Positions 1 to 64,000 of a stretch of DNA of 64,000 bases are shown piece by piece. Location: NCBI GenBank assembly GCA_965197475.1, contig CBDANF010000003.1, forward strand, positions 1,888,001-1,952,000. The letters are read 5' to 3'. The DNA comes from Candidatus Poribacteria bacterium. Lineage in GTDB: Bacteria; Poribacteria; WGA-4E; WGA-3G. The stretch's first letter is position 1, and each line of letters opens with the position of its first letter. The position numbers were made by a program, and so were the translations under genes. Below the pieces are notes generated by a model. It did not search any database. It was given only the letters and a program-made list of their open reading frames with translations, and was not told where the DNA came from.

Positions 1-868
1 AATGTCCAATCAACATTGTTGTCTGCGGTAGATCCTTAGAGATATGGTTGACAGAAGGTTTAGGAACGTTTTCAACCGCAAGTATGATTGGAAAATCTAT
101 CTCAGTCTTTTCCCAACCTTCAAACACTTTCTTAAGTTGTGCGATCAACGTTTCTGTGTCAAAATCGCCGGTAATCGCAAGCATCATGTTATTGGGATGG
201 TAGTATTTGGCATGAAAAGCCTTGAGATCCTCTACTGTGATACTCTCAACATGGTCTATTTCAGAATACCATCCGAACGGATGATCTTTTCCGTAAAGAA
301 TCTCGGAGAAGTTTCGCCATGCTAATTGGATGGGATTGTCATTCCGTCTACGTATTGCTTCAATGGCTTGCTGTTTTCGAAGTTCTAATTTATCTTCACG
401 GAACGCGGGGTTTCGTAGCACGTCAGCGAAGATTTCTAATCCCTTTTCAATATCCTCCGCCATCGTTGAAAGGCTGATCGAACCGTATTCGGCAGACATG
501 CTTATTTCAACAGAAGCTGCCATAGATTCGAGTTCTTCGTTCAATGCATCCGGTTCACGGGATACTGTGCCGCCCATTCGCATGACACTCGCGAAAATAG
601 AGGCTAATCCCACCTTGTCACTTGAATCATAGATAGTGCCTGTCCTAACAAGTCCACTAATGTCAAATACCGGTAATTCGTGGTCCTCAAGAAGGTATAA
701 CACCATTCCGTTGGAAAGTTCATGTTTTTGTGGTACCGGTGGCTTAAACTGAATGGGTTCAAATGTCAGTTCTTCATGAGGTTTTGCACAAATTGGCATG
801 CTGCCCAAAACAATAAAACAGGCGATGAGTATACTGATGAAAAGTTTAGTTGTGATCTGTTTCTGCAT
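1..868 (-). CDS. M16 family peptidase partner subunit, runs off window start
   Basis: Manual minus-strand translation MQKQITTKLFISILIACF...HELSNGMVLYLLEDHELPVFDISGLVRTG; ATG overlaps the stop of the upstream M16 gene (TAATG at 866-870). Confidence 0.85.
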   Translation of the reverse strand, partial: MQKQITTKLFISILIACFIVLGSMPICAKPHEELTFEPIQFKPPVPQKHELSNGMVLYLLEDHELPVFDISGLVRTGTIYDSSDKVGLASIFASVMRMGGTVSREPDALNEELESMAASVEISMSAEYGSISLSTMAEDIEKGLEIFADVLRNPAFREDKLELRKQQAIEAIRRRNDNPIQLAWRNFSEILYGKDHPFGWYSEIDHVESITVEDLKAFHAKYYHPNNMMLAITGDFDTETLIAQLKKVFEGWEKTEIDFPIILAVENVPKPSVNHISKDLPQTTMLIGH

Positions 869-2385
869 TATTCACTGTCCTCCTCGTTGCTACTTTCAGA
901 TGACACGGATTCCTTCTTAACGAGTGTAGCTACGGTACGGTTGCTCTTTTTAAAATAGGTTTGTGCGACCCTCATGATGTCATCGGGCGTAATCTCATAC
1001 ATCTTTTTTCGCCAATTGAGTATGTACCGCCAATCTCCAGCTATACCTTCGTAGAAAGCGAGTTGATTTGCCATTCCGGCGTTTGAGCTGAGGTCGCGGA
1101 TGAACCCAGCGTCAATTTGTTTAAGGATACGTTTAAATTCCTTTTCCGCAACGGGTTCGGTTTTTAGTTTTTCGAGTTGAGCATAGATTGCCTCCTCTAC
1201 TTCAACTGTCGTATTTGGTGAGCGAGGCGTAGCACTAACTACGAATAGATTATCGTAACGTGCACCAGGGTACCCATTTATTGAATCAGCAGAGACGGCT
1301 ATGCCTTCTTCAACGATATTTTTATAAAACCGGGATGTCCGTCCATCCGAAAGGATAGCACTAATCATGTCCAGAACGTAATCGTCAAAATGCGGGATTG
1401 TCGGTTTATGAAATCCAATCATCATCTGTGGTTCAGCGTCAAATTCTACCTCAATCCTGCGTTCCCCTTCCTGAGTAGGTTCTTGCACAGTAACTTCATC
1501 GGGGAGCGGTTGCGATGGAATATCACCAAAATATTTTTCAATCAGTTTGATGGTTTTTTGGACATCAATATCTCCGACAATAACCATCACTGAATTATTT
1601 GGTGCATAATGGATGCGGAAGAATTCTTCTGCTTTTTTTCTATTGAGCATCGCTATGTCGGAAGGCCATCCGATAATTGGCATTCCGTAAGGGTGCGCCG
1701 TGAAAGATGCAGCGATAAACTGTTCGTATAGTTTGCCACCAGGACGCGTATCCACAGCCATCCGGCGTTCCTCTTTGACGGCTTCGCGTTCGACATAAAA
1801 TTGACGAAGTACAGCGTTTTTAAGTCGGTCAGATTCAAGCATTGCCCACAATTCTAATTTGTTAGATGGTAGTTCGACCGTATAAATCGTATAGTCCACT
1901 GAGGTACCCGCGTTGAATCCGGTACTACCGTGTTGGGTATAGATTTCGGTATATTCGCTAGAGACGACCCATTCCTTGGCGATTTCCTGTTGTGCTTTAA
2001 GTGCTTCTTCCAATTCGGTAATTTTTGCTGCGTCTGCCCTTGCACCTTTGGCACGCTCCATGTCAAGCGCGTCACCAATTTTATCTATTTCAGCCAGCAC
2101 AACTTTTTCTTTTTCATAGTCTATTGTGCCGATTGTTTTAGTCCCTTTAAACAGCATGTGTTCAAGCATGTGTGCAATGCCACGCGCATCGTCAGATTCA
2201 TCTACGGAACCTGCTTTGAAAAGAATGTAAGGCGCGACAGTGGGAGAGGTGTGACGTTCAATCATCAACAGTTTTAAACCGTTGGGGAAAGTATGTTCCA
2301 CCACCCGGTCTGCAAGATTTTGTGCTGATGCTATTCCGTGCAATGCAACAAAGAACAGAATCAGCAAATAACGTATCTGTTTCAT
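868..2385 (-). CDS. M16 family zinc peptidase (insulinase/PqqL-like), secreted
   Basis: HMLEH inverted zinc motif, FNAGTS, HPY motif, signal peptide. Confidence 0.93.
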   Translation of the reverse strand: MKQIRYLLILFFVALHGIASAQNLADRVVEHTFPNGLKLLMIERHTSPTVAPYILFKAGSVDESDDARGIAHMLEHMLFKGTKTIGTIDYEKEKVVLAEIDKIGDALDMERAKGARADAAKITELEEALKAQQEIAKEWVVSSEYTEIYTQHGSTGFNAGTSVDYTIYTVELPSNKLELWAMLESDRLKNAVLRQFYVEREAVKEERRMAVDTRPGGKLYEQFIAASFTAHPYGMPIIGWPSDIAMLNRKKAEEFFRIHYAPNNSVMVIVGDIDVQKTIKLIEKYFGDIPSQPLPDEVTVQEPTQEGERRIEVEFDAEPQMMIGFHKPTIPHFDDYVLDMISAILSDGRTSRFYKNIVEEGIAVSADSINGYPGARYDNLFVVSATPRSPNTTVEVEEAIYAQLEKLKTEPVAEKEFKRILKQIDAGFIRDLSSNAGMANQLAFYEGIAGDWRYILNWRKKMYEITPDDIMRVAQTYFKKSNRTVATLVKKESVSSESSNEEDSE

Positions 2386-2520
2386 TTTTATATTACGGCA
2401 TTTTCACAATCAGTGCGATAAACTGACAATACCGCTCCTTTCTGTTTTTAAGCCTTCGGTGTTAAACCGGACGTTCAGTATTTTAAATATAGATTTTGGT
2501 GTGAAATCAAAACTACAAGT

Positions 2521-2557
2521 AAGAAAAAAGAAGCTCCGATGGAAAAATCGGAGCTTC
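2521..2557 (-). terminator. Intrinsic terminator after the rubredoxin-like gene
   Basis: Perfect stem GAAGCTCCGAT/ATCGGAGCTTC (2530-2557) followed by a T-run on the minus strand. Confidence 0.75.
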
Positions 2558-2564
2558 CAATCTT

Positions 2565-2822
2565 TTACTCTTTCTGGAGGTCGCCGAGTAAACCAACCAA
2601 GGCAAATCTGATATGCGAGGAGAGGGCAGAATTTTCAGCACGAAGGTCTGCTCCTTCCTCGTCTGGATACATCACATGTGCCGCAACTGAGCGTTTAACC
2701 CAACGTTCCGCTCGGTCATCGTAAGGAATATATTTTTCTTTAGGGGCAGTGCAAGCAGGACATTCGTCAGGGGGTTCATCCGCTTCTTTCCACAAATAAC
2801 CACAAGCTGTACAAACAAACAT
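2565..2822 (-). CDS. Rubredoxin-like domain protein
   Basis: CTACGY...CPAC two CxxC motifs; AAGGAA RBS upstream. Confidence 0.8.
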   Translation of the reverse strand: MFVCTACGYLWKEADEPPDECPACTAPKEKYIPYDDRAERWVKRSVAAHVMYPDEEGADLRAENSALSSHIRFALVGLLGDLQKE

Positions 2823-3109
2823 TACAAATTCCTTCCTTTTTTAGCACTTTGAAAGCGCGTTTATGGTAGTAATAAGATCAGATCGTGAATATTGCCATTG
2901 TAGCAAATTTCGTTTTGAAATGCAACGTTTAAATTATATAAGACTTAAACAATTTAGATTATTAGATTAGGTGATTTTAGTTGTTGACAGAGATATTCAG
3001 TTATATCTTTTTGTCTGAATCGCAGATTGTGCCTACAACAATATGAAGAATATGTAAGATGCACAGTGATCTGGCAGAAAGTTACACATCCGCTGAAAAT
3101 TGTCGGAAC

Positions 3110-3784
3110 TCTCACTAATTGTCTGGCACATCGTTAATTTGCAAATCTTCAAAAGGTTTTCCATCAGCATCAGTAACCCGCAGTCGGTGATGTACTCCGT
3201 ATTGTATACAGTTCCCACTGTGTTATCAAATAGACCGAGAGCCAGCCTGTATTTTCATAAATGATGCCGGTTTGTTGCATCTGTACCATTGCTTTATCAA
3301 GCATTTTGTTTTTGCTGTAATGTTCAAGCTAAGCCGAGGTTGACATTTACTCGGTAACATTTGCACGAGAACTTGAATATTCTGGTGGAATAGAATTTAT
3401 CAACGCATCTGACATTTGAATGTAACGTTCTTTGTCGTTTGCATTCTTGCTTGCATCAGCGACTTGTTTCCAAAAATAGTCCAATGAAGAATTGGCAGAT
3501 ATGATACTTAAAGCCTACATTCCGCACTTGTTTTGACCAATTTTGGTATTTTTACGACAAACACGCGTCACGAAAGGATTCGCACAGGATAATGGAGATT
3601 TTGAGTTGTGAATTAAGAGTCCATTTTCCACTTGTCTTTTTCTCCTGTTCACCTGAAATTGCTTGCTCAATGTAAGGACCACGCAGGTTTGAGAAATAAA
3701 TACTGAAAATCGGAAATCAGAAGTGCGGAATGTAGGTTAAAGCATATTTGTAATTTCTTAATGCATCATCATAGAGTTCATTCG
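3110..3784 (-). pseudogene. Decayed 3' fragment of a TPR-LamG paralog, interrupted by a MITE
   Basis: 3360-3513 plus 3743-3784 closely match 6937-7132; 3150-3350 match pieces of 11610-11640 and 12000-12170; stops and frameshifts present. Confidence 0.8.
3514..3736. mobile_element. 223-bp MITE
   Basis: Perfect 16-bp TIRs CCTACATTCCGCACTT/AAGTGCGGAATGTAGG; TTAAAG duplicated at 3508-3513 and 3737-3742; the empty site is visible in the paralog near 7086. Confidence 0.9.
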
Positions 3785-3824
3785 CAAGGACAGCGGTTTT
3801 GTTTTCATTGATTTCTTCTCTCCA

Positions 3825-6800
3825 TTACCTATCATCTGGTTTGATTTTTGCTAAGATTTCCTTCCAATCCCACAAAATTAACGTGCCATCCTCAGAGCTG
3901 CTTGCCAACGTCATGCCATCATGAGAAAAAACTAAGGATGTAACATTAGTTGTATGTCCCAATGGTAAAGATAACAGTTCACTTCCCATTTCAGTATCCC
4001 ATAGTAAAAGTTTATCATCTCTGTCCACGGTAAGTAGGATGTGTCCTGCGGGTGAGAAAAGCAGGAGATCGTCATCACCTTTTGCCTTGAATTCATTGAT
4101 TGGAAGAATTTCTTTGGGTGGTGTGATTTCCCATATAACAATCACGTCACCTTTGGTTGCGAGCATAGTACTGTCACGAGAAAACGCTAACACTTCACCA
4201 CCTTCGGGTAATGTCGCAAGTTTTTCACGTTTTTCTATATTCCATACATGTGTAGGACGAAAATGTTTGCCGTTTATTGCAAGCATTGTACCATCAGGAG
4301 AGAATACCAATTTTGTGTCAGTTCCTGAATGTATCTGAACGTCTAATTTGAATAGTTCCTTTCCAGTTCTCACATCATATAAACGTACATCTTGCCATTG
4401 ATCTACACAAGCAAGGGTTTCGGTTGTTGGTGAAAATGCCATATTGATATTTAAGTTACTTTCCTCAAGTGTGAGAGAAGGAAGTGATTCTCCGCTTTCT
4501 AAGTCCAACAAAGTAATAGTGTTTCCAACTCGGGAGAACCTTAAAGCCCTCGGATTTGTTCTGTTGAAAACAATTTTTCCATCTGCGTTTTGAGCAGCAA
4601 AAAGTGTCGCTTGCGTAGATAAAGCAGTTGCCTTAGTAAGGTTAAGATTGTCAGGTATTCTCACAGATACTTCCTGTCCAGTTTTCACATTCCAATTCTG
4701 AACTGTGCCGTTCAACATAACACTGGACAATGTTGTGTCATCTTTAGAAAAAGCAATTGATTTGACCCATTTCGTGTGTTCCGTTGCAAGGGTAGAAATA
4801 CTTTTACCTGTGTTAGCATCCCATAGTTTAATTGTACCATCATCACTTGCACTGACAAGTGTCTGCCTGTCTGGAGAAAAAGCAAGCACAGAGACGTTAC
4901 TACGATGTCCATGGAAAGATACTTGTTTACTACCAGCACTGACATCCCATAATTTAATATTTCCGTATACGTCACCACTTGCAACAGTCCTATCTTCCAT
5001 AGAAAACGCCAAAGCGGATACCCATCCTGTGTGCCCAATCAATGTTCTCAGTTTTTTGCGAGATGCCACATCCCACAATTTGACCAGATTGTCTACTCCC
5101 GATGTAGCAAGCATCTTGCCATCCGTAGAAAATGCTAATGCTTGTATCCCTTGATACTTATGTCTATTATTTTTTTTGAACAAGTTGGAAAGAAACTCAT
5201 TTAGATAAAACTTTGAATGTCCTCCAAGAACATCTAACCTCTTTCCAGTGTCTGAATCCCACAAGCTGATTTTTCCATTATAGTGTCCGAGAGCAAGTGT
5301 GCTTGTGTCACTATGAATTGCTGCTGTTGTTGACTGATCAAGATAACGGTGGTCTGTAAGTTCATCACCGGTTTTGACATCCCAATGTGCGATGGAAATT
5401 GAAATGTGGCTACTAACACCCAATAGTGTTGTTCCATCTTTAGAAAATGCTAATCCCACATTTGAGGCATAGTTATATCTTGAAGCCGCAAATCTATCCT
5501 GTTCATCTGTAGAAGGTCGAAGGGAAGAGATCTCCATTCCTGTTTTTGGATTCCAAAAATGAATAATATTATTGTCATACCCACTGCTTGCGAGGATATT
5601 TCCATCTGGTGAAAACGCCAATGCGTTGACCTGCTTCGGATAAACCATCCTCATGATGTTTTCATTACCAGTGCCTATATCATATACCCACACTCCGATA
5701 CTTGTTCCCACAGTAAGCTGCGAACCGTCAGGTGAAAATCGCAAGGTGTTGATGCCACCCCTTCCAAGTCGTCTTATTGCTTCGGGAAATAGAGCAGCAC
5801 GCGCGTTGTCACCAGTTTCTACGGGTGGAATACCAATATCAATAACCAACCATGATCTTCCCTTCATCAACCTGCGAATTGATGCAAAATCATCTATTGG
5901 ATTATTCTTGATATCAAGTTTTTCTAAGTTCTGGAAGTTCTCAACTATACTAATGTCACTGATATTGTTATTATCAAGTTTTAAAGACATAAGAATTATT
6001 AATTCAGCAAGCGGTGCTATTTCTTGGATTTGATTTCCACTCAGACTTAAGTGCCTAAGGTCTTTTATTCCTGCAAGTGGAGAAATATCGGTAATCCTGT
6101 TATTCGTTAACACAAAGTTGTACGGATGGCGCATATTTGACAGGGGTGTTATATCTGTGATTTTGTTATTACCGATTGTCAATATGTTCATCCTTGTCAT
6201 ACCTTCAAGTGCTGAAATGTCTTCAATCTGATTATGATCAATCCATAATGACCGTAGCTTTTTCATACCAGATAGTGGAGTAATATCAGAAATCTGGTTA
6301 TACATTAGGTCTAACGATGTAAGTTGTGTTAGTCCTGAGAGCGGGGTAATATCACTGATGTTAGTAGTGCCAAGATACAATCTTGTCAGCTGTGTCATTT
6401 CGTTGAACGGGGAAATGTCGCTAACTTTATTTCTTGCTATGGATAATTCCCTAAGTTCCGGCACTTGTGTAAGCGGAGAGATGTCTGATATATCATTATT
6501 ATACAGGTGCAAATTTGTAAGTTGTGGCAGCTCACCTAAAGCAGAAATGTCACTGATTTGATTGTCACCCATTGATATATACGTCAATTTTTTCAAACCT
6601 GCAAGTGGGGTTATGTCACTGATTTGATTAATATTTAACACTATACTGGATAACTCGACCGCATTCTCCAAACCTAATAAGTCCTTAATATCCTTTTGCG
6701 GGGCAGTTAATTCTGTCAATTCTGCAAGTTTCAACTTTGGAATTCTTGAATTGGGTCGCAATTCCAAAGCCTCACGTATCGCTGCTGCTAAATTCTCATC

Positions 6801-6878
6801 TGGTATTTCCACATATTCGCTGGATGAACAACCGTATACTACTGATAGAATCAGAAAAAGTGTCAATAGATATTTCAT
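3825..6878 (-). CDS. Lipoprotein with internalin-like LRRs fused to WD40 repeats
   Basis: Lipobox VYGC; LxxLxLxxNQISDITPL repeats; GH...AFSPDG...LWD repeats. Confidence 0.9.
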   Translation of the reverse strand: MKYLLTLFLILSVVYGCSSSEYVEIPDENLAAAIREALELRPNSRIPKLKLAELTELTAPQKDIKDLLGLENAVELSSIVLNINQISDITPLAGLKKLTYISMGDNQISDISALGELPQLTNLHLYNNDISDISPLTQVPELRELSIARNKVSDISPFNEMTQLTRLYLGTTNISDITPLSGLTQLTSLDLMYNQISDITPLSGMKKLRSLWIDHNQIEDISALEGMTRMNILTIGNNKITDITPLSNMRHPYNFVLTNNRITDISPLAGIKDLRHLSLSGNQIQEIAPLAELIILMSLKLDNNNISDISIVENFQNLEKLDIKNNPIDDFASIRRLMKGRSWLVIDIGIPPVETGDNARAALFPEAIRRLGRGGINTLRFSPDGSQLTVGTSIGVWVYDIGTGNENIMRMVYPKQVNALAFSPDGNILASSGYDNNIIHFWNPKTGMEISSLRPSTDEQDRFAASRYNYASNVGLAFSKDGTTLLGVSSHISISIAHWDVKTGDELTDHRYLDQSTTAAIHSDTSTLALGHYNGKISLWDSDTGKRLDVLGGHSKFYLNEFLSNLFKKNNRHKYQGIQALAFSTDGKMLATSGVDNLVKLWDVASRKKLRTLIGHTGWVSALAFSMEDRTVASGDVYGNIKLWDVSAGSKQVSFHGHRSNVSVLAFSPDRQTLVSASDDGTIKLWDANTGKSISTLATEHTKWVKSIAFSKDDTTLSSVMLNGTVQNWNVKTGQEVSVRIPDNLNLTKATALSTQATLFAAQNADGKIVFNRTNPRALRFSRVGNTITLLDLESGESLPSLTLEESNLNINMAFSPTTETLACVDQWQDVRLYDVRTGKELFKLDVQIHSGTDTKLVFSPDGTMLAINGKHFRPTHVWNIEKREKLATLPEGGEVLAFSRDSTMLATKGDVIVIWEITPPKEILPINEFKAKGDDDLLLFSPAGHILLTVDRDDKLLLWDTEMGSELLSLPLGHTTNVTSLVFSHDGMTLASSSEDGTLILWDWKEILAKIKPDDR

Positions 6879-6923
6879 AATTATTCCTATACATTTTATT
6901 CTGCCTTCATGAAATCTAAATCA

Positions 6924-9900
6924 TCAATTGGTAGACATTTGCACAAAACTTGAATATTCTGGTGGAATGGAATTTTTCAACGCATCTAACATTTGAATGT
7001 AACGTTCTCTGTCGTTTGCATTCTTGCTTGCATCAACGACTTGTTTCCAAAAATAGTCCAATGAAGAATTAGCAGATATGATACTTAAAGCGTATTTGTA
7101 GTATCTTAAAGCATCATCATAGAGTTCATTCGTAATATACGCATGTCCAAGTGTCATGGGGTAGTAATAACTCGTCCCCGTATCCCCTTGTAACGCACGT
7201 TTCGCATATTTTAGTGTTGTTTCTGGAAAGAGTCCTCTTTCAAGAAGTTCTTCAGCAAACCAACGTTGGTAATATGCACTCTGTCCGTTGACCTCTTTCT
7301 GTCGAAGTTTCAACCACTTAGCGTTGGCAATTTCAGCTTTATCGGAATCACCTATTTTATTGTAGAGATCCCCTAATATTTTGTGCAGGACCACACTCTC
7401 CTGCATTTTAGGTTCTATTTCTTCAAGGATAGCAACGAGTTTGTGCTCTTGTCCTTCGTTAGCGTAAAGTTCGTAGATAGCGCGAATTAATGAATTATGG
7501 GTAACTTGTCTGAAAGGTGCGTCTAATGCTTGCATATATACCGCTTCAGCATCAGAAATCTGGTTCTGTTTTATATATAGATTTGCTATCTTATTGTAGG
7601 ATTGGTATATTCTTGGCTCAAGTTCTATGACTTTTTCATAATAGGCTACTGCTTTTGTCAAGTACTCATTTTCTAAATTTGCCAAAATTGGACGGGTGTA
7701 AGGTTCAAGTTTGGCATTTCCAATGAGTTTGCCATCATTTTTATTCGGCGAACTATCGGAAATGCGTCCCTCCGTTTCTACGTCAAATTTCCAATATCCG
7801 ACCAAACCGGATTCATCTCCCTTCAACTGCTTGTTCATATCGGAACGAATCTGATTTTCTGTGCGCGCGATGTCCCAAATCCGCACTTCATCAATTAGTC
7901 CAGCAAAAGATGCGTGCTCAGATATTTCTTCTTCATGTGAACAACCGATGCGGAATGGCAGTGTGGTTTTACGTAAATTGTTCTGAAGTTTAAAGTTATT
8001 TCTTTGGACTTCAGAACCGTTGAGATATAACTTCATGATGTCATTTTTAGCATCAATGGTTCCCGCAACATGGTACCATTTATTTTTTTCAATCGTATTT
8101 GGCGGAGACCAAATAAATTTTTGTGGATGTCCGCCCGGGGATACATTAAAGAGAATTTTGCCTTCATCAAACAACCAAAGTGTGAATTGACGATGCGAAA
8201 TGTCCGGAATCCGTTTGTCACCTTTGAATAACACAGTCGTATAGGTGTTTAGAAAATCTGTGGGTTTGATCCATGCAGAAATCGTAACTTGTTCGGAGAT
8301 ATTGTTAATGATCTCGCTGTCCACGATTTCGACGTAACTCCCATTTCCGTCTAAGTTTAGTGCTTTGCTTTCTATGACATCTACCTTACGATCCACTCTT
8401 TGCAACAGATCACCCAACTTTATGTACCACCAGGCATTTTCAGGTTGCAGTTTAGTAAGTTTTTGATACTGCTCAATTGCTTGTTTAATTTTATCTGTGG
8501 CTTCATAACTTTCAGCAAGTTGCAAGATTAGGTTGGGATCGTTTGGGTTCATCTCAACCTTCTTCAGTTGTTCTGGTATCCATTTTTCATAGAGTTTTCC
8601 TTCTTTGGCGATTTCACGGATTGCATTTTTTGCCCTATTTCGTGTGGCTGATTCCTGATATATATCATAAGCTTCTACGTAACGTTTTGTCTCACGGTAA
8701 CTTTTGGCAAGCATTTCGCGCAAAGTATCTTGAATCCTACTATTTGTATCGCTATCACTCTTATCAATCGCGGATTTGGATAGTTCAATTGCCGGTTCAT
8801 ACATCCTATTTTCAATGCAGATTGTTGCGAGCGCGCCAAGAAACCACACATTATCTTTTTCGCTATAGGATGCAAGTGCCTGTTTAGCTTGTTTGAGCAT
8901 CTCTTTGGCTAATTCAGGCTGTTTGTTTTTTTTCAATGCAGCCGCAGCATAATAGAAATAACGGACATCGTTAGATTCTGCTTTGCCAAGTGCTTCATAC
9001 ATTTCAGCAGATTTTTGATAATCCTTTTCATCCCAATATATTTTCGCCAATATTGTTCGTGCTACAGGATTCTCTTTATTTTCTCTAAGTTTACCTTCAT
9101 AATGTGTTTTTAACACTTCAAGTTTATCTTGGCTCTTGAAAGCACCAATCAATGAATCGCGTGCAGTCTCCAATTTGTATATCACTGTAATTCTTGCCGA
9201 AGTAAAGGACCTTCGTTTGCTGTTTGTATTCGAATTCGCCTCTGTTTCATAGGGTTCTATTACTGTGTCCATTTCACCGAGTTCCACATATACCTTGAGT
9301 AATTCCGCAGATATTTTTTCTTTCTCATAAGAACTAGTTGTCATAACGAGTGCACGCCTGTAGGCATTAACTGATTTTTCCAATTCGTCATTTTTGTAAA
9401 AGTATTCTGCACGTACTTTCTGCATCTCGAATGTGATTGTACCATCATCTTCTGCCTTTTGTAACTTCTCTTCTAAATTCCCATAATAACGATAGAAATT
9501 GAGCAATTGTCGTTCAATACTTTGCCTGTCCGAATCTGATGTGGAGGATAGAATGGCATTCTTCAATGCTAATTCAGCAGCATCTACGTCCTCATTGAAA
9601 AAATATAGTTTTGCAAGTTTGAGATATGTGTGTTTATCATCTTGTTCTAATTCAATAACTTTTTCATAGTTGGCGATGGCTGCGTCTACATTATCTTCGG
9701 CTGCATAAAGTTTTGCGAGTCGTGCGTAATGGACACCAACTTCCGGCTCCGCTTGGATATATGACTGAGCGAGTTCAAGTGCCTCGTTACGTTTGCCGGC
9801 AGCTTGTAAACTATTAATAAGCGCATCTTGATACTTTGTGTTTTCTGGGTCAACTTCAAGTAGTTTGCTCCAGGTTTGAGCAGCTTTTTCGTGCTGATTT

Positions 9901-10157
9901 ATGCGTGAGTAGAGTGTTGCAAGTTGTACACGATATTCAAAATCTTCAGGTAGCACTTTGACAATTCGTTCGTAGATTTCTATTGCTTTCTCTATTTGGT
10001 TTTGCTTCACGAATTCCTCTGCTTTTTTGACGAATTCTTGTACCATCACACGCTTTTCTTCGGTGCTCACCTCTTGGGATTCAAGTTGTGCAACGAAAGT
10101 AATAACTGAGATTAACATGAGAATGACTAAGAAAAAAGACAATTTTGATCGTGCCAT
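6924..10157 (-). CDS. Secreted TPR-LamG-TPR protein, C-terminally shortened
   Basis: Signal peptide, TPR repeats, LamG motifs (TISAWIKP, WYHVAG, GLIDEVRIW). Confidence 0.88.
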   Translation of the reverse strand: MARSKLSFFLVILMLISVITFVAQLESQEVSTEEKRVMVQEFVKKAEEFVKQNQIEKAIEIYERIVKVLPEDFEYRVQLATLYSRINQHEKAAQTWSKLLEVDPENTKYQDALINSLQAAGKRNEALELAQSYIQAEPEVGVHYARLAKLYAAEDNVDAAIANYEKVIELEQDDKHTYLKLAKLYFFNEDVDAAELALKNAILSSTSDSDRQSIERQLLNFYRYYGNLEEKLQKAEDDGTITFEMQKVRAEYFYKNDELEKSVNAYRRALVMTTSSYEKEKISAELLKVYVELGEMDTVIEPYETEANSNTNSKRRSFTSARITVIYKLETARDSLIGAFKSQDKLEVLKTHYEGKLRENKENPVARTILAKIYWDEKDYQKSAEMYEALGKAESNDVRYFYYAAAALKKNKQPELAKEMLKQAKQALASYSEKDNVWFLGALATICIENRMYEPAIELSKSAIDKSDSDTNSRIQDTLREMLAKSYRETKRYVEAYDIYQESATRNRAKNAIREIAKEGKLYEKWIPEQLKKVEMNPNDPNLILQLAESYEATDKIKQAIEQYQKLTKLQPENAWWYIKLGDLLQRVDRKVDVIESKALNLDGNGSYVEIVDSEIINNISEQVTISAWIKPTDFLNTYTTVLFKGDKRIPDISHRQFTLWLFDEGKILFNVSPGGHPQKFIWSPPNTIEKNKWYHVAGTIDAKNDIMKLYLNGSEVQRNNFKLQNNLRKTTLPFRIGCSHEEEISEHASFAGLIDEVRIWDIARTENQIRSDMNKQLKGDESGLVGYWKFDVETEGRISDSSPNKNDGKLIGNAKLEPYTRPILANLENEYLTKAVAYYEKVIELEPRIYQSYNKIANLYIKQNQISDAEAVYMQALDAPFRQVTHNSLIRAIYELYANEGQEHKLVAILEEIEPKMQESVVLHKILGDLYNKIGDSDKAEIANAKWLKLRQKEVNGQSAYYQRWFAEELLERGLFPETTLKYAKRALQGDTGTSYYYPMTLGHAYITNELYDDALRYYKYALSIISANSSLDYFWKQVVDASKNANDRERYIQMLDALKNSIPPEYSSFVQMSTN

Positions 10158-10261
10158 TGAAATATATCTCCTATACTGCTACTGTGTTCATTATAAATAA
10201 ATGTGGTTCATAATTATAGTTTGAAAAAGTAAGGATAATTGGTATCCTTTGATTAAACATA

Positions 10262-10742
10262 ACGTGAGTTTGATATATGGCACATTCTAAAAATATGCGG
10301 ACATTTTCGTAGGGGTTAGGTTGCCTAACCCCTATGGGCGAGGGGAGCTCGCCCCATTAGCGTCAATTTAGGGGTCCCCAACCCGGTAGGTGCGGTTTGC
10401 AACCGCACCGGAACTTATGGAATAAACCCTCTTTAGTCCCGTAGGGACGCAATGTTTATAGAAAACGTGGTACCCCCAATCTCTTCAGCCCCGTCCGGGC
10501 GGAATGTTTATAGCAATGGGTTACCAATCCGGATATGTCGCTCGAATGGAACTAAAGAGATGTGCCTAAACGAGGTACTATAAACATATTGTCCGGACGG
10601 GACTGAATATAAGACAGTTTCAATCCTCATGCATATTGAGGAGCGTTCATAAAAACACAGATATTTCTTAAATTGACGCCTATGGGCGAGGGGACCTCGC
10701 CCCTACGAGAAGCACGAAGTCTCGTTTTTACCAAACTCACGT
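10262..10742. mobile_element. Nested miniature element (outer ACGTGAGTT ends, inner GTCAATTTA ends, REP-like hairpins)
   Basis: Outer IR ACGTGAGTTTG/CAAACTCACGT flanked by TAAACATA on both sides; inner IR GCGTCAATTTA/TAAATTGACGC flanked by a 25-bp direct repeat (10331-10355, 10679-10703). Confidence 0.7.
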
Positions 10743-10769
10743 TAAACATAAACATCAAGGAAATCCAAA

Positions 10770-11335
10770 TGTGACTGCTTCCCACGCTAAAGCGTGAGGT
10801 TTCAACGTGCCGTGCTATTTCGGTTGGGTTCTTGGACAACTCTAAGGTTGCTTCCCGACTTTTGCGAAGTTTCGTCTGGCTTTTTCAGCGTCCAGAAACT
10901 TCATCGGGCGACACAACAGCAATATGTTGCGGGACCAGCCAACGTCCGACTACGGTATAAACAAATATTCTCACGGAATGGACCGATACTTTAGTGCTTT
11001 GGCGTTCTGTCTCTATCGCGGTTGTGTCCGTGTTGGTTTCCTCCACAATCTCTAAAATGCGATTTCAGAACTCATCACAAACAACTGGAGGATCATAACC
11101 TCCGACAACTCATAGGTCTGATTTGTGGTATTGTTGACTTTATCAACATCAACTCTGTCCAAGCAATTGGATTGGATAGGACATTAGCAAGGATGCTAAT
11201 GATTGCTTTCCTATCCAGTTGACATATATATTATACCATATATCTTGAATGAAATCAACGATTTTTAGGGAGACGTTAGCGGTGTTTCATCCCCGCCTTA
11301 AAAGGCGAGACTTTCACACCGAATATTTGGTAATA
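10770..11335 (-). mobile_element. Non-autonomous IS200/IS605-family relic
   Basis: Subterminal hairpins CCCACGCTAAAGCGTGAGG (about 10781-10799) and CCCCGCCTTAAAAGGCGAG (about 11291-11309) resemble IS200/IS605 ends; no intact transposase between them. Confidence 0.6.
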
Positions 11336-11569
11336 TCCTGACATAGATGATTATACCAATTCTGATAAATAAAACACCATTACGGAGATTTTATAACATT
11401 TTGAAACTCATCTCATCTCTTGCTGAATGTCCGAGGCGCAATGAATTGCGCGACTACGAACGCTAATTTGGTAATGAGAAGTTTTCGTTCAGAAATGGTA
11501 TTACATATAAAAACCGTCTTTCAATAATATGATTTATGGACCACCCGCAAATTATTTGAGTAAGAAATT

Positions 11570-14500
11570 TTAATTGGTGTCAGACACTTCGTTAATATGC
11601 AAATCTTCATAAGGTTTTCCATCAGTATCAGTAACTCGCAGATAAAATCCACAGGTCTTTTCCTCATTGCAAACCTTGACAAGAATGGTGTTTTTGCCTG
11701 CTTTGAGAGTAACAGGAATTATGTCTCTATCAAGACTGATACTTTTATCCTGAGTATTTGCGAATATCTCTATACCATTTAGCCATATTTTACCTTGGTC
11801 GTCACTGTCAAAACGGAATTGCACCTTCCGTTCATCAGGAGAGGTTACAGTTGCCCATGCATAGGAAACACGCCAATTAGTGTCACTACCGAAATCAATG
11901 AAACCATTGAAAGTATCATCAGACAATTTTTTCCAACTTATCTGTTCATTCACACCTTCATATTGTCCAGTTAGGTCTATCTGCGTTGTGTCTTCGAGGA
12001 TGTATTCCGTATTGAATCCGACTCCTCCTGTGTTGTCAAATGGTCCGAGAGTTAGCCAAGCATTCTCAGCAATCATACCAGTTTGTTGCATCTGTTCCAT
12101 TGCTTTATCGTACATGTTGTTTTTACTATAATATTCAGCTAAACCGAGTTTGACAATTATTCGGTTAACATTTATCCGAAAACCTGAATATGTTGGTGGA
12201 ATGGAATTTGCCAACGTATCAAGCATTTTATAATAACGTCCTTTGTCGTTAACCCTATTTCCTGCGTCAGTGATTTTTCCCCAGAAATTATCAAATGAAT
12301 ACTCACTGGAAATGACACTGAAGGTATGTTTGTATAGTTTAAGTGCCTCATCATAAAGCCCATTGGCGATACATGCACGTCCAAGCATTTCAGGGAAGCC
12401 AGGGTCTGAATAACTATTTTTTATATATGCGCGTTTCGCTAATTTTAGTGCTGTTTCTGGAAAAAGTTCTTTATCAAGGAGCTCGTTAACAAAATAAAGA
12501 TATTGGTATGTACTCTGTTGTCTATTGAGAGCTTTCTGCCGAATTTGCAACCATTTGGCGTAAGCAATTTCAGCTTTGTCAGTATCACCTACTTTTTTAT
12601 AGAAGTCACCTAAAAGTTTGTGCAGGACAGCACTTTCATCCATTGTCGGTTTGATCTCTTCAAGGAAAGCGATGCGTTTGTTTTCTTGCCCTTCGTCAGC
12701 ATAAAGTGCGGAAATAGCACGCATTGCCGAATCGTGTTCACTCTGTTTAAGGGGCGCGTCCAACGCTTGACGATACGCCGCCTCCGCTTGTGAAGGCTGC
12801 ACGGCTTTTATATAGGTTTTTGCCAATAGGTCGTAGAGTTGGTATGAAGAAGGTTTAAGCTCAACCGCTATTTCGTAAGCCGATATCGACTTCGCTAAAT
12901 GTTCAGATTTCAAACTCTCAAAAATTGGACGGGTGTAAGGTTCAAGTTTGGCATTTCCGATGAGATTGCCATTGTTTTTGTTAGGCGAAGTATCAACGAT
13001 TTTGCCTTCCGTTTCTTCGTCAAATTTCCAATATCCGACTAAACCGGGTTCATCTCCATTCAACTGCTTGTTCATATCGGCACTTATCTCATCTTCAGTG
13101 CGTGCGATATTCCAGATACGCACCTCATCAATTTGTCCGATAAAAGAGGTGGTTTGCACCTGGTCTTTGATATGAGTAACTCCTATACGCAGTGGAAGAC
13201 GACATTTAACGAAACGATCTTTTCCATTATAGTGTCTATGACCAAATTCATGCCCATTAACGAAAATCTTCATGTAATCCTTCTTCGCATCGATGACACC
13301 GGCAATGTGAGTCCATGTGTTTAATTTTATGAGACCCGGCGGAGAATAAAGGGATGCATACCCTCCATCTTCAGGTGACGAAGAAATTTTGAGTTTCCCA
13401 TCCGACCTAATAACAAGGATGTAACTTCGTTGCCTATAATTTTGTTTTTGCTCATCACTTCTGAAGACAATACGTACATAATTATTTGGGAAACTGGTTG
13501 GTTTTATCCAAGCAGACACCGTCACTTGATCCGTAATGTTGTTTAGAGACTCGCTGTCACCGATTTCAACGAAACTCCCATTTCCACTAAGTGTAAGCGC
13601 AGTGCCTTCAACTACTTCACCTGTTTCACGTCTCTCTGGCGGTATATTTTGATAGAGGTCACCAAGTTTTTTGTACCACTGCAAGTCTTCTGGCTCAAGT
13701 TCGGCGAGTCTTTCATATTGCGCAATCGCTTCTTTAATTTTGTCGGTGGCTTCGTAACTTTCGGCAAGTTTCAAGATGGGTTTGGGATCGTTAGGATTCT
13801 CCTCAACCTTCTTCAATTGTTCTGGTATCCACTTTTCATAAAGTTTTCCGACTTTGGCGATTTTCTTCATTTCAGTTTTTGCTCTTCCTCGCTCGTAGTT
13901 ATCGTCAGCAACGTTTGCCATCTGCTGATATGCCGTAAAAGCCTCTTCATAGCGTTTTGCGCCGTGGTAACTTTTCGCAAGAATCGCATAAAAATACTCC
14001 AATCCCCAACTGTTATCTTTACTCTCCTTTTTAGTGACAGCGTTATCAGCGAGTTTAATAGCCGGGTCATACATTTCACTTTCAAGACAGATTGTGGCAA
14101 TTGCCCCGAGGAATGACGAGTCTCGTTTAAATTTGCTGGATGCAAGTGCTGTATCGGCTTCGTTCAATACCGCTTTCACCATGTCAGACTGGTTACTTTT
14201 ATGGAAGGCAGCAGCAGCATAGTAAAAGCTGCGAATATTGCTCGGTTCTGCTTTGCTAAGCATGCGGTATGCTTCAGCAGCTTTTTGATAATCGCTGGCT
14301 TCCCAATAAATCTCAGCGAGTATTTCAATGATAGCAGGATTGTCAGCATCTTTTTCAAGTTTACCTTCAAAAAGGGTTCTCAATACCTCAAGTTCTCCTT
14401 GACTTTTATAGGCATTTATCAAAGTTTTACGTGTGTCATCGCTACCGAAATCGAATGTAATACCGGATGAACCGAAAGACGTTGAGACGTGTTCTGATCT

Positions 14501-15427
14501 GGATTGCTTTGATGCTTCAGCCACGTAGGATTCTAATACTAAGTCTCTCCTGCCTTGTTTGATGTGAACCGCGATCAATTCTTCAGCCACAAAATTTCGC
14601 TCATAAGGATCAGGGGCCATTTCGAGTGCTTTCTTAAAGGCATCAGCAGATTTTTTCAATTCGCTAGTATTGAGAAAGTGTCGTGCACGTTCTTTTTGCA
14701 TCTCGAATGTGATTGTGCCATCATCTGCAGCCTTTTGTAACATCTCTTCTAAATTCCCCTGATAACGATAGAGGTTGACCAATTGCTGTTCAATACTTTG
14801 CCGATCCCATTCTGATGTGGTGTGTAGAATGGCGTTCTTCAATGCTTTTTCAGCACCATCTATGTCCTCATTGACAAAATAAAATTCTGTGAGTTTGAGA
14901 TACGTTTGTTCATCGCCGTATGCTAATTCAATTGCTTTTTCATAGTTAGCGATGGCGGCATTTACGTTATCTTCGTCGGCATAAAGTTTGGCGAGCCGTG
15001 CGTAATGGACACCAACTTCCGGCTGCGTTTGGGTATATGCTTGCGCGAGTTCGAATGCCTCGTTACGTTTGCCGGCAGCTTGTAAACTATTAACGAGTTT
15101 ATCTTGATACTTAATGTTTTCTGGGTCAGTTTCAAGTAGTTCGCTCCAGATTTGAGAAGCTTTTTCGTGCTGATTTATGCGTGAGTAGAGTGTTGCAAGT
15201 CGCACACGATATTCAAAATCTTCAGGTAGTGCTTTGACAATTCGTTCGTAGATTTCTATTGCTTTCTCTATTTGGTTTTGCTTCACGAATTCCTCTGCTT
15301 TTTTGACGAATTCTTGTACCATCACACGCTTTTCTTCGGTGTTTTGGGCTTTAAGTCCTGCCATGAAAGTACCCACTGTGATTAACATTAAAATGACTAA
15401 GAAGAAATACAATTTTGATCGTGACAT
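11570..15427 (-). CDS. Secreted TPR-LamG-TPR protein with a C-terminal jelly-roll/GH2-N-like domain
   Basis: Paralog of 6924-10157; start set at MSRSKL (15427) by alignment; C-terminal WLTLGPF...SDDQGKIWLNG...LKAGKNTILVKV. Confidence 0.88.
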   Translation of the reverse strand: MSRSKLYFFLVILMLITVGTFMAGLKAQNTEEKRVMVQEFVKKAEEFVKQNQIEKAIEIYERIVKALPEDFEYRVRLATLYSRINQHEKASQIWSELLETDPENIKYQDKLVNSLQAAGKRNEAFELAQAYTQTQPEVGVHYARLAKLYADEDNVNAAIANYEKAIELAYGDEQTYLKLTEFYFVNEDIDGAEKALKNAILHTTSEWDRQSIEQQLVNLYRYQGNLEEMLQKAADDGTITFEMQKERARHFLNTSELKKSADAFKKALEMAPDPYERNFVAEELIAVHIKQGRRDLVLESYVAEASKQSRSEHVSTSFGSSGITFDFGSDDTRKTLINAYKSQGELEVLRTLFEGKLEKDADNPAIIEILAEIYWEASDYQKAAEAYRMLSKAEPSNIRSFYYAAAAFHKSNQSDMVKAVLNEADTALASSKFKRDSSFLGAIATICLESEMYDPAIKLADNAVTKKESKDNSWGLEYFYAILAKSYHGAKRYEEAFTAYQQMANVADDNYERGRAKTEMKKIAKVGKLYEKWIPEQLKKVEENPNDPKPILKLAESYEATDKIKEAIAQYERLAELEPEDLQWYKKLGDLYQNIPPERRETGEVVEGTALTLSGNGSFVEIGDSESLNNITDQVTVSAWIKPTSFPNNYVRIVFRSDEQKQNYRQRSYILVIRSDGKLKISSSPEDGGYASLYSPPGLIKLNTWTHIAGVIDAKKDYMKIFVNGHEFGHRHYNGKDRFVKCRLPLRIGVTHIKDQVQTTSFIGQIDEVRIWNIARTEDEISADMNKQLNGDEPGLVGYWKFDEETEGKIVDTSPNKNNGNLIGNAKLEPYTRPIFESLKSEHLAKSISAYEIAVELKPSSYQLYDLLAKTYIKAVQPSQAEAAYRQALDAPLKQSEHDSAMRAISALYADEGQENKRIAFLEEIKPTMDESAVLHKLLGDFYKKVGDTDKAEIAYAKWLQIRQKALNRQQSTYQYLYFVNELLDKELFPETALKLAKRAYIKNSYSDPGFPEMLGRACIANGLYDEALKLYKHTFSVISSEYSFDNFWGKITDAGNRVNDKGRYYKMLDTLANSIPPTYSGFRINVNRIIVKLGLAEYYSKNNMYDKAMEQMQQTGMIAENAWLTLGPFDNTGGVGFNTEYILEDTTQIDLTGQYEGVNEQISWKKLSDDTFNGFIDFGSDTNWRVSYAWATVTSPDERKVQFRFDSDDQGKIWLNGIEIFANTQDKSISLDRDIIPVTLKAGKNTILVKVCNEEKTCGFYLRVTDTDGKPYEDLHINEVSDTN

Positions 15428-15512
15428 TGAAATATACCGCCTATTAAGGTTATAGTTATATCTTTGATCTTTTCCACTACGTCTTTCGGTTTTCATTTTT
15501 CTGTCTGTTGTT

Positions 15513-17582
15513 CTATTTCTCGGCAGGGCCCTGTTCTTTCAGCTCTGATATTTGGTCTCGCAATGTCGCTGCCAGTTCAAAATCAAGTTCAACAGAAGCT
15601 TTGTTCATCTGCCGTGTTAAGTCTACAATTATTGTTTCAATATCTTCTATACCAGTGACTTTCTCAATGATGGAGACAGTTTTTTCGGTTTTTTCAGATT
15701 TTTTCGTTACATATTCCTCAGTTGATTCAGAGATGAGTTGCTCAATTGCTTTTTGAATTGTTGCAGGCGTGATGTTATTATCTTCATTGTATTTCACCTG
15801 TATATCACGGCGACGTTGTGTTTCTGCGATTGCATTTGCCATTGCATCGGTTATGGTATCGCCGTATAACAGGACTTCACCATCAACGTTACGCGCAGCA
15901 CGACCGGAAGTTTGCACTAATGAGGTAACAGATCGGAGGAAACCGGGACGATCAGCATCCAGAATTGCAACGAGTGAGACTTCTGGTAAATCAAGCCCCT
16001 CACGTAGTAGGTTTATACCGATGAGTACATCAAATTCACCTTCGCGGAGTTGTCGTAGGATACGCGCACGGTCAAAAACATCAATTTCAGAATGCATGTA
16101 GTTCGCGCGGAGACCTGCCTCAATGAAATATTCGCTTAAATCCTCTGCCATCCGTTTTGTGAGAGTTGTGACAAGAACTCGCTGCTTCTGCTGAACCCGT
16201 TCTCTGATTTTACCTATAAGATGGTCAATTTGTCCACGCACTGGATGGACACTAATTTGAGGGTCAATTAATCCGGTAGGACGAATGATCTGCTCGACGA
16301 TTTGTCCTCCTTTTTTCTCTGCTATCTCATATTTGCCGGGTGTAGCCGAAACAAATATTACTTGTCTTAGGTAAGCCTCTACTTCCTCAAATTGTAGCGG
16401 GCGATTGTCTAATGCTGACAGCAAACGGAATCCGTAATCAACGAGTGTTAGTTTTCTCGTTCTGTCCCCTCGGTACATCCCTTTCAATTGTGGGATTGTC
16501 ACATGTGATTCATCAATGAATAGGAAAAAATCCTCTGGAAAGTAGTTAAGAAGGCAGTATGGGGGTTCGCCAGGCTGTAATCCGGATAGATGTCGAGAAT
16601 AGTTTTCAATTCCTGAGCAATATCCTACCTCGCGTAGCATCTCCAAATCAAAGCGAGTTCGTTGTTCAATACGTTGTGCTTCCAGCAATTTGTTTTCTTT
16701 CTCGTATGTGGCAATCCGTTCATGGAGTTCAAGTTCAATGTTTATGAGAGCTTCTTCAAAGATGTCGGCATCTGTCATAAAATGTTTTGCAGGGTAGATT
16801 TCAAGTGTGTCTTGTTTACTCAGTATTTCACCGGTAGTTGTGTCAATTTCACAAATTCTATCAACCTCATCTCCAAAAAGCTCAATACGGAATGCGCTTT
16901 CGCTATATGCTGGAAATACTTCAACCACATCACCTCGAACACGGAACGTGCCTTGCCAAAAATCGACATCGTTGCGGACATACTGAATATCCACCAAGGA
17001 GCGTAGGAATTCATCACGACGGATAGTTTTTCCAATTTCTAAATCAACTTTCTGACCTTCAAATTCGCGGGGTGATCCAAGACCGTAGAGGCATGAAACA
17101 CTGGCAACAATGATAACGTCACGCCGTGACATTAAGGAAGCAGTTGACGCAAGCCGCATCCGCGTGATTTCCTCGTTTATCCGTACATCTTTCTCAATAA
17201 AAGTGTCCGTTGAGGGAATATATGCCTCTGGTTGGTAGTATTCGTAATCGCTCACGAAATAATGCACGGCGTTGTTCGGGAAAAAGGATTTGAACTCACT
17301 GTAGAGTTGTGCGGAAAGAGTTTTATTTGGAGAGATTACGAGCGTTGGGCGTTGGATATTTTGAATCACGTTTGCCATCGTATAAGTCTTACCTGAGCCA
17401 GTAACGCCCAATAGCGTTTGTGCTCTATCGCCGCGTAGGATTCCGTTAGTCAATTTGTCAATTGCTTGCGGTTGATCTCCCTGCGGGTCGAAATCCGAGA
17501 CCAGCTGAAATGGTTTTGATGGTGTTCCTGGGTCTACATTGATAGGAGAAATTGATGGTCGCGCGTCGAAATGCTCTCTCAT
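15513..17582 (-). CDS. uvrB: Excinuclease ABC subunit B
   Basis: LLGVTGSGKT, YYQPEAY, IDESH, INLLREGLD, GRAARN, C-terminal UVR coil. Confidence 0.98.
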   Translation of the reverse strand: MREHFDARPSISPINVDPGTPSKPFQLVSDFDPQGDQPQAIDKLTNGILRGDRAQTLLGVTGSGKTYTMANVIQNIQRPTLVISPNKTLSAQLYSEFKSFFPNNAVHYFVSDYEYYQPEAYIPSTDTFIEKDVRINEEITRMRLASTASLMSRRDVIIVASVSCLYGLGSPREFEGQKVDLEIGKTIRRDEFLRSLVDIQYVRNDVDFWQGTFRVRGDVVEVFPAYSESAFRIELFGDEVDRICEIDTTTGEILSKQDTLEIYPAKHFMTDADIFEEALINIELELHERIATYEKENKLLEAQRIEQRTRFDLEMLREVGYCSGIENYSRHLSGLQPGEPPYCLLNYFPEDFFLFIDESHVTIPQLKGMYRGDRTRKLTLVDYGFRLLSALDNRPLQFEEVEAYLRQVIFVSATPGKYEIAEKKGGQIVEQIIRPTGLIDPQISVHPVRGQIDHLIGKIRERVQQKQRVLVTTLTKRMAEDLSEYFIEAGLRANYMHSEIDVFDRARILRQLREGEFDVLIGINLLREGLDLPEVSLVAILDADRPGFLRSVTSLVQTSGRAARNVDGEVLLYGDTITDAMANAIAETQRRRDIQVKYNEDNNITPATIQKAIEQLISESTEEYVTKKSEKTEKTVSIIEKVTGIEDIETIIVDLTRQMNKASVELDFELAATLRDQISELKEQGPAEK

Positions 17583-17803
17583 TTCTGCTCCTTAAAGTCC
17601 AATGTTAGTGAATAGTCGTTTTCATGTTTGTATCTAACTGCTTTGAGATTGTGCCTTTTAGTATAGCACGTTTTTCTTAAAATTTGTAGGGAGAGAGTCT
17701 ATTTAGGGTGTGTAAATATTTGTCAGTTGGCGTAAAAGTAAAGTGTTCGGTTTAACTTTATTCAACCCAACTATAAACTAAAATGCAGGAAGGCATTGCC
17801 ACA

Positions 17804-20344
17804 CTAATGCTGATCGCAAATTCTTGTAGGTGCCTGTCCCTTACTAAAAGGTTCGTTGCTAATGTTTTCATCAGGACATTTGTCTTTATTTCTTAGTAGA
17901 CCTGTCATTTTATCAATTTCCCAGAATTCAATTTCTTCTGGCACAAGGAATTCCTTTTCTGGGCCGCGGGCTGCTTCATCTATAAAGCGCGCCCAGATTG
18001 GCAGCGCAGCCCATGCTCCTTGCTGGTTATAGTTTTTCAGCTTGCGCCCCTGTCTATCAAGTCCGACCCAAACGCCAACAATCAAGTCCGTGGTATACCC
18101 TACAAACCAAGCATCTACATTTTTGTTGGTGGTGCCTGTTTTACCAGCTATTGGTCGAGTTATTTTATAATCATGATTTATTGATATAGCACGATGTCCC
18201 GTTCCTTGTTTAATAACGCTTTCCAAAAACGAAGTAATCTGGTACGCAACCTTTTCATCTATTACACGGGTTCGGTCTGGCTGATAGTCTCTAGATGGGT
18301 AGATCGGCGATCCATTTTGATCGGTTATATACTCAATGTAACTTGGTTCTACTTTAATACCGCGATTGGCGAATATCCCATAAGCAGAAGTTAATTCAAG
18401 TGTCGTCATACCAAAAGCACCCAAGGTGAGTGCTGGTTTTGCTGGATCCATAGATGTTGAAATACCCATCTTTTTGGCAAGTTCCACGGTCCTAACTATC
18501 CCCTCCTTATAACCGTTCTTGGTTTCTGGTGTTTCCCAAGCTACTCTCGCAGTAGGAACGTTAATAGATTTAGCAAGTATTTGCCTTACTGTGACTGGTC
18601 CATAGTGCTTACCTTCAGTATAGTTGTCAGGTGCCCACCATTGCCCGGGTATATGCTCAATCTCCCAAGGTTCATCAACTATGATTGATGCTGGTTTTAT
18701 TAGGGCAGGTTCCTGCATAAGCGCAGCGAAGACAATCGGTTTAAATGCTGATCCCGGTTGTCGTTTTGATTTTCCTACTGCACGGTTTAGGAAATTGTGA
18801 TTTTTCATTGCCGCGATATGAGGATTCCTACCGTCAATACGATAGTCGCGTCCTCCTACCATCGCTTTTACATGTCCAGTCCGTGGTTGAAATGCAATGA
18901 GTGCTGCCTGCAAATAATTATTTTTGGGGTGAATGCCGTGTGGATTGTCTTTATTTGCTTCATAGTCTGGCAGGTGTGTCCCATATTTTCTATCCAAATA
19001 TCGTAAGTGATCTGCAACAGCATCCATCGCCACAGATTGCATCGACATATCTATTGTCGTGTAGACCTTCAGTCCTTCGTTATACAAAATATTTTTAAGT
19101 TCAGGCATACCTTCAAGTTGAGATGTTATATGTTCTAAAAAATGTCCTGCGGTATTCTGTTTCGCTTTCACAGAAGTATTTGATGGCTTTTGCACTTGTA
19201 TCGGTTGAGCCAGATTCTCATTATACTCTTTGAGATTAATAAATCCTTGATTGTACATAGCCCTGAGTACCACATTGCGGCGATACATAGAATTTTCAGG
19301 ATTTTTAACTGGTGAATAAAGAGTTGTACCTTTTGGAATACCTGCAAGTAAGGCACATTCATGGAATTCAAGTTCAGGCACCTCTTTTCCAAAAAATGCC
19401 ATAGCAGCCTTCTGAACTCCAAAAAGTTGCTGCGCCCCAAATCGTCCGAAGTCGATATAGTTGAGGTATGCTTCCAGAATTTGTGACTTTGATAACTGTT
19501 TCTCGATTCTGAAAGCAAGCAAGATTTCACGAGTTTTTCTGGCAGGAGTTCGTTCCGTTCCCAAGTATATATTCCGCGTTAGCTGCTGTGTCAGTGTGCT
19601 TGTTGCACCAATTCGGTCGCCGCCTCTAAGAGCATCCTTAATCGCCCCTACAAGTCGGATAATATCAATTCCGGAATGCTGATAAAATCGGCGGTCCTCA
19701 ATAGCAATAAACGCATCAACCAATTTTTTAGGCATTTCAACGAGGGGAATAATTTTGCGTGTTGTTCCGTCATCATCTCCGATAGGTCCGCTAGGTTCAG
19801 CGATTAGTTCCGGTTCAAGGTAAAAATTGCGAATTGCGTTTCCTTCTTCGGTGTGAATAGATTCAATTTTTCCGTTTTTTACAGAGAGACGAACGCGTTT
19901 TGCGTCCGTTTCTCCTTCCATAAATGGATATTCAAATTGCCGAAGAAAAATCCGAATTGTCCCACTCTGTTTATCTTTTTCTCCACTCAGTTGCAATAAA
20001 TATTGACCGGGAGAGTTAATGCCTTTCCTTCCTGGCATAATTTCTTCATAATCCAAGCGATGTGGTTGTAGTTTATCTATCAAAAAAACGGCAGTATCTT
20101 TGAGCTGCACTTCGCAAATTGATGAATATACCTCAAGATGCTGCCGCCAAGTTTGTGTATCTTTTTTATATTCTAAGTCTTCAAGATCAAGTGCTGCCAC
20201 ATCTTCCCAACACCCCAGCATAAACCCACCTGCAACACCGATACCGAAACAGATTACGAAAAATACAAGGATTATACCAGCGAAGATTAGGCTTAGAATC
20301 ACTTGGAAGGAATTAGACAAAAAGCGGCGCATTTTAGTCTCCAA
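17804..20344 (-). CDS. Class A penicillin-binding protein (transglycosylase/transpeptidase)
   Basis: EDRRFYQH, TQQL, QPGSAFK, SIN, KTGTT motifs; N-terminal membrane anchor. Confidence 0.95.
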   Translation of the reverse strand: METKMRRFLSNSFQVILSLIFAGIILVFFVICFGIGVAGGFMLGCWEDVAALDLEDLEYKKDTQTWRQHLEVYSSICEVQLKDTAVFLIDKLQPHRLDYEEIMPGRKGINSPGQYLLQLSGEKDKQSGTIRIFLRQFEYPFMEGETDAKRVRLSVKNGKIESIHTEEGNAIRNFYLEPELIAEPSGPIGDDDGTTRKIIPLVEMPKKLVDAFIAIEDRRFYQHSGIDIIRLVGAIKDALRGGDRIGATSTLTQQLTRNIYLGTERTPARKTREILLAFRIEKQLSKSQILEAYLNYIDFGRFGAQQLFGVQKAAMAFFGKEVPELEFHECALLAGIPKGTTLYSPVKNPENSMYRRNVVLRAMYNQGFINLKEYNENLAQPIQVQKPSNTSVKAKQNTAGHFLEHITSQLEGMPELKNILYNEGLKVYTTIDMSMQSVAMDAVADHLRYLDRKYGTHLPDYEANKDNPHGIHPKNNYLQAALIAFQPRTGHVKAMVGGRDYRIDGRNPHIAAMKNHNFLNRAVGKSKRQPGSAFKPIVFAALMQEPALIKPASIIVDEPWEIEHIPGQWWAPDNYTEGKHYGPVTVRQILAKSINVPTARVAWETPETKNGYKEGIVRTVELAKKMGISTSMDPAKPALTLGAFGMTTLELTSAYGIFANRGIKVEPSYIEYITDQNGSPIYPSRDYQPDRTRVIDEKVAYQITSFLESVIKQGTGHRAISINHDYKITRPIAGKTGTTNKNVDAWFVGYTTDLIVGVWVGLDRQGRKLKNYNQQGAWAALPIWARFIDEAARGPEKEFLVPEEIEFWEIDKMTGLLRNKDKCPDENISNEPFSKGQAPTRICDQH

Positions 20345-20388
20345 TGTGTATTATTTGAAGGTAAGATAAAACTTTTCTAACTTCTGCC

Positions 20389-21009
20389 CTAAGGCGTTCG
20401 ATCTAAATCTGCTTTTCTGACCCGTTTAATTAAGCACCCGATAGCACGCGTTTTTTTCTGTTTATCTGGAATAGTCTTTCCCTCTAATATCAGATTCAAC
20501 ACATTCCGGAGATAATGGTTTTCAGGTGTCTTCCGACTATCGTCAATTGCGCCTCTATAACGAAGTGTGTTTTCCGCATCTATAACAAATACCTCTGGTG
20601 TTCTACGTGCTTGAAAATAGTCTGCGATTTCGTTATCTGGGTCCTTAAGAATAGGAAATTCAAAGTTGTGTTTCTCGCGATACTTTTTAATTTCTTCAAT
20701 CGTCTCATGCTTATTGGAATGGATGCCGACAAACTTCACATCTTTCTCCTTGTAATCCTTAAACAGAGCAACGATGCGCTCAACATAATCATCTACCACA
20801 GGACATTGAGTTGCGAGAAATATCAGCACAACCGCTTTTTTCTCCTCACTGAGTTTCTTCAGAGAGTGAGGTTTATTTTCCGTGTCTTTGAGGTTCCAGT
20901 CCTTGACCTTTTCATCAATTTTGACAGGATTTTCTATATCCTTTTCTGCTGCTATCGCGAAAGAGACGAGAGCAAGTATGAGCCCAAAACTTGCGATGAA
21001 TTTCCGCAT
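20389..21009 (-). CDS. Secreted redoxin (AhpC/TSA-like thioredoxin fold)
   Basis: Signal peptide; FLATQCP, TPEVFV, YRGAIDD, GCLIK. Confidence 0.88.
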   Translation of the reverse strand: MRKFIASFGLILALVSFAIAAEKDIENPVKIDEKVKDWNLKDTENKPHSLKKLSEEKKAVVLIFLATQCPVVDDYVERIVALFKDYKEKDVKFVGIHSNKHETIEEIKKYREKHNFEFPILKDPDNEIADYFQARRTPEVFVIDAENTLRYRGAIDDSRKTPENHYLRNVLNLILEGKTIPDKQKKTRAIGCLIKRVRKADLDRTP

Positions 21010-21082
21010 TTTCGTGTCTCCTTTATGTTAAAACGATGCAAACCTAATTTCGTTTATAATCCATCCATTTCGGAATATTCGA

Positions 21083-21835
21083 TTAGGATTTTACGGATGA
21101 TAAAAAATCGGTCAATTCGTGTAAATGGAAGAGTTGAACATCTACAACAGATAGGTCTGGACACGTTTTTGTCTGATCTCCGACCATCCATGCAGTCCAC
21201 ATTCCTACGTTCTTTGCACCGACCATATCTGCTTTATAACTATCGCCTACATAGATAGCTTCGGCGGGGGCAACACTCAATTCCGATAAAGCGGCTTCAA
21301 AAATGCGTGGATCGGGCTTTGCTACGCCGAACACAGTAGAATCAATAATTACTTCAAGCAACGGGGAAACTTGATATTCATTACACCATCCGCGAGTATT
21401 GCCAAAGTTGTTACTAATTACCCCAAGTTTATAGCTGCCGTGAAGCGTTTCAAGCCATCTACGATTTTCTGTAAGACTTTCCGAAACCCCATTACAGAAC
21501 CACTCGACATATTTATTTTTTAATTGCTCGCTTAAGTTAAGTCGTTTAAAAATGCCCGCAGCGATTGCATCAGCAGTTTCTCGCAAAGTGCAGCTCGCTG
21601 CCTCACTATCGGTCGCGGTTGCTCCAACAGGAAGCATTGAACCCTCTTGGTAAGACCATTCAACGGAAGCATCACCAAGTGCAAATTCTGTTACTGCCGC
21701 TTTATCTGCTACATCAAATTCTTCACGAGTGATTTCAGGATGATGTTTATGAATAAACTGGTATGCTCGTTCTAACCAGTGGATGCCGTTTCCATCTAAA
21801 GTGCCGCCAAAGTCAAAGATTAATGCACGGATCAT
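21083..21835 (-). CDS. HAD-superfamily hydrolase
   Basis: FDFGGTL, KPDPRIF, YVGDS...D. Confidence 0.9.
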   Translation of the reverse strand: MIRALIFDFGGTLDGNGIHWLERAYQFIHKHHPEITREEFDVADKAAVTEFALGDASVEWSYQEGSMLPVGATATDSEAASCTLRETADAIAAGIFKRLNLSEQLKNKYVEWFCNGVSESLTENRRWLETLHGSYKLGVISNNFGNTRGWCNEYQVSPLLEVIIDSTVFGVAKPDPRIFEAALSELSVAPAEAIYVGDSYKADMVGAKNVGMWTAWMVGDQTKTCPDLSVVDVQLFHLHELTDFLSSVKS

Positions 21836-21868
21836 CTTAATTTGTTATTCCTTCTTTGAAGTTTATGT

Positions 21869-22936
21869 CTAATAGTCAGGATTTTCCTGATTTAACTTTG
21901 TTGCTAACGCTTTTATGACTTCAGTTGTGTTGATTTCCTGCATGCACAAGTGCGGTGTATCTTGCCGATGGCAAGTACGTTTGTAACACGGTCTACACGA
22001 CACAGGTTTCTCAATGACGGTATGTCCTGTGCCGAAAGGTTGATGACGAGTCGGATCTGTTGGTCCGAAGAGTGCGATTGTCGGGGTGCCAACTGCAGCC
22101 GCTATATGCATTGGACCACTATCACAGGTTAGACACACTTCACACCGTTCTAATAACGCACCAAGCTGAAATATATCTGTTTTTCCGACAAGATTTATTG
22201 TTGATTCTGAAAGCGGTAATTCTTTTGCCAGTGCTTTTTCTGTGGTTGAACCGGTTAACACGATTTTGACATCGGGTGCTATACTTGCAATTTGATTGAT
22301 AACTTCGGTAAAATTACTCACGTCCCACTGTTTTGTCCGCCATGTTGTTCCTAAATTTACCCCTATTAGCTGGTCATTAGGAGACACACCTTCACGCTGA
22401 AGCAGGGTTTGAATTGATTGACGATCAGCATCTGTATGCCAAAACTCTAAATGTGAAGGTGTGAGTGATGTGGTCATGCTGGCATCATTAGAAATGGGGA
22501 GGGTGTCAATATTGAGCAGTTCCAAAACACGGAGATATCGATGTACTTCATGTAGATCGGTATTATCAGAATGAGATGCTGTAAGTAAAATTCCGCGCCC
22601 TTTAAAATTTGATCCGACACGTATTGGAACTCTTGCTAAAAAAGGCAACAGCGCGTTGCGGAATGAGGTGGGGTGTAACACAACAGCAATGTCAAAATTA
22701 CTTTGCCGTATCTGGCGCACCAATTTCATAAGTGATCGATAGTGACCTTCAGCTTTGTTATCAATAATGCATCTGTCTACATACGGGTGTGTTTTCATCA
22801 AGTCAACGACAAGTGGTCGCAACAGGAGCGTCAGACAAGATTTGGGATATACTTGTTTCAGCGCGCGCAGTGTAGGCGTGAGTAGGACCATATCACCGAT
22901 CCAAGCACCTGTATGACACACAAGTATTTTTTGCAT
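21869..22936 (-). CDS. Glycosyltransferase family 9 (heptosyltransferase II-like)
   Basis: WIGDMVL, DSGPMHIAAA, LFGPT; ATG overlaps the upstream stop. Confidence 0.92.
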   Translation of the reverse strand: MQKILVCHTGAWIGDMVLLTPTLRALKQVYPKSCLTLLLRPLVVDLMKTHPYVDRCIIDNKAEGHYRSLMKLVRQIRQSNFDIAVVLHPTSFRNALLPFLARVPIRVGSNFKGRGILLTASHSDNTDLHEVHRYLRVLELLNIDTLPISNDASMTTSLTPSHLEFWHTDADRQSIQTLLQREGVSPNDQLIGVNLGTTWRTKQWDVSNFTEVINQIASIAPDVKIVLTGSTTEKALAKELPLSESTINLVGKTDIFQLGALLERCEVCLTCDSGPMHIAAAVGTPTIALFGPTDPTRHQPFGTGHTVIEKPVSCRPCYKRTCHRQDTPHLCMQEINTTEVIKALATKLNQENPDY

Positions 22937-23808
22937 TAGAAAAAAAATGGATTTGACCAAGCTTTCTTACCGGTCTCATCCGTCACTTCAATTCTTACGT
23001 ATTTTGCGCTTTCTGGTATATTATATGTTGCTTCTGTTAGAAGTTCACCGTTCTGTGCAAGGAAACGCCTACCACGACTACATTCAGCTTTAAATACAAT
23101 TGATTGTGCTTCTGAACACTTAACGGTTATTTGGCTATTATGTAGGTCTATATCAAGGATTTCTGGTCCAAGCGTTGAATAAAATGCACCTGTTCGGAGT
23201 GCTTCCATAATTTTATCAAGCGTCAATTCTTGTGCTTTAACCATTATCCATCCGTGGAAACAGTCGTGTTCTGTGCCGTGTGCATCGTCGGAAGCGATGC
23301 CGAGCACTGGTCCACTTCTATCCAATAGGTCATCCCAAGCTTGTTCTGAAAACCCCTTGCCAATAGTCATACAGGTATCGTTGTAAACTTCAACAGCGAA
23401 ATAACCACGTAAAGGTAGATAATCTAAAATTGTATGTCCACACCAGTAGGGATGACATAGAACTGCTTCTCCACCTTGTTCCTTAATGTCATCAATCACA
23501 GCGTTTGGATGCATCTTTGCACAATTCACTGGTTCATGGATATTTATGGCAACAAAATGATATGTACCGCCTCCATAAGGATTTGATGGATGCACTTCAC
23601 TCCCTGATATTGCCAAAAAGTCAGATGTACTGTAAGCCTGTACGTCGTTAACTTTACGGTGATCTGTTAAGACGAGGAAATCGTAACCAGCCTCTTGGTA
23701 AGCCGCGAAACGGTCTGGGATAGAAAGTTTTCCATCGGATTCGGTGCTATGGCTGTGTGTATTACCTCGGTACCACTGCCCCGGTTGCTGAAAAGGATTT
23801 GCGTTCAT
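22936..23808 (-). CDS. PHP-domain metallohydrolase (CehA/McbA-like)
   Basis: GNTHSHSTESDG, TDH, CHPYW, SDDAH. Confidence 0.85.
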   Translation of the reverse strand: MNANPFQQPGQWYRGNTHSHSTESDGKLSIPDRFAAYQEAGYDFLVLTDHRKVNDVQAYSTSDFLAISGSEVHPSNPYGGGTYHFVAINIHEPVNCAKMHPNAVIDDIKEQGGEAVLCHPYWCGHTILDYLPLRGYFAVEVYNDTCMTIGKGFSEQAWDDLLDRSGPVLGIASDDAHGTEHDCFHGWIMVKAQELTLDKIMEALRTGAFYSTLGPEILDIDLHNSQITVKCSEAQSIVFKAECSRGRRFLAQNGELLTEATYNIPESAKYVRIEVTDETGKKAWSNPFFF

Positions 23809-23910
23809 TGTTTACTCCTTGCATATTGAAATGATTTCTGAATTGTTTGGGATATTGTCAAGTTAGCTGCGTATATTGAATATTCGTAGTTACAGCATCA
23901 CACTATTCAA

Positions 23911-24002
23911 ATTGTAACATATTAAAAAGCCTTTTGTCAATATGGTTAGAATATGAGTTCTCAAGAATAATACTTGACAGAATCATAAATGTGGAGTATG
24001 CT
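23911..24002. promoter_or_regulatory. Divergent sigma70-like promoter pair
   Basis: Plus strand TTGACA(23974)-17-TATGCT; minus strand TTGACA(23940)-18-TACAAT. Confidence 0.6.
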
Positions 24003-24028
24003 TAAAAACAGATTAAAATAATATACCG

Positions 24029-25624
24029 ATGAAACTTTCAAGTGAGTTTTTAAAAGGAAAAGTGATGACAGGTGGGGTTATTTTTGTCGAATGCCTGAAA
24101 GCGCAAGGCGTTAAGGTGATTTTCGGTCTCCCAGGAAACCACCTTGACACCGTTTATGAGGCGTTGTTCAACAATCAAGATACTATTCGGCACTATGTGA
24201 CGCGACATGAAGGCGGGACGGCTTTCATGGCGGATGGTTATGCACGTGCTACAGGCGATGTCGGTGTTTGCATGACGGTTCCTGGACCGGGCTCAAATAA
24301 TGCTTCTATTGGGATATGTGAGGCATATACAGCGTGTTCACCGGTGCTTTGGATCACAGGACAAAATCCGTCTTACTTGGCACAGAAAGACCCAAGAAAG
24401 AGTTTTCACGGGTTAGACCAAAAAGCTGTCTTTGCCCCGATGACAAAACATATTGAAATTGTGCACCGTGTCGATCAGATTCCGGGTGCTGTCAATCGTG
24501 CTTTCAGCGCGCTGCGATCCGGACGGCCAGGACCCGTGTTGATAGAACTCGCAACAGATGCGTTACAAGCAGGAGTCGATCATCTGCCAATACCCCGAAA
24601 TAACGGCGTTCAGACAATGGGAAGCCCAGAGGATATTGATGCAGCGATAGCGTTAATCAGTGCCTCTGAACGTCCATTGATTATCTCTGGCAGTGGTATT
24701 AATCATACGCGTGCAACGGAAGAATTGCTTGAATTCGCACAGCAACTGGATGCGCCGGTTGCGATGACAGGCATGGGGAAAGGGTCTGTTCCTGAAGATT
24801 CACCCTATTCAATTGGTCTCTTCCGTGATGGCGTGGCACAAGCGGCGATGAAAGCCTCTGACCTCATAATTGCCATCGGTACGCGATTTACCTACCGTGA
24901 CACAGGCAATTGGTCGCTGAAAATCCCACAACCTCTCTTACATATTGAAGCAGATGTTAATGAGATTCATAAGGAATACCCTGCAACCGTTGGAATCGGT
25001 GCGAATCCAAAGTTGGTTTTGCAACAACTGAACGATGCCGTTAGTGCAGAAAAACTGACATGTGGTTGGGGTGAGGACTTACAGCAACTTCGGAACCACT
25101 TCACTTCAATTGAACCGCCGCGTATTCTCAAAGAGATGCGGGATGTTATGCCACGTGATGCTACCTTATCAGTTGATGTCAATATCACTGGCTACGGTGC
25201 GCTGTCACATTTCCCGACCTACTTTCCAGGGAGTTACATTTTTTCAGGAATATCAGTTGCAATGGGAATCGGACTAACGGGTGCTATCGGTGCACAAGTT
25301 GCCTATCCAGATCGGAAGGTTGTTGCCCTCAGTGGGGATGGGGGCTTTTTAATGACCAGTCCTGATCTCGCAACAGCAGTAATGTATGATCTACCTATTG
25401 TTACGCTTGTGATGAATGATAATCAATACACTTCGATTGAGCGGGGACAGTTACGACGGTTCGGTAAGCGCATCGGTGTGGAATTGGTTAATCCTGATTT
25501 TATTCAGTTCGCTGAATCGTTTGGGGCAATCGGATTGCGTGTTGAAGACATGGATGATTTTAAACCGATGTTGGAGAAAGCACTTGCTTTGGATAAGCCA
25601 GTAGTTGTTGAAGTAATAAAATAA
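24029..25624 (+). CDS. Thiamine-pyrophosphate-dependent enzyme, acetolactate-synthase-like
   Basis: FGLPG, RHE, GPG, GDGGF...N motifs. Confidence 0.92.
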   Translation: MKLSSEFLKGKVMTGGVIFVECLKAQGVKVIFGLPGNHLDTVYEALFNNQDTIRHYVTRHEGGTAFMADGYARATGDVGVCMTVPGPGSNNASIGICEAYTACSPVLWITGQNPSYLAQKDPRKSFHGLDQKAVFAPMTKHIEIVHRVDQIPGAVNRAFSALRSGRPGPVLIELATDALQAGVDHLPIPRNNGVQTMGSPEDIDAAIALISASERPLIISGSGINHTRATEELLEFAQQLDAPVAMTGMGKGSVPEDSPYSIGLFRDGVAQAAMKASDLIIAIGTRFTYRDTGNWSLKIPQPLLHIEADVNEIHKEYPATVGIGANPKLVLQQLNDAVSAEKLTCGWGEDLQQLRNHFTSIEPPRILKEMRDVMPRDATLSVDVNITGYGALSHFPTYFPGSYIFSGISVAMGIGLTGAIGAQVAYPDRKVVALSGDGGFLMTSPDLATAVMYDLPIVTLVMNDNQYTSIERGQLRRFGKRIGVELVNPDFIQFAESFGAIGLRVEDMDDFKPMLEKALALDKPVVVEVIK

Positions 25625-25756
25625 AGACAATCTCAAAACGGAACGACAAAGTGGTCGCGCCATTCAGAATTAGAACAACACAGTGGTTGTTCAGTACAGC
25701 AATAGAAATCTTTGATTTTATAATCTCGATTATAAATCGGGGAGCAGGAGTTTGAT

Positions 25757-26959
25757 ATGCGAAAAAAGATAGGAGTTTTGACAGGGGGTGGTGATACGAG
25801 CGCACTTAACGCTACCCTCAAAGGCATCGCGTTGAAAGCCGAAGAACTCGGTTTTGAACTGGTCGGATTTATGGAAGGGTGGCGTGGTGTTTTGAAAGGT
25901 GGACGCTACTTTACGCTCACCCCTGACCTGATTGATGAAAATCGCGGTGGAACGCTTTTGAAAAGTTCGCGCACTAACCTTATTGCAATGGATAAATTGG
26001 ATGAAGCGATAGAAAACCTGAAAAAACTAAAGATTAGTGGTCTCATCCCTATTGGCGGGGACGACACGCTGACAGTTGGCACTGCGCTTTCAGAACAAAT
26101 CACAACAGTTTTCGTTACAAAGACGATAGATAATGATGTCGGTATCAATCCGCCTGAAGGCGATGCGGTTGATTATTCAAAGATGGTCAACTATTTCTGT
26201 CCCGGTTTTCCATCCGCTGCAAGTCGAGTGATCAACGCTGTCCGAGATTTGTGGACAACGACCTATTCACACGATCGCGTCATTATCGTGGAGGCAATGG
26301 GCAGAGATGCTGGATGGTTGACGTTATCCGCAGCTTACGGTTTGGCAGACCTTATCGTTGTTCCTGAAGTGCCGTATCAACCTGACAAGTTGGCAGAAGC
26401 AATCCGAGAAAAACATGCTGAGCAGGGAAATGTCATCGTCGTTGTTTCGGAAGGTATCCGAAATGATGCGGGGGAATTAATGATTACCTCACAGGCAGAA
26501 CTTGATGCCTTCGGACACACGAAACCTGGAGGATGTTCTGAAATTATCGTTGAAGCGATGAAGAAACGGCTTCCCGATATATCAAGTTCATCGTTCCGTG
26601 CGTTGATACTTGGATATATGCAAAGATGCGGCAGTCCAACAGGGTTGGATAGAGATGCCGCAATCAAGGCGGGATCGCTTGCTGTGCGATCACTTGCAGA
26701 TGGAATGGTAAATGGGGTCGCTACGATTACTCGGACAGATGCTGGCATTGAACCGATTATGTTGTCTTTGGAACAAGTGCTAAAACGCGACGAAACCGGA
26801 CACGTTATTCGCCGCAGCCTTGATCCGCGGTTTTATGATGCGGAGAACTATCATTTGTCGCCTGCCGGTGCTGGATATTTCCGACCACTTTTTGGGGATT
26901 TGCCCCGCCGTGCGTTAACTTTAGAGGAACGTCATATTGAGATAAGTGAAATTGTGTAA
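25757..26959 (+). CDS. PfkA-family phosphofructokinase, probably PPi-dependent
   Basis: TGGGD, GGDDT, KTIDND, EAMGR; the GGDD and K residues are the PPi-type signature. Confidence 0.9.
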   Translation: MRKKIGVLTGGGDTSALNATLKGIALKAEELGFELVGFMEGWRGVLKGGRYFTLTPDLIDENRGGTLLKSSRTNLIAMDKLDEAIENLKKLKISGLIPIGGDDTLTVGTALSEQITTVFVTKTIDNDVGINPPEGDAVDYSKMVNYFCPGFPSAASRVINAVRDLWTTTYSHDRVIIVEAMGRDAGWLTLSAAYGLADLIVVPEVPYQPDKLAEAIREKHAEQGNVIVVVSEGIRNDAGELMITSQAELDAFGHTKPGGCSEIIVEAMKKRLPDISSSSFRALILGYMQRCGSPTGLDRDAAIKAGSLAVRSLADGMVNGVATITRTDAGIEPIMLSLEQVLKRDETGHVIRRSLDPRFYDAENYHLSPAGAGYFRPLFGDLPRRALTLEERHIEISEIV

Positions 26960-27002
26960 TTCATCGTTTATAGTAAAATCTAAAATACATAAACAACCCA
27001 CT

Positions 27003-27031
27003 TGTAGGCGCGCTTACAAAGCGCGCCTACA
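27003..27031. repeat. REP-like palindrome (GTAG family)
   Basis: TGTAGGCGCGCTT-ACA-AAGCGCGCCTACA between convergent genes; related palindromes near 42392, 48441, 45465 and 56013. Confidence 0.75.
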
Positions 27032-27061
27032 AGAATTATAATTGAATGCGGATAATTCCCG

Positions 27062-28123
27062 CTACAGCGGTAACAAAATTGGGGTGCCTGTTTGTGAGGA
27101 ACGATACGTTGCTTCCGCCAATTCGATGCCATCTCTCCCGATACGTCCGTGTGTTGTCGGTTCTGCCTCACCTGCAATGCACTGTAGCCAATGATCAATG
27201 CTTGTGCCTTTCGCTGCTATGCTCCAGTAGCGTTGATTTCGATGTCCTTCTGGCACGTTGCGGTATGTGTCATCATCCGGCACTGATGCCGTAAATTCCT
27301 CAGCGGATTTCATATCGTGGATTTTCCAGCGCAAACCATGTCTACCCAACGTCGCTGAGCCATTACTCGTAACAAGACCGCTCCCGCTATGGCCAACTTC
27401 GGCAGTCCAACTCTTAATCATCATTCCGACCCCACCATTTTTGAAATGCACGGTTAACAAAGCGTTGTTTTCTACCGCTTGATCAGGCGGCGGATAGGTG
27501 CCGCCGAGAGGAACATGAGTTGTGAACCCGTAGACAGTGGAGGCGGGACCATACAGCCACAACCAGATGTCAAGGTTGTGGATCGCTTGTTCCACAAGCA
27601 TACCACCAGATTCCGCTTTGACGAAAAGCCACGGATGCCGTTCGGGTGAAAAGTATCCTATTTGATTACAATATGCCATTTGCAGCGTGCCGAGTGTGCC
27701 ATCTTCTAACAGCGATTTCAGTTTCATATATCCCGGATCAAATCGCATCATATAGGCTACCATCAGGAGCACACCAGCATTTTCTGCAGCGGCGACCATT
27801 TCGTCCCCCTCAGTGACGTTACAACACATCGGTTTTTCCATCAAAATGTGCTTGCCAGCATCGGCAGCAGCGCGGGTAATTTCAAGGTGTGGACGCGGAT
27901 GAACGCACACATCAACTGCATCTATGTCCTGTCTATCCAAGAGTGCGCAATAATCTGTGTATGCATCTGCGCCAAATCGGTCTGCTTGTTCAGTAGCAGA
28001 TTTTTCGTTTATGTCGGCGATGGCGACGATGTCTGCGCGCCGTGTCGGTTCTTGGTAATACGGGGAATGGAGGTTACGAAAAATACCGCCACATCCGATA
28101 ATACCAACTCTAATTCTGTCCAT
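27062..28123 (-). CDS. Gfo/Idh/MocA oxidoreductase
   Basis: GIIGCG, EKP, GG...HNLD; start at MDRIR after an AGGAG RBS. Confidence 0.92.
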   Translation of the reverse strand: MDRIRVGIIGCGGIFRNLHSPYYQEPTRRADIVAIADINEKSATEQADRFGADAYTDYCALLDRQDIDAVDVCVHPRPHLEITRAAADAGKHILMEKPMCCNVTEGDEMVAAAENAGVLLMVAYMMRFDPGYMKLKSLLEDGTLGTLQMAYCNQIGYFSPERHPWLFVKAESGGMLVEQAIHNLDIWLWLYGPASTVYGFTTHVPLGGTYPPPDQAVENNALLTVHFKNGGVGMMIKSWTAEVGHSGSGLVTSNGSATLGRHGLRWKIHDMKSAEEFTASVPDDDTYRNVPEGHRNQRYWSIAAKGTSIDHWLQCIAGEAEPTTHGRIGRDGIELAEATYRSSQTGTPILLPL

Positions 28124-28378
28124 GAAATTCTCCTTTCTGCCTGCTACTTTTGTGTTACGCAATCAAATCAACAATTAATAATTGCGCTTCAACCTTTTCT
28201 GTAGGAACGACCTCGTTGTTGAGATTTCCTTTCCTCTGTAGGAGCGACCTTCGACTAAAACGGATAATAAGTCGACAATTGAATGTCTCTATGGTTTTAC
28301 AGAAGAAATATTGAATTTTGTCAATACATCGTGTATAATTTGCATAAACATTATGTTTTTCCGATACGGAGGTCGCAG

Positions 28379-28585
28379 ATGAACACAGCCTCACAAAACA
28401 TATTGGAAGCATTCAATCAACTGCCCGAGATAGAAAAACATGCGCTCGCCTCTGAAATCATCAAACAAGTGGCTCTGCTGGATTTTCCACCTTTAACAAA
28501 TGACGCACTCACGGAAATTGCGGATGCGCTTTTCGTTGTGCATGATGAAACGGAGGCGAAGGATGCCGAAACACAATCGGGGTGA
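28379..28585 (+). CDS. Small acidic protein, probable antitoxin
   Basis: GGAGG RBS, 68 aa, overlaps a PemK/MazF-like sequence. Confidence 0.65.
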   Translation: MNTASQNILEAFNQLPEIEKHALASEIIKQVALLDFPPLTNDALTEIADALFVVHDETEAKDAETQSG

Positions 28586-28880
28586 AGTCTGGCTGGTTGA
28601 CCTGGCATGGTAGCCAAAGTTAGACCTTGCCTCGTCATTAGCACACCCGCCTTGTGCAAGATCGTGCGCTTGTAACCGTTGTAACGCATACAACAAGCAC
28701 ACGCGGTTCAAGGTTTGAAGTCCCTGTGAGAACAAGATATTTGGATGCTGCCGGTGTTTTTGATGCACAAAGTGTATAGTTACCGTACCCGAGGCGAAGT
28801 TCTTGAGGAAATTAGGCACTCTCCAACCCGACCAACTATCTGCGATAGAAGATGCAGTGCGTCAATGGTTGAAACTCTAA
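28563..28880 (+). pseudogene. PemK/MazF-family toxin pseudogene
   Basis: Fragments in different frames: MPKHNRGEVWLVDL / MVAKVRPCLVIS / ALVTVVTHTTSTRGSRFEV / KFLRKLGTL...IEDAVRQWLKL. Confidence 0.8.
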
Positions 28881-29623
28881 CCCAACCTACGAGTTCCTTT
28901 CTGCCTGCTAACTTTTAGAATAGGAAGTGTTTCTTCATCCTCTAAGAGTGCAAGTGCCTCTGCAATGAGTGCGTGCTGTAGTATCGGATTATTCGGTTCT
29001 CCAAGCGGATGTCCAAAACCGTACGGAACAAGTAACACACGCGGCGGTTTCACTTTCTTCGCAATGCTTTCAACAAGCGCAATTGAAACTGTGGAAATCC
29101 CTACTTCTTCAACAGCACGTTGTATCAACCCTACAGACTGATTGCACATCGGTCACACAGGAGTTAAAAAAGCGACGTTCACCTCATCTGTTTTAAGCAT
29201 CTGTGCAACCTCTGGTGCGGTTTGTGCAATAAGGGGTTTCGGTTTTGTGATTGACCCCATAAAACTAAAATGCCTATGATTGAGCGAACCGATTTTGCCT
29301 TCGGTCTCCAACTCCCTGAATCTATCAAGTGGAAACGCCAAGTTCACATCATTTTCAATACCGCTGTCATCATAAGCCTCACTTTTATGTCCACTATTTA
29401 GTTCTTGTGTCTGAATAGAATTTGGGATCTCGCGGTACGAACAATCATTCTTCTCAAAGGAATTTTGATTAGAGAGATAAAATCCAGCAGTTGTGATGAG
29501 TGCAACTTTACACTCTTTCAACGGCAAGGACAGCGGTGTGTTAGGAGATGTTTTATAACGCTGAATGCGATAAAACTTCATAAAGAATTGAATTATATGA
29601 TCAATTTTACGTAAAGATGCCAT
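28877..29623 (-). CDS. PrdB/GrdB-like reductase selenoprotein B with Sec at TGA 29153-29155
   Basis: Two track ORFs are in frame: ...VAFLTPV-TGA-PMCNQSVGLIQRAVEEVGISTVSI; also VALITTAG and FPLDRFREL. Confidence 0.88.
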
Positions 29624-29655
29624 AATTATTTTATTGTTGGATTCATGTGCTGCAA

Positions 29656-32600
29656 TTACGCCTCATTTTTGAGTGGCCATCCACCGTGTTCAGCAATTGT
29701 ATTGTCAATATCTTCCATAACTTTTAAGGTTTTTTCAAGTGCGCCGCAGATATGCCGATAATGTTGAATTTCATCAAACGATAGAGTTCGCGAATTGCGG
29801 TCCTTGAGCCATTTTCTTGCAGGTTGGTGTCCACCTACGCGAAATTCCCATACATCCCGTGGGATCGGTGCGAAATACTGGGTTAGATTAATCCAAACGC
29901 GTTGGTCTACCTCTGTCCAACGAATTTCCTCAACATGTACGTTGCCTGTTACTGGAAAAGATGGTAAGTTTACATCTTCGCTTTGAAAGAGCTGCGACTC
30001 CACTAATTGTTCTCCTAACAAAACCAATTTTTGAAACAGCGAGCAATTAGTTGTCAACGGTATATGTGGGAAGTCAATTTTAAGTTGATCAGCATATCGC
30101 TTTCGGTACCCTGGTGCATGCAAAATTGCATAGATATAGTGGAAGATATCCGCTGGTCCAATTGTCGTGTTGCAGTCTCCCTTTCCATGATGAATGAAAC
30201 GCAGTTCAGCAGCATGTTCAATTTCATAATTGAGATGTCGGCATACTTCTTCCCAATATTGTTGTGAAAGGTTATGGAGCCTATGCCCACCTTGTTCTCC
30301 ATAACTGTAGAGCGGAAAAACAACAATTCCTCCGCGTCGGAAGAGATTCAAATTGGCAATTCTTTTGGAGACAGAAACGAGATTCCATATAGCATCCCCT
30401 ACTGCTTGTCCGGCTCTGCCCACACACATTGCAACATTCTCACCCGCGAGAAGATGACGCATCACTTTTACAGTTCTCCTTGCCACCAAAGCATCATGGT
30501 AAAAAATGAATCGTTCATCGTAAGGTCGATATAAGAATGGTTGAATATGTTTATTAAGGTCTTGTTCCGAGCGAAGTGTTTCGCGTGCCTTATCAATATT
30601 CCACTCTTTGTTCATGCGGATAGGTAGTTGCCTACAGAGTTCCTTGTTGGATTCTGTTGAATTGCGAAAGTGGTTTACCCGTTTAAGTATCGGTTCAGGT
30701 TCAAAATCTATTACCATTTTGTCTCGCTTTGTGATAGTACCGCCATTGTTTAAGGGAAAAATGTCAGTAAGTTTCCAGTAGCGTTCGTATTCTTCACTTA
30801 CGCTTTCACTGTGTGGAACAAAAAGATGATTAGGAGATATTGCAGTCAATTCCTTCCACGGGGTTGTGTCAATAATGTTTGCCTCAAGCCAGTTGTATTT
30901 GTCCTCGCGGTTTCCCCACAACTCTGTATGGTAAATACGCGCTGGAGATAGTTTTCCTGAGACATTTTTGACAAAGATACCAATAGACACCCCTTGTTGA
31001 ATTTTAAAAACGTTTTCATCCGAACCTCCATCAGGTGGCTTTTCATTCGTTCGCTTATTTCCGTGCAGGTCAAGGATGTAGATCTTATCAAAGGTTTCCA
31101 TGAGACTTTGTCGCATGCCACGAAACGTAACGTTATTGAGGTAACCGTGATTAGAAATAAAGGCAAGGACTCCGTACCCCGTGCGCGCAATACGCCATTG
31201 AGCAAACCGAATAAACTTGACATAATCATCGTTTAGCCATTTTGAATTGCGTTCATCAAGATCGCGCCCATCAACCTTAAAATAGTCTTCTGTTGTGATG
31301 TCTCCGTCAAGTCCCCGTAATAATCCCATAATCCATTCACCGTTGTTGTCCGACTCCCCGAAATACGGCGGATTTTTGACGATTACCATCACTGGCAGAT
31401 CTCGTTTAACAGTAGCAGCGGATTCGGCTTCTTTGGCAATTTCATCTAAAAAGGTAAACAATCCTTCTTGAGGATCTCTTGCCTCAAGCGTATCCGTGAG
31501 ATAAACATTGAGACGTTCTCCATCTTTCAAATTGTATCCAAGTTGCATAAGTTGATGTGTAAGGGTTAGGTGGCACATCGTGTAAGGTGCGACCATGCGT
31601 TCAAACCCGTGGAGCCGTTGTAAGAGATGCTTTGATACATATTCCTGCCACGCGCCTGCCATCCCACTGGTGATAATGGTGTGATGTATCTGTGCAATCA
31701 CTGATCGGAGAAACGTACCAGTACCAGCGGCCGGATCAAGAATTTGAACCTTCGGCAACTGTGTTCCGTTCACATCAACTTTGCCTGTATGTGCAAGCCC
31801 ATCAGACAAATTGAACTGATCAGTCAATACTTTATCAACGCTTCGAACAATATACGAGACAACTGGTTCGGGGGTATAATAAACACCGCGTTTTCTACGA
31901 ATCTCGGGGTCGTAGTCGCTGAGGAAGTCTTCATAAAAGTGAATAATTGGACCTGCTTGCCTACCTTCTGTTCCAAAATCGGCAATGATACTTTCCATAT
32001 CAGCAAGGTCAAGTAATTCTGTAATAGGATCAATAATCCAATGCAACTGCGTCAATTTTTGGATAGATACCCAAAGAAGTTGTGAGAGAAAAGGGTTCAT
32101 CTCGTCAAGAGTTTCTATCGCGTTAGTTCGAGTAAACGTCCCGTGGGTATGATGGCACCTTGCAGCGAAAAGACTGTAGGTTATCGTCTGTGCCATCATA
32201 TCTGCGAAGTCTGCTTCAGACAAATCTGCAATGAGGTGTTCACGGAACGCTGCCAACCGATTCTGGAGTTCGTTATTTGATGTGTCCTTAAGGAGGTTGT
32301 CAATTGCAGCCTTAAGCAATTGTGCTTTGCCACTGAGCATCCGCGCTAAGTCTGATGCTTTACCAATCCTGGGAGGCTCCGCACCAAAAAACGCGGTTAA
32401 AAAGATTGAGACTTCGGAGTCATCTGTGTTTTGATGTATCACGCGTTGATCGGTATCATTTATGTCTGCGATACGGACAGATAGACAATTTTCACCAGCA
32501 CTATAGAGACGAAATTCCAAATAATCAGTTAAAATAAGATTTGGAAACGCTCTGCGATACCGTTGAAGTTGTTCTGATGTTTCTTCAGTATCTAAGCCTG

Positions 32601-32853
32601 TACCTGGAGGTTTTGTCTCAATCCATCCCAAAGAAACCTCCCCACGCCGCACGAGGAAATCAGGTGCATTTCCTGCGATACGTTTAGGTTCGTTAGTAAT
32701 GCTGTAATTATTCGGAGGTGAAAAGTTTTGACTCCACTTATCTAAAAACTGCTGGAGGATAGGACGATAGGAATGCTCGGTTGCATTACCACTTTGGAAT
32801 GCAGTCTCAATTCTATTAAGATAGTCAGAAATTGTCATAATATACTTACCCAT
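29656..32853 (-). CDS. Single-chain restriction-modification enzyme (type IIG/IIL, type ISP-like C-terminal specificity domain)
   Basis: N-terminal PD...ExK nuclease, GVYYTP, LDPAAGTGTFL, NPPY, LNDDYVKF; no helicase motifs seen. Confidence 0.88.
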   Translation of the reverse strand: MGKYIMTISDYLNRIETAFQSGNATEHSYRPILQQFLDKWSQNFSPPNNYSITNEPKRIAGNAPDFLVRRGEVSLGWIETKPPGTGLDTEETSEQLQRYRRAFPNLILTDYLEFRLYSAGENCLSVRIADINDTDQRVIHQNTDDSEVSIFLTAFFGAEPPRIGKASDLARMLSGKAQLLKAAIDNLLKDTSNNELQNRLAAFREHLIADLSEADFADMMAQTITYSLFAARCHHTHGTFTRTNAIETLDEMNPFLSQLLWVSIQKLTQLHWIIDPITELLDLADMESIIADFGTEGRQAGPIIHFYEDFLSDYDPEIRRKRGVYYTPEPVVSYIVRSVDKVLTDQFNLSDGLAHTGKVDVNGTQLPKVQILDPAAGTGTFLRSVIAQIHHTIITSGMAGAWQEYVSKHLLQRLHGFERMVAPYTMCHLTLTHQLMQLGYNLKDGERLNVYLTDTLEARDPQEGLFTFLDEIAKEAESAATVKRDLPVMVIVKNPPYFGESDNNGEWIMGLLRGLDGDITTEDYFKVDGRDLDERNSKWLNDDYVKFIRFAQWRIARTGYGVLAFISNHGYLNNVTFRGMRQSLMETFDKIYILDLHGNKRTNEKPPDGGSDENVFKIQQGVSIGIFVKNVSGKLSPARIYHTELWGNREDKYNWLEANIIDTTPWKELTAISPNHLFVPHSESVSEEYERYWKLTDIFPLNNGGTITKRDKMVIDFEPEPILKRVNHFRNSTESNKELCRQLPIRMNKEWNIDKARETLRSEQDLNKHIQPFLYRPYDERFIFYHDALVARRTVKVMRHLLAGENVAMCVGRAGQAVGDAIWNLVSVSKRIANLNLFRRGGIVVFPLYSYGEQGGHRLHNLSQQYWEEVCRHLNYEIEHAAELRFIHHGKGDCNTTIGPADIFHYIYAILHAPGYRKRYADQLKIDFPHIPLTTNCSLFQKLVLLGEQLVESQLFQSEDVNLPSFPVTGNVHVEEIRWTEVDQRVWINLTQYFAPIPRDVWEFRVGGHQPARKWLKDRNSRTLSFDEIQHYRHICGALEKTLKVMEDIDNTIAEHGGWPLKNEA

Positions 32854-33871
32854 TAGCGAAAATAAGTCGTTGTCTATTTTGACATGGCAGGTTTATTGTC
32901 TGCCCAGTGATGCCGCTCTCAATAGTGGCAAAGCCGATTTCATTGACAGCAGTATAATCATCACCTGAACAATCGGGTGGTGGTCCACCGTCAAGATAGT
33001 CGGTAATTTGTTTATACGCCACCTTAAACGGACTTGCGTTTTCAGGGAGATCAAGGGTTGCATTGTCAATCAGTTTACCCTCTTTATGTACGGTTGTGCC
33101 GCTATAGAACCCTGCTTGAACTGTGCCTTCGCTACCAAGAACATCAACAGAAAATCCATCTCGGACACCATGTTTTCCGGCATGGAAACCAATAGCCCCG
33201 CTTTCAAACTGGATAGTTGAACCGACGATTGCAGGTTCAGGTTCGTAAGGTTCTGGCACATCCCTGCCCCCTTCAACGAAACCAGTGACCGAAACAGGGT
33301 CGTATCCAGCGAACTGACAAATCATGTCCGTAGTGTGTATAGAAAAGGATAGTACGCCACCACCACAATAGCTGATAACGCTCTGCCCCTCACCAATGAG
33401 TCCGTCCTTAATCAGCGATTGTAGACGAATCAGATGCGGTCCCCAATGGCGCGTATAGTCAACAACGATTGGAATGCCTTTTGCGTCAGCACCCGCTGTC
33501 ATTGTGTCTGTTTCCTCAAGTGAACACCCTGCGGGTTTTTCAAGAAAGATGGCTTTGATGTCTGCTCTCAAGACGTTCTGCATCACTTGAAAATGGTGAG
33601 GTCCTCGCACACAGACAGCTACGATGTCTAACTTTTCACTTTCCAGCATCTGGATGTCTGTTTCGTAGTAATTGATGGAATTGTCTGGGAAACCTGGTCC
33701 CCACGTTCTCTTAAAGTCTGCTTGGCGTTCAACAGACATATCTGCGACTGCTACCAGTTCGGTTGTTTCACAAAAACGGATGCCGCCTGCATGGCAATAG
33801 GGGTAGGCATCATCTGGTGTTGAATAGCGGGCGGCGATACTGCCTAACCCGATAATACCGACACGACACAT
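32846..33871 (-). CDS. Gfo/Idh/MocA oxidoreductase
   Basis: GIIGLG, LEKP. Confidence 0.9.
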   Translation of the reverse strand: MCRVGIIGLGSIAARYSTPDDAYPYCHAGGIRFCETTELVAVADMSVERQADFKRTWGPGFPDNSINYYETDIQMLESEKLDIVAVCVRGPHHFQVMQNVLRADIKAIFLEKPAGCSLEETDTMTAGADAKGIPIVVDYTRHWGPHLIRLQSLIKDGLIGEGQSVISYCGGGVLSFSIHTTDMICQFAGYDPVSVTGFVEGGRDVPEPYEPEPAIVGSTIQFESGAIGFHAGKHGVRDGFSVDVLGSEGTVQAGFYSGTTVHKEGKLIDNATLDLPENASPFKVAYKQITDYLDGGPPPDCSGDDYTAVNEIGFATIESGITGQTINLPCQNRQRLIFANG

Positions 33872-34319
33872 TGGAATTGCTCCTTTTTTGATGGGTTGTT
33901 AAGAGAGTAGCATAAATAGGGTAAATAGGCAAGGGGTATAAAAATTTTGTCATCTGAATTCTGGATTACACGAATTATGGGGAAATCGTGACTGGGAGGT
34001 AGTTCCTACAAAGAGGCGCAATAAATTGCGCGATTACAAACGCGGCGTATTTTAAAATCGGGCTTACAAAGCCCTCCCATAAGGGATATTTCACATATCA
34101 AGCTTATAAGGATATTTCACATATCAAGCTTACAAAGCCCTCCTACAAGAGTGGTTCGTGAGAATTGAATGGCTCTGAATAGATTTCTAAATGTTTTTGG
34201 CATAGAACTGGGAAATATGATATAATAAGATGGATATATCAATTTTGTGATTTTGGCGCATGGAACGCACAAGGACTCGTTCTATTGTGCGGACAGACAC
34301 ATCTCTACAGGAGGGAGAT

Positions 34320-35027
34320 ATGTCGGAAACAAATTTGAAACAGCGTATCCGTGATGGTGAGCATATCTTTGGGGCTTCAGTTTCAATGACAATAGATCGT
34401 GACAGTCTTGCTGAAAAAGTTGAACAAGGCGGTTACGATTTTGTCGCTGTAGATAGTCAACATTCTGCGTACAATGAAGATAGACTTGTCGCATTCTGCA
34501 ACATGGCAGACGAATTGGATATCCCCGTTAACTTTCGGATAAAACATACCCGAAATGCCTATCTCATCGGCAACTACCTCGACCTCGGTCCCTCTGGCGT
34601 AGAAGTGCCACAGGTTGAATTGGAGACGACGGTAGATGAAGCGGTTGCTGCGTTCTACTATCCGCAGCAAGGTATACGAAGTTGGGGTGGTGCGGCACGG
34701 AAAAATTCAGCAGATAGGGAACGGCTTGAATACGCTGACTGGTGGAATAATTACGGTATGCTCTGGATGCAGATTGAGTCAATAGAGGCTGTAACACACG
34801 CGCGAAGGCTTGCGAAGGCAGGTGTGGATTGCCTTTCCTTTGGTCCTACAGATTTGACGTTTAGCATGGAGAGCCATCCGAATCACGCACTTCAAACAGT
34901 AGATGCCTGTGTGCAGTATGTCGCCAATGAACTGGAAGGGAGCTCAACTGCTGTCTGCTTTAGAAACGGCAACCCAAGTACGCGTGAAAAGTATGCGGAT
35001 ATGGGTGTTACTGTCTTTTTAGAATAG
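34320..35027 (+). CDS. HpcH/HpaI aldolase family protein
   Basis: DSQH, LDLG, VPQVE, MQIES, FGPTDL; GGGAG RBS. Confidence 0.88.
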   Translation: MSETNLKQRIRDGEHIFGASVSMTIDRDSLAEKVEQGGYDFVAVDSQHSAYNEDRLVAFCNMADELDIPVNFRIKHTRNAYLIGNYLDLGPSGVEVPQVELETTVDEAVAAFYYPQQGIRSWGGAARKNSADRERLEYADWWNNYGMLWMQIESIEAVTHARRLAKAGVDCLSFGPTDLTFSMESHPNHALQTVDACVQYVANELEGSSTAVCFRNGNPSTREKYADMGVTVFLE

Positions 35028-35035
35028 TCTAAAAA

Positions 35036-36430
35036 ATGTTATATTATGGACTTGTAAGCACAGCGATAGCTGAAGATAGGCAGGAATTACGAGATGGCAT
35101 GCGCCTTTTAGCAAAAATGGCGCATAAATACAATATTCCGATTACGTGGGCAATCGTTGCTGATACAGCGCAATTTCTGTCAAAGGATCTGACTGAGTGG
35201 CATAACGAGTTTGGAGACGAACCTTTGCTGATGCTGGATATCAAGTCGTTATGGGAGACAAACTGGGCTGCAATCACTGAACAACCTATATCAGACAGCG
35301 AAAATATAAATACGCTGCAGGCATCCGCTTCACCGGAAGTCATAGCGGAGCATCTCGTGAAAATGCGGGAAATTTTACCACAGTATATCAGGACAGAATG
35401 GAAAAAAATTGAGCGTGCAATACCGTGGACAGTGCCGAGTGTGGTAGGCGCAGAATGGAAAAACCGTGTTTTAGTTCATGCGCTGGAACAAGTCGGTTTC
35501 CGTGGATTGTGGGATTATCGCTGGGACGAACGTGGTTCAGTAGCAGAGGTTGATCGTGGCTGCCCGTTTGGATGTTTTTATCCGTCAGCAGAGCAACATA
35601 ATTTTAGCGCGCCTGCTGCGGGGAGTATCACTGGCATTCCTTATCAGACCGCAGCCCACCTTGATGATGAAGTGGATAACCTTCGTGCCGCACTAATAAA
35701 TGACACAATTCAAAAGAATTACAATGTCTATGTAGAAAATGAGAAATGGAATCGGTGGCTCAGTTATGTGGAACATATCAACGCTTTGGAGGTTACACAG
35801 TTAGGACAGGAAACATTAGAGAAACTTGATGCATACTTGGCACACGTAGGAAGCAATGAAAGGACGAAATTGTTACCGCTCTCTGAAATCGTTGATGATT
35901 ATTGGACAAGTTGTCAACAGACTGAGCCAACGTTCATAATTGCTACTACTTATGACTCTCAAAATAACTTTGAATCTGTGGACACAGGTTTAGCTGCATC
36001 AGATGAAAAAGCATCAACAGATCGAAATGGGAAAAAGGTGTTTTTCTACTATGACGCTGAGTGTCAGTTCACCTTTTTAGAAGGCACGCTGGAACCAGTT
36101 GACATGAAAAACTATATCTCACCGCCGGTTTTGGAAAATGTTGGGGTGGAAATTTCACATCAGAGTGCGTCTATTCACGGCATTGAGTATTATTTACCGA
36201 AGGTAGTGGGCTTTAGACCTAATAGAAAACGTTCGCGATTGCATGTCACTTTTACAATTGAATCTACTAAAGCGATGCCTTACGGTGTAGCGATATGGGG
36301 CAACCACCTCGGTTTGCAATTAGCAAATTCTAATGCCGAGGTAGTTACATGGGTGGATAAACATTTGCTTTTTGTCCGTGTTGCGTTGAAACAAGGGAAC
36401 AACGAATTTGAAATCGTCCTAACAATATGA
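35036..36430 (+). CDS. Hypothetical protein, possible deacetylase/glycoside-hydrolase-like barrel
   Basis: 464-aa ORF in operon context; IPITWA and RGCPFGCFYPS motifs. Confidence 0.7.
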   Translation: MLYYGLVSTAIAEDRQELRDGMRLLAKMAHKYNIPITWAIVADTAQFLSKDLTEWHNEFGDEPLLMLDIKSLWETNWAAITEQPISDSENINTLQASASPEVIAEHLVKMREILPQYIRTEWKKIERAIPWTVPSVVGAEWKNRVLVHALEQVGFRGLWDYRWDERGSVAEVDRGCPFGCFYPSAEQHNFSAPAAGSITGIPYQTAAHLDDEVDNLRAALINDTIQKNYNVYVENEKWNRWLSYVEHINALEVTQLGQETLEKLDAYLAHVGSNERTKLLPLSEIVDDYWTSCQQTEPTFIIATTYDSQNNFESVDTGLAASDEKASTDRNGKKVFFYYDAECQFTFLEGTLEPVDMKNYISPPVLENVGVEISHQSASIHGIEYYLPKVVGFRPNRKRSRLHVTFTIESTKAMPYGVAIWGNHLGLQLANSNAEVVTWVDKHLLFVRVALKQGNNEFEIVLTI

Positions 36431-36570
36431 AATCAGTCAGAGATACTTTTGTAAGAAATACATATCACCACTAATGCCAGAGCCATTCAATTGTCGCAAA
36501 GCACTCTTATAGGAGGGCTTTGCTGTTAATATTTACACATCTTACTGAAATTATAATATTTGGAGGCAAA

Positions 36571-37803
36571 ATGGAAAAAGTTTTAGGCTTAAAATGCCGC
36601 GAATGTGAACGCGAGTATCCTAAGGAGCCGCTTCATGTTTGCGAGTTCTGTTTCGGTCCATTAGAGGTAAACTATAATTACGAGGCGATTCAAAAATCGA
36701 TCTCAAGACGCTCAATTGAGCAGGGACCCGAAAGTTTATGGAGATACATTGATCTGTTGCCGATTGATGGTGAACCGACAGACGGACTCAACTCTGGTTG
36801 GACACCTTTAATTCATGCAAAGAATCTTGGCGATGCGCTTGGTGTTAAGGAACTCTATATAAAAGACGATTCTGTGTGTCATCCGACACTTTCTTTCAAG
36901 GACCGGGTGGTAGCGATCGCTTTGAGCAAATCTAAAGAATTCGATTTTGACACAGTGTCGTGTGCGTCCACAGGCAACTTAGCTAATTCAGTCGCTGCGC
37001 ATGCTGCTATCGCAAATCTGAACTGTTACATTTTTATTCCTGCCGACTTAGAACATGGCAAAGTAGTTGCTTCATTGGTTTACGCACCGACAGTCGTAGG
37101 CATTATGGGGACTTATGACGAAGTGAACCGTTTGTGTAGCGAGATTGCCGGTGTCTATCCGTGGGCATTTGTAAACATTAATATCCGTCCGTATTACGCA
37201 GAAGGTTCAAAGACACTCTGCTTTGAATTGGTTGAACAACTCGGTTGGGAAGCACCGGATCATATCATTGCCCCAGCCGCTGGCGGGTCACTCGTCACAA
37301 AGATCGGCAAGGCACTAAAAGAATTTCACCTATTGGGTTTGATTGATAAACCGAGGACTAAAATTCATGTCGCGCAGGCAGAAGGTTGCGGTCCGATTGT
37401 GAATACTTACAAGGAAAATAGTGATTTTGTCAAACCGGTGAAACCGGACACGATTGCCAAATCCCTTGCAATTGGAAATCCCGCAGACGGTATCTATGCC
37501 GTGGATACAGTTCGGAATTCTGGCGGTGCAGGGGAGCATGCGACTGATGACGAAATCGTTGAAGCAATTCAACTACTTGCTGCTACTGAAGGTATTTTCA
37601 CTGAGACAGCGGGTGGCGTGACGCTTGCTGCAACCAAAAAACTCATTGAGAGTGGACATATCGGTTGTGATGAAAGGGTTGTTGTGGCTATAACGGGCAA
37701 CGGCTTTAAAACGATAGAAGCACTTGAGAATAAAACGGATGAGCCGCATATTATCGCGCCACAACTCAATGCCTTTCGGAAACTGATGGCGAACATTGAA
37801 TAA
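36571..37803 (+). CDS. thrC: Threonine synthase (PLP fold II)
   Basis: PTLSFKDR, ASTGN, EGSKT, ITGNGFK; N-terminal CxxC pairs. Confidence 0.88.
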   Translation: MEKVLGLKCRECEREYPKEPLHVCEFCFGPLEVNYNYEAIQKSISRRSIEQGPESLWRYIDLLPIDGEPTDGLNSGWTPLIHAKNLGDALGVKELYIKDDSVCHPTLSFKDRVVAIALSKSKEFDFDTVSCASTGNLANSVAAHAAIANLNCYIFIPADLEHGKVVASLVYAPTVVGIMGTYDEVNRLCSEIAGVYPWAFVNINIRPYYAEGSKTLCFELVEQLGWEAPDHIIAPAAGGSLVTKIGKALKEFHLLGLIDKPRTKIHVAQAEGCGPIVNTYKENSDFVKPVKPDTIAKSLAIGNPADGIYAVDTVRNSGGAGEHATDDEIVEAIQLLAATEGIFTETAGGVTLAATKKLIESGHIGCDERVVVAITGNGFKTIEALENKTDEPHIIAPQLNAFRKLMANIE

Positions 37804-37853
37804 TCTTTTTAATTTAGAGCTTTAACGCATTACCGTTCGCGGAGAATCATAGT

Positions 37854-38423
37854 ATGACGCATTTGGAAACGCACGACCCTTTGCAGGATATATCCATTCC
37901 AGCACCTGGCACGATGACGTTAGAGGAATTCCTTGAGAACGATGTAGAAGGGTATGAATATGTGAAAGGAGAATTAATTCCTATGGCTGCAGCCTCAAGG
38001 AGACATGGTAGAATAAGTGTAAATATCCTACGGTATTTAGATCCGCAGGTCTATGAAAATAACCTGGGAGAATTGTATACATCAGAAACATCATTTAAGG
38101 TTGGAGAACGTGTGCTAAAACCGGATGTTGCGTTTGTTGCATCAGAACGGTTGGATGTAGACGAAGACAAAGGACTACCGATACCACCTGACCTTGCAAT
38201 TGAGGTGGTTTCTCCTTCAGATATTCATTCTCGTGTCATTGGAAAGGCACTTGTTTATCTGGATGCAGGCACACGCTGCGTTTGGATTGTTGACCCCGTA
38301 TCAAAAACCGTGACGGTGTATAAATCTGAGACAAACATCAAGACACTTACGCGTGAAGATACACTTACTGGGGATGATGTAGTCCCGGGTTTTTCCTGTC
38401 CGGTTGCACAACTGTTTGAGTAG
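37854..38423 (+). CDS. Uma2-family endonuclease-like protein
   Basis: KPDVAF, PPDLAIEVVSPS, WIVDP. Confidence 0.92.
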   Translation: MTHLETHDPLQDISIPAPGTMTLEEFLENDVEGYEYVKGELIPMAAASRRHGRISVNILRYLDPQVYENNLGELYTSETSFKVGERVLKPDVAFVASERLDVDEDKGLPIPPDLAIEVVSPSDIHSRVIGKALVYLDAGTRCVWIVDPVSKTVTVYKSETNIKTLTREDTLTGDDVVPGFSCPVAQLFE

Positions 38424-38433
38424 TGATAAGAAT

Positions 38434-40704
38434 ATGGAAACACTTACCGGCATTCTTGAACGGATTGTTTTTGAAAATCCTGATTCAGGGTTTACTATCG
38501 GCAGGTTTTCTGCTCGTGGTAATCCCGAACTCGTCACCATCGTAGGCAACTTAGCGTCTGTCAATGCGGGTGAGAGTTTGTTGCTTAAAGGGGAATGGAT
38601 AAACAATCCGAAATACGGTATGCAGTTTCAGATTGATAGGTATGAAACTATCCAGCCAGCGAACGTTGTCGGGATAAAAAAATACCTCGGTTCTGGGTTG
38701 ATTAGTGGTATCGGTCCTAAGATGGCATCGCGAATTGTTAACCGATTCGGTATGAACACAATTGATGTGATTGAGCAGCAACCTGAAAAATTGGCGGGAG
38801 TCCCTGGAATTGGTCGGAAGCGCGTTAAAATGATCCAGCAAGCGTGGGAGGAACAGCGTGAGATAAAAAATGTCATGCTTTTTCTGCAATCACATGACGT
38901 GAGCACAGCGCATGCTGCAAAAATTTACAAGACATATCAAAATGAAGCTATCCCAATTGTTACCGAAAATCCTTACCGTCTTGCCGATGATATTTACGGT
39001 ATCGGGTTTGTCACAGCGGATACGATCGCACAAAAACTTGGCATCAATAAAGACGCACCGCATCGGGTGCAAGCCGGAATCAAATACGTCCTTAGCCAAA
39101 AAGCGGATGACGGACACGTTTTTCAACACTACCCTGAATTGATTGAGTCATGTCAAGATATTCTTGAACAGACACCGGAGGCAGTTGAGGCAGGCATTCT
39201 TGAACTGACGAAAAAAGAGGAAATCATCCTTTCGCAAAAAGATGACCCAGCAGAAACCGTCACTGAGTCAGGTGTTGGGCTAAAAGATTATATCAGCGAA
39301 GAAAATAGCGAATACACGGAAGAAGACGTTGCGGCAGCGGAACCCTTCAGCAGCCCAAGTGCTGTTTATCTTGCCCCCTTTTATTACGCTGAGATAGGCA
39401 TCGCAAATCAGTTTTTAAGACTACTATCAAAGGCAAAACAAAACACACCTCAATTGAACATTGACGCATCGCTAACGCAGTTAGAAAAAGAGATGGACAT
39501 CCAATTTGCGCCTCAGCAACGGGAGGCAATTCGGACTGCACTTACGGAACGTGTGATGATTCTCACAGGAGGACCAGGAACAGGCAAAACCACAACAACA
39601 GTCGGTATGATTCAGTTGTTTGAGGCAGAAAGGCGGCGTATCGTTTTGGCTGCGCCGACAGGACGCGCGGCGAAACGGCTCAGTGAAACAACAGGGAGAG
39701 AAGCGAAAACAATACACCGTCTACTTGAATTTTCACCACAAAATAACGGGTTCAAACGTAATCGGCAGAATCCTTTGGATGCGGATGTTGTGATTGTAGA
39801 TGAGATGTCAATGGTGGAACTTGTCTTGATGAATAGTCTTATGCAGGCAATCCGGCAAGATACTACCGTCGTCCTTATCGGTGATACGGATCAACTTCCA
39901 TCTGTTGGTGCAGGTAATGTGCTAAAATCTCTAATTGATTCACAAAAGATACCGGTTGTCAAACTCACCGAAATTTTCCGGCAAGCACAAGAGAGCATGA
40001 TTGTCATGAATGCACATCGGATTAACACGGGAGAGTTCCCGAAGTTTTCCGGTCCAAAAGATAGGAACTTTTTCTTTATTGAGGAAGAAGACCCTGAATC
40101 GGCAGTCAACCTAATTTCTTCTCTGATTGCAGAAAGACTACCCGGCCATTACAACTATCATCCTATAGACGATATTCAGCTGCTATGTCCGATGCGGCGC
40201 GGTACCCTCGGTGCTGAAAACCTTAACAAATGCCTACAAGATGTGCTCAACCCGAACACAGATCAAGTTGTGAGAAGTTGGCAAGCTTTTCGCCTCGGTG
40301 ATAAGGTTATGCAGGTGCGTAATAACTACGATTATGAGGTGTTTAATGGGGATATCGGACGGATCGTCGAAATTGAACCGGTTGACAAGGAGGTACGGAT
40401 TAGATTTCCTGATAAACTGGTAGCGTACGATATGGCAGACCTAAACGAACTCGTCTTGGCGTACGCAACGACTATCCATAAGGCACAAGGTAGTGAGTAT
40501 TCCGCAGTTGTCATACCTTTACACACCCAACACTATTTGATGTTACAGCGGAATCTACTTTATACAGGTATCACGCGTGCGAAAGAACTCGTGGTGATTG
40601 TTGGCACCAAAAAAGCACTTAATATCTGTATCAATAATAATCAGGTGATGTGGCGCAACAGTTACCTCGCCGCACGTATCCAAAACAATATAAGCGAGTT
40701 CTAA
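38434..40704 (+). CDS. recD2: ATP-dependent RecD2-like DNA helicase
   Basis: HhH repeats, GGPGTGKT, DEMSM, GDTDQL, TIHKAQGSE, LYTGITRA. Confidence 0.95.
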   Translation: METLTGILERIVFENPDSGFTIGRFSARGNPELVTIVGNLASVNAGESLLLKGEWINNPKYGMQFQIDRYETIQPANVVGIKKYLGSGLISGIGPKMASRIVNRFGMNTIDVIEQQPEKLAGVPGIGRKRVKMIQQAWEEQREIKNVMLFLQSHDVSTAHAAKIYKTYQNEAIPIVTENPYRLADDIYGIGFVTADTIAQKLGINKDAPHRVQAGIKYVLSQKADDGHVFQHYPELIESCQDILEQTPEAVEAGILELTKKEEIILSQKDDPAETVTESGVGLKDYISEENSEYTEEDVAAAEPFSSPSAVYLAPFYYAEIGIANQFLRLLSKAKQNTPQLNIDASLTQLEKEMDIQFAPQQREAIRTALTERVMILTGGPGTGKTTTTVGMIQLFEAERRRIVLAAPTGRAAKRLSETTGREAKTIHRLLEFSPQNNGFKRNRQNPLDADVVIVDEMSMVELVLMNSLMQAIRQDTTVVLIGDTDQLPSVGAGNVLKSLIDSQKIPVVKLTEIFRQAQESMIVMNAHRINTGEFPKFSGPKDRNFFFIEEEDPESAVNLISSLIAERLPGHYNYHPIDDIQLLCPMRRGTLGAENLNKCLQDVLNPNTDQVVRSWQAFRLGDKVMQVRNNYDYEVFNGDIGRIVEIEPVDKEVRIRFPDKLVAYDMADLNELVLAYATTIHKAQGSEYSAVVIPLHTQHYLMLQRNLLYTGITRAKELVVIVGTKKALNICINNNQVMWRNSYLAARIQNNISEF

Positions 40705-40829
40705 CGCAAATGACTTAGAAGCAATGGAAACATTATCAATAACGTGAGTTCGAAATAAGGAATCAAGTGTAGGCACGCCTACAAAGTGGAATCAAGTTAA
40801 TTTGATTTCATACATAGAAGGAGAAAAAT

Positions 40830-42371
40830 ATGAAAATAGTGGTCATGATTCTTATCAGTTCCGTACTATTCTTCTTGCAAACATTCGCGTTTGCCGAGGT
40901 TAAACTACCGCGTGTTTTCGGTAATAACATGGTGTTACAACGGGATATGCCTGCTCCGATTTGGGGTTGGGCAGCTCCAGGTGAAGCAATTACTATTGCT
41001 TTAAGTAAGCAAGATGCTGACAGTGAAATTGACACATATATAGTAAAAGCTGATGAAAAAGGAAATTGGCGGGCAGTGCTTCAAGCCACACCCACAGGGG
41101 GTCCATATACGCTTAATGTTGTTGGTAATAACGTTATCAAACTTACAAATATCCTTTTTGGTGAAGTGTGGGTTTGTTCCGGACAGTCAAATATGCAGTG
41201 GACGGTTAACGCATCAAATGACAGTCAGGCGGAAATCGCCGCCGCAGATTATCCGAATATCCGATTGTTCAATATTCCCAATATCTCTTCCGGGCTACCG
41301 AAATTGGATGTTAACACTGAATGGAGACCAACTTCACCAGATACAATCAGACACTTCTCAGCTGTGGCATACTATTTTGGTAGACATCTCCACAAAGAAC
41401 TTGATGTACCAATTGGTTTAATTAACACTTCATGGGGTGGAACACGGATTGAACCTTGGACACCGCCGGAAGGATTCGAGACAGTTCCTGCACTTTCATC
41501 AATATCAGAAGAACTCAAGGATATTGACGATAACTATAGGATGCAGCTTGGAGAGAAGATCAAGGAAATTGAAGACTGGATTGCACAAACACGAGATGCA
41601 TTGGAAAGCGATGATGTTATCCGTCAGATGCCAGAGAATAGTCATCCTTTGACACCTCATCAAAGCCCGACAGCACTTTACAACAGCATGGTACATCCAT
41701 TTGTGCCTTTCGCAATTCGTGGTGCGCTTTGGTATCAAGGCGAATCAAATATGGGTGAAGGTATGATGTACCATGAGAAGATGAAGGCACTGATAAACGG
41801 ATGGCGCAAGGTCTGGGGACAGGGAGATTTCCCATTCTATTTTGTTCAACTTGCACCTCACAACTATAGTGGTGACCGGCATAATGCGACTCGTCTTCCA
41901 AGATTCTGGGAGGCACAAACTGCAACGTTGGCATTGCCAAATACGGGTATGGTGGTAATAACAGACGTTGGTAACATTAGAGACATTCATCCGCGAAATA
42001 AACAGGATGTAGGCTTGAGACTTGCATTGTGGGCACTCGCTAAAGATTATGGCAAAACGGATCTTGTCCATTCTGGACCTCTCTACAAATCCATGAAGGT
42101 TGAAGGTAACAAAATCAGGCTCAGTTTTGACCATGTTGGTGGGGGTTTGATGGCAAGGGATGAAAAACCGCTTAACTGGTTTCAAATTGCTGGTGAAGAT
42201 AAGCAATTTGTTGAAGCGGTGGCAGAAGTAGACGGGAATACGGTGGTTGTGTCAAGTGATTCGGTTGAGTCACCTGTCGCTGTGAGGTTCGGTTGGCATG
42301 AGATTGCAGAACCAAATCTTGTGAATAAGGAAGGTTTACCCGCTTCACCGTTCCGTACTGATTCGTGGTAG
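40830..42371 (+). CDS. Sialate O-acetylesterase
   Basis: CSGQSNM, WYQGES, DIHP, PASPFRTD; signal peptide. Confidence 0.93.
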   Translation: MKIVVMILISSVLFFLQTFAFAEVKLPRVFGNNMVLQRDMPAPIWGWAAPGEAITIALSKQDADSEIDTYIVKADEKGNWRAVLQATPTGGPYTLNVVGNNVIKLTNILFGEVWVCSGQSNMQWTVNASNDSQAEIAAADYPNIRLFNIPNISSGLPKLDVNTEWRPTSPDTIRHFSAVAYYFGRHLHKELDVPIGLINTSWGGTRIEPWTPPEGFETVPALSSISEELKDIDDNYRMQLGEKIKEIEDWIAQTRDALESDDVIRQMPENSHPLTPHQSPTALYNSMVHPFVPFAIRGALWYQGESNMGEGMMYHEKMKALINGWRKVWGQGDFPFYFVQLAPHNYSGDRHNATRLPRFWEAQTATLALPNTGMVVITDVGNIRDIHPRNKQDVGLRLALWALAKDYGKTDLVHSGPLYKSMKVEGNKIRLSFDHVGGGLMARDEKPLNWFQIAGEDKQFVEAVAEVDGNTVVVSSDSVESPVAVRFGWHEIAEPNLVNKEGLPASPFRTDSW

Positions 42372-42501
42372 AGGCTTATCCTGTAACTCAGTAGGCGCGG
42401 TTTCAAACTGCGCCGACTACTGCTTTGTCAAAACTTAAATGAGGGGTGTGCATAATTATTTGGCGTATTAAAAGCTACTATTGTTACTGAAAGTTTACAT
42501 C

Positions 42502-42574
42502 GTAGGTCGGGTAGAGCTTGCGAAACCCGACATATACCAGACGTGTCGGGTTTCGCAAGCTCTACCCGACCTAC
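42502..42574. repeat. Long perfect inverted repeat (REP pair)
   Basis: GTAGGTCGGGTAGAGCTTGCGAAACCCGACA and its reverse complement; relatives at 50551-50699 and 61290-61355. Confidence 0.85.
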
Positions 42575-42716
42575 AGGTGGTTATATTGAAATGTGAAAAA
42601 TATAGCAGAAAGCCGAAAACTAAATAACCCTGTAAACAGACGAAACGAATTGATATTTATTTGCGGACATGATATAATATAAAAAACACTGTAAGGTAGT
42701 ATGCAGAAGTAGGAAA

Positions 42717-43145
42717 ATGCGACATCTAAACGATCAAGATTTAAAAACCCTTTTACAGTCTGAAGAGAATTATTACAATTCCAAGCGAGCAAATAACCAG
42801 TCCTTTCAAAATTTTTTACGTATTCTTATTGTTGCTTTTTTAGGTGCATTTATTACTAACATACCGTGGGATTCTTTACATGTCCCCGTCCTAGCTTACA
42901 TTGGAACTGCCTCGCTTATATTATCTCTAATTATAAATATATATTCATTCCCAGTTGCGCAGAAATCATTAGAACTAGTCCGAGAGCTTACACATAAAAT
43001 ATACGATGAAAACGATACTATATACTTGGATGAAATAGAAAATATAGATAAAAAATTATACAGACTATCGGTTCTATTAAGATTGTTTCTTGCCATCGGT
43101 ATTATAATCTGTCCCATTTCTTATATTGTTGAAAAAATTTATTGA
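42717..43145 (+). CDS. AT-rich three-TM hypothetical protein
   Basis: Three hydrophobic segments, low GC. Confidence 0.7.
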   Translation: MRHLNDQDLKTLLQSEENYYNSKRANNQSFQNFLRILIVAFLGAFITNIPWDSLHVPVLAYIGTASLILSLIINIYSFPVAQKSLELVRELTHKIYDENDTIYLDEIENIDKKLYRLSVLLRLFLAIGIIICPISYIVEKIY

Positions 43146-43164
43146 TCAAAGGAGGTGACACAAA

Positions 43165-43392
43165 ATGGCTAAAGAGAAAAAGTCAACCCAACAACCCAGT
43201 AAAAAAGTTGATAGACAAAAAATAAACAAATCATGGGATACGCCCTCCCGTCCGATAACGCCAACCCCTGCGGGTTCTGTTCCCCCTGATACACGGACAC
43301 CACCTGCAGCAAAACCTGCGGATACACCGGCACATCCTGCACCAAAACCTGCGGATACACCGGCGAAACCACAACCCCGCGACAAAAAATAG
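43165..43392 (+). CDS. Small Lys/Pro-rich protein
   Basis: AAGGAGG RBS; KPADTPA repeats. Confidence 0.65.
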   Translation: MAKEKKSTQQPSKKVDRQKINKSWDTPSRPITPTPAGSVPPDTRTPPAAKPADTPAHPAPKPADTPAKPQPRDKK

Positions 43393-43454
43393 TAATAGTC
43401 TTGGTAAACAGGCATAAGGCACGTCTCATTCATTGCGGACGTGCTTGCCCAAAT
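43350..43454 (+). repeat. About 105-bp direct repeat, second copy at about 44474-44577
   Basis: TGCGGATACACCGGCGAAACC...TGCCCAAA is near-identical in both places. Confidence 0.85.
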
Positions 43455-43499
43455 CCACTGCCACAAACGCCCCTCAAATAATTATCGTTTAGACATCAC

Positions 43500-43528
43500 T
43501 TGACACAATCTATCCTCCATGCTATCCT
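43500..43528 (+). promoter_or_regulatory. Sigma70-like promoter, duplicate of 45591-45619
   Basis: TTGACA-17-TATCCT with an extended TG. Confidence 0.65.
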
Positions 43529-43606
43529 TTACCAAAAAACACCGCACGGAAAACACCGATGACACAAAACTTTTCCAACAACGCACTATTATGAATAGGA
43601 GAAACT

Positions 43607-43960
43607 ATGTCCAAGTTTCAAAGCGAACAAATTATATTTTATGTGCAAGGTTCTGAAAGTGAGCCTTATGAGGTTATTTTTACCCGAAGTGGAAAAGATA
43701 TGACCGCAACTTGCACGTGCCGCGCGGGGCTAATGCGCATGCCCTGCAAGCATAGGCGAAATATTCTTGAAGAAAAAACGGCAAATATTGTTGATGTGAA
43801 TCCCGAAGACATGGAAAGAATATCTGAAATGTTGGATGGGACGCATCTTGAAAAGGCAATTGAGAATGTCAAGGAAGCAGAAAAAGAAGCAAAATTGGCA
43901 AAAGAGAGACTTGATGATGCTAAAGGTGAACTCTCGATAATTATGCATGTTGGAGGTTGA
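43607..43960 (+). CDS. SWIM zinc-finger protein
   Basis: CTC...PCKH motif. Confidence 0.8.
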   Translation: MSKFQSEQIIFYVQGSESEPYEVIFTRSGKDMTATCTCRAGLMRMPCKHRRNILEEKTANIVDVNPEDMERISEMLDGTHLEKAIENVKEAEKEAKLAKERLDDAKGELSIIMHVGG

Positions 43961-43962
43961 TT

Positions 43963-44463
43963 ATGAAAAAAGCATTACAAATTACCGGTTTGATTGCCTT
44001 AGTTCTCTTTATCATGTGTATGGCTATCTTTATATTTGCGGTGATGAATGAATCCACAGAGGCTGCCCCACAAGATGATGTTCAAGATTTGAAAAAGCAA
44101 ATATTAGAACTACAAACCGAAATAAAGCAAATGAAGTCTCAAATTCAAGACCTATATTTCATGACCGAACCGCTGCGATTTCGTGTTGTAGATAGATTGG
44201 AGGGAAGCTTCTATTATTCAAAAACAGATAACGCGGGTGTATATGGCATGTTGCCTTCGCAGCTGCCTTATGCCGAACTTTATTACGATCTTAGATCTGC
44301 CAATAATTTGGGATGGACGCAAGAAAAGATAAAAATGATGAGTGATAGATTATTGAAAATGCCTAAAAATCCATTTCTTCAATCTTACGATCCAGCTCAT
44401 AATGTTTTAAAAGCCAAATTGAGATACGATCCAGACGGGAAAATGTACTTCGTAATACCTTAA
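43963..44463 (+). CDS. Membrane-anchored coiled-coil hypothetical protein
   Basis: N-terminal TM helix then heptad repeats; GGAGG RBS. Confidence 0.7.
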   Translation: MKKALQITGLIALVLFIMCMAIFIFAVMNESTEAAPQDDVQDLKKQILELQTEIKQMKSQIQDLYFMTEPLRFRVVDRLEGSFYYSKTDNAGVYGMLPSQLPYAELYYDLRSANNLGWTQEKIKMMSDRLLKMPKNPFLQSYDPAHNVLKAKLRYDPDGKMYFVIP

Positions 44464-44658
44464 AGGAGGTAAATGCGGATACACCGGCGAAACCACAACC
44501 CCGCGACAAAAAATAGTCCTATTCTTGGTAAACAGGCATAAGGCACGTCTCATTCATTGCGGACGTGCCTGCCCAAAGAACACAAAACAGTCGTTACAAT
44601 CATACGGAATTTAGTCAGGACGGACGCATTCCCCCTTGATAAGGGGGTGTGGCTCAAT

Positions 44659-45126
44659 CTAAATCTCAAGTGCAGCACGGATATCAGCAAGACGATCTAC
44701 ACCATCAATGCGATGGATGCAGTTGCGAGTATCAATATAACACTGCTCTTCACCATCTATGTGATGCTCACAAAAATTACACTTGAGAGTGAAGACCGTC
44801 ATCCCACTAAACTCAAAAGGTCGTTGCAGTACCTTACCGACAAAAACCCACCGGGCTTGTACCGTTTCGCCTTGCTCGTTTTCAAGTGTTCCCCGCACCT
44901 CCAAACGCGTGTTCGGATTCCCGAATACGGAAATCACATCAGGATCAATGCCCCTTACCTTCAACTCGACATCAAACGTTTTTTGATGGAGCACATCGAT
45001 CTCTTCTATGTCTCCACGTAGGATCTCTTCTATCTTGCCAAGCAGGATCGAACCGTTCAAAAACACGTTATACTCTTTCAATTGTTTTACTATGTCAGTA
45101 TAATGTAAAAACATGATTATCTCCAT
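44659..45126 (-). CDS. Hypothetical protein
   Basis: 155-aa ORF with protein-like composition; CxxC near the C-terminus. Confidence 0.55.
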   Translation of the reverse strand: MEIIMFLHYTDIVKQLKEYNVFLNGSILLGKIEEILRGDIEEIDVLHQKTFDVELKVRGIDPDVISVFGNPNTRLEVRGTLENEQGETVQARWVFVGKVLQRPFEFSGMTVFTLKCNFCEHHIDGEEQCYIDTRNCIHRIDGVDRLADIRAALEI

Positions 45127-45649
45127 TTTGTTGCATAAACTTTAGTTTGTGGTGCATTCCGTTTCATTTCTAACAACCGGTTATGAGATATATGAAAATA
45201 ATTATACACTCTCACCTCAAGGTAGGTACGGTTTCCTAACTGCACCTTATTTTGCATAGAAAGATTGAAGGGGGTAAAAAAATTAGAGGGGGTAGGTTCG
45301 CGCGAATCCGATACTTTTGATTTTACTATTAAAACATGAAATTATATTTTTGTCAAGGAAAATATAACCGGTTATCATGAAGTCTATTGAAACTTGCACG
45401 GGTTTCACTTTATATAACGTTATGATAACATACGTCCGAAATTAAGTCAACCGTAATTATTCTTGTAGGAGGGGTTTGTAACCCCGATGCGACTGTTTGT
45501 AGTCGCGCAATTCATTGCGCCTCATACACCCAGTAGTAAGGCTTTTCTCTTGTGGGAGGGGTTTTCAACCCCGATGCCCGACACCGATACTTGACACAAT
45601 TCTGCTACCATGCTATCCTTTACCAAAAAAACACCGCAGGAAAACACCA

Positions 45650-47269
45650 ATGACACAAAACTTTCCCGACAACGCACTATACGAAATGGACAATCTCGAA
45701 GTGCTACGCGGCATGAACAGCGACACCGTACACCTCATCGCCACCGACCCGCCCTTCAACATCAAACGCAACCGAAGCGGCACAGCCGGACATTATGTAG
45801 ACAACTGGAAATGGGGAGACACCGGCATATTACCAGATCAGTGGAAATGGAACGAAGTGCATCCCAAATGGCTTGAAGAAATCAAAGACAACCACACCGA
45901 ACTATACCACGCCATAGACGCAGCCAAACACTGTCAAGGCGAAGATACCGCCGCGTTCTTATGCTTTCTCAGTGTTAGATTGATAGAAATGCACCGTATC
46001 CTAAAAGAGACGGGTAGCATCTATTTGCATTGTGACCCTACCGCAAGCCACTACATCAAAATGTGCTTGGATGCGATCTTCGGTAGAAAAAACTTTAGAA
46101 ATGAAATCGTGTGGAAGCGTCAGACAGCAAATAATGCTGTTTCTAAGAAATATGGTCGTATTGTGGACTACCTGCTTTTCTATACGAAGGGCAACAAATA
46201 CACATGGAATCAGCAATACGGTGCCCGATCCGAAAACGCTCAAAAAGAGTTCCGACACAAAGATGCTGACGGTCGGGTGTACAGAACTCACGATCTCACG
46301 GCCCCAGGCAGAGATGCTAATCGAATGTTCGAATGGCGAGGAACAATTCCCTATCGAAACTGGGCATATTCAAGAGAAACGCTTGATAAGATGTTGTCCA
46401 AGGGTGAGATTCTCTTGCGAAAAGATGGAACGGTGTCAGCAGCACGAGGACACAAGATATATCTTGACGAGCAACCTGGGGTGAAGTTGCAGACGATTTG
46501 GGATGATGTGGCAAAAGTAGGCACATCTAAAGAACGCACCGGCTCACCAGACCAAAAACCGGTCGCCCTTTACAAACGGATAATCAAAGCGTCATCCAAC
46601 GAAGGCGACCTTGTCCTAGACCCGTTCTGCGGATGTGCAACAACGATCATCGCAGCAGATGATCTCAAACGTAGGTGGGTAGGTATAGACAGGCGCGTAG
46701 ATGCCCGCTACCACATCATAACGCGTCTGATGGGTATTAGCAAAAAAGAACGCGAACGAATAGAGGAATACGCTACAGATAAAAATTGGTTGGATAGACA
46801 AACAGCAAAATATGAAATTCACTACCAAACAGCGCCGCCCGTCCGTACCGATGACCCCGAGACAACGTCCCCTGAATTATCCCATGTCTATCAGCACCAT
46901 CTCGAACCGCTGCACAGCCATGCCGAGATGCACCAAATCCTTGTCGATCAGTTCGGATTGAAATGTTGGGGGTGTAACTTTGTCCCTCCCGACAAACGCT
47001 ATTTACACCTTGACCATATCGTCCCAAAAAGCGATGGCGGCACCAACGACATAGACAATCGCGCGCTCTTATGCCAACCGTGTAATAGCAAAAAATCTAA
47101 TACGATGAGTCTCACGTCGCTACGCAGACAAAACAAAAAGGAAGGATATATCCAACAGGGCGAAGCGATAGATCTCCCGGCTGCTTTAGCGTGGACGCGA
47201 TCCCTTTTAGTCCAAACACTCCGCGAAACACCCTATCAAGGACCACTACCGCTTGAAAGTGAAAGATAG
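45650..47269 (+). CDS. N6/N4 DNA methyltransferase (beta order) fused to a C-terminal HNH nuclease
   Basis: DPPF, QKP, LDPFCGC; CWGC...DHIVP...GG...N...LCQPCN; promoter 45591-45619 places the start at MTQNF. Confidence 0.9.
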   Translation: MTQNFPDNALYEMDNLEVLRGMNSDTVHLIATDPPFNIKRNRSGTAGHYVDNWKWGDTGILPDQWKWNEVHPKWLEEIKDNHTELYHAIDAAKHCQGEDTAAFLCFLSVRLIEMHRILKETGSIYLHCDPTASHYIKMCLDAIFGRKNFRNEIVWKRQTANNAVSKKYGRIVDYLLFYTKGNKYTWNQQYGARSENAQKEFRHKDADGRVYRTHDLTAPGRDANRMFEWRGTIPYRNWAYSRETLDKMLSKGEILLRKDGTVSAARGHKIYLDEQPGVKLQTIWDDVAKVGTSKERTGSPDQKPVALYKRIIKASSNEGDLVLDPFCGCATTIIAADDLKRRWVGIDRRVDARYHIITRLMGISKKERERIEEYATDKNWLDRQTAKYEIHYQTAPPVRTDDPETTSPELSHVYQHHLEPLHSHAEMHQILVDQFGLKCWGCNFVPPDKRYLHLDHIVPKSDGGTNDIDNRALLCQPCNSKKSNTMSLTSLRRQNKKEGYIQQGEAIDLPAALAWTRSLLVQTLRETPYQGPLPLESER

Positions 47270-47493
47270 CATCATCTCAAACATCTGGTAGAAAACGGAC
47301 CTTGCTGCACACTGCACGCCTTATTTTCAATTGTAGACTGGCAACTCAAAAATTTTCCCAACGCAGATAAAAACAGACGCTGTGCAGCCCCTGCAAAGTA
47401 AAATATTCAGAAAGTATCCTATTATTGCAAAAGACAAATATCGAACTCGTTCCAAGAATACTTAATCGCCATCTATCCGATCTGATAGCACCT

Positions 47494-48258
47494 TTAATCT
47501 TCTGATGTGAGAAGTTCGCGGGTGTATGATTTATAAAATTGAAGATGCTTTACTTCACCTCCTCTACCTGTAAATACAAAATAAGCTTCAGATAAAAAAT
47601 AAAAAAGTTTTACACTTAGAAGTCCCATTGCAGCTTGTCCACGATATTCATCATTATACGTTCCATGTTTATCAAAACTCCAATATAATCCAACCATAGA
47701 ATTACCATGAACCCGTTCATTTAAATTCTTAAATATAGGGACTATTATGGCAGCAAAAGATTGTTGTTCACTATATTTTGGATACTTCAGTATACCCTGA
47801 TTTATCTTTTCCTCTCTTGATTTCCCAGACCAATAGTCCCCTCTCAGTTTTCCATATTTTTGTTCAAAAGCTTTTTGTTCCCGATCGCGTTCCTCACCTT
47901 CGATGTTTGCAATCGACATAAAGTGTCTACGTCGTTCTGCTACAGAGTCACCATTCTTAGAAATATAGAAATAATCTATCGTATGTTCCCAAAGCAGTCT
48001 GTTAGCAGCCTCCATTCCACGAGAAAAAAAATGCCTATCATTATTTAGCAATGATTCTGCTAAAACACATATATCATACACAGTAGTCCTCGCATCCATA
48101 AATAAAAATCTGAGTATCCTCTCCTTATCAGTAGCACGAGAACTAACTGGTGTAAGGTCAATGATTTCGTCTACGGCTGCAAGGAATTTCTTACTACAGT
48201 CTAACCATTTTTGCATATCAGAATTTGACAAAACCTCCCAAATAGCTTTTTTCGACAT
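47494..48258 (-). CDS. AT-rich hypothetical protein, DUF5677/HEPN-like
   Basis: RLLWE...Y and LNERVH motifs; AGGAGG RBS; next to the MTase-HNH gene. Confidence 0.6.
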   Translation of the reverse strand: MSKKAIWEVLSNSDMQKWLDCSKKFLAAVDEIIDLTPVSSRATDKERILRFLFMDARTTVYDICVLAESLLNNDRHFFSRGMEAANRLLWEHTIDYFYISKNGDSVAERRRHFMSIANIEGEERDREQKAFEQKYGKLRGDYWSGKSREEKINQGILKYPKYSEQQSFAAIIVPIFKNLNERVHGNSMVGLYWSFDKHGTYNDEYRGQAAMGLLSVKLFYFLSEAYFVFTGRGGEVKHLQFYKSYTRELLTSED

Positions 48259-48494
48259 TACTGTTCCTCCTTATGTAATTTTTAGGTTATTTTAGGACGT
48301 TGCCCACAGAAATTGCACAGACCCAAACATCAACACGCAACCGCCCCCAACAAAATTCACCAGAAAAAACCTAAACATCAAGGGAAATTATGAAACTACC
48401 GATATTTATGACTTACCAATAGTAATAAATGTACATTTTATAGGCGCGGTTTCAAACCGCGCCTATTTTTCTATAGCCGGAAGAGCTTAATAAT

Positions 48495-49433
48495 TTATGC
48501 TGCCAACGCAGCGAACAGTGCCTTAATGTAACCGACTGAGTAAGCTAACCCCACATTACCTTCTAACCTCGGAATATGGTCGGCATTAATACATCCATCA
48601 AACCCGACCTTTTGGAGTTCTCGCACAATTTTGTACATATTCATATCACCATCGTCAAGAAGGGTTTCCTCAAATGCACCTGCTGTTGCAAGGCTGCCGC
48701 GCACATTCCTTAAGTGAACCATAAAGATACGACCTTTTCGTCCATAATTGTTAATCTCATCAAGCACAATAGCACTTCCACCAGCTTCAGCACGGGTTCC
48801 GCAACAGTAAAGGTAGCCGACATTTCTGCTTGGAAAAGCATCTATCACGCGATGAAAGCCAAGACTACCGAGAGGTGTATCTGGGTTCGGCACATCTGAT
48901 GGGTGAATGGCAAGTTTGATGTCGTGTTCATCAGCAATTGGCACCAACGCGCCATAAACTTCGCAGAAACGTTTCCACCATTCATCAAGCTCTTCCATTG
49001 TTGGCGTAGCAGACGGGTTCTGTGTTGCAGCACGGCTTTCTCCACGCGAGGTATAACCACCACGATGCACTGATGAATAGCGCGTCATCAAGTAGTCGAA
49101 CGTATCACCCCAGAACCTTTGGCGTGCTATAGGCACACCTGCTTCAGCGAATACTTTGAGAGCGTTGCACGTATTTTCTAATTCCTTTTCGCCATCGGGT
49201 TGTCCTTTCATGAATTTTTCTGTAATGTTCGGAAGTGTCACGCGATTGATGTCCAAGCCGAAAGAGCGAATCAGCTTTCTCATTTTGAGCAGTTCATCTA
49301 AATCGGGATAACCCTGCTCTTTAACGCCGGGGAAAGATCCACCATTTCCAAAATCAATGCAGTCTGCACCGAGTTGTGTAACCTGTTTGAGATAGGTGTC
49401 TGTGAGTCCACCGTCCCAGACTGAAATTTTCAT
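48495..49433 (-). CDS. Mannonate dehydratase (UxuA) family protein
   Basis: LAIHPSD, VHLRNV, GDMNM, DHIP, YSVGY. Confidence 0.88.
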   Translation of the reverse strand: MKISVWDGGLTDTYLKQVTQLGADCIDFGNGGSFPGVKEQGYPDLDELLKMRKLIRSFGLDINRVTLPNITEKFMKGQPDGEKELENTCNALKVFAEAGVPIARQRFWGDTFDYLMTRYSSVHRGGYTSRGESRAATQNPSATPTMEELDEWWKRFCEVYGALVPIADEHDIKLAIHPSDVPNPDTPLGSLGFHRVIDAFPSRNVGYLYCCGTRAEAGGSAIVLDEINNYGRKGRIFMVHLRNVRGSLATAGAFEETLLDDGDMNMYKIVRELQKVGFDGCINADHIPRLEGNVGLAYSVGYIKALFAALAA

Positions 49434-49442
49434 ATTATTCCT

Positions 49443-50447
49443 CTATAACGGTAAAGCAACGGGTTGTCCCGTTTCAACGGATCGATATGCGGCTAAAGCA
49501 ATTTCGACTGCAGCGCGACCATCGGCACCTGTAATCGGTGGTGCTGTATCTTTACGGATAGCATCAACAAATACACGTATTTCCTGCTGGACAGGCGGTG
49601 GCACCTTAATATTTCCTATTCGGATGCTTCTGCCTTCCCCTTCAAATGGTTTTACTTGAATAGATGCATCACCACCCCAAATTTGTGGGAAGTAGATGGA
49701 GCCTTTTTCGCAATCAACACGTCCGCCGTATCGGCCAACCGCTGCTGCATGGCTGGAATGCAGCAATCCGACAGCCCCGTTCTCAAAATTTAATGATGCA
49801 AGTACGACATCTGGATAGTCTGTATCTTCTTGGACGTATTGTCCGCCTGCAGCATAGACAGAGGCGACATCCCCACATGTCCACCGCATAAAGTCAATTT
49901 CGTGTGCATTGATTTCCATGAGGCTTCCACCAGATTTGGCGCGTTCTAATCGCCACGGCGTGCGGTGTCCGCCTCGCCACGGTCCGCCGATGCGATGCAC
50001 CATCATATTGACAGGTGTCCCCAACTCCCCACTATGAACAATTTCGCGGACTTTGGAATGCGTTGCATGGTAGCGGCAGACTAAACCGATTGTGAGTTTG
50101 ACTCCGTTTGCAGAAGCTGCAGTAATCATTGCATCACAATCTTCCAATGTCGGTGCCATCGGTTTTTCGGAGAAGACATGTTTACCTGTATTGGCAGCAT
50201 CAACAGCCATCTGTGCATGTAGGAACGGAGGCGAAGCGATTAGGACAGCGTGAATGTTGTCATTATCCAGCAATTCATGATAATCGGTCGTGTAATTTGT
50301 GCCAAGATTTTTTGCAAGGTTTTTTGCCAATTCTTCTTGTAAATCACTAACGCAGATAACCTCTATACCTTCAACAGCGTTTGCGCCATTTGCAAGACTT
50401 CTGCCCATGCCACCACAACCGATAACACCAATTCCAATTGATTCCAT
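49443..50447 (-). CDS. Gfo/Idh/MocA oxidoreductase
   Basis: GVIGCGGMG, EKP, GGSLME...HEID. Confidence 0.93.
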   Translation of the reverse strand: MESIGIGVIGCGGMGRSLANGANAVEGIEVICVSDLQEELAKNLAKNLGTNYTTDYHELLDNDNIHAVLIASPPFLHAQMAVDAANTGKHVFSEKPMAPTLEDCDAMITAASANGVKLTIGLVCRYHATHSKVREIVHSGELGTPVNMMVHRIGGPWRGGHRTPWRLERAKSGGSLMEINAHEIDFMRWTCGDVASVYAAGGQYVQEDTDYPDVVLASLNFENGAVGLLHSSHAAAVGRYGGRVDCEKGSIYFPQIWGGDASIQVKPFEGEGRSIRIGNIKVPPPVQQEIRVFVDAIRKDTAPPITGADGRAAVEIALAAYRSVETGQPVALPL

Positions 50448-50646
50448 TGTCGTTATCTCCGTCTTGCCTTAATAGACATTATAATGATTTAATCGTCCGT
50501 CCCTGATATCACTAAGACCGAAATATAGTCTAAACGCTAATGGCTTGTCCGTCGGGTAGAGTTTGCGAAACCCGACATGTTTGTTCTGAATGTCAAGTGT
50601 TCAGATGGTGGAAGTTACCGTTTTATAGATTGCGAAATCTGCTATA

Positions 50647-51576
50647 TTATCTCTGGAACCCTGATATTGTCGGGTTTCGCTGCGCTCTACCCGACCTACG
50701 AACTTTAGATTTTATTATAGACCAGTAACAACACACAATTAAAACGTTATAATGTCTAATGTGTCCCCACGTGACGCTCAGATGATTTGATGTAGGACTG
50801 ACATCAAGTCCTTGAGCATTCATGTTTTTCTGTACTTCTGCTCCTGTGAGCGCGCGTTCATAGATGCGGAATTCGTCGACATATCCCTGAATAGCATCGG
50901 CATTGACACCGTCAGAACGATCTCCAATAGCAAGTTTAAGTCCGCCTTTTGGGAGTTTACCTCCTGGAACCGCATACTTTTTCTCTTGTTTTCCGTTTAC
51001 ATAGTAGTGAACTGTCGCACCATCGTAGGTGCCGACAAGATGGATCCATTGCTCAAGCGGGATGTCCTCCAGCACATTATGTTGTGCTGCCTTTGTTTCT
51101 TGACCCCCAGCTCTTATGAAAAAACCGTGCTGGTTGTCGTCATCATCATAATACAGACTGGCAACTGCACTATTTGTTGGCTGGTCGTCAAGTGAGATAA
51201 TTCGATTCCAACTATCATCTAAAGCAGTGATATAGACCCAACACTCCAATGTGATTTCATTCCAATCACGGTCAATTTTCGGTGGATCTGAATCCTCAAC
51301 GAGTAAATTATCATCAACACCGTCAAATAGGATACACTCTCCAACTTTACAATCGGCAGCAAGGGCAAGTTCAGGGTCACCTTTGACAATAGCGGATAGT
51401 CCAGAGAATATATCCTCTGCCTGTTTTGCGATTTGCACTGTGTCTTTATCAAACGACCAGTAAGCAACTAAGCCATCTTCAACTGCGCCAACGATAGCAT
51501 CTGCAGGATGTGTTAATACTGTGAAAAACACGAAAAGTATCAAAATTGCGTAGCCTAATGTTGTTTTCTGGATCAT
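50647..51576 (-). CDS. Secreted LamG domain protein
   Basis: GLVAYWSFD, WIHLVGTYDG, VDEFRIY, LSVTWG; start at MIQKT after AAAGGAG. Confidence 0.88.
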   Translation of the reverse strand: MIQKTTLGYAILILFVFFTVLTHPADAIVGAVEDGLVAYWSFDKDTVQIAKQAEDIFSGLSAIVKGDPELALAADCKVGECILFDGVDDNLLVEDSDPPKIDRDWNEITLECWVYITALDDSWNRIISLDDQPTNSAVASLYYDDDDNQHGFFIRAGGQETKAAQHNVLEDIPLEQWIHLVGTYDGATVHYYVNGKQEKKYAVPGGKLPKGGLKLAIGDRSDGVNADAIQGYVDEFRIYERALTGAEVQKNMNAQGLDVSPTSNHLSVTWGHIRHYNVLIVCCYWSIIKSKVRRSGRAQRNPTISGFQR

Positions 51577-51704
51577 GATGTCTCCTTTAATGGTAGGCTT
51601 GTTAGACATCTTTTGAAGTCTAACAAGCCTTGCTGAGATTCAAAATCTGTTATGCAATAAAACTTCGTTATTGAACACCATGTCCGCAAATTTACCGGGG
51701 ATGT

Positions 51705-52049
51705 TCAACCTTCAATCTTAATTGAGGAAATGGAATTACCGATATTCTGTAGGAGCGGATGAAGATTCGGTAACTCTTTTTTGTATTCCATCGTTTCCAT
51801 ACGGATGGGTAAACTCACACCTTCAAAATCGGGGTGTCCATAAAACACAATTTCCGCACCATCAGGTGGAAAATTCTGACCTTTTAAAATACGAATAGAT
51901 GAGATACGGTTTTCAAACCCTGAACGCTCCAGACTATCTTGAAGGTTCGCCATATCTTGAAAAACGGTAATTTTTCTCCCTTTAAATTCGACTTGCTCAT
52001 AGCATTCAACTATGATTGGAATGGTGGCGGATTTCATTCTTTCATTCAT
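51705..52049 (-). CDS. Single beta/gamma-crystallin-like domain, truncated duplicate of the upstream gene
   Basis: Aligns with domain 2 of 52119-53540; AAGGAG RBS. Confidence 0.65.
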   Translation of the reverse strand: MNERMKSATIPIIVECYEQVEFKGRKITVFQDMANLQDSLERSGFENRISSIRILKGQNFPPDGAEIVFYGHPDFEGVSLPIRMETMEYKKELPNLHPLLQNIGNSISSIKIEG

Positions 52050-52118
52050 GATTTAACTCCTTTCTACAGTGATTAGTTATCAATGTTCAATGTAGCCGAA
52101 TTCACGTTATACTTCAGT

Positions 52119-53540
52119 CTAAAATACATCACGCATCGCGCGCCTGCGGTCATCGGCAAGTTCACGTTCTCTTTCTTCGTCAGACCTTTCGTCAAGCTGC
52201 TCAGCAGTGATTGGACGATATTGTGCAGCTTCACTTCTGCGTTTAAAGAGTCGGAAGTAGTCAAATCTCGTTAAAGTCGGTGGGATATTCCCGGGGCAGA
52301 GCGAGTGTAATCCGACTTGTACCCGAGGTCCCATCGCAACACGAGTGACCCCTACACCCTTCCAATGGATACCGTCCTGACTCGCATAAGCGGTGAACTG
52401 ATTGCCACGTCGTTCAAGACGTAGGAATAGTTCACGGACTCTCCGCATCCCGCCGCGTGCTACAAGACCAAACCGACGGTTGACATGCCGTTCAAAACGA
52501 ACATCCCCTCTAAAAGCATGCGGTCCCGATGTTTTCTCTAATCGGAGGAACTGGTTTTCATTTTTCCAAACAATTAAACCACCGTGTTCTCTAAGTTGCG
52601 GTGAGATACGCATGCGGGTTTCAATCGCGAAATCCTCAGAAACTTCCATAAGGAGCCGGGGAGCATCCATATCTCCACCGCTGCCGTTTGGTCCGTGCCA
52701 TAAGTCTTGTCCGGAGTCTGTTCGCATTTCAAGGTAGCCTTGGCGTTCAGTCCATGATCCACCGCCTTGCGGGTCTTCCCAACGCCATTCTGGACGCATA
52801 TCGTTCCCGATAAATTCATCATCAAACACCATTTCAGTGAATTCACCGGACGATGCCCACCCTTCAATTTTAATAGCAGAGATCGAGTCGCCGAAACTTT
52901 GCGGCAGCAGATGGAGGTTTGGCAACTCCTTTTTATATTCGGAAGGCTCCATACGGATATGCAACTTTTGCCCTTCAAAATCAGGGTGTTCATAGAAAAC
53001 AACCTCAGCACCATCTGGCGGGAAATTTGGACCTTTGAAGATACGGATAGACGAAATTCTATCTTCAAACCATGACCGTCCCTGCGGGTCTCGCAGGTTC
53101 GCTATATCTCGTAAGATCGTAATCTTTTTGCCTTTAAATTCAACATGCTCATAACAGTCAACAATCATCGGTATAGTGCCCCACTCTGGACCCACTACGT
53201 CAATGGTTGAACCGAAGTTGATAGAGGAAACCCTATCAGCAAAGTTGTAGGCTACATCATGTAAGTTAGGATAAAATCCAGGACCGAGAGCCAATTTCTT
53301 TCCCTTATAGTTAACATGCTGATAAAGGAGCACCTTATAATTTGGACTTCCTGAAAAATTTGGACCTTTGAAAACTCGAAGGGAAGATATATTGTCTTGA
53401 AATCCGATGCGCCCAGTATGTGGAACTGGTTCTAAGACATATCCCATCCGACCACGAAAATTTGTATGTTGAAAGACTTCAACGATAAGGCGGGGTATTA
53501 CAACTGGCATTTTTTCTCCTATTTGTTGGTATGTTTTCAA
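52119..53540 (-). CDS. Two beta/gamma-crystallin-like domains plus a ConA-like beta-sandwich domain
   Basis: Four F/YxHxxF/YxG...DxISS Greek-key motifs; C-terminal LRLERRGN.FTAYAS.DG..W; start may instead be 53510. Confidence 0.8.
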   Translation of the reverse strand: MKTYQQIGEKMPVVIPRLIVEVFQHTNFRGRMGYVLEPVPHTGRIGFQDNISSLRVFKGPNFSGSPNYKVLLYQHVNYKGKKLALGPGFYPNLHDVAYNFADRVSSINFGSTIDVVGPEWGTIPMIVDCYEHVEFKGKKITILRDIANLRDPQGRSWFEDRISSIRIFKGPNFPPDGAEVVFYEHPDFEGQKLHIRMEPSEYKKELPNLHLLPQSFGDSISAIKIEGWASSGEFTEMVFDDEFIGNDMRPEWRWEDPQGGGSWTERQGYLEMRTDSGQDLWHGPNGSGGDMDAPRLLMEVSEDFAIETRMRISPQLREHGGLIVWKNENQFLRLEKTSGPHAFRGDVRFERHVNRRFGLVARGGMRRVRELFLRLERRGNQFTAYASQDGIHWKGVGVTRVAMGPRVQVGLHSLCPGNIPPTLTRFDYFRLFKRRSEAAQYRPITAEQLDERSDEERERELADDRRRAMRDVF

Positions 53541-53796
53541 TTTACTTTTACTTACGTTTTTTACACTAATTGCACCTATTCTATCTGTTATATCAAATTA
53601 ACCCGATTTGTAGTGCAAGGTCCCTACCGAATACCATACGCGTATTCGGCGTTGATTCGGTGCATCGCAATGCTGACTTTATCAGAAAACTTCTAATCAA
53701 GTTAATTTGGTATTAGTTAAACTTTTCGAAAACTAAAGTCGGGGGTACTGATAATCCATATTGAAATTTCATGTGAGTTTGTTAAAATCAACAATT

Positions 53797-54894
53797 TTAC
53801 ACATTGGCAAGAGTCGCTTCATATATTTGTGCATATCCACTTCTATCCGAAGTAAACACAATATATTTACCATAAGGACTAAAAGAGGGATGCGGATGTG
53901 TATGTTGTGGTGTATATACTTGCACCGGCCCGTTTGCATAAGGAAAAGGTCCGTTCCAGTGTTCACCGATGGACGCAGCACCCGGATAACAAAGTGTTTT
54001 CGGTTTACCAAATCCATCACGTGGGTCAAACGTTAGGATACCAATATCGGGAAAATTCGTATCTGCTACCATCAAAGTTCCATCTTTGTTGCAAATCGCA
54101 TGCCAAGTGTTAAATGTCGTTAGCTGTCGTTCCGCTTCGGTGTCAACGTTAATGCCCCTTACACCGTTAGGCCAATCAACAAAAGCAAGTTCTCGTGTTC
54201 CTGGAATCCAAGTTTCGTGCGTGATCCACTCGTTTTTTTCGACATTACGTGCATAAAGTCTACGATTTCCAGTACCATCCCTGTGAATAACCCAAACGCG
54301 GTCGGTTAAAGGACCAGCATAATAGAGCAGATTAGAATCATCGGGGCAGAATTGGAGGTGTCCGATACTATCTCTGCGGAATATAATCTCGTGATCGCCA
54401 GTGTCTGTATTGACAATAGCGAGTGCAGACTCTGTGCCAACATTGAAGCGCACTGCCCACCATTTATCATCGTGACTGAGAGCGGTTGTTCCCATTGCTG
54501 CCCCGACCATTCCCTTCTCACGCATCTCAGTTGCAGCGAAGTTAACCAGTTCGTGTTCTTCTAATGTTTCCAAATCAAGTCGCCACCCACCAGTGCCAGC
54601 AGTAAAAAACACCGACTTACTATTGTGTGAGGGATGTGCAGACCATTCACTGATGTCAGACCTGTCGGTCAGTTGACGTAGTTCACCTGTGCTGCGTTCT
54701 TCAGCAAAAATTTGTGGTGCGCCGCTCCGATGCGATACAAAGATCAGTCGCTGCATTGCGTCATCATACGCGGGAATAATAAAGAACGGATGATGGTGTT
54801 GTGCAGAAGCCATCGTCACTTGCCGAATGCGTGTGCCAGTACGTCTATCGTAAAACGTCCGAGATTCGGCTGAGTAAACAGAGCCTTTCGCCAT
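53797..54894 (-). CDS. Oligogalacturonate lyase family beta-propeller
   Basis: GHLQF, HETW, WH, HPHPSFS, FTSDRSG. Confidence 0.85.
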   Translation of the reverse strand: MAKGSVYSAESRTFYDRRTGTRIRQVTMASAQHHHPFFIIPAYDDAMQRLIFVSHRSGAPQIFAEERSTGELRQLTDRSDISEWSAHPSHNSKSVFFTAGTGGWRLDLETLEEHELVNFAATEMREKGMVGAAMGTTALSHDDKWWAVRFNVGTESALAIVNTDTGDHEIIFRRDSIGHLQFCPDDSNLLYYAGPLTDRVWVIHRDGTGNRRLYARNVEKNEWITHETWIPGTRELAFVDWPNGVRGINVDTEAERQLTTFNTWHAICNKDGTLMVADTNFPDIGILTFDPRDGFGKPKTLCYPGAASIGEHWNGPFPYANGPVQVYTPQHTHPHPSFSPYGKYIVFTSDRSGYAQIYEATLANV

Positions 54895-54957
54895 CTACAG
54901 TCCTTTGCGAAGCGTATATGATATGGGCAGATATTTCATATCCGCCCAATACAATTA

Positions 54958-55956
54958 CTATTCTTCAAAAGCAGCGTCAAAAGCTACAGCAGAGGGTTCA
55001 AAATCATAACCCTTCACTGCACCGCACGCCTCGCGCGCACCATGTTCTCTATCCATACCACTGTCTTCCCATTCAATGGAAAGCGGCCCATTGTAGCCGA
55101 TATTGTTAAGCGCACGGACGATCTCTTCAAAATCGATATTCCCGCGTCCGATAGAACGGAAATCCCAGAAACGTTTTGAATCGCCGAAATTCAGATGTCC
55201 GCCAAACACACCAGACAACCGTGGTGTGTCTGCCCACCAGACATCCTTCATGTGAACGTGATAAATGCGATCACTTAAACGTTCAATGAATGCCACATAA
55301 TCAACGCCTTGATATCCGAGGTGACTTGGATCATAGTTGAAACCAAACGTTTCTCTACCATCAAGTGCCTCTATAGCTCGTTCAGCGGTGACAATGTCGA
55401 AAGCGATTTCAGTGGGGTGGACTTCAAGACCGAACTTAACACCGACTTCATCAAAGACATCAAAAATAGGGTTCCAACGGTCGGCAAAATCCTTGAATCC
55501 AGCATCAATTTGCGCCGAGTCAACCGGTGGAAAAGAGTAGAGCAGGTGCCAGATAGAACTTCCAGTAAAACCGTTTACGACATTGACACCGAGTTTCGCT
55601 GCGGCACGTGCCGTATTTTTCATCTCTTCTGCAGCACGTTCCTGAACACCTGACAGATCGCCATCATCCCAGACATCTTCTGATAGAATACCTTGGTGAC
55701 GACTGTCTATATTGTCACAAACTGCTTGCCCGACAAGGTGATTGCTTATCGACCAGACTTTCAATCCATATTTTGCGAGTAGGTCATGTCTACCTTGACA
55801 ATAGCCATCGTCTGAGAGTGCTTTGTCTACTTCAAAATGGTCGCCCCAGCAAGCGAGTTCTAAACCGTCATATCCCCACCCGCTGGCTTTCTGTGCTAAA
55901 TCTTCGAGTGTTAAATCTGCCCATTGTCCTGTAAACAGTGTCACAGGTCTTGCCAT
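54958..55956 (-). CDS. Sugar phosphate isomerase/epimerase (TIM barrel)
   Basis: [30 protein letters not shown]. Confidence 0.92.
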
Positions 55957-56064
55957 ATCAAATCTCCTTTATTTTGTGCGGGATTGTAACCCCGATTTGC
56001 CTATCTCATTCTTGTAGGAGGGGTTTTCAACCCCGATAGATAGCCTTAGTTAAGTATCTTCTCC

Positions 56065-57249
56065 TTACGTTGGCGGTGTATAACTTGCATCAACCCAAGC
56101 GCGCTGATTTCCACTTTCTACTGCAGTATTGATGAAGTGGACACCGCGTGCCCCATCCTGCACAGTTGGAAAATCAGTGTCAAAGTTATCCGGTGACTCA
56201 CCAGCAATTTTAGCAGCCATCGTGCGGGAAGCGTTGACATAGATATTCGCGAATGCTTCAATGAATGCCTCAGGATGCCCAAACGGAATTCGGGAATTAT
56301 GTTGTGCAATCTCTGTGAGGTAGTCGTTCCCACGTTTGTAGACCTGTTCCGGTCCATCTGGGAAACGGACATAGAGGTAATTCGGGTTTTCCTGATGCCA
56401 TTCTAATGATGCTTCTGTTCCGTAAACACGAATACGTAGATTATTTTCTTCACCTACAGAGATTTGTGATGCATAGAGTACACCGCGGACACCTTTTTCA
56501 TAATGGACCAAGATATTTCCATCGTCTTCTAACAAGCGTCCTTGGACAAAGGTGGTCATGTCTGCACAGATCTCTTCCATTTCAAGACCAGTGATATAAT
56601 GCGCCAGATTTTCAGCATGAGAACCGATGTCTCCGATACACGATGAAGCCCCTGCTTGTTTAGGGTCTGTCCGCCAGACAGCTTGCTTTGCACCTTCGTT
56701 TTCAAGAAACGTGGAAAGCCACCCTTGTGGATATTCAACGACTATTTTGCGAATTGTTCCGAGTTTTCCCTCTTTAACAAGTTCGCGCGCTTGCTTGACC
56801 ATCGGGTAGCCTGTATAATTGTGGGTCAACGCGAAGATTATATCATGCGACTTAACGAGATGACAGAGGGTTTCGGCATCTTCAATTGTTATTGTCATCG
56901 GTTTATCACAGACAACGTGGAATCCTACTTCTATGAAGGTTTTCGCGACATCAAAATGAACATGATTGGGGGTGACAATTGAGACAAAGTCAATGCGTTC
57001 ACCTTCGGGGAGCTGCCTCTCTTTTTCTGCCATCTCTTTATACGAGCCATAAACCCGATTTTCATCAAGAAAGAGTTCTGCACCCTGCTGTTTCGATTTC
57101 TCAGGCGAGGATGAAAATGCGCCAGCGACCAAATCAATTTCACCATCAAGTGCAGCAGCTTTCCGATGCACTGCCCCGATGAAGGCATCCGGTCCACCGC
57201 CTACCATTCCGTAATGTATTTTCCTACCAAGTGGCATAGTGCGTTCCAT
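56065..57249 (-). CDS. Gfo/Idh/MocA oxidoreductase
   Basis: GMVGGG.AFIG.VH, CDKP, GHPEAF. Confidence 0.93.
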   Translation of the reverse strand: MERTMPLGRKIHYGMVGGGPDAFIGAVHRKAAALDGEIDLVAGAFSSSPEKSKQQGAELFLDENRVYGSYKEMAEKERQLPEGERIDFVSIVTPNHVHFDVAKTFIEVGFHVVCDKPMTITIEDAETLCHLVKSHDIIFALTHNYTGYPMVKQARELVKEGKLGTIRKIVVEYPQGWLSTFLENEGAKQAVWRTDPKQAGASSCIGDIGSHAENLAHYITGLEMEEICADMTTFVQGRLLEDDGNILVHYEKGVRGVLYASQISVGEENNLRIRVYGTEASLEWHQENPNYLYVRFPDGPEQVYKRGNDYLTEIAQHNSRIPFGHPEAFIEAFANIYVNASRTMAAKIAGESPDNFDTDFPTVQDGARGVHFINTAVESGNQRAWVDASYTPPT

Positions 57250-57468
57250 TCCTTATTCGGTGTGTGATGACATTTGTGTGCTACTACCAGACATATATCA
57301 ACACACGTGATAAAATAATTTCATTGTTTTTAAATTATCTCATGTTTTCTGGTTTTTTTCAAGGTAATTTTGTAGTGCTTACCTCATAATCCAGTTGTTA
57401 GTTGTCTGAACCAGGATTTCCAGGATTATCGGATTTCCAAGATTGTTGAACATTATCACACGTACTTA

Positions 57469-57822
57469 TAGGGTTTTTTAGTTTTCCGAATATTGTAGGA
57501 GCGATCTCCGAATCGCGACCTTCAACCTCCGAATACGCTTTGTCGGGAATCGGAGTTCCCTCCTACAGGAAACTACATCTGTTGTAGGTGCGTCGGGAAT
57601 CGGAGTTCCCTCTTACCGCGATAGGTCGGGAATTGGGCTTCCCTCCTACTTTTGACAAACACGGATAAAAACCGAAAACTAAATAGCCCTGCACGTACTT
57701 ACAGGACTATTTAGTTTTAGACTTTTGTCCGATTTATCCGAAAAGTCGCGATTCGGAGATCGCTCGGACAGCGGAAAGTCTTAAATTGAAAATCTAAATA
57801 TCCGGAGAACTAAACAGCCCTG
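57469..57822. mobile_element. Two tandem MITEs with CAGGG-type ends
   Basis: Units 57469-57691 and 57702-57822 are bounded by variants of CAGGGCTATTTAGTTTT; CACGTACTTA at 57459 and 57692, degenerate ACGCACTTA at 57823. Confidence 0.75.
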
Positions 57823-57953
57823 ACGCACTTATTAAAATACTTGACGAATTCCAAATATATATGATATACTTATTTTGTTAATCTGAAAATGTTTGTAGTG
57901 AAACAGTATCATGAGAAAGTTTTTACAGAAACGAATTCGACTTAGAAGGTAAA

Positions 57954-58755
57954 ATGAAGTATTTTATAACAATGGGTATTATGGTGCTTGTTGCTGTCTG
58001 TTTGCTGATCGTTCCAACCCATGCCGCTATAAATCCCGACAATATCATGGGAATGTGGCTCTTTAATGAGGAGAACGGCGACACGGCAAAAGATTCGTCA
58101 AACAACAAGAATGATGGTAAAATCAACGGTGGTGCCAAGTGGGTTGATGGTAAGTTTGGGAAGGCACTTGAATTTGATGGAACAGACGATTGGGTTGAAG
58201 TTCCGCATTCAGACAGTCTTGGGTTTTCAAAAGGGACTTCTTTTTCTATCACGCTCCACTATAAAGGCACAAAAATAGGTGGTTCTCTCGTAGGCAAAAA
58301 CTATGAAGACACAACGCAGGCAAAACCTTGGTATCTTCTTTGGAACGGAGGAGTGGGTAATACAATATCCATCTATCTGCGTACTAATAATGACCAGAAT
58401 TCAAGAATTGATGGAACGTTGAATGTATCAGATGATAATTGGCATTTTATTGCTGCAATAGCAGATACGGATACAGAGAAGATTTCATTGTAGATTGATG
58501 GAGAAAAGAATGTTGAGGGTAACATGAATACCACCGATGGTTACGGAACTAGTGAAGGTGTGTTTCATATTTGGACATCATTCTGACAGGTATACCGCTG
58601 GCATCATTGACGATGTCACACTCTTCAATATCGCCTTAAGTGAAGACGAGATGGAAACTATCATGAACAATGGTGTTGAAGAAGTTGCGGTTGTTGACGC
58701 TATTGGCAAACTTACAACGACATGGGCTACAATTAAACATCGTGTATCTCAATAG
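57954..58755 (+). pseudogene. Disrupted secreted LamG protein
   Basis: TAG at 58491-58493 within ISL*IDG plus a frameshift near 58570; the domain resumes GHHSDRYTAGIIDDV...KLTTTWATIK. Confidence 0.8.
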
Positions 58756-58858
58756 AATTCATAAATAAATGTGGATACTGACACGAACATAAGTTTGTTC
58801 GTGCCAGTATTCTCAATAATATTATGAAGCAAACCACAAGTTAAAGGAACATATAATC

Positions 58859-59953
58859 ATGAAACAGATATTGACACTCCTTGCATTGGCGTTTTTGCTA
58901 TTTGCTGGATTAAGTTGTCAGGAAACCACAGAAGACCCAGATCCAATAGTTGACACATTAACGGGCAGCCTCCAAGGGGAGGTGCAATCAATTGAAGGCG
59001 TATCAATTCAGGTGCGCTTGTTAAAAGACGGACAACTCGTCGCGCAAACCGAAGCAGATGGAAGTTATGAGTTTGTTGAGTTTGAAGAAGGTGATTACAC
59101 GATTCAAATATCAGCAAAAGGCTATGAAATGACAGAAATGAACGTGACTGTCGTGGCGGGGGAAACTGTTTCATTGGACAAAGTGACACTGGAGGCGTTG
59201 GCGGAACCAGTATCACACCTGCGCGGCATTTTAACAGATATGAAAACAGGAAATCCACTGTCCGATGTGCTTGTGCGACTTACCGATAAAGCGGGTGAAG
59301 CGAACGAAGCGTTAACGACTAAAGAAGGTGTTTTCACCTTTGAGAATCTTCCAGTAGATCAAGCATTTACCTTGACGATCATGCATGCAGGTTATGAAGA
59401 TCACGAAGTTGCCGTGCAACCGATTCCCGCTGGTGAGACCTTTGAACAAAATATAGAACTCACCACAGGACCTGAACCGGTGGAACTGGATCCTGGTGAA
59501 GGGCTAAGCACCGGCAGCCAGGCACCAGCTTTTGAGTTGCCTGACGGTAAAGATAAGAAACATGCACTTGCAGATTATATTGGTAGCAAAAAGGTAGTAA
59601 TCGTGTTTTACCGGGGCAGGTTCTGACCGTATTGCCGCGAGCAACTCGGTGAGTTGCAAAAAAAATACGATAAAATTCAAGCTGAAGGCGCAGAACTTAT
59701 CGCTATCAGTTCTGATAGCGTAAAAGAAACGAAAAAGACGACTGATGATGGAAATCTCAAGTATCTGGTACTAGCTGATAATGACATAGAAACGATTAAC
59801 GCTTACAATGTTGTTGATCCAGCGAACAAGAGAATAGCACGAGCATCAAGTTTTGTCATAGATCTGGATGGGAAAATCACGTGGGTATCACTTGACGAAT
59901 GGGATCAGCGCGTACCAACTGCCGAAATTATATCAGAATTAGGTAAGTTCTAA
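58859..59953 (+). CDS. Selenoprotein lipoprotein: two carboxypeptidase-regulatory-like beta-sandwiches plus an AhpC/TSA domain (UPYC)
   Basis: Lipobox LSC; APAFELPD...VFYRGRF-TGA(59624)-PYCREQLGELQ in frame with the downstream ORF. Confidence 0.9.
59641..59657 (+). promoter_or_regulatory. Candidate SECIS hairpin
   Basis: GCAACTC-GGT-GAGTTGC, with the loop G 22 nt after the UGA. Confidence 0.8.
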
Positions 59954-60142
59954 TGAATTTTACGATACGGCAACAACAAACACCCGTGCCGACAACGGTA
60001 GAAATAGCGTGGTAAGCAAGTACGTTTACGATGCTAATTCCTGAGTCGGCTCGGACTATTGAAGAGAGTAATACGCTTAGGGGTTGAGGGACGCGTATAA
60101 CCTGAAACACTACAAAACAGATTTTAAATAGGAGTTTTAACT

Positions 60143-61258
60143 ATGGAACGCGTATTGACACCCCTTGGATTAGGACTTTTACTTTTGGTTGCATTGGGTT
60201 GTGGGACGGCGGATAATCCCGTCAGTAAGATTACAGAAATTGAGACTACAACAGGCGCACTACGAGGAAAGGTACAACCAATTGATGGCGTATCATTTCA
60301 GTTCCGCTTATTAAAAGACGGACAACTTGTGGCGCAAACAGAAGGAGATGACGACTTCGTACTAAGAAAGATTGAAGCAGGGGATTACACACTCCGTATC
60401 TCAGCTCAAGGCTACCAAAAAACGGAACTCAACGTGACTGTTATAGTGGGGGAAACTGTTTCATTAGATGAAGTGGTACTTGTGGAATTAGCAGAGCCTG
60501 TCTCGCAACTACATGGGCTTTTAAGGAACGCGAGAACAGGAATACGGCTTCGTAAGGTACTTATCACACTTAGCGATGAGGCGGGAAAAGAATATGAGAC
60601 GTTGACGACAAATGAAGGTGTTTTCACTTTTGAGAATTTGCCCACTTTACAGACATTTATCTTAACAGTCAAGTACGCCGATTACAAACAATACGAACTC
60701 ACGGTGGAACCCATACCTGCCAACGAGACGGTTAAATTGTATATCAAACTTACACCATTGGTGAAAGCAAGGGAATTGGAACCCCTGGAGCCCGGCGAAG
60801 GCTTAAGGATCCATAGCGATGCACCAGAATTTGAATTACCTGATGGCAACGGTGTGTTGCACACACTCGCGGACTATCTTGAAGATGGCAAAAAAGTGGT
60901 ACTTGTCTTTTATTGGGGCAGTGGGTGAGCTGCTTGTCTAACGCAACTCGGTGAGTTGCAAAAGAATTATGACAAAATTCAAGAGGCAGACGCTGAAGTA
61001 ATCGCTATTAGTGTTGATACTATAGCGGAAACAAAACAGACAGTTGAAAATGAAGGTCTTGAGTTCCCGGTACTCTCTGATCAGGAAATGGAAGCAATTT
61101 CCGCTTACAATGTAGTAAATCAAGAAAACCGCAACGTTGCACGACCAGCTACTTTTATTATTGAGTCAGATAGAACAATTGCATGGGTATCTCTTGATAC
61201 TGTGAATGAGCGGGTACCAATAGCAAAAATTCTTATGGAATTAGGTAAACTTTGGTGA
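60143..61258 (+). CDS. Selenoprotein lipoprotein paralog 2 (UAAC)
   Basis: Lipobox LGC; VFYWGSG-TGA(60926)-AACLTQLGELQ in frame. Confidence 0.9.
60943..60959 (+). promoter_or_regulatory. Candidate SECIS hairpin
   Basis: GCAACTC-GGT-GAGTTGC, same spacing from the UGA. Confidence 0.8.
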
Positions 61259-61269
61259 AATCTTTTAAA

Positions 61270-61654
61270 ACGTGAGTTCGACAAATGCCGTAGGTTGGGT
61301 AGAACAACGTGAAACCCAAAAGGTTGAATTGTTGGGTTTCGCTGTGCTCTACCCATAGGTGTCAATTTAGTGTGCTATATGCAAAAAAGATGCTGATTTG
61401 TGATGAAAGCAGCCCCAGCGGGGCAGCATGCGCGCATGGCATGCTGCATGAGGTGTCTGACAACACGTACACATACACACCTTTCGCCCCGCTGGGGCTT
61501 GAGTTTGGTAGGGGTCGCGTGTCTGGACACCTTTCGCCCCGCTGGGGCTTAGATATCTGAAATATAGGTTTATTTCCTTAAATTGACACCTATGGGTTTC
61601 GCTGTGCTCTACCCAACGGACATCTACATTTGGAACTTATTATTGAACTCACGT
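61270..61654. mobile_element. Nested miniature element with the same architecture as 10262-10742
   Basis: Outer IR ACGTGAGTTC/GAACTCACGT flanked by TTTTAAA; inner 61356-61592 with 14-bp IR TAGGTGTCAATTTA flanked by a 23-bp direct repeat. Confidence 0.75.
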
Positions 61655-61693
61655 TTTTAAAAACTAATACATACATAAAGGGGTTGTTAATAC

Positions 61694-62260
61694 ATGAAAC
61701 AGACGCAGATATTCTTTGCGTTGGCACTTTTTCTGTTGGGTGCTTTGAGTTGTGGAACAACAGATAATCTTATCAATCAACCGGAAAAGTTGGAGCCGGG
61801 TGAAGGATTGAATATTGGTAGTCAAGCACCAGATTTTGAGTTGCCAGATGGAAACGGTGCGTTACATGCTCTTGCGGATTATATTGGAAACGACAAAAAG
61901 GTGGTAATCGTCTTTTACCGAGGCGGTTGGTGAGGGTCGTGTCTAACGCAACTCGGCGAGTTGCAACAGAACTACGGAAAGATTCAAGCTGCAAACGCAA
62001 AACTTATTGCTATCAGTTCCGATGATGTAAACGCGACACAAACGACGGTTGAAAATAAAGGACTCATATATCCTGTGCTTGCAGATAGCAACAAAGACGT
62101 GATTAACGCCTACAACGTCCTTGATCAAAGCGACACAACTATAGCAAGACCTGCATCTTATATTATTTCGCCGGATGGAACGGTTGCCTGGAAATCGATT
62201 GATACTGCGGCTGTACGGGTGCCAACAGCTACAATCCTCACAGAATTAGGTAAACTCTAA
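61694..62260 (+). CDS. Selenoprotein lipoprotein paralog 3, AhpC/TSA domain only (UGSC)
   Basis: Lipobox LSC; VFYRGGW-TGA(61931)-GSCLTQLGELQ in frame. Confidence 0.9.
61948..61964 (+). promoter_or_regulatory. Candidate SECIS hairpin
   Basis: GCAACTC-GGC-GAGTTGC, same spacing from the UGA. Confidence 0.8.
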
Positions 62261-63375
62261 TGAAGTCTTACGATAAGGTAATAGAAAACATTATTGCAGA
62301 CAGTGAAGCGGCAGCACTTAAGCAAGGGACGCTCAACCGCCGCCAATTCCTAAGTCGTATTGGTACTATTGGCGGTGTTGCGCTTAGCGCAGTTCCTGCA
62401 TTCGCGCAAATTGGTGGTGGACGGGTGCTAACCCCTACGACACAAATCGCGGCACTTACACCGGTTGTTGAAGTGATCGGGAAACAAGTTTGGGAAAACG
62501 ATAGACTCAACGAAGATGCTGTTAGCGAGATGGTTGACCGAGCGATGATGAAACTCACTGGTCGAGATACTGCTAAAGAAGCGTGGCGAGACTTTGTACT
62601 GCCGGACCATATTGTCGGCATAAAAATTAACCCGCTTGCCGGTCCAAAGTTAAGCACACACTCCGTGGTCGTCAATAAAATTATTGAGGGTTTATTCAGT
62701 GCGGGCGTTCTCAGAAAACAGATAATTATTTGGGATCGATTTGAGGAACATCTGCTTAATGCCGGCTATCCGATTAAGACAGATGAAGGGGATGTGCGGA
62801 CGCTCGCGTCTGATATGGACGACATCGGCTACGATGATGAAGTGTTCTATGAAACTGAAAAAGATAGTGTTACCAGACGAGAGAATGAAAGCACCCGTTC
62901 TCGATATTCGCGAATTGTCACAGAACAGGTAGATGTGGTTATTAATGTGCCTATCTTGAAACAGCATGATATGGCGGGTGTGAGCGGGTGTTTAAAAAAC
63001 ATGGCTTTCGGCAGTGTGGATAACACGCGGCGATTCCACGGTAAACCGCTTTACTGCAATCCTGCTATTGCCGAAATTTTTGAGCATAAGGTACTGAAAA
63101 AGAAGATCGTTCTAAATATTGTTGATGGATTGGTAGCGTCATTTGATCAAGGACCGACATATCATGCTGAAAGCACGTGGCAATATGGTGGGTTGTTTGT
63201 GAGTGCTGACCCCGTCATTCTTGATACGCTTATCCTTCAAACTGTTAATCAAAAACGCGAAGAATTGGGATTAAGTTCTATGTCAAAATATGCTAACCAC
63301 ATCACCTCAGCAAGCGGTCTCGATTTGGGCAAAAACTCACTTGACCAGGTCAATCTTCAGAAAATTGAGGTATAG
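62260..63375 (+). CDS. Tat-exported DUF362-like protein
   Basis: NRRQFL Tat motif; VGIKIN, INVPILKQH...G...LKN, IVDG, DPV..D. Confidence 0.85.
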   Translation: MKSYDKVIENIIADSEAAALKQGTLNRRQFLSRIGTIGGVALSAVPAFAQIGGGRVLTPTTQIAALTPVVEVIGKQVWENDRLNEDAVSEMVDRAMMKLTGRDTAKEAWRDFVLPDHIVGIKINPLAGPKLSTHSVVVNKIIEGLFSAGVLRKQIIIWDRFEEHLLNAGYPIKTDEGDVRTLASDMDDIGYDDEVFYETEKDSVTRRENESTRSRYSRIVTEQVDVVINVPILKQHDMAGVSGCLKNMAFGSVDNTRRFHGKPLYCNPAIAEIFEHKVLKKKIVLNIVDGLVASFDQGPTYHAESTWQYGGLFVSADPVILDTLILQTVNQKREELGLSSMSKYANHITSASGLDLGKNSLDQVNLQKIEV

Positions 63376-63379
63376 TTTC

Positions 63380-63622
63380 ATGAAACGTAAATACATCTCT
63401 ATGCTTATTCTGTTGAGCGTGCTTCTAATCACAGTTGTATTCTCAGGATGCACCGTGACATTTACTCCTAACGACGCGCTGCAGTTTAACCTCTCGGAAC
63501 CGACGGATAAAGCGGTATCCCTTGTTGCGGAATTTGAATCGGGTGAAGAGGATAACGTTGCTGGTGATGTCACACAGAAGACGGGCAGTGTGTGTGCTGG
63601 CGGGGCATGCATCATCTATTGA
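63380..63622 (+). CDS. Small lipoprotein with a C-terminal CAGGAC motif
   Basis: MKRK, hydrophobic core, FSGC lipobox; starts 4 nt after the upstream stop. Confidence 0.7.
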   Translation: MKRKYISMLILLSVLLITVVFSGCTVTFTPNDALQFNLSEPTDKAVSLVAEFESGEEDNVAGDVTQKTGSVCAGGACIIY

Positions 63623-63630
63623 ATAAGGGT

Positions 63631-63863
63631 TCATTTTCCTTTATTCTTGATCTCTGCTTTTCTCTTAGCAGCGATTTTCTCCCAATCCCATAATAAAACT
63701 GTACCATCATCGCTGCCACTTGCAAGCGTTTTACCATTTCCAAGACGTGCAATTGCCCCTTCAGGTAAACCGACTTGTGTGTTGTCTTGGGCAAAGCTGG
63801 TTGAGAACATCGCTGCTATCAATAGGAACAGGAACGTGATGAAAAAAGTCTATTGGTTCTCAT
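63631..63863 (-). pseudogene. Internally deleted WD40 protein gene
   Basis: Signal peptide frameshifted in a T6 run; LPEGAIARLG joined directly to GKTLASGSDDGTVLLWD. Confidence 0.75.
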
Positions 63864-63866
63864 GCG

Positions 63867-64000
63867 TCAATCTCCTTTTTGAGATGGTTGGCTTTCCTCA
63901 TTGGTATTCTCGTGTTTAAGGTTGCCTTTCTGATCAAACTTGAAGGTGCCCGATCCTACACCCTCAACACGAATCTTGAGAACGCCTCTTCTGTCAACCG
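63867..64000 (-). CDS. 3' end of a hypothetical gene entering from beyond the window
   Basis: Open frame VDRRGVLKIRVEGVGSGTFKFDQKG...KGD*. Confidence 0.45.
   Translation of the reverse strand, partial: VDRRGVLKIRVEGVGSGTFKFDQKGNLKHENTNEESQPSQKGD

Follow-up and report, generated by a model that had tools for sequence, protein, structure and literature searches.

Three tandem genes in the genome of a sponge symbiont of the Candidatus Poribacteria, each carrying a single in-frame TGA as the first codon of a UxxC motif, are almost certainly genuine selenoprotein genes. They encode putative exported redoxins and lie upstream of the genes for a DUF362 protein, which shares the fold of LarA, a nickel-pincer racemase, and for a small lipoprotein.

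The genes were found in a window of 64,000 nt, the whole stretch of DNA analysed (GCA_965197475.1, contig CBDANF010000003.1, positions 1,888,001-1,952,000). With translation table 11, the redoxin region is read as six ORFs, and a sequence-only reading of the window had proposed that these collapse into three genes; with TGA read as selenocysteine (Sec, U), three genes of the same coordinates and lengths were recovered, all on the + strand. Gene 1, the distal copy (58859..59953), encodes a protein of 364 aa with a lipobox Cys20, two CarboxypepD_reg beta-sandwich domains and then an AhpC/TSA domain with U256-P-Y-C (TGA 59624-59626). The product of gene 2, the middle copy (60143..61258; 371 aa), likewise has a lipobox Cys20, two CarboxypepD_reg domains and an AhpC/TSA domain, here with U262-A-A-C (Sec TGA 60926-60928), and its true stop is also a TGA (61256-61258). 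Gene 3, the proximal copy (61694..62260; 188 aa), encodes a lipobox Cys20 and an AhpC/TSA domain with U80-G-S-C (TGA 61931-61933) but no beta-sandwich domain. The proposed diversification of the active sites was borne out, the xx dipeptide differing by copy. The N-terminal ends (...AGLSC, ...VALGC and ...GALSC, respectively) are lipobox-like by the general pattern for such signals. Gaps of 189 nt and 435 nt precede genes 2 and 3, the second containing a repeat element. The TAA stop of gene 3 overlaps the ATG of the DUF362 gene (62260..63375, + strand; 371 aa) as TAATG, and the small lipoprotein gene (63380..63622, + strand; 80 aa) follows 4 nt on, as had been noted.

In-Frame TGA Codons and Selenocysteine Machinery

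Were the TGAs ordinary stops, the region would hold six separate genes, decayed pseudogenes or assembly errors. Public gene calls do hold separate N-terminal (~165-307 aa) and C-terminal (107-108 aa) fragments, so that standard annotation misses the redoxin genes, as predicted. Nevertheless, this explanation is already contradicted and retains practically no probability. TGA occupies the identical UxxC column in every one of 78 homologous genes from 48 genomes (the window and 47 related Candidatus Poribacteria loci), and Cys does so in none; a chance origin, which the sequence-only reading had considered implausible for three nonsense mutations, is therefore excluded. Among the matches listed from 41 related genomes, all those with an E-value better than 1.9e-13 have an in-frame TGA. 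The AhpC/TSA domain is unbroken and conserved across the codon, the Pfam AhpC-TSA match running through it in each gene (E 8e-32, 1.2e-31 and 8.7e-33), and the more distant full-length homologues have Cys at this column (FYRGGWCPYC). Moreover, RNA-library contigs, which are short and possibly include DNA, span the TGAs of gene 1 (59524-59774) and gene 3 (61733-61978), each with 0 differences; contigs of this kind, from one sponge metatranscriptome study, partly cover the three redoxin genes and the DUF362 gene.

The genome also holds the full Sec machinery, for which a search had been suggested. The tRNA-Sec gene, selC (75 bits, cut-off 47; anticodon TCA), is adjoined by selB (349.8 bits, cut-off 242), and both selA (610.8 bits) and selD (370 bits) were identified; the latter is Sec-containing, with one in-frame TGA of its own. 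The presence of these genes also weighs against a genome-wide reassignment of TGA to Trp, Gly or Cys, by which full-length proteins would be made without selenium and which we regard as highly improbable. Database homologues P0006-P0013 are full-length with Trp at the TGA column, but they derive from contigs of 0.8-1.6 kb, and since their nearest relative in the genome (58% identity) has TGA there, the Trp most likely reflects a table-4 reading by the gene caller. Furthermore, most six-frame matches contain exactly one TGA, and TGA serves as the normal stop of 34 of the 78 gene models, gene 2 included. The earlier proposal of an extracytoplasmic selenium redox system is supported, with the genomic checks suggested for it all in its favor; we infer the insertion of Sec and the export of the products.

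The SECIS-Like Hairpin

A hairpin with the core CAACUC-NNN-GAGUUG (a loop of 3 nt and 6-7 pairs) begins ~15 nt downstream of the redoxin TGA, and its constraint at the RNA level is a further point against ordinary stops. In the window, all on the + strand, it takes the form GCAACUC-GGU-GAGUUGC in gene 1 (59641..59657, onset 14 nt past the TGA) and gene 2 (60943..60959), and GCAACUC-GGC-GAGUUGC in gene 3 (61948..61964); each is present in the MFE structure and backed by codon statistics. Among 77 unique sequences, the stem codons are frozen (Leu+7 CTC, Glu+9 GAG and Leu+10 TTG, each 77/77), whereas the loop codon varies (GGT 33, GGA 15, GTT 11, GGC 8, GTG 8, AGT 2) and control codons do so freely (Glu+23, GAA 65 and GAG 5; Leu+24, CTC 28, CTT 27, CTG 9 and CTA 7). 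With the stem invariant in the genus, the support comes mostly from frozen synonymous sites, not covariation; changes were seen in only two sequences, of a more distant family, where a C-G pair is replaced by U-A (G034, compensatory) or U.G (G028). Folding of the single sequences gave modest z-scores (-2.07, -0.51 and -1.13), and no Rfam family matches the hairpin. It is smaller than the element of E. coli fdhF and resembles one in selD of the same genome (AGCUC-CGGGU-GAGCU), located 14 nt past the UGA.

Relationship to Known Redoxins and Selenoproteins

By domain and motif, the redoxins fall under an established kind of selenoprotein, "Prx-like UxxC." This kind, listed as Prx-like 1 (pfam00578, UxxC) with 225 GOS sequences (PMC2398784, Table 2), was described from the Sargasso Sea and GOS metagenomes and appears as a Prx-like thiol:disulfide oxidoreductase (PF00578, UxxC) in a 2026 review of the prokaryotic selenoproteome (PMC2398784; PMC13188914). 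The Poribacteria proteins share with it the PF00578 domain, Sec as the first residue of UxxC, and Cys in homologues. Unlike Prx-like 1 as described, however, they carry a lipobox, and two have CarboxypepD_reg domains at the N-terminus; their genes occur in 1-3 tandem copies with a copy-specific xx dipeptide and are fixed beside those for a Tat-DUF362 protein and a small lipoprotein. None of these features is mentioned for Prx-like selenoproteins in the accessible portions of the two papers, where the terms "lipoprotein" and "signal peptide" (PMC2398784) and "lipoprotein," "Tat" and "exported" (PMC13188914) have 0 occurrences. The sequence-only reading had not recognized the architecture and gene combination, and only these appear undescribed, as the redoxin-DUF362-lipoprotein module; the redoxins themselves are of a kind already reported.

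None of the five proteins of the cluster meets the cut-off of any NCBIfam model, the curated redoxin and peroxiredoxin models all falling short. For the redoxins, ResA is the best or second-best model at 52.5-60.2 bits, far under its cut-off of 170. Proteins of the ResA/TlpA/CcmG type usually serve a single dedicated client in the periplasm, with CcdA/DsbD re-reducing them. The Poribacteria redoxins resemble them in having a putatively membrane-anchored thioredoxin-fold domain and a W-x-x-x-C-type active site, but have Sec in place of the nucleophilic Cys, and their presumed client is the DUF362-lipoprotein pair rather than cytochrome c or Sco/CoxB. The Cys-type FYRGGWCPYC peroxiredoxin-like proteins, which by name we take to be PRX_like2 of CDD, have the same domain and FYRGGW-C/U-xx-C context (29-36% identity); they differ by an insertion of ~25 residues, absent from the Poribacteria proteins, and by the lack of the QL(G/V)ELQ segment, whose codons form the hairpin in the Poribacteria genes. 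Several selenoprotein genes in one neighborhood are also a feature of the SAO and Tso operons, for which the primary paper is reportedly that of Haft and Tolstoy from 2025. As described in the review, the SAO operon has six selenoprotein genes and Tso three, with different selenoprotein families combined (PMC13188914, section 9), whereas the three genes here are paralogs of one family.

The DUF362 Protein and the Small Lipoprotein

The DUF362 protein matches PF04015 at 73.5 bits (cut-off 24) and has a twin-arginine motif (R27 R28 x F30) within RRQFL at residues 27-31. Its invariant residues include H164, C244, K246, H260 and C266, with H236 nearly invariant. In fold searches, the top 10 PDB entries were all of the LarA family (Z 11.3-13.8, rmsd 3.6-4.2 Å over 193-222 residues), while the next entry reached only Z 5.2; Foldseek E-values were 1e-4 to 6e-3. 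The LarA family, which comprises lactate and 2-hydroxyacid racemases with a nickel-pincer nucleotide cofactor, is its closest known relative, and DUF362 and LarA (DUF2088) are placed in the same Pfam clan, CL0471, in the part of PMC11770544 available. H164, H236, K246 and H260 align with H106, H172, K182 and H198 of the genome's own LarA homolog in a weak hhalign match (E 0.04, probability 1.3%), in which no equivalent of LarA Arg75 was aligned. The spacing of the four residues in this homolog equals that of H108, H174, K184 and H200 of LarA1, the roles of which are given in the same part of PMC11770544; the invariant His, Lys and His of the DUF362 protein align, if weakly, with catalytic and cofactor residues of LarA. 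The protein departs from LarA in its twin-arginine leader and its two invariant Cys, and no Lar_N Pfam match was found at E <= 0.01. LarC is encoded in the genome together with four true LarA homologs, which alone account for its presence.

The small lipoprotein has a lipobox (VFSGC; Cys24) and ends in the tail GSVCAGGACIIY, of the form CxGGxC-IIY, with the invariant pattern A-G-D-x-T-x-K-x-x-S-x-C72-x-G-G-x-C77-x-x-Y80-COOH; it matches no Pfam or NCBIfam family.

Conservation of the Gene Order

The synteny that the sequence-only reading had proposed to examine was observed. In 40 of 41 relatives there is one copy of DUF362; it stands beside a TGA-redoxin in all 24 same-genus genomes and in 47/47 fetched loci, and the small lipoprotein gene follows it in 48/48. 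Of 48 sources, 44 have the end of the proximal redoxin no more than 5 nt from where DUF362 starts, and stop and start overlap in 37. On this gene order, a functional tie of the redoxins to the DUF362-lipoprotein pair appears moderately probable.

The exported Sec redoxins could instead be general periplasmic antioxidant or thiol-repair enzymes, reducing peroxide or sulfenate, with the DUF362 adjacency reflecting shared expression context only. This is possible but rather doubtful. Eight of 15 redoxin matches in the genome have one in-frame TGA, and five of the eight lie outside the cluster, so the family is in broad use; the distal copies stand 1-2.3 kb away from DUF362, with intergenic gaps between; and Prx-like UxxC selenoproteins, abundant in marine metagenomes, are without a known partner in the available text of PMC2398784. 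Among 12 loci from other families of the order, the U-redoxin is kept in four and the lipoprotein in seven, and DUF362 has neither within 5 kb in five; DUF362 therefore has no strict need of either. The close coupling of the proximal copy and its persistence throughout the genus argue against shared context only, as does the survival of the redoxin-DUF362 adjacency elsewhere in the order, in two further families. At one of the 12 loci, an IS transposase is all that separates the two genes. Also, a Cys-type TlpA-like redoxin is upstream of DUF362 in two of three loci of genus g3 without a U-redoxin.

Proposed Function of the Module

Taken as a whole, exported Sec redoxins in a module with the DUF362-lipoprotein pair provide the best explanation, which we consider reasonably probable. 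UGA would be decoded as Sec by SelB and tRNA-Sec, recruited by the short hairpin ~15 nt downstream, which lies within the codons for Q-L-G/V-E-L-Q, and the products would be exported as lipoproteins. In the two long copies, the two Ig-like CarboxypepD_reg domains may hold the redox domain off the membrane. The UxxC center occupies the CxxC site of the thioredoxin fold, and its selenolate would attack a disulfide, sulfenate or peroxide; a selenenylsulfide would then form with the resolving Cys and be re-reduced, probably by the single DsbD-type membrane reductant of the genome (one DsbD_TM gene).

In the tree, the clade of gene 1 consists of UPFC-type genes, distal or single-copy, and gene 2 is placed among five "middle" copies (clade support 100/98). 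The three copies may all go back to one ancestral gene of the UPFC type that was duplicated, with the xx dipeptide diversifying in the newer copies beside DUF362. The redoxins would work as a module together with the DUF362 enzyme, translationally coupled and exported by Tat, which probably obtains a cofactor before export, and with its small lipoprotein partner. As periplasmic Sec-dependent thiol or peroxide reductases for this pair, they may keep C244/C266 of the DUF362 protein, C72/C77 of the lipoprotein, or an oxidation-sensitive cofactor reduced in an oxic periplasm.

Organization of the Redoxin Genes

Translation with table 11 breaks the redoxin region into six open reading frames, which merge into three plus-strand genes once TGA is read as selenocysteine (U). 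Numbered by decreasing distance from the DUF362 gene, these are gene 1, the distal copy (58859-59953, +; 364 aa), whose single internal TGA at 59624 gives U256-PYC; gene 2, the middle copy (60143-61258, +; 371 aa), with a single internal TGA at 60926 and U262-AAC; and gene 3, the proximal copy (61694-62260, +; 188 aa), with a single internal TGA at 61931 and U80-GSC. The Pfam AhpC-TSA match is continuous across each TGA (E values of 8e-32, 1.2e-31, and 8.7e-33 for genes 1-3), and the AhpC/TSA (PF00578) scores of 110.2, 109.7, and 113.3 bits compare with a gathering threshold of 26. Both long redoxins (genes 1 and 2) carry two CarboxypepD_reg beta-sandwich domains N-terminal of the redox domain.

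The signal peptides of bacterial lipoproteins end in a lipobox with an invariant Cys. All three redoxins begin with a hydrophobic leader running into a lipobox-like ...[LA][SG]C, a likeness of pattern only; by regular expression, the lipobox was found in 56 of the 78 redoxin gene models from the window and related loci, the other 22 being models in which the chosen start codon is uncertain. With this pattern present, the three redoxins and the small protein encoded downstream are predicted to be bacterial lipoproteins. The sequence-only reading, which had described three merged genes, their TGA positions, the lipoboxes, the coupling to the DUF362 gene, and the small lipoprotein, proved accurate throughout.

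The best scores of the redoxins against curated NCBIfam models all fell under the respective cut-offs. This was the case for the peroxiredoxins (BCP NF006960, 53.8 against 140; AhpC TIGR03137, 46.4 against 272; PrxQ NF053650, 42.8 against 260; PrxU NF040737, 41.4 against 270), for the selenoprotein redoxins (SelL_rel_redox NF040769, 42.3 against 120; WAxxUGC_long NF041054, 28.9 against 300; redoxin_TUGYCR NF053656, 22 against 100), and for the ResA/TlpA models, and hence a peroxidase is not distinguishable from a disulfide reductase by these models. Relative to PxxxTxxC, which we take to be the peroxiredoxin motif, Sec occupies the Thr position, and the peroxidatic Cys is matched by the second Cys.

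Selenocysteine Machinery and the TGA Column

The genome from which the window derives (G000; 5.7 Mb in 3 contigs, 92.7% complete) encodes a tRNA-Sec scoring 75.1 bits against a cut-off of 47, which ARAGORN also called as SeC with anticodon TCA. It is adjoined on the same strand, approximately 230 nt away, by selB (entry for tRNA-Sec/selB, C3:3883435-3885651), while selD (C3:3099237-3100163) is itself a selenoprotein gene with one in-frame TGA. With selA, also over its curated cut-off, the complete set of selA, selB, selC, and selD that the sequence-only reading had named as the genes to look for was thus recovered over curated cut-offs.

Searches in six frames found redoxin homologs in 41 of 41 related genomes, with an in-frame TGA in every match better than E 1.9e-13 among the matches listed. 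The window was further compared with 47 related loci, obtained through the DUF362 protein and all assigned to Candidatus Poribacteria, a group of sponge symbionts. Phmmer returned 83 domain matches from these 48 sources; 78 are of the Sec redoxin type, four are Cys-type TlpA-like paralogs (WCKPC), and one is spurious. UxxC opens with TGA in each of the 78 Sec-redoxin-type genes and with Cys in none. More distant full-length homologs in the database (29-36% identity) carry FYRGGWCPYC, in which the first Cys of CPYC aligns with U, and therefore Cys occupies the same column. The earlier expectation of Cys or Sec at this position was thereby borne out. A true Trp variant was also considered, as database proteins of about 50% identity (P0006-P0013) have W at the Sec column; it was rejected because their closest relative in G000 (58% identity) has TGA at that residue, and W is accordingly read as an artefact of gene calling with TGA translated as Trp. 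TGA still serves as a stop codon in this genome and is not reassigned, since by our count 34 of the 78 redoxin gene models, that of gene 2 included, have TGA as their terminal stop. We infer that Sec is inserted at the redoxin TGAs, and judged from sequence the three are almost certainly real selenoprotein genes.

A Candidate SECIS Hairpin

In all three redoxin genes, a GCAACUC-GG(U/C)-GAGUUGC hairpin encoding Q-L-G-E-L-Q starts 14 nt past the TGA. Across the redoxin genes, it has 6-7 pairs and begins 14-15 nt past the UGA, with the loop starting at 21 nt. The loop of a bacterial SECIS lies 16-37 nt from the UGA and has a G among its first two bases; the geometry of the redoxin hairpins fits this rule. 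Synonymous codon choice in the stem is fixed, or nearly so, among 77 unique sequences, with Leu as CTC, Glu as GAG, and Leu as TTG in 77 of 77 each, and Gln as CAA in 75 and CAG in 2. The loop codon is variable (GGT 33, GGA 15, GTT 11, GGC 8, GTG 8, AGT 2), and two control codons near the hairpin show normal variation, namely Glu+23 (GAA 65, GAG 5) and Leu+24 (CTC 28, CTT 27, CTG 9, CTA 7). In a genome from another family of the order (G034), a C-G pair of the stem is replaced by U-A (CAAUUC...GAAUUG), which amounts to one compensatory change, and a second relative (G028) has the U.G intermediate at the same pair. The QLGELQ segment is missing from the Cys homologs. A hairpin of similar shape (AGCUC-CGGGU-GAGCU) lies 14 nt past the UGA of selD in G000. 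Folded as single sequences, the three hairpin regions gave unremarkable z-scores, so that the evidence for the hairpin is one of comparison and not of energy; an Rfam scan of 58700-63700 returned no SECIS family, its two matches being sub-threshold miRNA families on the intergenic repeat.

Five more redoxin-like genes with one in-frame TGA each were located in G000 (C3:1591327, C3:1881726, C3:3922427, C2:1239174, and C2:1239645), which points to an extensive set of redox selenoproteins in this symbiont. The CAACUC-NNN-GAGUUG hairpin recurs in two of them (UPEC and UTVC). In a tandem pair on C2, the hairpins are of other kinds and Sec stands where peroxiredoxins would have it (FYPxDFxxGU).

The DUF362 Protein and Its Likeness to LarA

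The TAA of redoxin gene 3 overlaps the ATG of the DUF362 gene (62260-63375; 371 aa), the product of which matches PF04015 with 73.5 bits against a gathering threshold of 24 over profile positions 1-198 of 200. Its leader has RRQFL at residues 27-31 followed by ...AVPAFAQ, and R27, R28, and F30 show no variation among 20 orthologs; no Tat-signal model from Pfam or NCBIfam matched the protein at E <= 0.01. Such a twin-arginine leader would suit a protein whose cofactor is inserted prior to export.

An AlphaFold2 model built from 20 orthologs (mean pLDDT 66.7, pTM 0.71) was matched by Foldseek to LarA-family nickel-pincer racemases only (E 1e-4 to 6e-3). With VIA-align, ten LarA-family entries aligned at Z 11.3-13.8 (rmsd 3.6-4.2 A over 193-222 residues), and the next entry had Z 5.2. 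DUF362 and the DUF2088 of LarA both belong to Pfam clan CL0471, and His108, His174, Lys184, and His200 of LarA1 serve as catalytic histidines, as the lysine that tethers the cofactor, and as the nickel ligand (PMC11770544). The alignment by hhalign with LarA homologs of G000, weak in itself (E 0.04, probability 1.3%), placed H164, H236, K246, and H260 of DUF362 on H106, H172, K182, and H198; the spacings of the four residues (66, 10, and 16) are those of the LarA1 quartet, and the equivalent of Arg75 (LarA1) is not among the residues aligned. H164, K246, H260, C244, and C266 are invariant in 20 of 20 orthologs, and H236 is nearly so. The pLDDT falls below 50 at residues 234-243 and 260-265, for which reason the geometry of a LarA-like site is uncheckable in the model.

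Searches of PDB sequences with the ortholog profile gave 0 matches at E <= 10 and with the single sequence one irrelevant match (E 0.12), and the ESM Atlas returned DUF362 clusters only. Based on the predicted structure, the DUF362 protein would have the LarA fold. It had no match to Lar_N (PF09861) at E <= 0.01, PF04015 alone being reported, and is therefore filed as LarA-like in fold and not as LarA. The LarC of G000 (475.9 bits) was weighed as an argument that DUF362 binds a nickel-pincer cofactor and then set aside, since the four true Lar_N proteins of this genome already account for it; these would in any case require the cofactor synthesis genes larB, larC, and larE.

A Conserved Module

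The small lipoprotein gene (63380-63622; 80 aa; lipobox VFSGC) starts 4 nt past the DUF362 stop, and its product ends in GSVCAGGACIIY. It is found downstream of DUF362 in 48 of 48 sources, and G23-C24, Q35, F52, E53, E56, A61-G62-D63, T65, K67, S70, C72, G74-G75, C77, and the terminal Y80 are invariant in an alignment of 14 sequences. No Pfam or NCBIfam family matched it, and its profile found just 12 clusters at E <= 0.001 among 1.84 billion representative proteins, the distant ones of which keep the lipobox and a C-A-[GN]-G-x-C-T-[IV]-[YF] C-terminus.

DUF362 is single-copy in 40 of 41 relatives, and the proximal redoxin ends no more than 5 nt from the start of the DUF362 match in 44 of the 48 sources (with a 1-nt overlap in 37). 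The synteny that the sequence-only reading had proposed to follow in relatives is upheld, as DUF362 abuts a TGA-redoxin in all 24 same-genus genomes, and together with the TGA column, the Sec machinery, and the constrained hairpin it supports the interpretation of the cluster as Sec redox genes. A wider sample of 12 DUF362 loci from other families of the order retained the U-redoxin upstream in four and the small lipoprotein in seven; DUF362 stands alone in five, and two of the three loci of one genus (g3) have a Cys-type TlpA-like redoxin upstream without the U-redoxin.

At one relative's locus (L099, G038:C1), a DDE transposase gene (4336-5613; PF01609, E 5e-17) is the sole separator of the U-redoxin and DUF362, and a Ycf48-like BNR lipoprotein gene (its listed frame with one TGA) and a Cys-type TlpA-like redoxin lie upstream. 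At another, from genus g5 (L101, G034:C56), an extra frame of about 200-245 aa with no Pfam family (5923-6660) separates DUF362 from the small lipoprotein gene.

A single sponge metatranscriptome study supplied four runs with near-identical contigs over parts of redoxin genes 1-3 and DUF362, and those at 59524-59774 and 61733-61978 bridge the TGAs of genes 1 and 3, respectively, with 0 differences. Such contigs speak to presence only, not to strand, transcript boundaries, or translation, and their coverage is partial: the TGA of gene 2 and the small lipoprotein gene fall outside it, which does not denote absence. Counts from a promoter and terminator scan equalled those of shuffles (10 against 10.0 and 5 against 4.5) and have no bearing on operon structure. 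Complex prediction for DUF362 residues 64-371 with the small lipoprotein in its mature form scored 0.02, the mark being 0.32, and speaks neither way.

Redoxin Copies and Their Surroundings

Within the available sequence, 23 of the 48 sources have one redoxin copy, 20 have two, and five have three. A maximum-likelihood tree of 78 redox domains resolved two clades, each with 100/99 support. The first holds 22 single copies and all 25 distal copies, nearly all of them UPFC or UPYC, and the second the 25 DUF362-proximal copies, five middle copies, and one gene at a contig edge, with diversified dipeptides. As the root is placed at the midpoint only, the direction of change is drawn from the single-copy genomes. 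The diversified active sites noticed in the window thus extend to its relatives, the dipeptides varying among both the proximal (UGSC, UGLC, UALC, UTLC, UPLC, UGFC, USSC) and the middle copies (UAAC, UPAC, UPIC, ULAC).

The 435-nt spacer between redoxin genes 2 and 3 contains a nested repeat element (61263-61661) bounded by 22-nt inverted repeats (61263-61284 and 61640-61661; 86% complementary) and enclosing a 23-nt direct repeat in two exact copies (61333 and 61593) as well as a 24-nt repeat, likewise in two exact copies (61477 and 61527). With up to 2 mismatches allowed, the genome has 22 occurrences of the 23-mer, against 0 for a reversed control, and the RNA-library contigs pile up on the element with many loose ends; its appearance is that of a dispersed element of MITE or REP type. 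Directly upstream of the cluster, a Laminin_G_3/concanavalin-like gene appears broken into two open reading frames (57954-58493 and 58537-58755, +) that differ in frame, its Pfam match being under threshold (24.3 against 27.6 bits); the split could be a frameshift or an assembly indel. Similar genes occur in tandem upstream at related loci and share a conserved DD(V/I)ALFNVAL...M motif. A WD40-repeat gene fragment (63631-63822 and beyond, -; 23.9 bits, sub-threshold) converges on the end of the cluster.

Relation to Known Selenoproteins

Selenoproteins with UxxC in a PF00578 domain constitute a known and abundant marine family; Table 2 of the GOS study lists 225 selenoproteins and 2,740 Cys homologs as 'Prx-like 1' (PMC2398784), and a 'Prx-like thiol:disulfide oxidoreductase' appears in a table of PMC13188914. 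The Poribacteria redoxins thus add new members to a family already described. What appears to be new is the lipoprotein and stalk architecture with tandem diversification of the Sec redoxins, as well as their fixed partnership with a Tat-motif, LarA-like DUF362 protein and a Cys-tailed lipoprotein of narrow range. No description of the module was found in the literature searched, which includes a review of the selenoprotein operons SAO and Tso (PMC13188914, operon section); their primary paper (Haft and Tolstoy, 2025) and its supplements lie beyond this search, and overlap is possible. For Poribacteria, the literature as seen in part concerns [NiFeSe] hydrogenases and the co-occurrence of SelA and SelB in sponge symbiont bins. 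Searches on selenoproteins of sponge symbionts otherwise found only unrelated matter, those joining nickel-pincer and twin-arginine found nothing, and those on DUF362, mainly of titles and abstracts, found no account of its function.

Proposed Function

Following insertion of Sec at UGA through the hairpin, the redoxins would pass through the Sec pathway and be held at the membrane by a lipid anchor, with the beta-sandwich domains as stalks in the long copies. The UxxC selenolate would then attack an oxidized client or a peroxide to form a selenenylsulfide with the resolving Cys, and the redox center would be re-reduced, probably via a DsbD-type protein, of which G000 has a single one. Under the hypothesis advanced here for the function of the module, the most likely clients would be the cysteine residues that DUF362 and the lipoprotein tail carry, or a DUF362 cofactor sensitive to oxidation. 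A fuller reading, which we consider rather unlikely, would make the module an unrecognized periplasmic enzyme system: a LarA-like DUF362 protein, given its cofactor (nickel-pincer or related) in the cytoplasm and carried out by Tat in folded form, would act with or on the invariant CxGGxC-IIY tail of a dedicated lipoprotein (56 residues when mature), and the membrane-tethered Sec redoxins would be its dedicated reductant or oxidation guard.

Implications

As the sequence-only reading had anticipated of standard annotation, the redoxins are present in the public protein collection as N- and C-terminal fragments, under the NCBI name 'redoxin domain-containing protein'. Public annotation of a whole symbiont phylum thus systematically truncates an expanded family of putatively exported selenoproteins, as a result of which the redox biology and selenium demand of Poribacteria are under-described. 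The redoxins place SelA and SelB in a concrete functional setting, both being reported from most symbiont bins of the sponge Aplysina aerophoba and as missing from most related reference genomes (PMC5649159). The UxxC variants on one scaffold (UPFC, UGSC, UGLC, UALC, UTLC, UAAC, and others) form a natural series for the tuning of a selenolate center by its dipeptide. DUF362, a large family of unassigned function, becomes tied both to conserved partners, the Sec redoxin and the Cys-tailed lipoprotein, and to the LarA fold, of which it apparently retains the catalytic His, Lys, and His; its function thereby becomes testable. If the nickel-pincer module were true, a single extracytoplasmic pathway of sponge symbionts would need selenium and possibly nickel together, and the DUF362 family would gain its first mechanistic handle.
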